Assembly (NCBI GenBank): GCA_964574495.1
Contig: CAZNNT010000004.1
Location: forward strand, 1 to 34,206
DNA: 34,206 nt
Direction of reading: 5' to 3'
Source: an uncultured Candidatus Saccharibacteria bacterium
Lineage (GTDB): Bacteria; Patescibacteriota; Minisyncoccia; HO2-45-28
In this document: one piece after another, positions 1 through 34,206 of the stretch
How the letters are laid out: the number at the start of each line of letters is the position of its first letter
Numbering within the stretch: the stretch's first letter is position 1
Notes under the pieces: generated by a model
The model's input: only the letters and a program-made list of their open reading frames with translations
Told to the model about the DNA's origin: nothing
The model's database searches: none
Program-made: the position numbers and the translations under genes

Positions 1-1
1 T

Positions 2-952
2 CTTAATCACTCTCGGCAACTCCGAGTGAGGTATGCCGGCGTTAGATATGAGATAGCCGGAATCGGTGTATTGCTGGGCCGCCGCGCGCACATAATAAGC
101 CAGCCCCAGCTTTTCGCGAATTTCGTCAAACAAACGGCTTGAAGTGTTGCCTCCGAGGATCACGCTCAAAAGGCCGAGAGCGTAACGCCTCCGGTCATAC
201 ATATCGTAACCGCGAAAACCCAAAGCCAGATGGGTCTGGTCGGTTTTTTTAAATTCAAATTTTATGGCGGGCCTGATTTGACTTTCTTTGACTTTCTTTT
301 TTGGATTCGGATGGCCGTGCTTGAATTTTTTAAAGATTCCGGCGATTTTTGATTCCGCCGACTTTTGATCAATATTTCCGGCTGCTATTACTAAAGTGTT
401 TGCGGCCACATATTGCCCTTCTTTATAACCGATAATTTCTTCTCTTTTTATCCTGCGTATGGTCGCGGGCGGGCCGGCTATATCCCATCCGGCGGGCTGG
501 TCGCCGTACAAAAGATCTTCCCAAACCGTAAATATTTTTCTTTGCGGCATATCCTCGTACATGCTGATTTCCTGCAAAATTACGCCGCGTTCGCGCTCAA
601 TTTCTTCCGCTTTAAATAACGGCTCAAGTAAAATGTCCGAAACAATGTCCAAGGCCGCGTCAAAATGCTTGGCCGCGGCTTTAACCCAGTAGCCGGTAAC
701 CTCCTGCGAAGTGAAGGCGTTATGCTCCGCGCCCAAACGATCCAAATCCCGATGCACATCGCCGGCGTTCGGACGATGCTCGGTGCCTTTGAAAAAGAGA
801 TGTTCCAAGAAATGCGATATGCCGTTAGTTCCTTTAGTTTCATATTTTGAGCCGGTGCCGACCAAAACCAAAATAGTCATCGCTTCCGTCCCCGACATGG
901 GTGCGGTAATTATTTTTAATCCGCTTGGCAGAATTTTTTTATAAAATTTCAT
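2..952 (-). CDS. M16 family (pitrilysin-like) zinc peptidase, 3' end truncated by window edge
   Basis: Not in the ORF track because it runs off the edge. Manual translation from ATG at 952 gives MKFYKKILPSGLKIITAPMSGTEAMTILVLVGTGSKYETKGTNGISHFLEHLFFKGT, with the inverted zinc motif HxxEH, followed by NAFTS and ERGVILQEISMYED. Confidence 0.93.
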   Translation of the reverse strand, partial: MKFYKKILPSGLKIITAPMSGTEAMTILVLVGTGSKYETKGTNGISHFLEHLFFKGTEHRPNAGDVHRDLDRLGAEHNAFTSQEVTGYWVKAAAKHFDAALDIVSDILLEPLFKAEEIERERGVILQEISMYEDMPQRKIFTVWEDLLYGDQPAGWDIAGPPATIRRIKREEIIGYKEGQYVAANTLVIAAGNIDQKSAESKIAGIFKKFKHGHPNPKKKVKESQIRPAIKFEFKKTDQTHLALGFRGYDMYDRRRYALGLLSVILGGNTSSRLFDEIREKLGLAYYVRAAAQQYTDSGYLISNAGIPHSELPRVIK

Positions 953-992
953 ATTTTAAATATTATCATGGCCGGTAAAAAAATAAAAATGA

Positions 993-1010
993 GCGCGTGA
1001 CATAACGCGC
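993..1010 (-). terminator. Probable intrinsic terminator after 1023..1409
   Basis: GCGCGT/ACGCGC stem followed on the minus strand by a T-rich tract. Confidence 0.45.
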
Positions 1011-1022
1011 CCCTGCAAAAAC

Positions 1023-1409
1023 TCACTCTACGTCTATGTTAAGAATCAGCTCGCCATTTTCTTTAATATAACCCTTAAGATTATAACTCATGCCGTCTTC
1101 GCGAAAACCAACGCCCTTTCCGACATTTCCGCGATATGTGCTTGTGACGCCGCTTGGGTCTGTTTTTTTAATAATAATTCTTTCAACGCCCAGGATTCTG
1201 GCAAGTTCTACATACCGCGAGGACCGATCCGCGGCCCTCACTTCACTTTCAGAAAACGGCGTAAAGAAATAATTATTCAGCCAGCCGAGAAAAATAATCG
1301 CGCCAAACCACAAGCCCAGAATTTTAAGCTGACGCCGGCCTAAACGGCCGTCTTTTGCGCGATACCTATATCTGATATGATATTTCGTCCGCCTTATCTT
1401 TCTTTTCAT
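1023..1409 (-). CDS. Hypothetical protein with basic N-terminus and one TM helix
   Basis: 128-aa ORF with a GGAG SD-like sequence and TATAAT upstream; hydrophobic segment ILGLWFGAIIFLGWLNNYFF. Confidence 0.7.
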   Translation of the reverse strand: MKRKIRRTKYHIRYRYRAKDGRLGRRQLKILGLWFGAIIFLGWLNNYFFTPFSESEVRAADRSSRYVELARILGVERIIIKKTDPSGVTSTYRGNVGKGVGFREDGMSYNLKGYIKENGELILNIDVE

Positions 1410-1467
1410 CCCGTCTTCTCCGAATTTCTCAAGCCGCGCTTCTTTTTAAATTATACAACTGATTTAT

Positions 1468-2775
1468 TCAGCGTAAAACGCTCAAAAAATGCGTCTCCAA
1501 ATCTTTTATCGCAAAACGCTCCTGTTTTCCCGAATCGCGATCACGGACGGTTACGGTATCGTCTTCCAAAGTTTGGTAGTCAATCGTTACGCACCAAGGC
1601 GTTCCGATTTCGTCTTGCCGGCGGTAGCGCTTGCCTATGTTGCCGTTATCGTCAAACTCAACCGCGCCAAACTCTTTTCTCAAATTTTGATAAACCTCTC
1701 GGGCTTTTTTGACTAAATCGGGTTTATTTTTCACTAACGGGAAAACAGCGATTTTTACCGGAGCAATACTCGGCTTTAATTTTAAATAAGTCCGCGGCTC
1801 TCCGCCAAAATCATCTTCGGCGTATGCCGAAACCAAAACCGCAAGAATCGTCCGGCCCAAACCGAAAGTCGGCTCAACAACATGCGGAACGAATTTTTCG
1901 CCGCTTTGAGGGTCGGTGTAGCGCAAATCAACTCCCGACTCCTTCATATGGCGCGACAAATCGTAGTCCGCGCGATAAGCCAAACCATAAAGTTCTTTTG
2001 TGCCGAAAGGATAATCAAATTCAAAATCAACTGTTCTTTTTGAATAATGCGCTCGCTCGCCTTCCGGCACTTCAAGTTCCGAAACCATATTTTTATCAAT
2101 GCCGACACTCGCAATCCAAGACCATATTTCTCTCTGCCAGTTCTCAAAATGTTTTTCCCATTCGTTCGGAGAGCAAAAATATTCAAACTCCATCAAATCA
2201 AATTCCCTCACGCGGAAAAGAAAATCGCGCGGAGAAATTTCGTTTCTATACGCTTTGCCGATCTGGGCAATGCCAAAAGGGAGAGCCGCGCGCGTCGTAT
2301 CCAAAACATTTTTAAAATTAACAAACATACCCTGCGCAATCTCCCCCCTAAGATAGGCCCTTGAAGTCGCGCCGGAAACGCTTCCTGTTTCAACCGGAAA
2401 CAGAAGATTAAATGTTTTTTTGTCTCCGAGTTTACCGCCGCATTCCGGGCATTTATTTTCATCTTTTACTTGATCCGCCCGAAAACGCCCTTTGCATTTT
2501 TTACATTCAACCATCGGATCGGCAAAATCCTCCAAGTGGCCGCTCGCGCGCCAAACCGCTTCGGGCATTATGGCGGTTGTGGCGATGCCATACATATCTT
2601 CATGATTTTTAACGAAATGATTCCACCATAAGTCCTTTATATTGTGGGCTAACTGGGCGCCGTAGGGTCCCAAATCCCAAAAACCGGCCAGTCCCCCATA
2701 AATTTCAGAAGCCGGATAAACAAATCCGCGTCTTTTAGCGAGCGATATGATTTTTTCCAGATTATTTTCCGTCAT
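1468..2775 (-). CDS. glyQS: Glycine--tRNA ligase, alpha2 (eukaryote/archaea-like) type
   Basis: LAKRRGFVYPASEIYGG, YLRGEIAQG, motif 2 AYRNEISPR..FRVREF, and anticodon-binding domain GNIGKRYRRQDEIGTPWCVTID. Confidence 0.97.
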   Translation of the reverse strand: MTENNLEKIISLAKRRGFVYPASEIYGGLAGFWDLGPYGAQLAHNIKDLWWNHFVKNHEDMYGIATTAIMPEAVWRASGHLEDFADPMVECKKCKGRFRADQVKDENKCPECGGKLGDKKTFNLLFPVETGSVSGATSRAYLRGEIAQGMFVNFKNVLDTTRAALPFGIAQIGKAYRNEISPRDFLFRVREFDLMEFEYFCSPNEWEKHFENWQREIWSWIASVGIDKNMVSELEVPEGERAHYSKRTVDFEFDYPFGTKELYGLAYRADYDLSRHMKESGVDLRYTDPQSGEKFVPHVVEPTFGLGRTILAVLVSAYAEDDFGGEPRTYLKLKPSIAPVKIAVFPLVKNKPDLVKKAREVYQNLRKEFGAVEFDDNGNIGKRYRRQDEIGTPWCVTIDYQTLEDDTVTVRDRDSGKQERFAIKDLETHFLSVLR

Positions 2776-2810
2776 TTAGAAATTTTAATCGCAAAAGCTC
2801 CGGCTGGCAA

Positions 2811-4718
2811 TCATTCCGTTACTACCCCGTCTCCGGATTTGGTTTGGCTGTCCGACCTTAAAATATCTGTTGTCAAAGCTGGAAGAGCGTCATTTAAAGT
2901 ATTGCCGGTAAAATCGTCCCGACCTTCGGCTAAAATATCAAAAAGTAAAACCGGCGAAGATCCAATCTGGCTAGCCGAAGCTATTAAGCCGAGCTGGAAA
3001 GCCGCCTCTCTTGCCGGCTGGGTTATCCCAACGCCGGCTTTCACATTGCCGGGCCTCCAGACAATTTCGGAGCGAACGGCGTCATAAATCAGGGATTCGT
3101 CGGCGGGCTTAACTACTCCTTTCCAGCGAACATAGGCCGGCAAAGAGGCCTTAACCCTAACGCCGCTGACATCGTTGGATAAATTGGCCAAAGTCCAGAT
3201 AACGGTATAGACCGTTTCTTTGCCGACTCGCGGAGGCAAGGGACCAGAGCCGCCAAGAATTGACGAATAATAAAAACCCTGGCTGGATAACTGCAAATCG
3301 GTTTCAATCTTCAGCTCAATTTCAAATCTTCCCGAAACATCGGCGCCCCCAAAACCTTCCGGCGCGACTCCGGGTTTGATCTCTCCGGTCAATTTAATCA
3401 CGGCGTTTTTTAAACCCTTGCGGGACAAAGAGAGCGCGTCTAAAACCCTGAAACCGAATCCTATCCGCCCCTCTTCTCCCGGATCAAGCAAAACCAAATC
3501 CTTTAAACTGGACGGCGACCAAACAACTTTTTTATCAAATCCGCGATAAGAGCCGGAAAAAACAGAAATGCTGCGCTCGTCAATCGCCTGACCTTCCAGA
3601 TTTACTTCTATGGAAGCGTCGCGAACCGCCTGCAAAAGATTGTTTTTCCAGGCAATCTCCACACTGACTAAATCGCCGGTTTTAACGGCGTTTCCTTCGT
3701 CTTCGCCGTTTATTTTCGCGACCAAATCAATAAACATTCTCCTAATGACGAGCGAATTGGTCGCCGCTCCGTATACCGACAAATTCTGTCCATCCAAAAC
3801 TCCGACTTGAGCCGAAATATTTTTCTGCGACGAGTCCTCTCCTTCAAAAATTCCCGAAATCGTAACGGCTCCCGAGGCGCCCGCGGCAAGATCGCCTAAA
3901 ATCCATCGGCTTTGCCCTTCGGAAGGGCGGGGAGAAGCATTTTTAAAGGTAAAGCCATCAGGGTAAATGACATTAAGCGCGAGATTACGAATCGCGTCTG
4001 AAGAATTGGAAACATAATTTATTTTAAAACTCACCTCCCGCCCCGAATTGATTTCTTGAGGCGCCGCTATTGAAACGCCCACGGGAGAACGAATAATTTT
4101 AACGATCTGATTTTGCGACTTTTCAAAAATCGCGTTGGATCCCTCGGCGCGATATTCAAGGGTCGCTTCGGCCTCGCCTTCAAAATTTTCCGGACCAAAA
4201 ACATAAGCGGCAAAAATTTGCTTTACCACTCCTCCCGACTCAACTTCGCCCACAGAAACCCTTTCTATTAAAAATTGCGTGGGCAATTTATTGACCGGCC
4301 GCGAGCCGTCGGGATATTTAAAACTCAAATCGGCCAAAGCCAATTTTACTTTGTTTTTGTTGTGAATTGATACTTCCCACCTGACCAAATCCCCGCCGGC
4401 CACTTCTTGAGGCACTGAAATTGTTATATCTATATTTCTGGCGGAAATCGCTCCGAAGCCGCCGAAAAGATAGAGCGATGCCGCGACAACCAAGCCCAAA
4501 ACCAAAAGAATCAACGCCCAGATAAAAATTTTCATATTTTTAAAACGCGGCTCTTTCAAGACCTCGGACAAGATTTCTTGCGGCTCTTGGGGTTCCCGCC
4601 AACTTGAACTCGCTTTTTCTGGCCGATAGGGCAATTCCGGCTCCTGAAAACGGCCGCCGAACACTTCGCCTTTTTTGTAAAGACGCTTTTTCAGCCGCTC
4701 TAAACCGTCGTCCGCCAT
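2811..4718 (-). CDS. Conserved CPR membrane-anchored protein with repeated DUF11/Ig-like beta domains
   Basis: N-terminal TM helix, repeated 'YPDGF/S' and W..G.L beta-sandwich motifs, C-terminal GPLPPRVGKETVYTVIW. Confidence 0.8.
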   Translation of the reverse strand: MADDGLERLKKRLYKKGEVFGGRFQEPELPYRPEKASSSWREPQEPQEILSEVLKEPRFKNMKIFIWALILLVLGLVVAASLYLFGGFGAISARNIDITISVPQEVAGGDLVRWEVSIHNKNKVKLALADLSFKYPDGSRPVNKLPTQFLIERVSVGEVESGGVVKQIFAAYVFGPENFEGEAEATLEYRAEGSNAIFEKSQNQIVKIIRSPVGVSIAAPQEINSGREVSFKINYVSNSSDAIRNLALNVIYPDGFTFKNASPRPSEGQSRWILGDLAAGASGAVTISGIFEGEDSSQKNISAQVGVLDGQNLSVYGAATNSLVIRRMFIDLVAKINGEDEGNAVKTGDLVSVEIAWKNNLLQAVRDASIEVNLEGQAIDERSISVFSGSYRGFDKKVVWSPSSLKDLVLLDPGEEGRIGFGFRVLDALSLSRKGLKNAVIKLTGEIKPGVAPEGFGGADVSGRFEIELKIETDLQLSSQGFYYSSILGGSGPLPPRVGKETVYTVIWTLANLSNDVSGVRVKASLPAYVRWKGVVKPADESLIYDAVRSEIVWRPGNVKAGVGITQPAREAAFQLGLIASASQIGSSPVLLFDILAEGRDDFTGNTLNDALPALTTDILRSDSQTKSGDGVVTE

Positions 4719-4737
4719 CTAATTATTATATCACTTT

Positions 4738-5283
4738 TCAAAGCTGGCTCATCTTGAGTCCGAGTTCGTAAATTTTACGGATATAGTCCGCCCCCTCGCC
4801 ATCGGCGGCATCAAACCAGTTATTGCCGGTAATGATTTGTTTTTGCGAAGAAACATAGCCAAGACGATGCAGAAGCCGCGCGCGAAAAAGCCCTTCAAAC
4901 CCCCCAGTTGTCAAACACCCGGTGTTTGACAAAACGCCGACCAAAAGATTCCAAACAACTTCGTCTTTTTCTTGGCCTTTTATCAGGCGCTCAACAAAAG
5001 AAAGGGCTTTTTTTAACGACGCGCAGGCCCGCTCATCATACGGAAGCCGTAAGATTTCTTCGGCGTCTGTCAGGCGCATAAACTCCTTGCCTTCTATGAA
5101 AGATAATCTGACCAAAGAATAAAGTCCCAAGTGACTTCGTAATTTTGATTTTTCCAGCCGGATTCCCCGAGCTAAAACAGATATTTTTCCAAAATCTTTG
5201 GTGTAGATATTATATATGCGGTCGGCTTCTCCGAAATCCGTTGCCGATAAAATTATGCCTTCGGTACGGTGAAGGTTATACAT
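4738..5283 (-). CDS. recO: DNA repair protein RecO (short form)
   Basis: N-terminal OB fold TEGIILSATDFGEADRIYNIYTKDFGKISVLARGIR..KSKLR; LLHRLGY near the C-terminus. Confidence 0.9.
   Translation of the reverse strand: MYNLHRTEGIILSATDFGEADRIYNIYTKDFGKISVLARGIRLEKSKLRSHLGLYSLVRLSFIEGKEFMRLTDAEEILRLPYDERACASLKKALSFVERLIKGQEKDEVVWNLLVGVLSNTGCLTTGGFEGLFRARLLHRLGYVSSQKQIITGNNWFDAADGEGADYIRKIYELGLKMSQL
4908..4932. repeat. Palindromic REP-like element inside recO
   Basis: TTGTCAAACACC-C-GGTGTTTGACAA, with 12-nt perfect inverted arms inside the reading frame. Confidence 0.6.
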
Positions 5284-5307
5284 AACTCAATTTTAAATCA
5301 AAAAAAC

Positions 5308-5328
5308 AGGGACTCCAAAGGAGTCCCT
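5308..5328. terminator. Intrinsic terminator, potentially bidirectional
   Basis: AGGGACTCC-AAA-GGAGTCCCT flanked by an A-tract and a T-tract. Confidence 0.8.
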
Positions 5329-5368
5329 CGTCTTTTTTGTCTAACTAACGCGTCTCATCAACCTATAA

Positions 5369-5764
5369 TTAGGATGAATATATCTTCGCCTTGATTTGGC
5401 AGAAACTTAATCTCTTTACAATATAGAAGGGGAGAACTAGCCAAGCCATAAGAATCAAAACTAGCGGGAATACACCAATTACCGATAAAAAAGCTATACC
5501 TACAATAACTGCCACAATGGCAGAAACAATTACGTAAACTACATCTAACATATTGCGCATTTCCAACCCGTTTTCAAAGAGCGTATATCCACGATAGGTC
5601 GCGGATAATATTGCCAGCCCTAAAATGAATATGCCGACAGGAACTAAAATATTACAATCATCCAAATCATCCGACCACCATTCATTCGCTAAATAAAAGC
5701 ACAATCCTCCAACAGCCAACGCCAGGACGACAACTGCGACCCAAGCGAATAAATTTGCGGCCAT
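5369..5764 (-). CDS. Hypothetical multi-pass membrane protein (AT-rich, accessory)
   Basis: Three to four hydrophobic helices. Strong SD GGAGGTGA precedes ATG at 5764, so the start is moved from 5770. A TTGACA-17-TATATA promoter overlaps the ileS 3' end. Confidence 0.75.
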   Translation of the reverse strand: MAANLFAWVAVVVLALAVGGLCFYLANEWWSDDLDDCNILVPVGIFILGLAILSATYRGYTLFENGLEMRNMLDVVYVIVSAIVAVIVGIAFLSVIGVFPLVLILMAWLVLPFYIVKRLSFCQIKAKIYSS

Positions 5765-5825
5765 AATCACCTCCGCTTTTTGCGTGGTTTCAAATTACGG
5801 GCGGCAATTATGCGCCCACTTCATT

Positions 5826-8800
5826 TTATATACCAAATTTCAAAGAGATTGTCAAGCGGTTGGGTTTAAATGATTCGCTAAATAAAATTATTTTAATCCC
5901 CGCCTCTTTTTTAAGGGTTGCCTCAAACTTCTTTACAAAGGCGGCGCCTTTGCTGTCGGTTAATGCGGCAAAAGTTATTTTATCTGACGGTTTAAAACCG
6001 GCTTCTTTTCTTTTCTCCTGAATATGACGGACAAGTTCGCGAAGCTGGCCCTCTTCTTTGAGTTCGGGAGTTATGTTTATGTCTAACTCAACTTCGTCTT
6101 TGATTTTGGGATCAAAAACTATTTTTTTAATATTCACCTCCCCTTCTATTAAATTTAGAAATTCTTTTTTGTTTCGGATTTCGGATTTCGGATTTCGGAT
6201 TTTAAGCAATGCGAGCGGCTGGCGGACTTTAATGCCGGCTTTCGCCCGCGCTTCAAGCCCCAAAGAAACAATCCGTCTCGCCTCGTTCATTTCTTCAACC
6301 AGTTTTTTTTCGGATACTGACGGTTTTTTGAATTTAGTCCATTTTTCCAAATGAATACTGCCATTTTTTATAACTTCTAAAAACATCCTGTCTGTCAAAA
6401 AGGGAATAAAAGGAGCCGCTAATTTTGAAACCTCGCGCAAAGCAAGGCCAAAAATATCGCTTATCTCTTTTTTCTCGGGCTTTGAGCCGAATCTGATGGC
6501 GTCTCTTATCCGCCTGATATACCAGCGCGACAAATCTTCAGCCACGAAGTTTTCAATCATCCGCGCGGCGCGAACAATGTCAAATTTTTCAAGCGCTTCA
6601 GTCGCATCGTATCCAACCTGGTTTAATCTGATGTCCAGCCATTTATTTATAAGAAGCTTCGGCTTTTTTTTCAGGACACTCCCCTTGTCTTTATATGTCC
6701 TCCAATAAACAAATGAATTCCAGAAAATGTTCATGAATCGGCGCGAGGCCTCCGCGATGTCCGATTCTTTAAAAAGTTTTTCGTCCCACGGCTGATTAAC
6801 GGTGTAAAAATACCATCTGACGGCGTCCGCTCCGTATTTTTCAAAAAGCGGCAGCGGTTCAGCCGCGTTGCCCCGCGACTTGGACATTTTTTCGCCTTTT
6901 TCATCAAGAACCAATCCCAAGACCAAAACGTTTTTATAAGGCGCCGGCAATTTCAATAGAGACGAAACGGCAAGCAGCGTATAAAACCAGCCGCGAGTTT
7001 GATCAATGCCTTCGGCAATATAATCAGCCGGATATTGGAGTGCTATTTTTTTATCAAACGGATAATGATCTTGGGCAAAAGGGACGCAGCCGGAATCAAA
7101 CCAGACATCAGCCACTTCTTTCACGCGCGTCATTTCGCCTCCGCATTTGGCACAAGCCAAATCAATCAAATCAATATAAGGCCGGTGCAAATCCAACTCT
7201 CCGGCTCGGTTATAAGGCCAATTATGAAGTTCCAGTTCTTTTGCTTCGCCTGTTTTCGGATACCAGGAAGTTTTATAATCTTTTTCGGGCAATCCTTCAA
7301 GCGCCGCGTTTAACATCCACAGGGGATCGCCGTGGCTCACTATAACAATATTTTTCCCGCGATTATTTTTCGCTATGCGCCTTAATTCCATCATCATTCT
7401 GGATCTGGTGTCACGAAGCGATTCGCCGTTAGGAAACGGCTCGCGCAATTTTCGTTCAAAAGGAAACTCCTTATGTTCTTCCCGGACGCTGCGGCCGTGG
7501 AAATCGCCCGCATCGATGTCGTAAATATTATTATTAATTTCTGTTTTTGCGCCCAAATTTTTAGACAAAATTTCGGCCGTTTGTCTGGCGCGGTTCAGGG
7601 GCGAAGAAATTACCAAATCAATTTTTTCTTTCTTTAGTCCCGCGGCCGCCTTTTTAACTTCCGCTATGCCTTTTTTGGTTAAATGGTTATCGTAATCGCG
7701 TTCGGGGGTTGCGGGTCCGATAATGCCTTTAACGTTATGGTCGGCCTGGCCGTGACGCATTATAAAAATTCTTGCGCTTCTTTCGGGCGCGAATTCATCA
7801 AGTTTGGCGAGCGAACCGATAACTTTTTGATTTGCGCATTTGGCGCATTGCCAAATCGGGAGGGGCGTTCCCCAATATCTTTCGCGCGAAATCGCCCAAT
7901 CAACATTTTCGGAAAGCCATTCGCCGAATCGCCCGTCGCGGATAAATTGCGGATGCCAGCCGATTTTTTTATTTTCGGCGATCATCCGATTTTTAACCGC
8001 CGTTGTTTTTAAAAACCACGAATCTTTCGCGAAATAAATAAGAGGCGACTGACAGCGCCAGCAAAAAGGATAATCGTGCTCGTAAAGTTCGGTCTTAAAA
8101 AGAAGCCGCCGGTTTTTTAAATCTTTAATAATAAGCGGATTGGCGTCTTTGAAATATCTGCCGTCCCAGGCGTACCCGGGAGTTTTCAATTTCCCCTCTT
8201 CGTCCACCGTGACCGGAGTTGGCAATTTCTCTTTTTTGCCTATTTCCTGGTCCTCTCTGCCGAATGCCGGAGCCACATGCAAAATGCCGGTGCCGTCTTC
8301 GGCGGTTACGAAATCCGACTCCGTTATCTTGTAATTGGATGTTGAATGTTGAATGTTAGATATTGGATAAAGCGGCTCATATTCCAGACCGATCAGATCT
8401 TTGCCTTTTTGTTCGTTTATTTCTTTATAATCTTCTTCAAGAACTTCAAGCCGGCTTTTAGCCAAAATCAGCCGCTCGCCGTTTTTTTCAACCGTCGCGT
8501 AGCCGATTTTCGGATTGACCGCCAAAGCAATGTTGCCCGGCAAAGTCCAGGGAGTCGTCGTCCAAACCAATAAATAACTTTTAGGTTGTTTGAGAGAGAA
8601 TTTAACATACACCGATTCGTCTTTTACCTTTTTATAACCCTGCGCGAGTTCGTGCGACGAAAGCGAAGTGCCGCACCGCGGACACCACGGCAAGACCTTG
8701 TAGTCCTTATACAAATATCCGTTTTTCGCGATCTTGGAAAAAACCGACCAGAGCGACTCAATATAGCCATTGGTCATAGTCACGTACGGATTTTTTAAAT

Positions 8801-9233
8801 CAAGCCAGTAAGCCATTCGGTCGGTCAGTCTTTCCCATTCTTCTTTGTAGCCGAACACGCTTTTTTTGGCTTCCTCAACGAATTTTTCCAATCCGACTTT
8901 TTCTTCTATATCTTTTTTGGAAGCCAAACCGAGTTTTTTCTCGACTTCCATTTCAGTCGGCAATCCGTGAGTATCCCATCCGGCTTTCCTGCGGACATAA
9001 AATCCCCGCATGGTCTTAAAACGCAAAATCGCGTCTTTGAAGGCGCGGGCAAGCGCGTGATGAATACCCGGCCGGCCATTGGCGTAAGGGGGTCCCTCGT
9101 AAAACACGAATGGCCTGCCCTTTTCGGTTTTATCAAGAGTTTGCTCAAAAATTTTATTTTTCCGCCAGTATTCCAAAATTTCTTTCTCACTTTCGGAAAA
9201 TGATTTTTTATGTTCCGAATCCTTGTCGGTCAT
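5826..9233 (-). CDS. ileS: Isoleucine--tRNA ligase (IleRS2-like) with inserted histidine-phosphatase domain
   Basis: FYEGPPYANGRPGIHH, GWDTHGLP, WTTTPWTLP, DWAISRERYWG, EGIDQTRGWF and KMSKS. The insertion carries IMRHGQ, SSPLNRARQTA, PNGES and VSHGDP. Confidence 0.97.
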   Translation of the reverse strand: MTDKDSEHKKSFSESEKEILEYWRKNKIFEQTLDKTEKGRPFVFYEGPPYANGRPGIHHALARAFKDAILRFKTMRGFYVRRKAGWDTHGLPTEMEVEKKLGLASKKDIEEKVGLEKFVEEAKKSVFGYKEEWERLTDRMAYWLDLKNPYVTMTNGYIESLWSVFSKIAKNGYLYKDYKVLPWCPRCGTSLSSHELAQGYKKVKDESVYVKFSLKQPKSYLLVWTTTPWTLPGNIALAVNPKIGYATVEKNGERLILAKSRLEVLEEDYKEINEQKGKDLIGLEYEPLYPISNIQHSTSNYKITESDFVTAEDGTGILHVAPAFGREDQEIGKKEKLPTPVTVDEEGKLKTPGYAWDGRYFKDANPLIIKDLKNRRLLFKTELYEHDYPFCWRCQSPLIYFAKDSWFLKTTAVKNRMIAENKKIGWHPQFIRDGRFGEWLSENVDWAISRERYWGTPLPIWQCAKCANQKVIGSLAKLDEFAPERSARIFIMRHGQADHNVKGIIGPATPERDYDNHLTKKGIAEVKKAAAGLKKEKIDLVISSPLNRARQTAEILSKNLGAKTEINNNIYDIDAGDFHGRSVREEHKEFPFERKLREPFPNGESLRDTRSRMMMELRRIAKNNRGKNIVIVSHGDPLWMLNAALEGLPEKDYKTSWYPKTGEAKELELHNWPYNRAGELDLHRPYIDLIDLACAKCGGEMTRVKEVADVWFDSGCVPFAQDHYPFDKKIALQYPADYIAEGIDQTRGWFYTLLAVSSLLKLPAPYKNVLVLGLVLDEKGEKMSKSRGNAAEPLPLFEKYGADAVRWYFYTVNQPWDEKLFKESDIAEASRRFMNIFWNSFVYWRTYKDKGSVLKKKPKLLINKWLDIRLNQVGYDATEALEKFDIVRAARMIENFVAEDLSRWYIRRIRDAIRFGSKPEKKEISDIFGLALREVSKLAAPFIPFLTDRMFLEVIKNGSIHLEKWTKFKKPSVSEKKLVEEMNEARRIVSLGLEARAKAGIKVRQPLALLKIRNPKSEIRNKKEFLNLIEGEVNIKKIVFDPKIKDEVELDINITPELKEEGQLRELVRHIQEKRKEAGFKPSDKITFAALTDSKGAAFVKKFEATLKKEAGIKIILFSESFKPNRLTISLKFGI
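6172..6199. repeat. Heptamer tandem repeat (TTTCGGA)x4 within ileS
   Basis: Read directly; encodes KIRNPKSEIRN. Confidence 0.85.
8335..8369. repeat. Degenerate heptamer tandem repeat (TTRRATR)x5 within ileS
   Basis: TTGGATG TTGAATG TTGAATG TTAGATA TTGGATA; encodes YPISNIQHSTSN. Confidence 0.75.
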
Positions 9234-9254
9234 AGGATTACTTTAACTAAAAAA

Positions 9255-9274
9255 GCGCCCTATTTCTAGGGCGC
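9255..9274 (-). terminator. recA intrinsic terminator
   Basis: Minus strand GCGCCCTA-GAAA-TAGGGCGC-TTTTTT. Confidence 0.85.
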
Positions 9275-9293
9275 CATAACCTCTCTGCAAAAA

Positions 9294-10298
9294 TCAGCCC
9301 TTTACTGTTTCTTTTATTTTTTTAGCCAATTCTTGAGCGATTTTTGGGTTTTCTTTCAGGAAATTTTTGGCGTTTTCGTAGCCCACGCCCAGTTTATGGG
9401 CGTCGTATGAAAAAGTATTGCCGGTTTTTTTAACCTGGCCGTATTTTATCCCTAAATTCAAAATGTCCCCTTCGTAAGAAATCCCTTCGCCGAACATTAT
9501 GTCAAACTCGGCGACTTTAAAGGGCGGGGCGACTTTATTTTTCACCACTTTGGCCTTGACCCGATTACCCACCGATTCTTCGCCTTTTTTAATCTGGGCC
9601 ATTCGCCGGACTTCAATCCTGACCGAAGAATAAAATTTCAGGGCCTTGCCGCCGGGGGTTGTTTCGGGATTGCCGAAAAACACGCCTATCTGCATCCGGA
9701 TTTGATTTATAAAAATGACAATGGTTTTGGTTTTGGCCACGAGCGCCGTCAATTTGCGAAGCGCTTGCGACATTAATCGCGCCTGCAAACCAATATGAGA
9801 TTGTCCCATCTCGCCTTCAATTTCGGCTTGGGGAGTGAGGGCCGCGACCGAATCAATCACAATCACATCTAGGCCTGCCGAGCGCACCAGCGACTCCACG
9901 ATTTCCAAGGCCTGTTCACCGGTATCCGGCTGGGATATTAAAAGATCATCTATTTTTACCCCGAGTTTTTTGGCGTATTCCGGATCAAGCGCGTGCTCGG
10001 CATCCACAAACGCGCATAATCCCCCTTTCTTCTGGGCTTGCGCCACGATGGTTAAAGCAAGCGTGGTTTTACCCGACGATTCGGGCCCGTATATTTCAAT
10101 CACTCTGCCTCTCGGCACTCCGCCGACGCCCAAAGCCATATCCAAAGAAAGCGAGCCGGTCGGAACAACGTCAACATCAACTCTTCGCGCCTCGCCCAAT
10201 TTCATTATTGAACCCTCGCCGTATTTTGATTGGATGCCCTTGATGGCGGCTTCAATATTCTCCCTTTTCAGTTCTTTCTCGTCTTTTTGTTTAGGCAT
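9294..10298 (-). CDS. recA: Recombinase A
   Basis: Walker [38 protein letters not shown] and GGKALKFY. Confidence 0.99.
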
Positions 10299-10342
10299 AA
10301 ACTTTAAAAATTATTCTAATTTCTAATTAACCCGTGGTCATT

Positions 10343-10687
10343 CTATTCGGGCATTTTTACCAATACCTGCCGTCTTTCTCTGACTTCCCGACCGAACCTG
10401 TCCTCGGCCTTGAGTTCAATGATATTTAAGCCGGACGATAAAATCAAGGCCTCTGAAAATTTTCCGTTTTCATCGGTATAAATCGGCCGTCCGTTAAGCT
10501 CCAGTTTTATGACATAATCTGCCTGCCCCCGGACCGAAATATGGGAATTATTCAAATATGCCCCGTCCCGGGGAAAATCAACGGCTACTTGCGGCCCGCG
10601 CCAAAAACTTTGTGAATTTAAAACGGAATAAACCGCGAAAGCGGCAAAAAGCAGTCCGAAAACCAAAACCGCAGCAAAGCGACGCAT
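10343..10687 (-). CDS. Membrane-anchored single Ig-like domain protein
   Basis: N-terminal TM, then GPQV...LNGRPI...G.F...L..GLNIIELKAEDRFGR beta-sandwich pattern. Confidence 0.8.
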   Translation of the reverse strand: MRRFAAVLVFGLLFAAFAVYSVLNSQSFWRGPQVAVDFPRDGAYLNNSHISVRGQADYVIKLELNGRPIYTDENGKFSEALILSSGLNIIELKAEDRFGREVRERRQVLVKMPE

Positions 10688-10699
10688 AAATAAAATCTT

Positions 10700-12940
10700 T
10701 TAAAACGATTCAAAAAAATTCTTGCCTTCTTCGTTTTCGTCCGGCCCTCTGTCGTCCTCTTCGGCTTGCCGCGGCTCTTCATTCTCTTTTTTAATCAAAA
10801 CCTCTCGGGGCTTGGCGCCGTCCGCCGACCCTATCACGCCCCGCGACTCCATAATGTCCAAAAGGCGCGCCGCCCGCGCGTAGCCCACCCTTAACCGGCG
10901 CTGCAGATAAGAGGCCGAGGCCTTGCCGGCTTGAAGCACGACTGTTTTGGCTTCATTGTAAAGTTCGTCATCAATGTCTTCATCTTCCGCATGGTCAAAA
11001 ATGGAGGCCTTTCCCTCTTCCGGCTCAAAATTCAAAGCGTCAACTTGAGCCGGAACATATTGCGTTTCAAGATGTTGGGCGACTTTTCGCACTTCCGTCT
11101 CCGAAACAAAAGCGCCCTGGAGACGGCGCGGCTTGGAAGTGTCTCCGGACAAATAAAGCATATCGCCGTTGCCTAAAAGTTTTTCCGCTCCGGCCATATC
11201 CAAAATGGTTCTGGAATCAACTTGGGAGGCCACCTGAAAAGCGATGCGGCTCGTGATGTTGGCCTTGATTAAACCGGTTATCACTTCAACCGACGGCCTT
11301 TGAGTGGAAACAACCAGATGAAGGCCGACGGCTCGCGACATTTGAGCGAGGCGCACGATTGAGGCCTCCATTTCTCTGGGATATGCCGCCATAATATCGG
11401 CCAATTCATCTATGACTATTATAATGTAGGGCATCGGCGAATCCTCGGCTTCTTTGGAAGTCTGATATGATTTTATGTCGCGGACCTTGGCCGCCGACAA
11501 AAGCTCGTATCTTCGCTCCATTTCTTTAGTCGCCCACTTCAAGGCCATTATGGCTTTTTTGGCGTCGGTTATAACGGGAGTTAAAATGTGCGGGATTCCG
11601 GAATAAACCGAAAGTTCAACTCTTTTCGGGTCAATCATCAAAAAACGGAGCCGCTCCGGAGGATTGCGATACAGAAGCGACATCATCATCGCGTGAATCG
11701 CCACTGATTTTCCGGAGCCCGTAGAGCCCGCTATCAAAAGATGCGGCATACGCCCGAGGTCGGCAAAAAGCACCCGCCCAGAAACATCGCGTCCGAGACC
11801 CAAAAGCAGCGGCGTTCCGGAAGACGCGTATTCGTCTTGCGATAATACGCTTGCCATACCCACCAGAGCCATACTCTTATTGGGCATCTCAACTCCAATC
11901 AAGGATTTGCCCGGAATCGGGGCCTCAATTCTGATGGGGTGGGCCGCTAGCGCCAGAGCCAGATCATTTTGCAAAGCGGTTATGCGCGAAAGTTTAATGC
12001 CTTCGGCCGGACGCAGGGTGTATTGGGTTATGGAAGGGCCGATGTTAATTTCTCCCATCTCAACTAAAATTCCGAAATTCTGAAGAGTTCTTTTAATTAT
12101 GTTGGCGTTGGCTTTAATATCGCCCGATGACGGTTTGCCTTTATCTTCTTCCAAAAGGCCGAGAGGCGGCGGCTTAAATTCCGATACGGCGATTTTTTTA
12201 TTTCTATAATTTAGGGCAAATGGCTTTTCAGCCAAAGACGACTCGTCTTCTGCCGCCTCATCTTTAAGCGGCGGTTGAGAAAGAGGATTTTCGATTTTGG
12301 GTTTTAACGCCAATTCCTGACGGATGGCTTCCGCCGCTTCTTTTATTTTGGAGAAAGCCGAAGCGGCCTGCGGTTTTTCAGATTCTTCATCGGAGTTTTC
12401 GGCCGGAGGTTCAATCTCTTCAGGCATCGGGGTTTTAGCAAACCAGCGCCGGGGCTTGATGGAAATATTAAGAGTCAAAATAAGGGCGGAAACGGAAACG
12501 GCGGCCAGTATCACGAGTGTTGCCCAAAAATCAAAAAGTTTAAGCAGGGGCTTTGAAACCCAAAAACCGAAAAAGCCCGCGGCTTTTTCTCCAAAAATCA
12601 AATCAAAGATGCCAAGAGCCGAGAACAGCATAAGCGCCGCGCCGCCAATGGTGGTGGCGACCAAATTAGTTCTTAAGGAAAAAATAAAAGACAGGCCGGC
12701 TGTAAAAAAAGTCAATGGAACAAGAAAGAAGGCGCCTCCAAAAAGCATTTCCAAAAAATTATACAGGCCCTGGCCGACAAAACCGGCCTTGCCATAAGCG
12801 GCGAGTATAAATAAAAGCGCGGCGGCGAACGAAAAAACCGCCCATATGGAGTGCTTGGTTTCTTTGTTCAGCCGTTCGGAATGAAGGACATCTTCGTCCT
12901 CCGACTTCCTTGACGGCCTGCCTCTCCTTTTTTTCTTCAT
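10700..12940 (-). CDS. ftsK: DNA translocase FtsK/SpoIIIE
   Basis: 4TM N-terminus, PHLLIAGSTGSGKS, IDPKRVEL, IIIVIDELAD, gamma domain LQRRLRVGYARAARLLD. Start placed at 12940 because TATAAT lies at 12954-12949. Confidence 0.97.
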   Translation of the reverse strand: MKKKRRGRPSRKSEDEDVLHSERLNKETKHSIWAVFSFAAALLFILAAYGKAGFVGQGLYNFLEMLFGGAFFLVPLTFFTAGLSFIFSLRTNLVATTIGGAALMLFSALGIFDLIFGEKAAGFFGFWVSKPLLKLFDFWATLVILAAVSVSALILTLNISIKPRRWFAKTPMPEEIEPPAENSDEESEKPQAASAFSKIKEAAEAIRQELALKPKIENPLSQPPLKDEAAEDESSLAEKPFALNYRNKKIAVSEFKPPPLGLLEEDKGKPSSGDIKANANIIKRTLQNFGILVEMGEINIGPSITQYTLRPAEGIKLSRITALQNDLALALAAHPIRIEAPIPGKSLIGVEMPNKSMALVGMASVLSQDEYASSGTPLLLGLGRDVSGRVLFADLGRMPHLLIAGSTGSGKSVAIHAMMMSLLYRNPPERLRFLMIDPKRVELSVYSGIPHILTPVITDAKKAIMALKWATKEMERRYELLSAAKVRDIKSYQTSKEAEDSPMPYIIIVIDELADIMAAYPREMEASIVRLAQMSRAVGLHLVVSTQRPSVEVITGLIKANITSRIAFQVASQVDSRTILDMAGAEKLLGNGDMLYLSGDTSKPRRLQGAFVSETEVRKVAQHLETQYVPAQVDALNFEPEEGKASIFDHAEDEDIDDELYNEAKTVVLQAGKASASYLQRRLRVGYARAARLLDIMESRGVIGSADGAKPREVLIKKENEEPRQAEEDDRGPDENEEGKNFFESF

Positions 12941-12983
12941 TTGCATTTATTATACAGATTTCTCGCAAAAAATAAAAATAAAA

Positions 12984-13005
12984 TACCGGAACCCGGGTTC
13001 CGGTA
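12984..13005 (-). terminator. Terminator after the S41 peptidase gene (perfect 22-bp palindrome)
   Basis: TACCGGAACCCGGGTTCCGGTA followed on the minus strand by TTTTATTTTT. Confidence 0.75.
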
Positions 13006-13008
13006 AAT

Positions 13009-14190
13009 TTATTGGGTTTTTAAAAATTCAATGGCTTTTTCCAGAATTTCATCTTTTTGAGTAGATGGATCGTCTGCAATCTCCATGTCCGGCTTAATTC
13101 CTTCGCCGTCCGGCGTCTTGCCGTTGGAAAAATAGTATTTAGCGATGGTAAATCTGAAACGGCCGCCGTCAGCTAAAGGCAGTAAGTTCTGCACACTGCC
13201 TTTACCGAAGGTTTTTTGGCCGATAATCTTCGCGCCCCAAATCTGCAAGACCCCGGCGACTATTTCCGAAGCAGAAGCCGACTCATTATTTACCAAAAGA
13301 ACGACGCGTAAGTCGGCAAAAGACCCGCGATTTACGGATAAAAATTTCTTCCTTGATGACCTGTCGCGGCCGCGTATTTCAAGAATAAGATCATCAGGAC
13401 GAGGAGCAAAAAGGTCTAAAAACCGAATGCTGTCAGATAAAAGTCCGCCGGGATTATTTCTTAAATCCACAATTAAATTTTTGATGCCGGAAATTCTAAA
13501 TTGCCTCAAAACGGGCAAAATATCGTCTTTAATTAATTCCCGTTTCATAAAGCCGGAGATTTTCAAATAACCCGTGCGTCCGTCTATTTGCCTTGGGTCC
13601 GCCTCGATTTTCTTGACCTCGCCTCTTGTAATAATTATGAGGGGCAAAACCGTTCCATTTCGGATAATCTTCAAAAAGACCCTGGTCCCGACAGCGCCTC
13701 TAATCCGGCGAGCCGCCTCTCCTGAATCGGCGCCGATAATATTTATCTTATCGGCGCTTTCTCCGACGGCGTTGATAATATCTCCGGGTTTCAAAGAACC
13801 CTCTTTTTCGGCAGGACTTCCGGGGATTATTTCTTTAATCTCAATTCCGGTTTTTTCCTTATTCGGGGAAATGGAAACGCCGATGCCGGAAAATTTACCC
13901 TCCGACTCTTCATCTAAAAACCCGGCTTCTTCCGGAGAATGATAAAAAGCAAATTTATCTTTTTTAAAACAGCTTTTATTTTCGCTACCGGCAAATCCGT
14001 TCCTTAAAACACACTGATGAAACTCCATAATTTCCTTTTCGCTCGGTTCATAAAAAGAATGGTCTTTGAGCGCTCGGAGCATTTGAAGGTAAGCGATGCC
14101 TTGAGGAAAAAAATCATTCTGAGCGTAAACGCCCGTACCGAACAAAAACGCGAAATAAATCGCCAGCAAAGAAACGAAGAATTTTTTCAA
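13009..14190 (-). CDS. S41 family C-terminal processing protease (CtpA/Prc-like) with PDZ domain
   Basis: Signal peptide; PDZ FSGIGV..PGSPA..LKPGD; DLRNNPGG; catalytic SASASE; TFGKGSVQ; GIKPD. TTG start with an AGGAG SD. Confidence 0.95.
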   Translation of the reverse strand: MKKFFVSLLAIYFAFLFGTGVYAQNDFFPQGIAYLQMLRALKDHSFYEPSEKEIMEFHQCVLRNGFAGSENKSCFKKDKFAFYHSPEEAGFLDEESEGKFSGIGVSISPNKEKTGIEIKEIIPGSPAEKEGSLKPGDIINAVGESADKINIIGADSGEAARRIRGAVGTRVFLKIIRNGTVLPLIIITRGEVKKIEADPRQIDGRTGYLKISGFMKRELIKDDILPVLRQFRISGIKNLIVDLRNNPGGLLSDSIRFLDLFAPRPDDLILEIRGRDRSSRKKFLSVNRGSFADLRVVLLVNNESASASEIVAGVLQIWGAKIIGQKTFGKGSVQNLLPLADGGRFRFTIAKYYFSNGKTPDGEGIKPDMEIADDPSTQKDEILEKAIEFLKTQ

Positions 14191-14263
14191 TTTTTTCTCC
14201 TTTCGAGAAAAACGCCTCTAAACCAAATATACTATCGTTGAAAACAAACGCAATAAGCGCCAT

Positions 14264-14292
14264 TTGCCTAAGCGGAAGCGCGATGTTAGAAT
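14264..14292 (+). promoter_or_regulatory. Sigma70-type promoter for the MotA/MotB-like pair
   Basis: TTGCCT-17 nt-TAGAAT with extended TG. Confidence 0.6.
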
Positions 14293-14334
14293 CCATATGA
14301 ACAGTTGCTTTGAAAAAGATCGGAGGAAACGGCA

Positions 14335-15075
14335 ATGATCCGTAAGATGTCCAATCCTTACTCTTTTTTGGCCGTGTGGTTATTTTTCATCGCGGCCGGA
14401 ATCGTGGGAAGCGTTTACGCCCTGTGGGAAGGGTACCTTTTTTACGCTCTGTCTTTGGATAAAACCATGATCACTTTGGTTATTATCGGCGTGTTTTTTA
14501 TCGGTTTAGCCATTATTACGCGCGCCGTAATCCTTATTTTTTTAGAACTAAAAAGAGTGTCCGACATACACAAGGAGTTGTCCGGCGGCAAATTAAGCGT
14601 TGCCGAGATTTCCGGAAAAAAGGGACTCCTGGGATATCATGTAAACGCGATTCGCAAATTGTGGGAAACGGATAAAACACGAGATCCGCTGGAACTGCAT
14701 GATAAACATATGGATAACATAATTATGCTGCTTGACCATTTAATTTACGTGCCCGTAAAAATCGCCCAGACCTTGATGATTTTGGGACTTTTGGGCACGG
14801 TGTACGGAATTATGGTGGCCCTCTCTGGATTCCTGGGATCAGAATTGGCTAAAGCCGATGTATTTGCGAAAATAATTCAGCCCATGGGCGCGGGCATGGC
14901 AACGGCATATATCACCACGCTTTTCGGCATGTTTTTGGGAATCCTCTACCTTGATTGGCTATGTGTTATCGCGCGTCTTGGAATAGCGCGGCTGGCATTT
15001 AATATCTCGCGCGTAATGTGGCGGCATATCCTGCGAGATTGGAAAGACGATTACGCGAAGGATGAAATGGGATGA
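14335..15075 (+). CDS. MotA/TolQ/ExbB proton-channel family protein
   Basis: Four TM helices with family motifs LMILGLLGTVYGIMVAL and GMATAYITTLFGM; GGAGG SD. Confidence 0.85.
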   Translation: MIRKMSNPYSFLAVWLFFIAAGIVGSVYALWEGYLFYALSLDKTMITLVIIGVFFIGLAIITRAVILIFLELKRVSDIHKELSGGKLSVAEISGKKGLLGYHVNAIRKLWETDKTRDPLELHDKHMDNIIMLLDHLIYVPVKIAQTLMILGLLGTVYGIMVALSGFLGSELAKADVFAKIIQPMGAGMATAYITTLFGMFLGILYLDWLCVIARLGIARLAFNISRVMWRHILRDWKDDYAKDEMG

Positions 15076-15695
15076 AGCTAAAATTTCTTTTCAACCGATG
15101 GAACGAAGAAAATGGGGGCATTTCCGTAGGATTCCTTGATACAATAATGAACTCATTTCTTGCTATTTTGGTGCTGTTTATGGCTTGGGTGGTAATTTCA
15201 ACTGTAAAGAAAGAGATTGAATCCAGAGGCGCGGTCAGAAGCATAATTACCGTCCATATCACTTGGCCCAAAGGCGATGAAGATATAGATACCTGGGGTC
15301 TTGGACCTGACGAACAAGCGGTCGGCTATTCAAAGCCGCAAAGCGATATGCTTGTTCTTTTAAGAGATGATACCGGCCGGGATAAGACAACGCCAATCAA
15401 CGAAGAATTTATGGTTACCGTGGCGGACAAAGAACATATCAAGGGCCGTTACAGATTCAATTTGTTTTATTTCCGCGGAGAAAAAGAACTTACGGTGGAA
15501 GCAAAAGTAATGATTCAAAAATTTAAAAACGGCGTTATGACGGATATACAGACCGTCTTTGAAAGAAAAATAGTTATGGAAAAATGGGGCGTTGAAAAAA
15601 CAATAGTGCAGTTTGATATGGATGAAAACGGAGAATTCGTAAAGGAAAGCGTCAATCAGAATTTCCAAAGAATAGCCCTGGTTCAAGGACATTAA
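15072..15695 (+). CDS. MotB/ExbD-like single-TM partner with an extracytoplasmic YfaP/DUF2135-like beta domain
   Basis: ATGA overlap with the upstream gene; Asp at the start of the TM (GFLDTIMNSFLAILVLFMAW); ITWPKGDEDIDTWGLGPD, LLRDDTG, INEE and GRYRFNLFYF. Confidence 0.7.
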   Translation: MKLKFLFNRWNEENGGISVGFLDTIMNSFLAILVLFMAWVVISTVKKEIESRGAVRSIITVHITWPKGDEDIDTWGLGPDEQAVGYSKPQSDMLVLLRDDTGRDKTTPINEEFMVTVADKEHIKGRYRFNLFYFRGEKELTVEAKVMIQKFKNGVMTDIQTVFERKIVMEKWGVEKTIVQFDMDENGEFVKESVNQNFQRIALVQGH

Positions 15696-15725
15696 AAATC
15701 CCGCGCTCAAAATGGCGCGGGATTT
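15696..15725. terminator. Terminator hairpin between convergent genes
   Basis: AAATCCCGCGC-8 nt-GCGCGGGATTT. Confidence 0.8.
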
Positions 15726-15727
15726 CT

Positions 15728-17203
15728 CTATTTTTTATCGGGGTTTTTCGGCGGCAGACCCTCATGCCGAAAATCCTTAAAACCTAGCCCGGAAAGGTCG
15801 GGCGTTTTAAATGCTCCGAATCCCGACCCCCGTCTTAAACGCAGCAGCGTGCCTTTACCCTTTTTTAAAAGCTCCAGTCTCTCGCCAAGTTCCTTGGCGC
15901 TTTTAGAGCCGGGCTCATAAGTTATCTTAAAAAAACGCAAGTCGCCAAAACCCTTCGGCGTTTTTTCCCTTACCACTATGTAAACCTCGCCTTTTTGAGA
16001 GTCCATAATGGCATGCTCCAGCAGCAAGTCGCGATCGGGTATAAACCTGCTGGCCCAGCCAAGAGCCGAGCGCGTTCCGAAATAGACAAAAATGGAAATC
16101 ATTATAACCATCGCGGTTACGAACAAATATGACGGCACGGTGAAGCGATTTTTGAAGATGAAAATGAGTAAAATCGCAAAAGTCGCTAATGCCGCGAAGA
16201 TTGTCCAGGAAATGCGCTCTAAATCCAGAATCTTATCCCAAATTTTAACCGCAAAAGGAACCGCAAGATTTTTGTCCAACTCATTGCTTGGATAAACAAC
16301 AACATCCAATGCGTCTTTTACCAACTCCACTCTTGCGGCCTGAAAAATGTGGGAATGTATCCTTGAATCCTCAAGATAGCTTGTAATGCTCCTGATAATG
16401 CCGACAACCGAATAACAGTATTCTTCGGGGCATCCGCTGTATTCTTTTAAAATCGGAGAGCCCGAGGCGCCGGCGGCAACCGCGGCTCTGCTTAAAGTCA
16501 TAACCGCTTGGCCATATTCAATCAGGCCTTTTGGCCCGATATTGGCTTCATAATTCTGTTCAAAAGTTACCGGAGATAAATATATGTCGGTGGGTGAAAA
16601 ACCGCTGCCGCCAGCCATAAAAAGATTGTCACCATATTTAAGGTCCGGCGACGAACCCAACACAAAATGCTCTTTCGGCAAATCTTTTGGATTTTTAGAC
16701 GTAAGAATCGCGAAATCCTGGCCGAGATCGTCATAGATAAGAAACTTAATCTCCAAACCGCGATAGATTTTGTCGCCGATACGGAAAATGATGTTCTGTT
16801 CTCTAATATCCGTTGATTTATATTCTATATCAAACTTAGACAGATCAATCTCGTACCTTTCAATAAATCCTCTTAAGAGACGCGGTATCTCGTGTTTAGA
16901 CGGAGGCGAAAGCGTGTGGCCCGAAGTCAAAATAACTTTCTTGCCGCGATGAACCGCGACAAACGCGCGTCCGAAGAAACTCGATTTCATTACGACCGTT
17001 TTTTTCGCGCTCGCTTCTTTAACGCCTTTAGGCGATACCTCAAAATTTATTTCCTTTATAACGGAGATGGTCCCCACGCGTTTTCTGACAAAATCCAAAC
17101 GGCTTTCACGCGGTTTTGTGGGCCCGCGTATAGCTTCGTAATGAACAGAAGGCGCGACAAACGAAAACAAAAACGCCAGAGTAACCAAAACAACCCTTTT
17201 CAT
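15728..17203 (-). CDS. Trypsin-like serine protease fused to a 2-TM plus C-terminal domain of unknown function
   Basis: Signal peptide; triad motifs LTSGHTL, QDFAIL and GASGSPI; two hydrophobic helices near residues 333-378. Confidence 0.8.
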   Translation of the reverse strand: MKRVVLVTLAFLFSFVAPSVHYEAIRGPTKPRESRLDFVRKRVGTISVIKEINFEVSPKGVKEASAKKTVVMKSSFFGRAFVAVHRGKKVILTSGHTLSPPSKHEIPRLLRGFIERYEIDLSKFDIEYKSTDIREQNIIFRIGDKIYRGLEIKFLIYDDLGQDFAILTSKNPKDLPKEHFVLGSSPDLKYGDNLFMAGGSGFSPTDIYLSPVTFEQNYEANIGPKGLIEYGQAVMTLSRAAVAAGASGSPILKEYSGCPEEYCYSVVGIIRSITSYLEDSRIHSHIFQAARVELVKDALDVVVYPSNELDKNLAVPFAVKIWDKILDLERISWTIFAALATFAILLIFIFKNRFTVPSYLFVTAMVIMISIFVYFGTRSALGWASRFIPDRDLLLEHAIMDSQKGEVYIVVREKTPKGFGDLRFFKITYEPGSKSAKELGERLELLKKGKGTLLRLRRGSGFGAFKTPDLSGLGFKDFRHEGLPPKNPDKK

Positions 17204-17319
17204 CTCCAGCTCCCTCCGTAAACGGACGGAATTTCAACGAGCCCTTCTTCTTATCTAAACCTAGTAAATAAACGTGGCGGAGGCAAGGGAGTCGGCGTAA
17301 TCTCTAAAAATGATAAAAA

Positions 17320-17355
17320 CCCGCCATCCGTTATATTCCTATAACGATTAGCGGG
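17320..17355 (-). terminator. Intrinsic terminator after 17371..18207
   Basis: Minus strand CCCGC..CGTTATA-GGAA-TATAACG..GCGGG-TTTTT. Confidence 0.75.
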
Positions 17356-17370
17356 GCTGGATTCAAAAAA

Positions 17371-18207
17371 TTATTTTGGAGGAATAAAAAATCTTTTTAT
17401 TTCATCCGAGCACTTTATGCATTTATCCATAATTTCGCGTCCAATCGCGTTAATTTTCAGCATTCCGCCGATACGGCTAAGGTATCTGCCGAATGGGTCC
17501 ATAAGTACATATTGCGCGAGGCCTACCAGCACAAACTCGCCGCCTTTTATGGCCACAACCGGCCCGCCACTGTCGCCCGGATATATGCCGTTAGAAATCC
17601 GCGCGATATCTTTATTTTCAGACGCGGTCAAAGATGACACGATGCCCTCACGGACATTAAGACCGCTTGAAGACGGATCGCCCACCATATAAACGAAATT
17701 ACCAAGGCCTAAATTATCGCTATTGCCGATAGTGAACGGAAAAAATGGGATTTTTAAATTCGGGGGCATTTCAAAAAGAGCTACCTCGACATATTGGCCC
17801 TCTTTCACATAAAGCGGCTTTAGTTTGTACTCCCGATTTTGCGTCACAATAAAACTTTCCTCGGATAATTTTTCGGAAGGAACATTGACCGGACCGAACG
17901 GCGTCATAACCTGCAGAGGCGGATGCTGAACGACATGGGCCAAGGTCAGCAAAAATCGTCCTTCCATAACCGGCAGTCCCCGGCCTTCAAAAATACGAGT
18001 TGTGGTTAGTGGGCTGTTTGGCGGCCTGTCGCCGAGAAATTTAAAAACGGTCTTGGTCCTTACTTTGACGGTTGCCAAAACGACCTTTTGAAGTTTGTCC
18101 GCCAAATCACGAACAAGAAAATTATTGCTGTCATAATAGGACTCCGCTCCGACTGGCGTGCTGACGAAAAACGCCAAAAAAACTAGCGCGAAAAAAATCT
18201 TTTTCAT
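17371..18207 (-). CDS. Secreted trypsin-like serine protease (triad Asp apparently replaced by Glu)
   Basis: Start moved to ATG 18207 (AAGGAGG SD, signal peptide MKKIFFALVFLAFF); LTLAHVV, VEVALF and PGDSGGPV. Confidence 0.88.
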   Translation of the reverse strand: MKKIFFALVFLAFFVSTPVGAESYYDSNNFLVRDLADKLQKVVLATVKVRTKTVFKFLGDRPPNSPLTTTRIFEGRGLPVMEGRFLLTLAHVVQHPPLQVMTPFGPVNVPSEKLSEESFIVTQNREYKLKPLYVKEGQYVEVALFEMPPNLKIPFFPFTIGNSDNLGLGNFVYMVGDPSSSGLNVREGIVSSLTASENKDIARISNGIYPGDSGGPVVAIKGGEFVLVGLAQYVLMDPFGRYLSRIGGMLKINAIGREIMDKCIKCSDEIKRFFIPPK

Positions 18208-18254
18208 TTTCCCCTCCTTTTTGTTAAAGAGCGATTGGGGGAAACCGGCCGCAT

Positions 18255-18336
18255 AAACCAAAACTCCGGCGCCAACTCAAATTCCCGCGCTTAGGAATAG
18301 AGTCGTCGCCGGAGTTTCCGGTTTGCCCTTTTCTTT
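18255..18336 (-). ncRNA. Candidate structured 5' leader RNA, copy A
   Basis: About 70-nt imperfect hairpin between promoter and SD; shares identical 20-nt and 14-nt blocks with 19400-19475. Confidence 0.6.
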
Positions 18337-18348
18337 TTTGCTTCTTCC

Positions 18349-18377
18349 ATCATATAAACCGGGCAAAAAAGAGTCAA
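18349..18377 (-). promoter_or_regulatory. Sigma70-type promoter
   Basis: TTGACT-17 nt-TATGAT. Confidence 0.75.
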
Positions 18378-18424
18378 TCCCGTTAGAAAGTCCTCAATAT
18401 ACGGCAATAAACAAGACAATAAAC

Positions 18425-18450
18425 ACGCCCCCGATGACCATCGGGGGCGT
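18425..18450 (-). terminator. Terminator after 18481..19347
   Basis: ACGCCCCCGAT-GACC-ATCGGGGGCGT with T-rich sequence following on the minus strand. Confidence 0.75.
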
Positions 18451-18480
18451 TAATGCAATGCGCGCTTTATTTTGCGCGGC

Positions 18481-19347
18481 CTATTCATTTTTTAAAGACA
18501 TTCCGAATTCCGGCGCCTTTTCCTTCAAAAGCCGGGTCACCACATTGATTCCGATAACCCAACCAAGGCGCTGTGAAGCCGTGAACGAACCCTGCGCGAG
18601 ACCCACCAACTCGGGGTTGCCGTCCCGGATGGCAATGACCGGTGCGCCCGAGTCGCCGGGGTTAAGGCCATTGGAGACCATAAAGGCGTTCTGGGCGACA
18701 GAGTTCACTAAAGAAACGGCCTTGGGCGTTTTTAGCGAACTCACGATCCCCTCGCGCACATTGATCCCGAAATTCATGGGGTTCCCGATGAGATAGACGA
18801 AATTCCCCACCCGGAGGTCGTCGCTGTTGCCGATGCGATACGGGAAGGATTTCAATTTAAGTCCTTCCGGGATGCGAAAAAGCGCCACATCCTTTTCTTC
18901 ATCAACCACCATCCGCTCAAGCGCGTAACTCCGGCCTCCATACTCCAGGTAGGTCCGCTCGTCCATTTTCATGACCTTGAACGCCATGTCCTTGTATGGC
19001 GTGGCGGAGGCCTTTTCTACGGAAACGACATGCTCCACCGTCAACAGATACTTCCCGAATAGCGCAATGCCCGTTCCCTTTATGCTTCGTTCCCAAACTT
19101 TCAATCCCCCCTCAAGCTTGAATCTCAATACCGTGCGGATCGGGTATAACGACTCCATAGCCCGGTCCAAATTCATGCGCTGCGGATTGACCAGGAAAGT
19201 GTTGTTGTCATAATGCCCGTCGCGCGCCAGCGCTAATACGGAAGCGCTTGAAATCGCGGATGCGGGCGAAGTTGGGGGCGAAATGCCGCCTGACACGCAC
19301 CCGGTAATGAAAAACGCGACAAACGCAAAGACCGTGATTCTTTTCAT
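18481..19347 (-). CDS. Trypsin-like serine protease, predicted lipoprotein
   Basis: Lipobox-like FITGC; LTVEHVV, KDVALF and PGDSGAPV. Paralog of 17371..18207 (shared IGNSD.L..GNFVY..G.P...G.NVREGIVSSL). Confidence 0.9.
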   Translation of the reverse strand: MKRITVFAFVAFFITGCVSGGISPPTSPASAISSASVLALARDGHYDNNTFLVNPQRMNLDRAMESLYPIRTVLRFKLEGGLKVWERSIKGTGIALFGKYLLTVEHVVSVEKASATPYKDMAFKVMKMDERTYLEYGGRSYALERMVVDEEKDVALFRIPEGLKLKSFPYRIGNSDDLRVGNFVYLIGNPMNFGINVREGIVSSLKTPKAVSLVNSVAQNAFMVSNGLNPGDSGAPVIAIRDGNPELVGLAQGSFTASQRLGWVIGINVVTRLLKEKAPEFGMSLKNE

Positions 19348-19399
19348 CTCTTTGCTCCTTTCTCAAAGAACGGGGTTTATCCGTTCGGGGTAAACAAAA

Positions 19400-19475
19400 A
19401 ACCGGATCCCGCGAACGACTAAATTCCTAAGCTAGGAATAGAGTCGTCGCCGAAATCCGGCTTGCCCTTTTCTTT
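19400..19475 (-). ncRNA. Candidate structured 5' leader RNA, copy B
   Basis: Long hairpin ending in CCGG-TTTTTT, located between promoter and SD; homologous to copy A. Confidence 0.6.
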
Positions 19476-19487
19476 CCACTTTTACCC

Positions 19488-19515
19488 ATTATACTCCTTT
19501 GGCTAAATTTGTCAA
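19488..19515 (-). promoter_or_regulatory. Sigma70-type promoter (consensus hexamers)
   Basis: TTGACA-16 nt-TATAAT. Confidence 0.8.
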
Positions 19516-19607
19516 GAGCTTTCTTTTAGCCGGTTTTTCGTGTTTTTATTTTAGCATTTGACCCCATTGACCCCAAAAACCGCATAAGCAAGAGGTGTTT
19601 TTACGGG

Positions 19608-19826
19608 TTATATTCCGTTTTTTCTCAAACAAAGTTTATAAACAAATTCGTAAACTTTGTCTTGGTCTGAAGACGCTTCGGCGGCTCTTTTTAAGGCCTC
19701 CGCACTACATTCTTTTATGATTTGGCGCGGTTGCCACTCAAACCAATAAAAAGCGTCGGCAATAAAAATAATTATTACGACTAACAATCCAATTTTAAAC
19801 CAATTTTCTTTTATCCAGTTTTTCAT
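19608..19826 (-). CDS. Small single-TM hypothetical protein with two Cys
   Basis: 72 aa, MKNWIKENWFKIGLL...FYWFEW.P..I.KEC...YKLCLRKNGI. Confidence 0.75.
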   Translation of the reverse strand: MKNWIKENWFKIGLLVVIIIFIADAFYWFEWQPRQIIKECSAEALKRAAEASSDQDKVYEFVYKLCLRKNGI

Positions 19827-19843
19827 GTTTTTGTTTTATGCTT

Positions 19844-20593
19844 CTACTTCCCCATTCGAGATGTTTCTCGAAGGTGTGCTTTTAAATCAAAAATGTTTCC
19901 GTCGTGGTTATTAAGAATGGCAAAAATATATCCGAAACGCGCTGCAAAAAATTGTTTTCCCATCTTTAAACCCACACTGTTATGAACAGCTTGTTGTAAA
20001 TGCTTATTTCTACTTAAATTGATAGTATTTTCATAAACTCGCTTAATCTTACTCATATCTAACAAAATGCCATCAGGAACAGGTATTTCCCCTGACAACA
20101 CTTGAGCAAAAAACTTTGTTTTGACCAAATCTGGGTCAGATATCGATATTTCATGCACATGTGTACGTCTTAATCTGTCGTTAATCTTTTTAAAGTTTTT
20201 ATCAACGTTTTTCTTTAAATGATCAAGGGCATCTTCAATGTCTTTAATATTCAACACACTATAGTAAGTCAGATCTTCTTTGAGGCAGTTAACAATATTG
20301 TGAATCCTTTCGCGCAGTATATAAAACTCTTGAATATAAGATCTAAGGTGATGTTCGACAGCTTCTGCCTCAGAAATTCCAGATTTTTCTGGAGGGATGA
20401 AATCCGCAAAGTATTTTTCATATCTACACAAGCGATCAAAAACAGAAAACACCTCAACAACTTTAGCTAAGTATTTATCGGCGAGTTCCTCTATTTTGTT
20501 TGATGGAAGTTGTTTGTGTGTAAAAAGATCAAGTGGGAAATGATTTAAAAAGTATTTAGCCACTAACGCAGCTTGGTCGTTTGAGTTTTGCAT
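19844..20593 (-). CDS. Putative HEPN-domain RNase (Cthe_2314-like)
   Basis: AT-rich, all-helical ORF with EHHLRSYIQEFYILRER and an Rx4H motif (RRTHVH). Confidence 0.6.
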   Translation of the reverse strand: MQNSNDQAALVAKYFLNHFPLDLFTHKQLPSNKIEELADKYLAKVVEVFSVFDRLCRYEKYFADFIPPEKSGISEAEAVEHHLRSYIQEFYILRERIHNIVNCLKEDLTYYSVLNIKDIEDALDHLKKNVDKNFKKINDRLRRTHVHEISISDPDLVKTKFFAQVLSGEIPVPDGILLDMSKIKRVYENTINLSRNKHLQQAVHNSVGLKMGKQFFAARFGYIFAILNNHDGNIFDLKAHLRETSRMGK

Positions 20594-20658
20594 AAATAAT
20601 ACAAAAATCCTAGCACAAAATTACTCTTTTTGCGAGCGGGGATTTAGGTGGGAATTTT

Positions 20659-21096
20659 TTAGTTATTTGGGCCGATGTCGGACAAATTGACCATGTACGT
20701 TTTTATGAATTTCTCAATTGCGCTGACGGCCTCGGCTTTATATTTCGGGCCGCTTTCGGCCACCCATTTCGCGAAATTATAAAATTCAATGTCGTCAACT
20801 TTAATCCATTTGTTATTTTTATAAAGAAAAGTCATTAATGCCGTCATGGCTATTCTTTTGTTGCCGTTCTTAAAAGGATGATTTTTAATCATTAAGTAAA
20901 AAAGAATTGAGGCCTTGCCAATCAGGCCCTTGTAAGCGCTTTTTCCGCCGAACGAATGGAACGGCATAGCCAAGCAGCTTTCAAGAATATTCGGGAAGCG
21001 GGTGCCAAAATCGGGAATCGGCTCGTTCCACTTCATCCATTCACGGGCAAGTTTATGCGCCACATATTCAACTTCTTGCGCGGTTAGCCCCCTCAT
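20659..21096 (-). CDS. doc: Death-on-curing (Doc/Fic) family toxin
   Basis: Doc-type motif HPFKNGNKR; KASILFYLMIKNH; ATGA overlap with the upstream HTH gene. Confidence 0.9.
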   Translation of the reverse strand: MRGLTAQEVEYVAHKLAREWMKWNEPIPDFGTRFPNILESCLAMPFHSFGGKSAYKGLIGKASILFYLMIKNHPFKNGNKRIAMTALMTFLYKNNKWIKVDDIEFYNFAKWVAESGPKYKAEAVSAIEKFIKTYMVNLSDIGPNN

Positions 21097-21347
21097 TCTT
21101 TTCCAAGCAAACGCAAGGTCTCGCCGTATTCTTTGACGGTCTTTCTGATGGCTTTATCAATAAGCTCCTTTTTTAAGGCAGTAAGCTCTCCACCGGCCTC
21201 AATGGGCAGATCCTCTCGGCCTACGGCGTAATTCTTGCCCATTTTTTTGGCTTTTATCTCGCCGGACATGATTTTCTTTAGTACGGCTTGACGGCTTACA
21301 CCCAGGGTTTTAGCCACCTCGATGGTGGAAAGGGTCTTTTTGTCCAT
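21093..21347 (-). CDS. Excisionase-like HTH (HTH_17) antitoxin
   Basis: LSTIEVAKTLGVSRQAVLKKIMSGEIKAKKMGKNYAV plus C-terminal helix VKEYGETLRLLGKE. Start moved to ATG 21347, just downstream of a -10 box. Confidence 0.85.
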   Translation of the reverse strand: MDKKTLSTIEVAKTLGVSRQAVLKKIMSGEIKAKKMGKNYAVGREDLPIEAGGELTALKKELIDKAIRKTVKEYGETLRLLGKE

Positions 21348-21355
21348 ATAAATCA

Positions 21356-21395
21356 ATGATATTTTATGACAACCAAAAAGTCAACGGTTGTCATA
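21356..21395 (-). promoter_or_regulatory. Toxin-antitoxin promoter with palindromic operator
   Basis: TTGACT-17-TATCAT; perfect inverted repeat TATGACAACC-11 nt-GGTTGTCATA (21365-21395) brackets the -35 box. Confidence 0.75.
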
Positions 21396-21455
21396 TTTCA
21401 ATAATAACGGCAAAAGTTTTAACGCAAAATTACACTGTTTGCGAATGGTCAAGAA

Positions 21456-21566
21456 TCACACCGGCAAATCTTCCACATCTTTTGAAAGCTCAAAATCCTC
21501 TTCCAATAACTCTTCTGAAACCAGATCGTCTTTCTTTTCGTCGTCTTGATAAGTTTTGTTAGTCAT
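21456..21566 (-). CDS. Very acidic 36-aa small protein (not in ORF track)
   Basis: Manual translation MTNKTYQDDEKKDDLVSEELLEEDFELSKDVEDLPV*; 14 of 36 residues are D/E. Confidence 0.45.
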   Translation of the reverse strand: MTNKTYQDDEKKDDLVSEELLEEDFELSKDVEDLPV

Positions 21567-21572
21567 GTTTTT

Positions 21573-21666
21573 AATAACCAAGATACAATAACCAATAACC
21601 AAATAAATTCAAATAATCAATAACCAAAAATTATCTGCTTTTATCAATACTTGATTATTGGTTATT
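21573..21666. repeat. Degenerate heptamer (AATAACC) repeats in direct and inverted orientation after fusA
   Basis: AATAACC AAGATAC AATAACC AATAACC ... AATAATC AATAACC ... TTGATTATTGGTTATT. Confidence 0.7.
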
Positions 21667-23771
21667 TACTTTTTGCGGCCTTCCTTTATAAGTTCGGCGA
21701 CATTTACCGGCACAATTTCATAATGCGAAAATTCCATAGTATAAGTCGCGCGGCCTTCGGTCATTGAACGCAAATTGGTGACATAGCCGAACATTTCGCC
21801 CAAAGGCACTTTAGCGTCAATGACTTTGTTATTGTAACGCTCGGACATTTTTTCAATGCGGCCGCGTTTGCTTGACAGGTCGCCCGTCACTTCGCCGAGA
21901 AAATTTTCCGGAGTTATAACTTCAACCGACATTATCGGCTCAAGCAAAACCGGCTTGGCGCGCCTGACGGCTTCTTGCAGAGCCATTGAGCCCGCGATTT
22001 TGAAAGCGGCTTCCGACGAATCAACCTCGTGGAAAGACCCGTCATAAAGCGTTGCTTTAACATCAATTAAAGGGAAACCCGCGATAACGCCTCGGTCCAT
22101 CGCTTCTTTGACGCCTTTTTCAACCGCCGGAATGAATTCTTGCGGAATAATGCCGCCTTTAATGGCATTGGCGAATTCAAAGCCGGCGCCGCGTTTGAGC
22201 GGCTCAACTTTAATCCAGGTATGGCCGTATTGCCCCCGTCCTCCCGACTGTCTGATATATTTTCCTTCGGCTTCGGCTTTGGCCTGAATGGTTTCTTTGT
22301 ACGCCACCTGCGGACGGCCGACATTGGCTTCAACTTTGAATTCTCGGCGCATTCGGTCAACCAAAACTTCCAGGTGCAATTCGCCCATGCCGGAAATTAT
22401 GGTTTCCATTGTCTCCGGGTCGGCTTTGATTCTGAAAGTCGGGTCTTCGTCGGCAAGCCGCCTCAAGGCCAAACCCATTTTTTCTTGGTCGGCCTTGGTT
22501 TTGGGCTCAATTCTTACCGAAACCACGGATTCGGGCACCTCAATTTTTTCAAGAATAATCGGATGGTCGGGGTCGGACAATGTGTCGCCGGTGCGGGTAT
22601 TTTTCAAACCCACTATGGCGCCTATGCCGCCGGTGTATATTTCTTTTACTTCTTCCCTGTGGTTCGCGTGCATTCTCAATATTCGTCCGATTCTTTCTTT
22701 GTCGCCAGATGCGACATTCAAAACATATGAACCGGCATTCAGTGTTCCGGAATAGACCCTAAAATAAGTGAGTTGTCCCACATACGGGTCGGTCTGCAGT
22801 TTAAAGGCCAGGGCCGCGAAGGGTTGATTGTCCTCCGGCAAACGGGTAAGTTTTTCTCCGCTTTCGGGGTCAGTCCCTTCAACCGGCGGCAAATCAGCGG
22901 GCGACGGCAGATAATCAACAACCGCGTCAAGCAAAATTTGCACCCCCTTATTTTTTAAAGCCGAACCGCAAAGAACCGGCACCAATTTATATTCTATGGT
23001 CGCCTTTCTTAAGGCCGCTTTCAATTTATCAATATCTATTTCCCGGCCTTCAAGATATTCGGCTGTAAGATTGTCGTCGGTTTCGGCTATTTTTTCAACG
23101 GTTTGGGTCCTCCATTTTTTTAATTCGTTTTGGTATTTTTCCGGGACCTCTTCAACGCGAAGGGTCTGCCCGTGTTCACCTTCAAAATAATACGCTTTTC
23201 CGGTTAAGACATTTATAATGCCCTCAAAACCGGATTCAAGACCCATGGGAAAAGTCACCACTACGGCGTTCGGAGTAAGGCGCTCCCTTATGGAGGCCAA
23301 ACTCTTTTCAAAAGACGCTCCCATCCGGTCAAGTTTATTGATAAAACACAGCCGCGGAACTTTATATTTGTCGGCTTGGCGCCAGACGGTTTCTGACTGC
23401 GGCTCAACTCCGGCCACGCCGTCAAAAACCACAATCCCTCCGTCAAGCACGCGTAAAGACCTCTGAACTTCAATGGTAAAATCAATGTGGCCCGGAGTGT
23501 CTATAATGTTGATCCTATGTTTTTTGGTTTCGTCGGTTAAAGCGTAAGTCGGAGTCCAAAAAGCGGTGGTGGCGGCGGCCGTTATGGTAATGCCTCGTTC
23601 TTTTTCCTGCTCCATCCAGTCCATAATCGCCTCGCCTTCGTGGACTTCGCCGATTTTATGGGAAATGCCGGTATAAAATAAAATCCGCTCGGAAACCGTG
23701 GTCTTTCCGGCGTCAATATGGGCGATTATTCCGATATCTCTTGTCTTTTCAATAGGAAAATCCCTGGCCAT
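21666..23771 (-). CDS. fusA: Elongation factor G
   Basis: [33 protein letters not shown] and [10 protein letters not shown]. Confidence 0.99.
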
Positions 23772-23785
23772 AAATAAAACGAGTA

Positions 23786-24628
23786 TTAATTTGTTTCTTT
23801 ATTTTTATTTTTCTCCAGTTTTTCTTTCTGGTATCGCCTTTCAAAATCTTCATACGCTTCGCGATGCGCCTTAGAACCGGGTTCATGAAATTGAAGAAGT
23901 TTGCGTCTTAATCCGGGCCATTCTGGCCCCGCCTGTCTTTTCAAATATTCTTCACCTTCCTTGGCTAATGCTTTTTCGTCTTCCGGAAGGGTCTCCGGTT
24001 CTTCTTTCGGGGGAACTTCGCCTTCAGGAACAGCGCGCTCTTCTTCCTTTTTGAGAGCATCTGCCTGGCGTTTGTTCATTATTTCTTTTTCAAAACGCTT
24101 TTTAATAACTTCTCTCGGCCCTTCAAAGGGATAAACGCCCGACTGACTGCCAATCGGAATTCCCAAACCATTATAATATCGCGCTTCCAATTCATAGGCG
24201 TAGCCAATAAATTCGGCCAAATTGAACGCTCTTTTTAGTTCGCCCGTCTTTACCCTAAAATCCATCTCCAGTGTAAACCATTCTCTAAAAATCCCCGGCT
24301 CTTTTAAGGCGTCGCTTTTTGATTTGTACGATTTAAACAAATCTCGCTCTTTTTTATCATACTCATCGCGTAAATCACCATACTCTTTGTCTATTTCATT
24401 TTTGCCCGGCTCACTATATTCAATATCTACTGCCTGTAAAACCATTTCCATCATTTCTTGAAAATTTTCCTCCTCGAGTTTCTTTCCAAGTTCCTCATCA
24501 CTCCAAAAACGCTCAACTTCTTTGGGGTCTTCGTAGAGTTTACGTAAATATTCACGTCTCAACGGCGGAATTACGGATTCATCCCATGGAACAGGTTTTT
24601 CAAATCGCGGTTCTTGTTCAATCCCCAT
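23786..24628 (-). CDS. Highly charged hypothetical protein inserted between rpsG and fusA
   Basis: 280-aa E/K-rich ORF, co-oriented and tightly spaced within the str operon. Confidence 0.8.
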
Positions 24629-24637
24629 AAATTAAAA

Positions 24638-25105
24638 TTACCATGCAAAGTGAGCGAAGGCGCGGTTGGCTTCGGCCATCTTGTGGGTATCCTCTTTTTT
24701 CTTAACCGCGGCTCCCTCGTTTTTAGAAGCCAAAACCAGCTCTTCGGCCAGCTTGACCGATGTCGGCTGGCCTTTTTTGGCTTCGGTTGCTTTAATCAGC
24801 CAGCGCATCGCGAGCGCGAGACGCCTTTCCGGCCTGACTTCGCGCGGAACCTGATAATTCGCGCCTCCCACGCGGCGCGATCTGACCTCCAAAGACGGCG
24901 AAATGTTTTGAATGGCCTCGTCCAAAAGAGCCGCCGGTTCTTTTTTGGTTTTTTGGGCGGCCAAATCCAGGGCGTCATAGACAATTTTCCTGGCTACATT
25001 TTTCTTGCCCGAGCGCATTACTTGGTTGATAAGTTTTGAAACCACGATTGACCCGTAGCGGTAATCGGGTTCAACAGTTGTTTTTATTTTTGCTTTCCTT
25101 CTCAT
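24638..25105 (-). CDS. rpsG: 30S ribosomal protein S7
   Basis: [16 protein letters not shown] and [13 protein letters not shown]. Confidence 0.99.
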
Positions 25106-25524
25106 ATATTTTGTTTTTTCGGCCTCTTGGCTCCGTACTTGCTTCTTTGCTGTTTGCGGCCTTCAACGCCGGCGGTGTCCAAAATTCCGCGGACAATGTG
25201 ATAACGAACGCCGGGCAAATCCTTCACCCTGCCGCCGCGAATCACCACCACCGAGTGTTCCTGCAGGTTATGGCCTTCTCCGGGGATGTAAGCCGTAACT
25301 TCCATACCATTGGTAAGACGGACCCTGGCCACTTTTCGGAGAGCCGAGTTCGGCTTTTTGGGCGTTACGGTGGTGACTTTGATGCAAACGCCGCGCTTGA
25401 AAGACGAGGGATAAAAAACAGGCCTGTTTTTCTTAACATTAAAACCGCGCCGCAAAGCCACGGCTCTTGATTTCTTTTTTAAGGGCTTGCGGCCCTTCTT
25501 TACCAACTGATTAAATGTCGGCAT
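25102..25524 (-). CDS. rpsL: 30S ribosomal protein S12
   Basis: [17 protein letters not shown] and [12 protein letters not shown]. Confidence 0.99.
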
Positions 25525-25536
25525 AAAAGTAAATGT

Positions 25537-25565
25537 ATTTTAACTTTTAAATCCGCGATAGTCAA
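25537..25565 (-). promoter_or_regulatory. str operon promoter
   Basis: TTGACT-17 nt-TAAAAT ending 12 nt before the rpsL ATG; no SD. Confidence 0.75.
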
Positions 25566-25613
25566 ATCAAACGGCCTCCCGCGAAGGCATTTTATAAGCG
25601 CGCCAAAAACAAC

Positions 25614-26231
25614 TTAAAACAACGCTAAACCGGTTATAAAATGAAACGCCCACAGCACCAAGGGAAAAATAAGCCGGAAAAAGAAAAATATGAAAAATAA
25701 AAGAAGAATCAACCCCCATTTTTCAAAAAAATATTCAATTTCGGGCCAGCGCCGGCGTATCAGGGTAAAAAATATTTTTGAGCCGTCAAGCGGCGGAATC
25801 GGTATCAAATTGAAAAAAGCAAGCAGCAGATTAATAAAAACTATGAGCGAAAGCGCTTGGGTAAAAGCTGGAGAGGCCGGCCAAAAAGCGAAGCGCAAAA
25901 TAAGCCCGAACACCAAAGCCACGGCAATATTTGAGCCGGGACCGGCCGCCGCCACCAAAGCGGAACCCCAGCGCTGATTTTTCAGATTATAAGGATTGTA
26001 AGGCACGGGCTTGGCCCAGCCGAAAATAAATCCGCCCAAAAGATAGGTAATAACCGGGAGAAGAACCGATCCAAAAGGGTCAAGGTGTTTTAACGGATTA
26101 AGAGTGAGGCGCCCTTCGTGTTTGGCTGTGGGGTCGCCCAAAGAATAAGCGACATAGCCGTGGGAAACCTCGTGAACCACCACCGACATTATTAAAATCA
26201 AAACGGAAAAAATGAAATCAACCGCTTGCAT
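25614..26231 (-). CDS. Site-2 protease (M50 family)
   Basis: HEVSH, AAAGP and NLIPIPPLDG motifs. Confidence 0.95.
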   Translation of the reverse strand: MQAVDFIFSVLILIMSVVVHEVSHGYVAYSLGDPTAKHEGRLTLNPLKHLDPFGSVLLPVITYLLGGFIFGWAKPVPYNPYNLKNQRWGSALVAAAGPGSNIAVALVFGLILRFAFWPASPAFTQALSLIVFINLLLAFFNLIPIPPLDGSKIFFTLIRRRWPEIEYFFEKWGLILLLFFIFFFFRLIFPLVLWAFHFITGLALF

Positions 26232-26261
26232 AGATATTATTTTTTATGATAGCATATTGTA

Positions 26262-26501
26262 ATGAAAAAATGCGCGATTTGCGGCAAAGGTTCACGTATG
26301 GGTGGGAAAAGAAATCTTTTGCGCGGCAAATACAACCCGACTAAAACCCTAAGAAAAAAACCCAATCTGCAATGGGCGCGCTTGCCCGTTGGAGCTTTAC
26401 TCGCCCGGCGTAGCCTTGGCGTAGCGGGGGCGAAGGCAGGGCTTCCCGATGGCAAAAGGGTTTTAGTTTGCACGAAGTGTATTAAAAAATTGTATAAGTA
26501 A
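26262..26501 (+). CDS. rpmB: 50S ribosomal protein L28 (Zn-binding type) with an about 20-aa in-frame insertion
   Basis: CAICGK...KPNLQ...RVLVCTKCIK. Confidence 0.92.
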   Translation: MKKCAICGKGSRMGGKRNLLRGKYNPTKTLRKKPNLQWARLPVGALLARRSLGVAGAKAGLPDGKRVLVCTKCIKKLYK

Positions 26502-26561
26502 CCCGCCCGCTGCGGCGGGCAAAGGCGGGGTGTAGTATACCGGCAGTACGCATGCATGGGG

Positions 26562-26629
26562 GTGAAGCGCGAAGATATTCGCGCTTCACGGGATTACTTC
26601 TTCTTAATATAAACAATAAAAGTAATCCC
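26562..26629 (+). repeat. Twin-hairpin insertion module (copy 1)
   Basis: GTGAAGCGCGAA-GATA-TTCGCGCTTCAC directly followed by GGGATTACTT-(..AATATAAACAAT..)-AAGTAATCCC. Confidence 0.75.
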
Positions 26630-26651
26630 TGGCTTTTTTGAGTTATTTGGT

Positions 26652-26725
26652 CGGGGTGTAGTATACCGGTAGTACGCATGCATGGGGTGCATGTAGACCG
26701 GGTTCGATTCCCGGCACCCCGACCA
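26652..26725 (+). tRNA. tRNA-Pro(GGG), intact, CCA encoded
   Basis: Acceptor CGGGGTG/CACCCCG, anticodon arm CATGC-ATGGGGT-GCATG, T arm CCGGG-TTCGATT-CCCGG, then ACCA. Confidence 0.95.
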
Positions 26726-26843
26726 GATAACTGAAAAAGATGTAGACCGGGTTCGATTCCCGGCACCCCGACCAAGTTAGAAAAGCGCGAGGAATTTGAC
26801 TATTTTATATCGCGTTTAAAATCTTTGCCACTGAAAAGAGAAA

Positions 26844-26880
26844 GGCCTCGACCACAGCATTGGATGCCGCAGTCGAGGCC
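26844..26880 (-). terminator. Terminator after 26897..27460
   Basis: GGCCTCGAC...GTCGAGGCC stem followed on the minus strand by TTTCTCTTTT. Confidence 0.7.
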
Positions 26881-26896
26881 GTTGGCCGAGCCGAGA

Positions 26897-27460
26897 TCAG
26901 GCGAGCGCATGGGTAGCGGCTCCGATTTTCTGGCTCAACTGTTCGAGCGAGAGCAGAGTTTCCTCGCCCTCATTCGTCCAGAGACGACGCGTGCCGACTT
27001 CGCAGCTGACACGACGCGACTTGTCGCCGCGAGTGAAGGAGAAGATGAGCTTGGGGTTCTTCCTCGAGGGCATCTGAAACGCGATGACCTTGATTCCCGT
27101 CTGCTCGAGCTCCGCCTTCTTCACTTCGGGAAGAAGTTGTGCAAGAAGGTCGTCGCCCTTCTTGATGCGATCCGCGTACTGACCGTCCATCAGGTCGCTG
27201 AGACCATCGGACGGCTTGAAGCGCGGATTGAACGGGCACTCGCGGATGTTGCACTGTCTGCAAACGATACCCTTGACCTTCGACAGGTGGGGCTCTTCCA
27301 ACATCAGTGCACCGCGAGTCCACTCGGCCGTCTTCATTCCCGCGGCTTCGAGTTGCGGGATGAGGACTGTCGCCAAGTAGGGCTGATGATCCTCGGGGAT
27401 GAGACATCCCTTCGGAAAACAGCACGTTTCCAGAACGTTGAACGTTCTTTCAGTTTCCAC
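26897..27460 (-). CDS. Cys-rich hypothetical cargo protein (GC-rich, foreign-looking)
   Basis: GTG start with AAGGAG SD, own promoter and terminator; TCCFPKGC and CRQCNIRECPFNP. Confidence 0.75.
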   Translation of the reverse strand: METERTFNVLETCCFPKGCLIPEDHQPYLATVLIPQLEAAGMKTAEWTRGALMLEEPHLSKVKGIVCRQCNIRECPFNPRFKPSDGLSDLMDGQYADRIKKGDDLLAQLLPEVKKAELEQTGIKVIAFQMPSRKNPKLIFSFTRGDKSRRVSCEVGTRRLWTNEGEETLLSLEQLSQKIGAATHALA

Positions 27461-27488
27461 GGAATTCTCCTTTCGTTAGGTGTGTTTG

Positions 27489-27643
27489 TTTACTCGATTC
27501 TAGCAACGCATTACATACCTTTTATTAGATACACAATGCGTTGCTATCGAGTAAAAGCGTCTATCTCTGCTGTAAAAGAGCTAAATAATCCCGACTGGAT
27601 TACTGCCATCAATATAGCATATACGAGCTTGAAAGTCAAGCTC
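27489..27643 (-). promoter_or_regulatory. Promoter, operator-like palindrome, boxA-like motif and long leader hairpin
   Basis: TTGACT-17-TATATT (27639-27611); GAGCTTGA-AAG-TCAAGCTC over the -35; GCTCTTTTACA (27581-27571); 21-bp bulged stem at 27489-27555. Confidence 0.65.
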
Positions 27644-27699
27644 AACAGAAAAACCCCCTATTTTAGGGCTTTTTCTAGGTTTCTGTATTGGATTAAAAA

Positions 27700-27811
27700 A
27701 TTTTCTTTTCCCCGAATGCAAAACCGCCAATTCGTTTTTGAGCCCAAAATGCAATACGTTTTGACCGCCGAGCGAAGCGAGGCGGCTGTCTCAAACTTGC
27801 AATTTCCTAAA
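27700..27811 (+). mobile_element. Probable remnant of an integrative-element or recombinase C-terminal tail abutting the tRNA-Leu 3' end
   Basis: The frame reads FPRMQNRQFVFEPKMQYVLTAERSEAAVSNLQFPKWCPGWELNP into the antisense tRNA. This resembles tails of tRNA-targeting recombinase genes from recall; not searched. Confidence 0.4.
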
Positions 27812-27898
27812 TGGTGCCCGGGGTGGGAGTTGAACCCACATGGTATTGCTACCGACGGATCTTAAGTCCGTTGCGTCTGCCAGTTCCGCCACCCGGGC
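27812..27898 (-). tRNA. tRNA-Leu(TAA), CCA encoded
   Basis: GCCCGGG/CCCGGGC acceptor, ACGGA-CTTAAGA-TCCGT anticodon arm, long variable arm, GGTTCAACTCC. Confidence 0.95.
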
Positions 27899-27927
27899 AA
27901 TAGTAATTTAAAAAATAAAATTACATG

Positions 27928-27999
27928 AGGCCTGGGCGGGAATCGAACCCGCGTGTAAGGGTTTTGCAGACCCTTGCCTTACCACTTGGCTACCAGGCC
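27928..27999 (-). tRNA. tRNA-Cys(GCA), CCA not encoded
   Basis: GGCCTGG/CCAGGCC acceptor, AGGGT-CTGCAAA-ACCCT, GGTTCGATTCC, U73 discriminator. Confidence 0.95.
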
Positions 28000-28004
28000 G
28001 TCCG

Positions 28005-28340
28005 TCATTTTTCTTTTTTTAAAATTTCCTCCACTTTCATCCGCGCTTTTTCGCCCTTGTCTATTTTAAACTCAAAAACGGGCATATATTTGATTTTAAA
28101 ACGCTCTTTCATATATTTATAGAATTCTTTTTTGGAATTTTCAAGAGATCTCATGATTTCTTTTTCTCCGTCCTCCGGCCAGACGCTTATAAAAATTTTC
28201 GCCTCTTTAAATCCGGGAGTGATTTCAATTCTTGTCGCCGTAACCAAGACCCCGACGGCATCAATTTCCCGCTTAATAAAGTCCGCCGCGAGTTTTAAAA
28301 TAAGCGAGTGCGCGCGCCCGGCGCGCTTTTGACTTATCAT
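28005..28340 (-). CDS. rbfA: Ribosome-binding factor A
   Basis: Directly after infB; LVTATRIEITPGFKEAKIFISVWP...IKYMPVFEFKID. Confidence 0.88.
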   Translation of the reverse strand: MISQKRAGRAHSLILKLAADFIKREIDAVGVLVTATRIEITPGFKEAKIFISVWPEDGEKEIMRSLENSKKEFYKYMKERFKIKYMPVFEFKIDKGEKARMKVEEILKKEK

Positions 28341-29863
28341 ATTTCCGGCTTTATTTTTTCTTCCTCAATTATTTCCATTTCATCGCCCTCGGCCAAAGCG
28401 ATTTTGGCCGACACTCTCGCGCCAAATTCTTTTCCCTCTTCCACTTGCGCTACGCGTTGTTTGGCCTGCTCCAATTCCTGTATTTTACCCTCTCCAAGAA
28501 CATTGCCCCGCCTTTTTATCCTAAAGCGTTTGCCTCCGGCCACCATGCCCTTAAGAACCCGCCCGCCGATTATTTGGTCTTTCACGCCTTGTTTAAAAAT
28601 CCTGATAATCTTTGCCCGCCCCAGTTCTTTTTCCGCTATTTCTTCGGGCAGAATCTTTTTAATTTCGTCTTTCAGCCAGTCAATCACATCATATACCACC
28701 TCAAACACCTTTATTCTGACGGAAAATCTTTCCGCAAGATGGAGAGCCGTATTTTCTATGCCGACTTTGAAGCCGACAATAATGGAATTCGCGGAGCCGG
28801 AAGCGAACTTCACATCATCTTCACTGACAGCTCCGGTTTTGAGGCGCAATATTTTTATTTTTAATTTTTCCGATTCAAGTTTCTTAATTTCTCCCTCCAC
28901 GGCTTCGGCTGAACCGGCCATATCGGCCTTTATAATAATCGGTATTTCAAAAATTTTTCCGCCTTTATCCGGCGCTTGCGCGGCCGGAGACGGCTCTTTG
29001 GCTTTAAATTTTGACGCCGCTTCTTCGGCTTCTTTTTTTGAAAAAAATGTTTCAAAAGTAGAGCCGACTTCAGGCAAAAAATTAAACCCGACCACGCGCG
29101 CCGGCTGTCCTGGGGAGGCCTCTTTTATTTTGTGGCCGGCAAAATCCTCAAAAATTCTCACGGGCGCCGTCACTCCTCCGCTTGCGATAAATTGGCCCTG
29201 GCGCAAAACGCCGTTTTGAATTATTAAAGTGGCGGCGTTGCCCCGCTTGGAATCAAGATGACTTTCAATAATTACTCCCGAGGCCATCGCCTGCGGATCG
29301 GCCTTCAGTTCTTCCAAATCGCTTACTAATGTCACCACTTCCAGAAGATCGCCGATACCCTCGCCGGTCTTAGCCGATATCGGCACCAGCGGAATTTTTC
29401 CGCCCCATTCTTCAATCAGAACATTTTTCTCCGAGAGATCTTTTTTAACTTTTTCCAAATTGGCTCCGGATTTATCAATTTTATTTAAAGCGACGACGAA
29501 AGGAATGCCGGCCGAATTTATCGCCTCAAGCGCTTCGGAGGTCTGGGGCTTGATGCCGTCATCCGCCGCGATAACCAAAATCGCGAGGTCCGCGACTTTC
29601 GCGCCGCGGGACCGCATCTTTGAGAATGCTTCATGCCCCGGCGTATCAATGAAAGTTATTTTTCTCGCTTCGCCCTCTTTCGTGCCGACCAGCGCTTCAT
29701 ACGCTCCGATGTGCTGGGTTATGCCGCCGGATTCGTGTTCGGCGACATTTGTTTTTCGTATGTGGTCAAGAAGCGTGGTTTTGCCATGGTCAATATGCCC
29801 CATTATCACCACGATGGGGTTTCGCTCGGTCAATTTTTGATTTTGTTCGTTTGCTTCCTTCAT
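28337..29863 (-). CDS. infB: Translation initiation factor IF-2 (short, lacking the N-terminal domain)
   Basis: MGHIDHGKTTLLD, GGITQHIGAY, DTPGHEAF and NKID. Confidence 0.98.
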   Translation of the reverse strand: MKEANEQNQKLTERNPIVVIMGHIDHGKTTLLDHIRKTNVAEHESGGITQHIGAYEALVGTKEGEARKITFIDTPGHEAFSKMRSRGAKVADLAILVIAADDGIKPQTSEALEAINSAGIPFVVALNKIDKSGANLEKVKKDLSEKNVLIEEWGGKIPLVPISAKTGEGIGDLLEVVTLVSDLEELKADPQAMASGVIIESHLDSKRGNAATLIIQNGVLRQGQFIASGGVTAPVRIFEDFAGHKIKEASPGQPARVVGFNFLPEVGSTFETFFSKKEAEEAASKFKAKEPSPAAQAPDKGGKIFEIPIIIKADMAGSAEAVEGEIKKLESEKLKIKILRLKTGAVSEDDVKFASGSANSIIVGFKVGIENTALHLAERFSVRIKVFEVVYDVIDWLKDEIKKILPEEIAEKELGRAKIIRIFKQGVKDQIIGGRVLKGMVAGGKRFRIKRRGNVLGEGKIQELEQAKQRVAQVEEGKEFGARVSAKIALAEGDEMEIIEEEKIKPEI

Positions 29864-29894
29864 ATTTTATTTTGAAAAAATCAAGCATAACCGT

Positions 29895-30353
29895 TTATGC
29901 CGTGGCTTTCTCAATCGCCTCTTTTTCTTCATTGGAAAGCTGGTAATGCGACCCGCCTGCGGCTACCGGTTTGGCGTAAACTCTGCTTTGCTCTCTTCCG
30001 TAAAGTCCGGATACCACAAATCCGTTTTTCTTTTCGTCAAGCACGGCGATTGAAAAACTCTGTTCTCCCCCGACCCCTTCGTAAGGATTAAAACGCACAA
30101 TGCCCAAATGCTGGGCGCTTCTTTGAAGGCGTCTTTCCATGTGCCCCAAAAATTCATCAATCTCTTTTTCTTTTCTTAAAAAATGCTTAAGGCCGTCTTG
30201 AATTTCGGCAAGCACATTTTGCAGATTTTCGGCTCTGCTCCCTCGAAAAAGTTTTTTCAGCCGCAATTCAAACAAAATTAACCAGACAATACTGAAAGTG
30301 GCCGCGCTCAACGCAGCTATCGCGATCCACCCTGTTTGCTCGCCAAAAATCAT
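29895..30353 (-). CDS. DUF4446 family membrane-anchored protein
   Basis: N-terminal TM, coiled coil, GIVRFNPY..GGEQSFSIAVLD...GFVVS..YGRE.SRVYAKP...LS.EE.EA. Confidence 0.85.
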   Translation of the reverse strand: MIFGEQTGWIAIAALSAATFSIVWLILFELRLKKLFRGSRAENLQNVLAEIQDGLKHFLRKEKEIDEFLGHMERRLQRSAQHLGIVRFNPYEGVGGEQSFSIAVLDEKKNGFVVSGLYGREQSRVYAKPVAAGGSHYQLSNEEKEAIEKATA

Positions 30354-30448
30354 GTTTATAAGAATAACCTAAAATCATAAAAAAATAAAGATTGGCGGTG
30401 TCCGTTCGGATATTTTCAAATACACAGCGCAAAGCACGAGGTGTCGCC

Positions 30449-30477
30449 TTGACATAACTCCTAAATCAGAATAAAAT
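30449..30477 (+). promoter_or_regulatory. Sigma70-type promoter
   Basis: TTGACA-17 nt-TAAAAT. Confidence 0.75.
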
Positions 30478-30532
30478 TATCTAGCTCCTTAAAATCTAAA
30501 ATCGCGCAACCCAGGCTTAAAGGAGGTCAGTC

Positions 30533-30715
30533 ATGTCGAAGTGCCCTAATTGTGGTTCCCAAATCGAGATCAGTATCACATCCGATGAGAAGCAATGGAA
30601 ATGCGATGGCTGCGGCAAGAAATGCACAGGCGAGTCGATCCAAGAAGATGGTGAGCAGTACGACTTCTGTTCTATTGAATGCCGACGGCGCTGGGAAAGA
30701 AGGCGTGGTGGGTAA
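30533..30715 (+). CDS. Small Cys-rich metal-binding protein (Zn ribbon plus TRASH/YHS-like motif)
   Basis: AAGGAGGT SD; CPNC, CDGC and FCSIEC; own promoter and terminator. Confidence 0.75.
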   Translation: MSKCPNCGSQIEISITSDEKQWKCDGCGKKCTGESIQEDGEQYDFCSIECRRRWERRRGG

Positions 30716-30749
30716 CCCACTGAACGTGTCGCGCTCGATCAAGCCACCG

Positions 30750-30790
30750 TGGACGCTAGAAGTTCAACTCTTCCGGCGTCCATTTTTTTT
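30750..30790 (+). terminator. Intrinsic terminator
   Basis: TGGACGCTAGAAG...CTTCCGGCGTCCA-TTTTTTTT. Confidence 0.8.
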
Positions 30791-30919
30791 AAAGATAGCA
30801 TATTACTATCTTTATGTCAAAATTTTTGAGTAAAATTAACTGGCGCGGGTGCAGGATTTGAACCTGCGAGGGGATTTCTCCCCAACTGGTTTTCGAGACC
30901 CCGTACAAAATTTGACTAT

Positions 30920-31006
30920 CGGCGGGAGAGGGATTCGAACCCCCGATACCCTTTCGGGTATACCGCATTTCGAGTGCGGCCCGTTCGTCCACTCCGGCAT
31001 CCCGCC
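30920..31006 (-). tRNA. tRNA-Ser(CGA), intact inner copy, CCA not encoded
   Basis: GGCGGGA/TCCCGCC acceptor, CCGCA-CTCGAAA-TGCGG, variable arm ATACCC-GAAA-GGGTAT, GGTTCGAATCC, G73. Confidence 0.95.
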
Positions 31007-31042
31007 AAATTTTTATACGGGGCGAGCCAGCGCTTTAGTCCG

Positions 31043-31107
31043 GGGCGACAAATTTTTTATATTTATTACTGTAGTCGCCCGTCAAAAGCTACTTAAACGC
31101 TTTTGAC
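31043..31107 (-). repeat. Twin-hairpin insertion module (copy 2)
   Basis: Minus strand GTCAAAAGC-9 nt-GCTTTTGAC directly followed by GGGCGAC-(..AATATAAAAAAT..)-GTCGCCC. Confidence 0.75.
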
Positions 31108-31177
31108 CCGCTCAGCCAACCCACCTCAATATTGGTCATATTGAGTTTAGCAGAAGAAATTGATATTCCAAAAAAGT

Positions 31178-31336
31178 TTATTTAGGCGCCCTTAATCCCC
31201 AAATGCCCAAAATGAGCGAAGCCGCTATGGCTATTCCTATTATATAATCGGGCTTGACGGCATCGCGCGCTAAAATAGTGTAAGCTGCCATCAGCCAGAT
31301 AATAACTATTGTAATTGCGAGCCATGGGTACTTCAT
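31178..31336 (-). CDS. 52-aa two-TM small protein (YPW motif), paralog 1
   Basis: Manual translation MKYPWLAITIVIIWLMAAYTILARDAVKPDYIIGIAIAASLILGIWGLRAPK*. Confidence 0.75.
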   Translation of the reverse strand: MKYPWLAITIVIIWLMAAYTILARDAVKPDYIIGIAIAASLILGIWGLRAPK

Positions 31337-31372
31337 ACCAAATTTTTTAAATTTTTATGAATAATATGAGAT

Positions 31373-32926
31373 TCATGCTTCTCTTATTTCATTATACAAC
31401 TCCGGATATTTTTCGGCTAGCGCCGTGATTATCCCCATTAATTTTTCTTTGACCGCGTATTGCTTCTCTTCAATTCTAGCCGATGCCTCCCCCTCTTTTT
31501 CCGGCGCCTCCTCGGCAATATGCAAACTGGCCAGCGTTTCCAATTTCTTTGTTTCCTCTTGATGCGCCGGGGTCTTAACCTTAATGTCTTCAACGGAATG
31601 ATGCCTGAAAAATAATCTGGCGGCCTCTACCATATTAAAATTAACATCCAATTTTAGACAGACCATATCCACGATAACCAGCCCCCGCAAAAAAGCGATG
31701 ACATCCGAAGGAAACTTGAGTCGGTATTTTTCTATGGTCTTGGCGATTCTTAAAAACGCGCGGGCTGAACTTCTTTCGCTGATATCCGCTTCCTTGTTGC
31801 CGGTAAAAAAATTCCAGTCCTTGAGAATCGGCGCCACATCCTCGGTCAGGCGGCGCGTAATAAAGTCCAGGGTTACTTCGTAAATTTTTTGGATTTTGGA
31901 ATCGCTTTCTATCAATCCCCCGTATTCTTTGACAAGTCGCTTGTCTAAAAATTCAACAAGACCTTCAGCGCTTTCGCGAAAATCCATCTCCGTTGCTCCT
32001 TTGATGAAACGTAGTAGCCCAAAATTATCGTATAGAGACCGCCCGATTATTCCGAAATCAATGTAGCCGATTCGGCTTCCGGGAAAAATAAGGAGATTGG
32101 CTGGATGAGGGTCGGCATGGAAAAATCCGTCTATGAAATATTGCCTCATCAGGTCGTGTATGAAAGAATTGGCCGCGTCCAGCAGGTTTATTTTTCGTTC
32201 ATCCAGTATTTTTTTAAGGTCTTCCGGCCTGGTTTCCAGATAAACCATTATCCTTTTGGCCTGGCTCCCATCAAGAAATTCCTGCACTAGGACCTTTTTA
32301 GTCGTAAATTCCGGATATATTTTAGGGATAACCACATTTTCAAGATTATGCCTTTTTGCGTGCTCATAAAGAATTTTATTGTTTTGGGCTTCTTTGGATT
32401 AATCAAGTTCGTCGGAGAGCCACTCTTTCAGCTGGATTAAAATTTCTTTGGAAGAGACCGATTTTAAAATCCCCCAGAAATCTATAAAGAAAAAGGCCAA
32501 TTTTAAAAAGAGCAGGTCGGCTTTAATGTATTTATCGCTTTCGGGCTTCTGTATTTTGACCACTATATTTTCTCCGTTCAAAACCCCTTTATATACTTGG
32601 GCGAAAGAGGCCGAGCCAATCGGTCTTCTTTCAATTCGTTCAAAAACCTCTTCCAATTTTTTTCCGGCTTCTTTTTCAAAAACATCAAACATTCTTTCAT
32701 CCGAAACCGGCTTTACATTGTCTAAAATATCCATTAATCCCCGGGCGTAATTTATTGGCAGAATATCAAAACGCATCGCCAGAATCTGGCCGAGTTTTAT
32801 GTAAACGCCGCCCAACTCTTCAAGAATCAAGCGCAAGCGGGTCGGGCCGTCCGCGCGCTTCAAAAAATATTTAATTAAGACCGCCGGCAAAGAAAAAAGG
32901 CGCCCTATAAAAACCAAAAAAATCAT
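31373..32926 (-). pseudogene. ABC1/UbiB/AarF family kinase interrupted by one in-frame TAA at 32401-32399
   Basis: The two ORFs are in the same frame: YIKLGQ, IGSASFAQVY, VVKIQKP, ELD*SKEAQN, FFHADPHPAN and IDFG. Full length would be 517 codons. Confidence 0.85.
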
Positions 32927-32932
32927 AATAAT

Positions 32933-33091
32933 TCAGGCGGCGCTTTTAAAGCCGATCATGGCCAACACTATGGTCGTGACGGTGCCGGCTAAATACAGAT
33001 TGGTGGGATCCAGACGGCTGTCGTTAGATAGAACAACGGCAATCGCCACCCATATCCCCACAATCGTGACTAATGTCCAGGGATAACGCAT
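32933..33091 (-). CDS. 52-aa two-TM small protein (YPW motif), paralog 2
   Basis: Manual translation MRYPWTLVTIVGIWVAIAVVLSNDSRLDPTNLYLAGTVTTIVLAMIGFKSAA*. Confidence 0.75.
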   Translation of the reverse strand: MRYPWTLVTIVGIWVAIAVVLSNDSRLDPTNLYLAGTVTTIVLAMIGFKSAA

Positions 33092-33173
33092 AAATACATA
33101 TTACCAATTGACTTTTGCCTTTTCAATGCTAGATTTGGAAAGGGAAAAGAAACTTGAAAAGAAGGAGAGAAAG

Positions 33174-34205
33174 ATGGCTGAAAATGGAAATCCGATTCGG
33201 TATACGCCGGAAAAAATTATTGAGACATCTAAGAAAATTATTGCGCCCACAACTCAAAATTTTTCGTTCGTGCCCGGCATAACGCCGCTGGGAACGCCTC
33301 CTTGTTGGATTATGGGCGAAGACGGCAATTTATATTTTGACGCTAATTCCGGCCCCGGCGTTTTCAGTATCGGCCACAGGCGTCTTGAAATTGAGCAGGT
33401 CAAAGCCGATGTTCGTTTCGGATTCGGAGCAAACGAATATCTGAATTACGAATCGGTGAAATTAGCCGAAAGGTTGATTGCTCTTTCTCCGGGCGGTTTT
33501 GATAAAAAGATTTTCTTCTGCTCTTCCGGCACTGAATCGGTTGAGGCCGCGATTCGCGCCGCCCAGATCTATCGCCGGACTCCGATAATGATGGCTTTTG
33601 AGAAGGCCTTTCATGGCCGCACCTACGGGGCTAGGACTTTGACGAGCCGAAAACATGTCACTAAATTTTCTTATCCGGCGTTTCCGGTGATTCATCTGCC
33701 ATTTCCGGAGGCAGAGACGGAAATGGGTAATCCTCTTACTTTTATGAAACATGTAAAAAGGCAGCTTGCGACCGTAAATCTGAATGAGGTAGCCGCGCTT
33801 TTTTGGGAGCCCATTCAGGGAGAAGGCGGAATCCGCTTTACGAGTCGCGACGCCTTCGAGGCCTTGATGGAAGAAATTATTGTTCCGAACAATATTTTGC
33901 TGGTGGATGACGAAGTGCAGACCTTCAGCCGCACCGGAAAATGGTTTGCCGCGGAACATTTTGGCGTTAATCCCGATATCATTTGTATGGCTAAGGCCTT
34001 GGGCAGCGGGGCGAAAATAGGCGTTACGATAATGCGGGCCGATGTCTGTTGGCCCGAAGGCGGACTTTATTCAAATACCTGGGGCGGAGATGCTTTTTGC
34101 AGCGCCTGCGCTCTTAAGACCCTGGATATTATGGAGGGAGAAAACCTAATTTCTAAGGCCGAGCGCCTTGGCGATCTTTTTCACAAAGAGCTTGCTGAAG
34201 CGATA
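33174..34205 (+). CDS. Class III PLP-dependent aminotransferase (GabT/ArgD-like), truncated by window edge
   Basis: AAGGAG SD; manual translation contains SSGTESVEAA, AFHGRT, EPIQGEGG, DDEVQT..RTG and PDIICMAKALGSG. Confidence 0.93.
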   Translation, partial: MAENGNPIRYTPEKIIETSKKIIAPTTQNFSFVPGITPLGTPPCWIMGEDGNLYFDANSGPGVFSIGHRRLEIEQVKADVRFGFGANEYLNYESVKLAERLIALSPGGFDKKIFFCSSGTESVEAAIRAAQIYRRTPIMMAFEKAFHGRTYGARTLTSRKHVTKFSYPAFPVIHLPFPEAETEMGNPLTFMKHVKRQLATVNLNEVAALFWEPIQGEGGIRFTSRDAFEALMEEIIVPNNILLVDDEVQTFSRTGKWFAAEHFGVNPDIICMAKALGSGAKIGVTIMRADVCWPEGGLYSNTWGGDAFCSACALKTLDIMEGENLISKAERLGDLFHKELAEAI

Positions 34206-34206
34206 T

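Follow-up and report, generated by a model that had tools for sequence, protein, structure and literature searches.

An intact tRNA-Pro(GGG) gene between the halves of a second one: a recurring design in tiny groundwater bacteria that may reflect self-replacing tRNA cassettes

Mobile elements residing in essential genes spare their host by self-splicing, as introns and inteins do, by restoring the end of the gene, or by landing beside it. In tRNA genes, the anticodon loop and the T loop are the usual sublocations for integrative elements, and Williams reportedly traced tRNA gene fragments to such elements (attL/attR) in 2002. Free-standing GIY-YIG homing endonucleases, such as SegB of phage T4, are likewise linked to tRNA genes, and in mitochondria, GIY-YIG or LAGLIDADG ORFs that enter a gene provide it with a substitute 3′ part, for instance in fungal atp6. 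As for tRNA-Pro itself, we take the C1-G72 pair to be the bacterial identity, and the sufA and sufB variants are +1 frameshift suppressors with an enlarged anticodon loop. The available part of the work by van der Gulik et al. (2023; PMC9897764) also deals with tRNA gene fragments left by integrative elements. In the literature searched on the bacteria studied here, mostly open-access main texts, neither the nesting of one tRNA gene in another nor GIY-YIG genes tied to tRNA genes are described.

Here, we analysed a window of 34,206 nucleotides from an uncultured Candidatus Saccharibacteria bacterium (contig CAZNNT010000004.1), whose genome, termed G000, is 96.5% complete. At positions 26526-26774, an intact tRNA-Pro(GGG) gene lies between a 36-nucleotide 5′ half and a 35-nucleotide 3′ half of a second tRNA-Pro(GGG) gene, and the flanks of the intact gene pair over 16-18 bp. 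The conserved upstream neighbour is an ORF for ribosomal protein L28, rpmB (26262-26501, plus strand), which marks the ancestral position of tRNA-Pro(GGG), and between rpmB and the composite lies a GC-rich hairpin (26502-26523) that forms a terminator-like stem on the minus strand. All parts of the composite are on the plus strand. The outer 5′ piece (26526-26561), 24 nucleotides after rpmB, covers standard positions 1 to 37, that is, acceptor, D arm, 5′ anticodon stem, anticodon and G37; it is identical to 26652-26687 of the inner gene at 35 of 36 positions, the sole difference being C/T at 26544/26670. It is followed by insert hairpin 1 (26562-26589), a perfect 12-bp stem (arms 26562-26573 and 26578-26589) that begins with GT and finishes with AC, and by insert hairpin 2 (26590-26629), a perfect 10-bp GGG..CCC stem (arms 26590-26599 and 26620-26629) with an A+T-rich loop of 20 nucleotides. 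The trinucleotide TGG (26630-26632; NGG in other composites) separates the two insert blocks and, by alignment, occupies the place of outer positions 38-40. The second block starts with the 5′ arm of the enclosing helix, or hairpin 3 (26633-26651), which begins with CT and pairs with the 3′ arm at 26722-26739 (16 bp, -17.3 kcal/mol). Within this helix lies the inner tRNA-Pro(GGG) (26652-26725), intact and with an encoded CCA, as called by ARAGORN and by Rfam RF00005 (55.8 bits). The 3′ arm finishes with AG and shares its ACCA with the end of the inner tRNA; 26635-26658 and 26715-26738 are 92% complementary over 24 nucleotides, including the acceptor stem and the ACCA. Finally, the outer 3′ piece (26740-26774) extends from standard position 41 to the CCA and is identical to 26691-26725 at all 35 positions. 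In an alignment of the outer halves with the inner gene, 71 of 72 positions match.

The predicted fold of the 249-nucleotide stretch is multi-branched, as had been anticipated from the sequence, with a free energy of -118.8 kcal/mol (z = -7.98), a value matched by none of 200 shuffled sequences. Moreover, every part that the earlier note had listed was found in place, including the small hairpins at the 5′ edges of the outer tRNAs and the sister locus for tRNA-Ser. The 178-nucleotide Pro insert contains no ORF, and no other copy of 26562-26651 was found in G000. When anticodon-loop introns of up to 400 nucleotides were allowed, ARAGORN did not call the outer gene, nor any intron-bearing tRNA genome-wide. 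The inner tRNA-Pro(GGG) is taken to be the working gene. Hairpin 2 was also considered as a promoter of the inner gene; a consensus scan gave no plus-strand site in 26526-26774, and the A+T-rich loop, present in only three of five aligned composites, told against this idea.

In these tiny groundwater bacteria, the nested design is encountered at many tRNA genes. In G000 alone we observed eight nested loci. The sister Ser locus (30841-31125, minus strand) contains an inner tRNA-Ser(CGA) at 30919-31007 within paired arms, and an outer tRNA-Ser(CGA) in three pieces (31125-31098, 31030-27 and 30898-30841) with two hairpins between the pieces. The order of parts is that of the Pro locus, as had been noted before; however, the two Ser genes are no duplicates of each other, as only 55 of 88 aligned positions are identical, and the corresponding values are 55/69 for Ala and 55/73 for Thr. 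A leader-trailer duplex of -19.7 kcal/mol or lower is formed by 7 of the 37 tRNAs of G000, the remainder reaching -16.1 kcal/mol or weaker, and all seven are nested among the pieces of a gene with the same anticodon. The Glu(CTC) gene is nested without arms, and at Lys(TTT) and Glu(TTC), inserts of 125-165 nucleotides are bordered by one-sided 3′ repeats. The outer Ala and Ser(CGA) genes are complete once the inserts are removed, and the anticodon stem of the outer Thr gene is unpaired.

A scan for intact tRNAs between arms and tRNA halves yielded many cases in other genomes as well, among them at least 14 further tRNA-Pro composites. Taken together with the eight loci in G000, they bear out the suggestion that the nesting reflects a general mechanism and not an accident. 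The site after rpmB, located by tblastn, holds a plain tRNA-Pro(GGG) 13-24 nucleotides downstream of rpmB in four relatives (G001, G007, G008 and G013), a composite in G000, a composite with different arms in G031, and an intact gene followed by a tRNA-less relic in G016. At locus L023, which adjoins a peptidase M17 gene, three layers are nested. The non-tRNA parts of the G000 cassette are 63-74% identical to those of composites in other neighbourhoods (L023, G050). Within the genus, the outer 5′ half of a Pro(CGG) gene is intact in G004, disrupted by a hairpin in G001 and absent from G003. In the closed genome of G003, 11 tRNAs in the first 396 kb were tiled by BLAST, which is blind to diverged outer pieces, and this added just a Lys(TTT) 3′ repeat and an Asn-like fragment.

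Two of these loci in G000 include a small GIY-YIG endonuclease gene. At the nested Gln and Glu loci, a GIY-YIG ORF (C1:13265-13465 and C14:5634-5846, respectively) separates the inner gene from the outer 5′ piece, and all seven small GIY-YIG ORFs of this genome adjoin a tRNA or tmRNA gene. When the best GIY-YIG locus per genome was considered in relatives, 20 of 30 had a tRNA or tmRNA gene on the same strand within 170 nucleotides, and at seven loci a 5′ fragment, identical over the aligned 12-55 nucleotides, lies upstream of the GIY-YIG ORF or overlaps it. The Pro cassette contains no endonuclease gene, which counts against a homing view. Judged from their sequences, the 5′ inserts of 14 other Pro composites are too short for such a gene; tblastn gave no GIY-YIG match at 11 Pro composite loci, and none of the best GIY-YIG loci of the 30 genomes adjoins a tRNA-Pro.

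The structure of the insert is conserved well beyond its sequence. The enclosing stem comprises 15-18 bp in all five aligned composites, with arm sequences only about 50% identical; the earlier note had named a lack of conservation of this stem as grounds for abandoning its reading, and the stem proved to be kept throughout. Hairpin 2 folds in all five at a mean sequence identity of 37%, 6 of the 10 pairs of hairpin 1 are changed on both sides across the five composites, and the enclosing arm helices contribute 12 such pairs. Overall, counted on just five sequences, 25 of 82 pairs are changed on both sides, and 91% of the cells are paired as opposed to 32-49% with the partners slid. Moreover, composites for each of the three Pro isoacceptors and for Ser(CGA) share the three-hairpin layout (GT..AC, GGG..CCC, NGG, CT..AG), maintained through compensating changes, with the tRNA located in hairpin 1, 2 or 3. 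Such conservation would be expected if the RNA were structured and functional and its terminal loops permissive. Complementarity of palindromes can also be maintained without selection, through template-switch mutation. In contrast to the inner acceptor, T and anticodon stems, which are fully paired in all five composites, the outer stems are so in only two; the inner T stem shows three compensated pairs, the outer T stem none and two broken ones. Outer 3′ halves with additional T-loop insertions or losses were found at L022, L027/28, L023 (third layer), G015 and L024, and a single outer acceptor pair covaries, in G050. As far as can be read from these alignments, the outer copies are under relaxed constraint. 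It should be noted that direct repeats of 35-36 nucleotides lying 14 and 90 nucleotides apart would be expected to disappear rapidly through slippage, so that their persistence needs recency, gene conversion or selection.

We consider it somewhat more probable than all else that a self-replacing tRNA cassette entered a cognate tRNA-Pro(GGG) gene, leaving the outer halves as relics and the inner gene as the working copy. A resident tRNA-Pro(GGG) at its ancestral place after rpmB would have been split in the anticodon loop by an insert with its own complete tRNA-Pro(GGG), and the outer 5′ and 3′ halves would be the remains of the old gene that are not joined into a tRNA. The insert would represent one of a lineage-wide set of insertions targeted to tRNA genes, some of which carry a small GIY-YIG endonuclease gene, and the harm would be avoided through whole or partial replacement of the broken gene. 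Most likely, its spread would be homing-like: a cut in the cognate tRNA gene would be mended with a cassette-bearing copy as template, for which the conserved tRNA halves would presumably provide the homology. Since the cassette contains an intact target, the process could be repeated, which would generate layers. The arms and hairpins would be parts of the insert; their likeliest role would be in the transcript, where they would form helices that delimit the inner pre-tRNA and allow its release, and RNase III is encoded in the genome. We count the presence or absence of the composite at one rpmB site in favour of insertion, and the low inner-outer identity of the Ser, Ala and Thr loci in favour of a foreign origin. 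Further points on its side are the recurrence of the design, the relaxed outer copies, the GIY-YIG genes next to tRNA genes, the three layers of L023 and the results on splicing given below. Against the cassette reading we count the near-identity of the two Pro copies in G000 and the covarying outer acceptor pair in G050; furthermore, the conserved layout described above is not accounted for by it.

Among the alternatives, an origin by rearrangement in situ, without a mobile element, is unlikely and only marginally ahead of a functional nested RNA and of a cassette with another engine. A partial duplication of the tRNA by slippage or template switching at palindromic stems would have been followed by gene conversion and later accretion of hairpins. 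The 71 of 72 identical positions in G000 are in line with such a history, as are the lack of a mobility gene in the cassette and the outer T loop of L026, which matches the inner one and suggests conversion between the layers. However, at three further nested loci of G000 the inner and outer genes are only 62-80% identical, the arms form a single unit around the inner gene, and the non-tRNA parts of the cassette resemble those of L023 and G050 in other neighbourhoods. In addition, the rpmB site holds different cassette types in G000 and G031.

That the locus encodes a functional nested RNA appears improbable to us. Here, the three-hairpin insert would act like an intron within a single transcript, and the inner tRNA would be freed by RNase P together with processing at the 3′ side. 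The outer pieces would either be joined to a second tRNA-Pro, whose anticodon stem would contain a G.G mismatch or whose loop would have 8 nucleotides, or form a two-piece tRNA-like RNA held by the arms. The conserved layout and junction letters, the both-side changes and the tolerance of any of the three terminal loops for a tRNA argue for this reading, as does the completeness of the outer Ala and Ser(CGA) genes without their inserts; likewise, as NGG is kept at positions 38-40, an almost normal tRNA would result if both blocks were cleanly excised. However, the target letters stay intact after a clean insertion under any model, and the broken outer stems in three of five composites, the disrupted outer T loops in several genomes and the unpaired outer Thr anticodon stem are at odds with a functional outer tRNA.

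Searches for a splicing machinery point in the same direction. The tRNA-splicing endonuclease EndA (PF01974) gave no match in G000 and was recovered in 4/4 archaeal controls, and the RtcB ligase gave none in a search that was positive in 10 control genomes. The group I intron model RF00028 had no match in the window at the gathering score and none in 26450-26850 at E-values up to 1; the intron of tRNA-Asn served as positive control (75.3 bits). A loose Rfam search of 26450-26850 revealed no ribozyme, only weak tRNA-like matches below gathering scores, and by eye the exon-insert junctions abut fully paired helices without 3-nucleotide bulges. Reverse transcriptase (PF00078) was not found in G000 either, which weighs against an RNA-copy route without excluding it. 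Moreover, each hairpin-interrupted tRNA of this genome is accompanied by an intact cognate copy; the only interrupted tRNA that is not, tRNA-Asn, contains the group I intron. Together with the lack of EndA and RtcB matches, this suggests that the composites have neither need nor means for splicing.

These results also bear on the proposal that joining of the outer pieces creates an 8-nucleotide anticodon loop and thereby a +1 frameshift suppressor. Numerically, such a join would work out, with TGG 26630-26632 in place of outer positions 38-40, but a contiguous anticodon arm for the outer tRNA-Pro is not encoded. Given that EndA and RtcB were not found, that an intact cognate stands beside each hairpin-interrupted tRNA and that in most genomes the outer copies carry unpaired stem positions or additional insertions, the proposal found no support. 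In the same vein, we regard it as quite improbable that the tRNA-within-tRNA gene is used as such, with an inner tRNA generated by end processing and a second RNA derived from the outer halves and the insert. For this second RNA, two forms are conceivable: a variant tRNA-Pro whose anticodon arm is altered, made by splicing through an unknown bacterial pathway, or a tRNA-like molecule in two pieces. The covariation of the hairpins, the constant junction letters, the NGG and the free placement of the inner tRNA would then denote a new structured RNA and not a scar.

A cassette that moves by another engine is likewise improbable. In this case, folded single-stranded DNA would be moved by a Y1/HUH transposase of the IS200 or RAYT type into exposed hairpin loops, which would account for hairpins in loops in loops. 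The insertions are indeed found in D, anticodon, T and hairpin loops and are themselves hairpins, either empty or with a tRNA, and G000 has three Y1_Tnp-like ORFs of 226-240 amino acids, each with its own flanking hairpins. These hairpins, however, are unlike the Pro arms, and the insert has no second copy in G000. A census of perfect hairpins with stems of at least 8 bp revealed no multi-copy family: the largest group, sharing a 7-nucleotide stem start, has seven mostly A+T-rich members, and the enrichment of hairpins in the vicinity of tRNAs is weak (40 of the 1433 listed, of which 539 are N-run artefacts).

Decayed attL/attR scars, left by integrase-driven elements that once resided in the tRNA gene and were later deleted nearly completely, are a far less probable source. 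According to the available part of PMC9897764, integration usually leaves fragments of tRNAs next to tRNA genes, and the exact 3′ repeat of the Pro locus as well as the one-sided repeats at Lys(TTT) and Glu(TTC) would fit. However, both halves are duplicated around a central intact gene, and the flanks pair with each other, which is unexpected of two independent scars. Moreover, the 10 neighbouring ORFs include no integrase; the single Phage_integrase-family gene of the genome is distant, on contig C2.

The assembly of the locus was checked with Logan contigs of four runs from two studies. Run X1 contains the exact pieces 26408-26561, 26534-26700, 26696-26769 and 26745-27100; in study P2, run X6 contains the same middle pieces and run X3 the 26696-26769 piece and one from the 26535-26686 stretch. 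Each unique junction is thereby reproduced by assembly pieces from two independent studies. As the pieces stop within the 35-36-nucleotide repeats, several junctions are backed on one side by just 28-30 letters, short of the 31 letters required for bridging, and the composite is not spanned in full by any one piece. Only in the nested order is there a path that uses every piece once. Although the piece ends in the repeats would allow for a repeat-induced misassembly of one tRNA-Pro gene, we deem this scarcely credible, because exact pieces cover each unique junction, the C/T difference marks the outer 5′ copy, and at least 14 other assemblies from different projects show the same design. As a separate observation, runs X1 and X6 also contain a joint of 26501 to 26658, which may stem from a coexisting relative whose rpmB is followed by a plain gene; this joint was left out of the assessment.

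If the cassette reading is correct, it would account for the tRNA halves, arms and small GIY-YIG genes that border tRNA genes in these ultra-small genomes. It would also provide a route for the exchange of tRNA genes between distant lineages and offer a family of tRNA-gene-specific endonucleases as candidates. For annotation it would imply that, in this group, a tRNA half or a "split" tRNA is in most cases a relic. If, in turn, the locus encoded a functional nested RNA, it would be the first tRNA housed in the insert of a bacterial tRNA.

Compared with the known systems, the cassette shares with integrative elements that a tRNA gene is targeted and an intact gene restored with a partial duplicate left alongside. 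In contrast to these elements, the Pro insert comprises only about 180 nucleotides, lacks an integrase and has mutually paired flanks. The borders do form direct repeats as at an integrase scar (35/35 and 35/36 identical), but the duplication is not one-sided: because the insert carries a whole tRNA gene inside the old one, both halves are duplicated. With REP/REPIN sequences and their RAYT transposases the locus shares neither a second insert copy nor a large hairpin family, and the Y1 genes are flanked by other hairpins. The enlarged anticodon loop of sufA and sufB would be mirrored by one way of joining the outer pieces; there, however, the genes are contiguous and the extra base lies in the anticodon, whereas here two unproven excisions would place it 3′ of position 38. 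The archaeal intron-containing, split and permuted tRNA genes (available parts of PMC3218864, PMC4033280 and PMC3978253) likewise have loop interruptions, sometimes several, and paired flanks that join the halves, but depend on a splicing endonuclease and RtcB acting at bulge-helix-bulge motifs, and neither enzyme was found in G000. The tRNA-Pro described here, with C1-G72, is of the bacterial kind. A whole tRNA inside an archaeal tRNA intron was not found in the literature searched. Group I introns of bacterial tRNA anticodon loops (available part of PMC3984707) have the same target site and are mobilised by homing endonucleases; in contrast, the 178-nucleotide Pro insert is too small for such an intron and lacks a ribozyme match, and harm would be avoided by a spare gene and not by self-splicing.

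The SegB type of homing (available part of PMC13096335) has in common with these loci that small GIY-YIG genes stand beside tRNA genes and that the tRNA region would be co-inherited with the endonuclease gene. It concerns, however, a phage tRNA cluster and not bacterial chromosomes, and here the target would be broken and replaced by a copy borne on the insert. Of the features of a homing element, presence and absence at the same site were observed, and the ORF within the insert occurs at Gln and Glu, although not in the Pro cassette. The mitochondrial ORFs resemble the cassette in that the damage is neutralised by a carried replacement, without splicing, and that the displaced original is a pseudogene. 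There, the end of a protein gene is replaced, whereas here a complete RNA gene would be replaced, nested and repeatedly. A cassette that breaks a tRNA gene but carries a complete spare, which is possible because tRNA genes are small, would thus represent a further strategy besides those known from introns, inteins and integrative elements, with nesting of up to three layers.

The window is the complete contig C4 (34,206 nt) of a 783-kb genome in 55 contigs that is 96.5% complete. Its Pro(GGG) composite (26526-26774, plus strand) opens with a 36-nt outer tRNA-Pro(GGG) 5′ half matching the inner copy at 35/36 positions, followed by two perfect hairpins with stems of 12 bp and 10 bp, TGG and a 19-nt arm, the intact inner tRNA-Pro(GGG) (26652-26725, plus strand; ARAGORN; Rfam 55.8 bits), the complementary arm, which overlaps ACCA, and a 35-nt outer 3′ half matching the inner copy at 35/35 positions. 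The sequence agrees throughout with the part-by-part anatomy described in the earlier note, and folding of the 249 nt, which had been proposed as a test, yielded two hairpins, a long helix topped by a cloverleaf and, from the outer gene, an acceptor stem and a T arm, with an energy of -118.8 kcal/mol (z = -7.98). TGG, or NGG in related composites, occupies the slot of outer positions 38-40; thus, the outer gene contains two inserts and has lost no letters.

Repeat-induced misassembly could mimic such a structure. Independent assemblies of four runs, drawn from two studies, contained exact pieces for every unique junction; the runs containing the stretch are groundwater metagenomes. Run X1 provided pieces covering 26408-26561, 26534-26700, 26696-26769 and 26745-27100, with matching pieces in runs X3 and X6. 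Because the pieces break off within the 35-36-nt repeats, the shorter side of some junctions measures only 28-30 letters; no single assembly piece crosses the entire composite, and the nested order is the sole path that uses each piece once. These junctions from two studies and a like design in at least 14 other assemblies speak against misassembly, and the structure is treated as real. In addition, the ends of contigs C9, C13, C15, C34 and C55 fall inside tRNA genes or tRNA fragments, which suggests that repeated tRNA-linked elements cause breaks in this assembly.

When 61 related genomes were searched and two collections were scanned for exact patterns, tRNA-Pro composites were found to span several families and all three isoacceptors: GGG in genomes G050, G017 (contig C37) and G015 and at loci L022, L023, L024, L026 and L027/L028, CGG in G004, G001, G040 and G017 (contig C35), and TGG in G008 and G059. 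In most of them the insert follows, as judged from the sequences, a common layout, comprising the outer 5′ piece to G37, hairpin 1 (GT..AC), hairpin 2 (usually GGG..CCC), NGG, hairpin 3 (CT..AG) and the outer 3′ piece from position 41; the inserts of G040, G059 and G017 contig C35 are differently built. The intact tRNA lies in the loop of hairpin 3 in the genome under study, G050, G017, L023 and L026; L022, L027/28 and G015 have it in hairpin 2, and L024, G008, G004 and G001 in hairpin 1. A third, outermost 3′ half in L023 indicates nesting of up to three layers.

In an alignment of the five hairpin-3-type composites, arms of 15-18 bp are kept in 5/5 despite a mean arm identity of ~50%, at variance with the possibility raised earlier that the enclosing stem lacks conservation. 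Hairpins 1 and 2 likewise fold in all five, with identities of 50% and 37%, respectively. On the structure of the window's composite 91.2% of cells pair, compared with 82.5% after column shuffling (0/500 shuffles reach the observed value) and 32-49% with slid partners; both sides changed in 25 of 82 pairs, 12 of them in the arm-plus-acceptor helix. The conserved pairing of arms and hairpins in these five sequences is suggestive of function. However, short palindromes can hold symmetry through template-switch mutation, and with five sequences and such possible upkeep the covariation is not proof of function.

Pairing is complete in the inner acceptor, T and anticodon stems of 5/5 composites, but in the outer acceptor and T stems of only two. 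The inner T stem shows three compensated pairs, and the outer T stem none and two broken pairs. The outer 3′ half of L022 carries a 20-nt hairpin in its T loop, and larger insertions or losses affect this half in L027/28, G015, L024 and the third layer of L023. Within the genus the Pro(CGG) outer 5′ half is intact in G004, hairpin-interrupted in G001 and absent in G003. As judged from these sequences, the pattern is that of a putatively working inner gene and decaying outer pieces, although one outer acceptor pair of G050 changed on both sides and the outer halves in the window are nearly identical to the inner gene. Short G+C-rich hairpins also occur as clean insertions in D, anticodon and T loops of relic tRNA pieces (C1:13019-13129; L039 of G001; L022; L023); they often begin with CCTGCC or YCCCG, and some end like the arms enclosing inner tRNAs.

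A plain tRNA-Pro(GGG) lies 13-24 nt past rpmB in G001, which belongs to the same genus, and in G007, G008 and G013. Since the outer 5′ piece in the window begins 24 nt past rpmB (26262-26501), the outer gene occupies the ancestral place. At this site G031 carries a composite of another type, with arms YCCCGT..ACGGGR, and in G016 an intact gene precedes a hairpin-containing relic that has no tRNA. The non-tRNA parts of the window's cassette are 74% identical to L023, which adjoins a peptidase M17 gene and has no detectable rpmB within its 8-kb locus, and 63% identical to G050, where rpmB lies ~2.3 kb from the composite on the opposite strand. That some sites are empty, that one site holds different cassettes and that similar cassettes occupy different sites points to repeated gain and loss rather than a single old event. 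The rpmB gene itself has, relative to G001, an in-frame insert of ~63 nt (21 residues) in ribosomal protein L28 at ~26376-26438, where summed contig depth rises sharply and a variant with 7 differences occurs in metagenome runs; the stretch resembles a small repeated element lodged in coding sequence. An ABC1 kinase-like gene (31373-32926, minus strand) appears as two successive ORFs of 175 and 320 aa, matching the first and second parts of the Pfam model, which could reflect a frameshift, an insertion or a real split.

All 38 ARAGORN tRNAs were compared against their own genome. Fragments adjoin intact genes at Ser(GCT), Thr(CGT), Glu(CTC), Leu(CAA), Glu(TTC), Lys(TTT) and Pro. A leader-trailer duplex of -19.7 kcal/mol or stronger was found in 7 of 37 tRNAs tested (Ala CGC, Pro GGG, Gln TTG, Leu CAA, Ser CGA, Ser GCT, Thr CGT), the remaining 30 reaching -16.1 kcal/mol or weaker; such pairing is not a genome-wide habit. 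All seven armed genes sit inside pieces of an older gene with the same anticodon, and Glu(CTC) is nested without arms. Together with the composites of other genomes, these eight loci uphold the earlier view of a general mechanism rather than accident. Inner and outer copies share 71/72 positions for Pro, 55/88 for Ser(CGA), 55/69 for Ala and 55/73 for Thr, the low identities indicating a foreign origin of the inner genes at three or more loci.

Besides seven small GIY-YIG ORFs, the genome encodes a long GIY-YIG-bearing open frame of 462 aa, which we guess to be UvrC-like. All seven small ORFs abut a tRNA or tmRNA gene: two lie past tmRNA (C12:7080-8300), where its 3′ end is repeated, two near-identical ones past tRNA-Gly(GCC) and tRNA-Gly(TCC) (C34:1414-1850 and C2:16260-16700), one past a Ser(GGA) piece at a contig end, one 33 nt upstream of Gln(TTG) and one 23 nt upstream of Glu(CTC). 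At the latter two loci, the 5′ and 3′ pieces of an older gene, Gln in one and Glu in the other, enclose both the ORF and the intact tRNA. Among the best-matching loci of 30 genomes, one per genome, a tRNA or tmRNA on the same strand lies no more than 170 nt from the GIY-YIG ORF in 20, against an estimated few per cent by chance; in seven of these the neighboring tRNA is represented by a 5′ fragment, identical across the 12-55 nt aligned, that lies upstream of or overlaps the ORF. In this group, GIY-YIG genes are thereby linked to tRNA genes being disrupted and replaced. The Pro cassette in the window lacks an ORF, and at the loci examined no tRNA-Pro had a GIY-YIG gene next to it; for this cassette the GIY-YIG enzymes are no more than a candidate engine.

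At C12:7080-8300 the tmRNA gene precedes two tandem units. Both begin with a copy of its final 18 nt, contain a small GIY-YIG ORF, truncated in the second unit, and end in a conserved ~100-nt module that is also present in the Lys(TTT) insert on C42. The two glycine tRNA genes are 96% identical in their last 28 nt and have in common an identical leader downstream and one and the same 96-aa GIY-YIG ORF, as if one element and the tRNA 3′ end had been copied between them. The genome's single tyrosine recombinase is distant from all nested loci, and a reverse transcriptase was not found in it. Three Y1-transposase-like ORFs of 226-240 aa occur in 0.78 Mb (C2:8411-8668, C1:54010-54225, C5:13201-13422), with a short hairpin of its own on either side of each, as is seen with REP-associated transposases; these hairpins are unlike the Pro arms. 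RNase III is encoded and could cut the 24-bp arm-plus-acceptor helix.

Neither tRNA-splicing endonuclease nor RtcB was found in this 96.5% complete genome, with control genomes as expected. A scan for interrupted tRNAs, in which orphan T arms were paired with matching acceptor strands, revealed one without an intact cognate copy, tRNA-Asn(GTT) (C22:11713-12346, L048), which ARAGORN misses, so that Asn seems absent from the tRNA set. The ~530 nt that interrupt its anticodon loop form a group I intron (RF00028, 75.3 bits, E = 4e-19) with, as judged by eye, an HNH-like ORF. In contrast, a spare intact gene accompanies every hairpin-type insert; splicing, where needed, thus relies on a self-splicing intron.

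Taken together, a compact cassette with its own tRNA-Pro(GGG) would have entered the anticodon loop of a resident gene, possibly by homing, the inner gene then working and the outer halves remaining as relics. The cassette would belong to a lineage-wide family of tRNA-targeted insertions bringing replacements, some of which carry GIY-YIG endonuclease genes. We consider this account the most economical and, on balance, somewhat probable. Outside it fall the conserved three-hairpin layout, the fixed junction letters and the tolerance of a tRNA in any of three loops, which leave room for reading the composite as a functional RNA, an alternative we hold to be improbable. The +1 frameshift suppressor proposed in the earlier note finds no backing other than the arithmetic of a hypothetical join.

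With respect to the cassette account, no nested tRNA genes in these bacteria were found in the main-text literature to which the search extended. The nearest described systems comprise the tRNA fragments that integrative elements leave behind (PMC9897764), tRNA genes with group I introns, T4 SegB, and the split or permuted tRNAs of archaea.

Follow-up and report, generated by a model that had tools for sequence, protein, structure and literature searches.

Some integrative elements target tRNA genes and restore the displaced part from their own copy. IS607-like elements have a serine recombinase and a GG core. IS608 inserts at a 19-nt offset from its target. Mobile tRNA introns of the Thermoproteales are short and related, and occupy non-canonical sites, D-loops among them, in several tRNA genes of one genome; they depend on a bulge-helix-bulge (BHB) motif and the EndA endonuclease and are spliced (Fujishima et al. 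2010, as cited in PMC10714607). Helix-bounded intervening sequences of bacterial 23S rRNA are cut by RNase III and are common in CPR bacteria, according to PMC11270868.

How does the present locus compare? The window, meaning the whole stretch of 34,206 nt that was analysed, belongs to a genome here called G000; G001, G002 and G003 are genomes of the same genus. Two copies of a short twin-hairpin module lie in the window, each within an outer tRNA gene. Nested in each outer gene, on a long helix termed the “stalk”, is a whole inner tRNA whose anticodon matches that of the outer one (Pro-GGG and Ser-CGA), as found with ARAGORN, Rfam and BLAST. The parts of the two units are:

26526..26561, + strand: outer tRNA-Pro(GGG), 5' fragment, nt 1-36 through the anticodon (BLAST with the inner tRNA, 97.2% over 36 nt)
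26562..26589, + strand: module copy 1, hairpin 1; 28 nt, GT...AC, 12-bp perfect stem, 4-nt loop GATA
26590..26629, + strand: module copy 1, hairpin 2; 40 nt, GGG...CCC, 10-bp stem, 20-nt loop, 85% A+T
26630..26632, + strand: TGG linker after copy 1
26633..26651, + strand: Pro stalk, 5' strand, pairing with 26722-26739
26652..26725, + strand: inner complete tRNA-Pro(GGG), the working gene (ARAGORN; Rfam RF00005, 55.8 bits)
26726..26739, + strand: Pro stalk, 3' strand, continuing from the ACCA end of the inner tRNA (duplex fold)
26740..26775, + strand: outer tRNA-Pro, 3' fragment, from nt 40 onwards, with nt 38-40 (TGC) missing (BLAST, 100% over 35 nt)
31108..31125, - strand: outer tRNA-Ser(CGA), 5' fragment with acceptor, D-stem and D-loop to G18G19 (collinear with the intact tRNA of G002)
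31081..31107, - strand: module copy 2, hairpin 1; 27 nt, 9-bp stem, GTCAAAAGC...GCTTTTGAC subfamily
31043..31080, - strand: module copy 2, hairpin 2; 38 nt, GGG...CCC, 7-bp stem, 24-nt loop, 92% A+T
31040..31042, - strand: CGG linker after copy 2
31027..31039, - strand: outer tRNA-Ser, middle piece, comprising what is left of the D-arm and the anticodon stem's 5' strand (aligned with the intact tRNA of G002)
31007..31026, - strand: CTCG and Ser stalk, 5' strand (CCCCGTA...; duplex fold)
30920..31006, - strand: inner complete tRNA-Ser(CGA) (ARAGORN 30919-31007; Rfam 30920-31006, 54.1 bits)
30899..30919, - strand: 6-nt spacer and Ser stalk, 3' strand (...TACGGGG; duplex fold)
30841..30898, - strand: outer tRNA-Ser, 3' part running from the anticodon loop as far as CCA and lacking 1 nt of the acceptor 3' strand (alignment to G002)

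The module has a fixed order, namely GG, hairpin 1 (GT...AC), hairpin 2 (GGG...CCC) and NGG, with no spacer between the hairpins, and the word AATATAAA(C/A)AAT is found in the hairpin-2 loop of both window copies. An earlier, sequence-only reading of this DNA had given the coordinates and stem lengths of the two copies, the absent spacer, the GG before, the TGG or CGG after and the loop word, all of which are confirmed. It had also placed the insertions in the anticodon loop of Pro and the D-loop of Ser, which is where they lie: after the GGG anticodon and G37 in the former, after G18G19 in the latter. The nested inner tRNAs did not appear in its description of the two outer genes. Its claim of “complete covariation” is overstated for two copies; their hairpin 1 belongs to different subfamilies, and their pairing comes partly from the picking of hairpins. 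Among the family members listed, NGG directly follows hairpin 2 in 31/39. The 9-bp base of hairpin 1 is kept across families while its top covaries. Hairpin-2 arms differ in pair type among members, in a comparison that kept only hairpins with at least 6 pairs, a selection that itself accounts for some of the pairing. A third hairpin, with a GAGGG/GAAGG-like loop, is present in some copies. Because a MAFFT alignment of four modules misaligned the hairpin-2 arms, the counting took the hairpin ends as its anchors. A promoter within the module was also considered, the end of hairpin 1 (TTGAC/TTCAC) and TATAAA in the hairpin-2 loop resembling -35 and -10 elements. It was rejected: a sigma-70 scan of 26300-31300 for both hexamers at 16-18 nt spacing gave 12 sites, none of them in the modules, and the hairpin-2 loop is G+C-rich in many family members.

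Are the outer genes still functional? Both module-bearing outer tRNA genes in the window are dead, the Pro gene without nt 38-40 and the Ser gene with its deletion in the acceptor 3' strand, and a check of both sequences excludes a functional tRNA even with the inserts exactly removed. Set against the intact tRNA of G002, the outer tRNA-Ser has 89 nt rather than 90, with 5 substitutions and 1 deletion. These facts bear on the idea of a true bacterial tRNA intron, in which the module would be spliced from an outer tRNA that stays functional and the nested tRNA would be a later back-up. The sites are those an intron might use, namely the anticodon loop and the variable pocket of the D-loop, where GG is retained on either side, and the presence of related short inserts in different tRNAs recalls the Thermoproteales introns cited in PMC10714607. 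At locus L338, nothing but a D-loop insert disturbs the outer tRNA-Ser(GGA), the state expected of an intron-bearing gene, and its exons would give a functional tRNA once the insert is removed, unlike those in the window. At L244, the module sits in an anticodon loop and no tRNA was called in the ~520 nt scanned downstream of hairpin 1. Against this stand the dead genes of the window and several further results. Matches to EndA (PF01974) and RtcB (PF01139) were found in 0/5 genomes, with controls matching in archaea, and the reverse transcriptase family RVT_1 had no match in the 5 genomes. Neither group I (RF00028) nor group II introns, nor any other ribozyme or intron family, matched the module loci, and 65-68 nt is too short for such introns; the same tool does detect a group I intron in tRNA-Asn (57.3 bits). 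Finally, the full tRNA sets of G000 and of G003, a complete genome, contain no module-bearing tRNA that lacks a nested, intact tRNA with the same anticodon. An intron is therefore very improbable, and the suggestion of an intron or processing signal in the sequence-only reading is not supported for the window copies, given the dead outer tRNAs and the missing enzymes.

Is the likeness of the two copies more than accident? A scan of both strands of the 783-kb assembly for two abutting perfect hairpins gave 40 matches at ~30 loci, of which only the two window copies combine GT...AC, GGG...CCC and an A/T-rich loop. Elsewhere, a near-identical hairpin 1 lies in the D-loops of the outer tRNA-Cys and tRNA-Ile of G003. 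The hairpin-1 base motif occurs in 12/401 genomes of the class, with 0 for the reversed control; 8 of the 10 new motif loci are in a tRNA D-loop, another falls in an insert that has a copy of a tRNA 3' end on each side, and the last is unrelated. GG, hairpin 1 and GG stand together at at least 56 distinct metagenome or genome loci, the counts from genome and metagenome contigs being lower bounds. Further copies thus exist, and chance is thereby excluded. Across many isotypes the module turns up as a defined unit at a single position of the D-loop and, among the matches listed, points the same way as the nearest tRNA in 36/38 copies that have one within 700 nt. The earlier description of a structure-defined, recurrent mini-element that favours tRNA genes is thus upheld, and its notion of tRNA targeting survives as a strong preference. 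It does not survive as a strict rule: 10/37 of the listed copies with at least 450 nt of downstream flank have non-tRNA flanks and no tRNA.

The same nested architecture recurs across families of the class, with inserts in the D-loop, anticodon loop and T-loop of tRNAs. Inner and outer anticodons agree in 13/14 units in which both could be read by eye. The inner tRNA lies within hairpin 2 at L243, L276, L326, L338 and L353; at L276, the same hairpin-2 stem as in copy 1, with one G.T pair, encloses a stalk and a tRNA-Lys. At L232, nesting of tRNA in tRNA reaches three levels. The boundaries of the Pro unit are identical in four families, and in G000 remains of an older gene surround or adjoin 7/38 called tRNA genes. 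Among the same-genus genomes G001, G002 and G003, intact un-nested genes stand at the syntenic Pro and Ser loci. The G003 Ser unit has the same nesting, with flanks 97-98% identical, and no module; its D-loop is like that of the intact G002 gene and unlike an excision scar. The module therefore arrived separately from the nested Ser gene. The module-less Ser allele (joint 31038->31110) is also present in contigs of 4/4 runs from 2 studies. Outer parts decay, with T-arm deletions and, in G003, loss of the 3' part.

Taken together, these data give about an even chance that the twin hairpin is a mobile DNA element, non-autonomous and strand-specific, with GG in hairpin loops as its target and at times a tRNA cargo that rescues the broken gene. 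The observations behind this reading are the anatomy, the recurrence, the presence or absence of the module among close relatives, the dead outer genes, the orientation bias and the Watson-Crick purity of the hairpins. How might such an element work? It would consist of hairpin 1, hairpin 2, NGG and at times a third hairpin, and would insert next to a GG in a hairpin loop, above all G18G19 of the tRNA D-loop and, here, the GGG anticodon of tRNA-Pro as well. Insertion would kill the tRNA gene, so that copies would survive in already-dead tRNA genes, in intergenic DNA, or with a tRNA cargo of the same anticodon. That cargo would be a complete tRNA on a helical stalk, replacing the function of the broken gene. 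The Pro unit may represent one cargo-bearing insertion (hairpin 1, hairpin 2, TGG and stalk-tRNA-stalk). The Ser unit may reflect two events: a stalk-flanked tRNA-Ser cassette entering the anticodon stem of the resident gene and, later, an empty module entering the D-loop of the dead outer gene. Movement would occur at the DNA level through folded single-stranded DNA, with an enzyme probably supplied in trans. Strand-specific insertion and hairpin ends, traits of IS200/IS605 and REP/RAYT elements, are both seen here in the 36/38 co-oriented copies and the perfect stems. The flanking repeat is GG only, with no clear target duplication beyond it; the base after the second GG is A/G, versus T in intact genes.

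It is also possible to read the units at the RNA level. The outer halves, hairpins and stalk would then form one precursor from which RNase P, RNase Z and RNase III free the inner tRNA, the module being a folding or protein-binding part. The stalks contain G.U in 50/383 pairs, as is typical of RNA helices; in the Pro stalk, the duplex fold has 17 Watson-Crick and 2 G.U pairs, including a few outside the listed coordinates. Such a scaffold would also accommodate the location of all inserts in tRNA loops, where the L-shaped fold could tolerate them, the co-orientation with tRNAs and the unchanged boundaries of the Pro unit. The conserved 9-bp base of hairpin 1 beneath its covarying top and the third hairpin would fit an RNA or protein-binding role as well, and the varying pair types of the hairpin-2 arms point the same way. 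Yet plain genes suffice at the same loci in close relatives, the otherwise identical G003 Ser unit does without the module, the outer parts decay freely and, among the matches listed, those 10/37 copies lie away from any tRNA. In addition, the insert hairpins have far fewer G.U pairs (7/274) than real RNA helices of the same genomes, namely the inner tRNAs (37/447, p=0.002) and the stalks (50/383, p=9e-7). This purity may reflect young age rather than pairing at the DNA level. On balance, a processing scaffold is unlikely. Two further observations concern the stalks: the 5' strand of the Ser stalk is similar to the CCCCGTTAGA palindromic family, and an integron attC site (GTTAGA/TCTAAC) was rejected by reading of the sequence, the core sites being in reversed order relative to an attC and the window stalks lacking GTT.

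A different kind of mobility would leave scars of integrative elements: the tRNA fragments would be att-site duplicates after integrase insertion and deletion, and the hairpins leftover arm sequence. Transfer RNA genes are the usual integration sites; in G000, the Lys-TTT and Glu-TTC genes show T-loop-type direct repeats of tRNA 3' ends around 150-170-nt inserts, and a 966-bp segment adjoining the Pro unit is missing from contigs of 3 runs. However, the outer pieces in the window are complementary halves of one gene rather than duplicates, with only the module and cassette between them, the inner and outer tRNA-Ser are not related in sequence, and the module is a defined unit at its one D-loop position. 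The direct repeat of a tRNA segment together with an integrase that such a scar implies was not found in the window, which has no integrase; the one tyrosine recombinase of G000 (PF00589 match) is on another contig. Scars of this kind are accordingly quite improbable.

What could move the module? The sequence-only reading was correct that the window holds no cognate enzyme, and none is encoded beside the module; in the genomes searched, no transposase or recombinase is linked to it. The neighbouring ORF at 30533-30715 (+) has weak zinc-ribbon matches only, and for the one at 26897-27460 (-) neither Pfam, NCBIfam nor the Atlas gave a match. A search within 6 kb for a distant closing arm of hairpin 2 found only short closures and one second unit, in L353, and no autonomous, ORF-bearing copy. 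No TnpB was found in G000 or G003. As to co-occurring enzymes, G000 does have three Y1/HUH genes, and Y1_Tnp is present in 34/61 relatives; Y1/HUH was not found in G015, G016, G046, G048, G050 and G059, six genomes that carry nested units, and the hairpins flanking the three genes of G000 belong to families other than the module. A MITE- or REP-like unit, perhaps moved by an HUH enzyme, is the best of the three options offered earlier. Comparison with Rfam, also proposed there, gave no family for the module: at the gathering threshold (release 15), the window matches 4 tRNAs only, and 12 module-bearing loci at E<=0.5 match only tRNAs and, below threshold, tRNA sequence weakly. Full-text searches of literature outside subscription journals turned up nothing on bacterial tRNA genes that are nested or carry hairpins in the D-loop, and the element and the nested-tRNA architecture are apparently new to that literature.

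What are the implications? In these reduced genomes, tRNA genes are essential and mostly single per anticodon. If the mobile-element reading is true, then first, an element can invade essential RNA genes with no need of splicing, since it brings a spare along. Second, this would explain why unrelated tRNA sequences stand at one locus in close relatives. Third, the orphan tRNA halves that annotators meet in CPR genomes would be accounted for. As a hairpin site that is compact and defined by sequence, the module also points to a putative DNA or RNA enzyme that could now be sought. More tentatively, and probably beyond what will prove true, the module could mark self-propagating tRNA-gene replacement, in which a loop-seeking element breaks a gene and simultaneously delivers a working tRNA with the same anticodon. 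Such an element would be neutral to the host and hard to lose, and repeated invasions would build nests. RNA genes would then have a selfish element of a new class, and much of the turnover and horizontal transfer of tRNA genes in CPR bacteria would run mainly through it, with an enzyme that is perhaps single-strand or RNA-guided.

Several known systems resemble the module in part. REP/BIME sequences with RAYT and hairpin-only derivatives of IS200/IS605 are, like it, short, non-coding, strand-specific and built of near-perfect hairpins, and they are moved in trans; G000 does have HUH (Y1_Tnp) genes flanked by palindromes. No link of the module to those genes was found, and it differs in directly abutting its target, in targeting a tRNA loop and in sometimes enclosing a whole tRNA. 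The GG at both module junctions would fit an IS607-like element, although PF00239 has no match in G000, G002 or G003. MITEs resemble several cassette stalks (for example, that of the G000 tRNA-Ala), which have the ends CCCCGTTAGA...TCTAACGGGG of a palindromic family found in many phyla. In that family, 62/123 copies (at least 123 were found) are flanked by an exact 4-bp repeat, many of the matches listed have inverted ends of 10-15 bp, and 1/82 copies examined holds a tRNA, ARAGORN having covered 80/120 stalk loci. The twin-hairpin module differs from MITEs in its termini: each hairpin is self-complementary, but the GTC/GTG... at the left is no inverted copy of the ...CCC NGG at the right. The repeat on its two flanks is GG. 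Integrative elements that target tRNA genes share with it the tRNA-loop target and the restoration of function by incoming sequence; the module unit differs in its size of ~130-180 nt, its whole tRNA on a stalk, its lack of an integrase and the old gene left as complementary halves. Thermoproteales introns likewise place related short inserts in several tRNA genes of one genome, whereas the module has a bacterial host without EndA or RtcB matches, dead interrupted genes and a nested replacement tRNA. The intervening sequences of 23S rRNA share with it insertion into a loop of a structural RNA gene and a long closing helix, but rRNA, unlike a tRNA, works in pieces, and what lies inside is here a product, the inner tRNA, and not waste.

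Both copies of the module, which consists of hairpin 1 (GT...AC), hairpin 2 (GGG...CCC) and NGG inserted after GG, are located in old, interrupted tRNA genes, each with a complete tRNA of the same anticodon nested inside it. The window, contig C4 of the G000 assembly (783 kb, 55 contigs), contains four tRNAs according to ARAGORN and Rfam. The coordinates, stem lengths and GG/YGG flanks proposed by the sequence-only reading are confirmed: GG precedes each copy, and TGG or CGG follows. The modules and the two nested units, in which a long helix (the stalk) flanks the inner tRNA, are laid out as follows.

26562-26589, + strand: copy 1 (Pro unit), hairpin 1, perfect 12-bp stem
26590-26629, + strand: copy 1, hairpin 2, perfect 10-bp stem
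31107-31081, - strand: copy 2 (Ser unit), hairpin 1, perfect 9-bp stem
31080-31043, - strand: copy 2, hairpin 2, perfect 7-bp stem
26526-26561, + strand: Pro unit, first piece, outer tRNA-Pro nt 1-36, then hairpin 1, hairpin 2 and TGG
After TGG, + strand: Pro unit, 19-nt stalk strand, its complement standing 3' of the inner tRNA
26652-26725, + strand: Pro unit, complete inner tRNA-Pro(GGG), between the stalk strands
26740-26775, + strand: Pro unit, outer tRNA-Pro nt 40 to the 3' end, after the second stalk strand
First piece, - strand: Ser unit, outer tRNA-Ser nt 1-19, then module and CGG
After CGG, - strand: Ser unit, 13 nt of outer D-arm and anticodon stem
After the 13-nt outer piece, - strand: Ser unit, CTCG and a 16-nt stalk strand
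31006-30920, - strand: Ser unit, complete inner tRNA-Ser(CGA), unrelated in sequence to the outer gene
End of unit, - strand: Ser unit, spacer and other stalk strand, then outer 3' part

A scan of the whole assembly for abutting perfect hairpin pairs gave 40 matches at ~30 loci, and among these only the two window copies combine GT..AC, GGG..CCC and an A/T-rich loop. The two outer Pro pieces match the inner gene at 97% and 100% identity, with nt 38-40 absent. Removal of both inserts by coordinates leaves an outer Ser gene that is collinear with its intact tRNA-Ser(CGA) counterpart in the same-genus genome G002, apart from five substitutions and the loss of one base in the acceptor 3' strand. 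Judged from the missing nt 38-40 and the acceptor-strand deletion, the outer genes are predicted pseudogenes and the inner genes the predicted working copies. Could the module nevertheless be a true tRNA intron, as had been suggested? For the window copies this is excluded because the outer genes are dead and neither EndA nor RtcB was found in the five genomes searched. For the module family, where loci L338 and L244 speak in favor of an intron, that explanation is very improbable.

The sequence-only reading had also suggested looking for further copies and comparing the module with Rfam. No Rfam family matches it, and further copies are plentiful. In the same-genus genome G003, a near-identical hairpin 1 follows G18G19 in the outer tRNA-Cys and the outer tRNA-Ile, both of which contain a nested inner tRNA; in Ser loci of other families (L005, L008, L015 and L018) the same D-loop position is occupied by twin hairpins with other sequences. 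Of 401 genomes in the class, 12 have the 9-bp base of the Ser-copy hairpin 1 (0 for the reversed control). Ten new hairpin-1 loci comprise eight tRNA D-loops (Ser, Asn, Glu, Ala, Thr and others), one site between two tRNA 3'-end copies, and one unrelated hairpin. Genome loci and a metagenome scan (at least 119 stretches) yield at least 56 distinct copies of hairpin 1 bounded by GG on both sides. Among the copies listed, hairpin 2 starts with GGG and ends with CCC, with several Watson-Crick types among the inner pairs, and NGG follows it in 31 of 39. A minority have a third hairpin after hairpin 2, whose loop is often GAGGG-like. Covariation among the top three pairs of hairpin 1 is modest (7 double changes, 99% of cells paired).

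What is the relationship between the module and tRNAs? Among listed copies with enough downstream flank, 27 of 37 have a same-strand tRNA within 600 nt and 10 of 37 have non-tRNA flanks that likewise end in GG; the module is therefore a unit in its own right, with a strong but not absolute D-loop preference. Scars of integrase activity do not fit, since the outer pieces are complementary halves and the module is a defined unit. In five loci (L243, L276, L326, L338 and L353) hairpin 2 encloses a stalk and inner tRNA, and in the Pro unit of the window this cargo occupies the place of the third hairpin of other copies, which suggests that the module can carry a tRNA. The hairpin-2 stem of L276 is that of the Pro copy, with one G.T pair. 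Inner and outer anticodons are the same in 13 of the 14 units where both are readable, the exception (L015) differing by one base. Locus L232 (genome G180), at 1380-1900, has three nested levels: the outermost tRNA-Ser, which carries a module and a cassette, encloses a second tRNA-Ser, itself split by a module and cassette, with an intact tRNA-Ser(CGA) innermost.

G.U pairs account for 7 of 274 pairs in the insert hairpins, 37 of 447 in inner tRNAs and 50 of 383 in stalks, and 36 of the 38 listed copies with a tRNA within 700 nt run in the same direction as the nearest one. Pairing and orientation together point to an element acting at the DNA level. A scaffold for RNA processing would accord with the G.U pairs of the stalks, the placement of inserts in loops and the conserved hairpin-1 base, but it is less likely given that close relatives have plain genes, outer parts decay freely and some copies lie away from tRNAs.

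The same loci in relatives suggest an order of events. At the syntenic Ser locus, G002 has a plain gene of the outer type. In G003, where identity to the window in the flanks is 97-98%, the outer 5' part precedes the stalk and inner tRNA known from the window, and the module is absent; the G003 D-loop reads as that of the intact gene with one substitution, unlike an excision product. This module-less unit suggests that the Ser module entered an already dead D-loop in the window's lineage. Contigs of four runs from two studies also have the module-less form (31038 joined to 31110 through three other letters). The Pro locus is occupied by plain genes of another sequence type in G002, G003 and a third same-genus genome, G001. 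The nested Pro unit is also found in three other families (G050, G017 and G015) with the same boundaries and other hairpin and stalk sequences, and Pro-CGG and Pro-TGG variants occur in G040, G059 and G007. The tRNA-Ala(CGC), Thr(CGT) and Leu(CAA) genes are nested in G000 and intact in G003. tRNA-Ser(GCT) is nested in both G000 (C13 9294-9474) and G003 (751748-752000), with outer gene, hairpin and stalk base shared and different inner tRNAs, so the cargo appears to have been exchanged. Outer remnants occur on 7 of the 38 called tRNA genes of G000, six of them nested and tRNA-Glu(CTC) with a 3' remnant only. Two further G000 genes have T-loop-type repeats: 3' of tRNA-Lys(TTT) (C42 334-576) and tRNA-Glu(TTC) (C2 28324-28582) is a G+C-rich structured insert of ~150-170 nt, followed by 18 nt that exactly repeat the tRNA 3' end, T-loop onward. 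Hairpin 1 of the Pro unit in G017 shares part of the Lys insert.

Most likely, the module is a non-autonomous mobile element with strand-specific insertion beside GG in a hairpin loop. The substrate would probably be folded single-stranded DNA. Disruption of a live tRNA gene in this way would be lethal unless the element supplied a tRNA with the same anticodon; such selection would explain both the same-anticodon rule and the presence of empty modules only in dead outer genes or intergenic sites. Repeated invasion of the current working copy would produce nests such as that of L232. A search of the window bears out the earlier remark that no cognate enzyme is encoded there, and neither G000 nor G003 has TnpB, a serine recombinase or a reverse transcriptase. 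The proposal of a MITE- or REP-like unit moved by an HUH enzyme agrees with this reading in its mobile, non-autonomous part; the three HUH genes of G000 (C2 8210-8890, C1 53743-54465 and C5 12958-13638) have flanking palindromes of other families than the module hairpins, and a search of six genomes with nested units found no HUH gene.

One REP-like 21-nt palindrome family (GTCAAACA..TGTTTGAC) occurs at window 4910-4930 and in G000 at C2 2330, 8168, 8390 and 8893 and C29 2989, with no copy found in G003; two copies flank a 226-aa HUH (Y1_Tnp) gene (C2 8210-8890) and a third lies inside it. In five relatives (G001, G004, G007, G035 and G047) a Y1_Tnp-like gene lies ~0.3-2.5 kb from a tRNA-Pro gene, which could be conserved synteny or a link.

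The stalks of several cassettes end like a palindromic family, CCCCGTTAGA...TCTAACGGGG, that is distributed over many phyla; the Ser stalk of the window only resembles these ends. Exact 4-bp repeats flank 62 of 123 family copies among the matches listed, and 1 of 82 copies examined has a tRNA inside. CCCCGTTAGA-ended elements with 4-bp repeats (consensus TNNA) occur, among the matches listed (L104-L223), in Omnitrophota, Planctomycetota, Desulfobacterota and many CPR groups, for example at L109 2105-2221 and L117 543-658. By eye, two lie just within the starts of murC-like and atpD-like genes, whose frame is restored once the element and one repeat are taken out.

Several other features were observed. 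First, a tRNA-Asn(GTT) uncalled by ARAGORN in G003 (L077:12291-12925) and G000 (C22 ~11714-12345) has its halves separated in the anticodon loop by ~560 nt; the insert opens with an ORF and matches the group I intron model RF00028 (57.3 bits; G003 L077 12576-12882). The split gene is the only visible tRNA-Asn and therefore must be spliced. Second, contigs of three runs skip 966 bp of the window (26846-27811; 26845 joined to 27812). This G+C-rich segment, which resembles a small island, extends to the tRNA-Leu 3' end and has an ORF (26897-27460, - strand) that matches no family. Third, ~100-140 nt directly 3' of tRNA-Leu(TAA) (27692-27837) are 77-78% identical to two G003 places, 630012-630101 (right after an inner tRNA-Ser) and 622403-622538. 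Fourth, the IF-2 DNA of infB (28337-29873) is 75% identical to G003, against 95% for the adjoining rbfA and 98% for the far flank, which suggests that infB was locally replaced or is fast-evolving.

In those parts of the literature covered by the search, neither nested tRNA genes nor hairpin inserts in D-loops were found to be described for bacteria. The module is rated as akin to small hairpin elements or to tRNA-targeting elements that restore their own target, and there is a fair chance that the system as a whole is new in kind.
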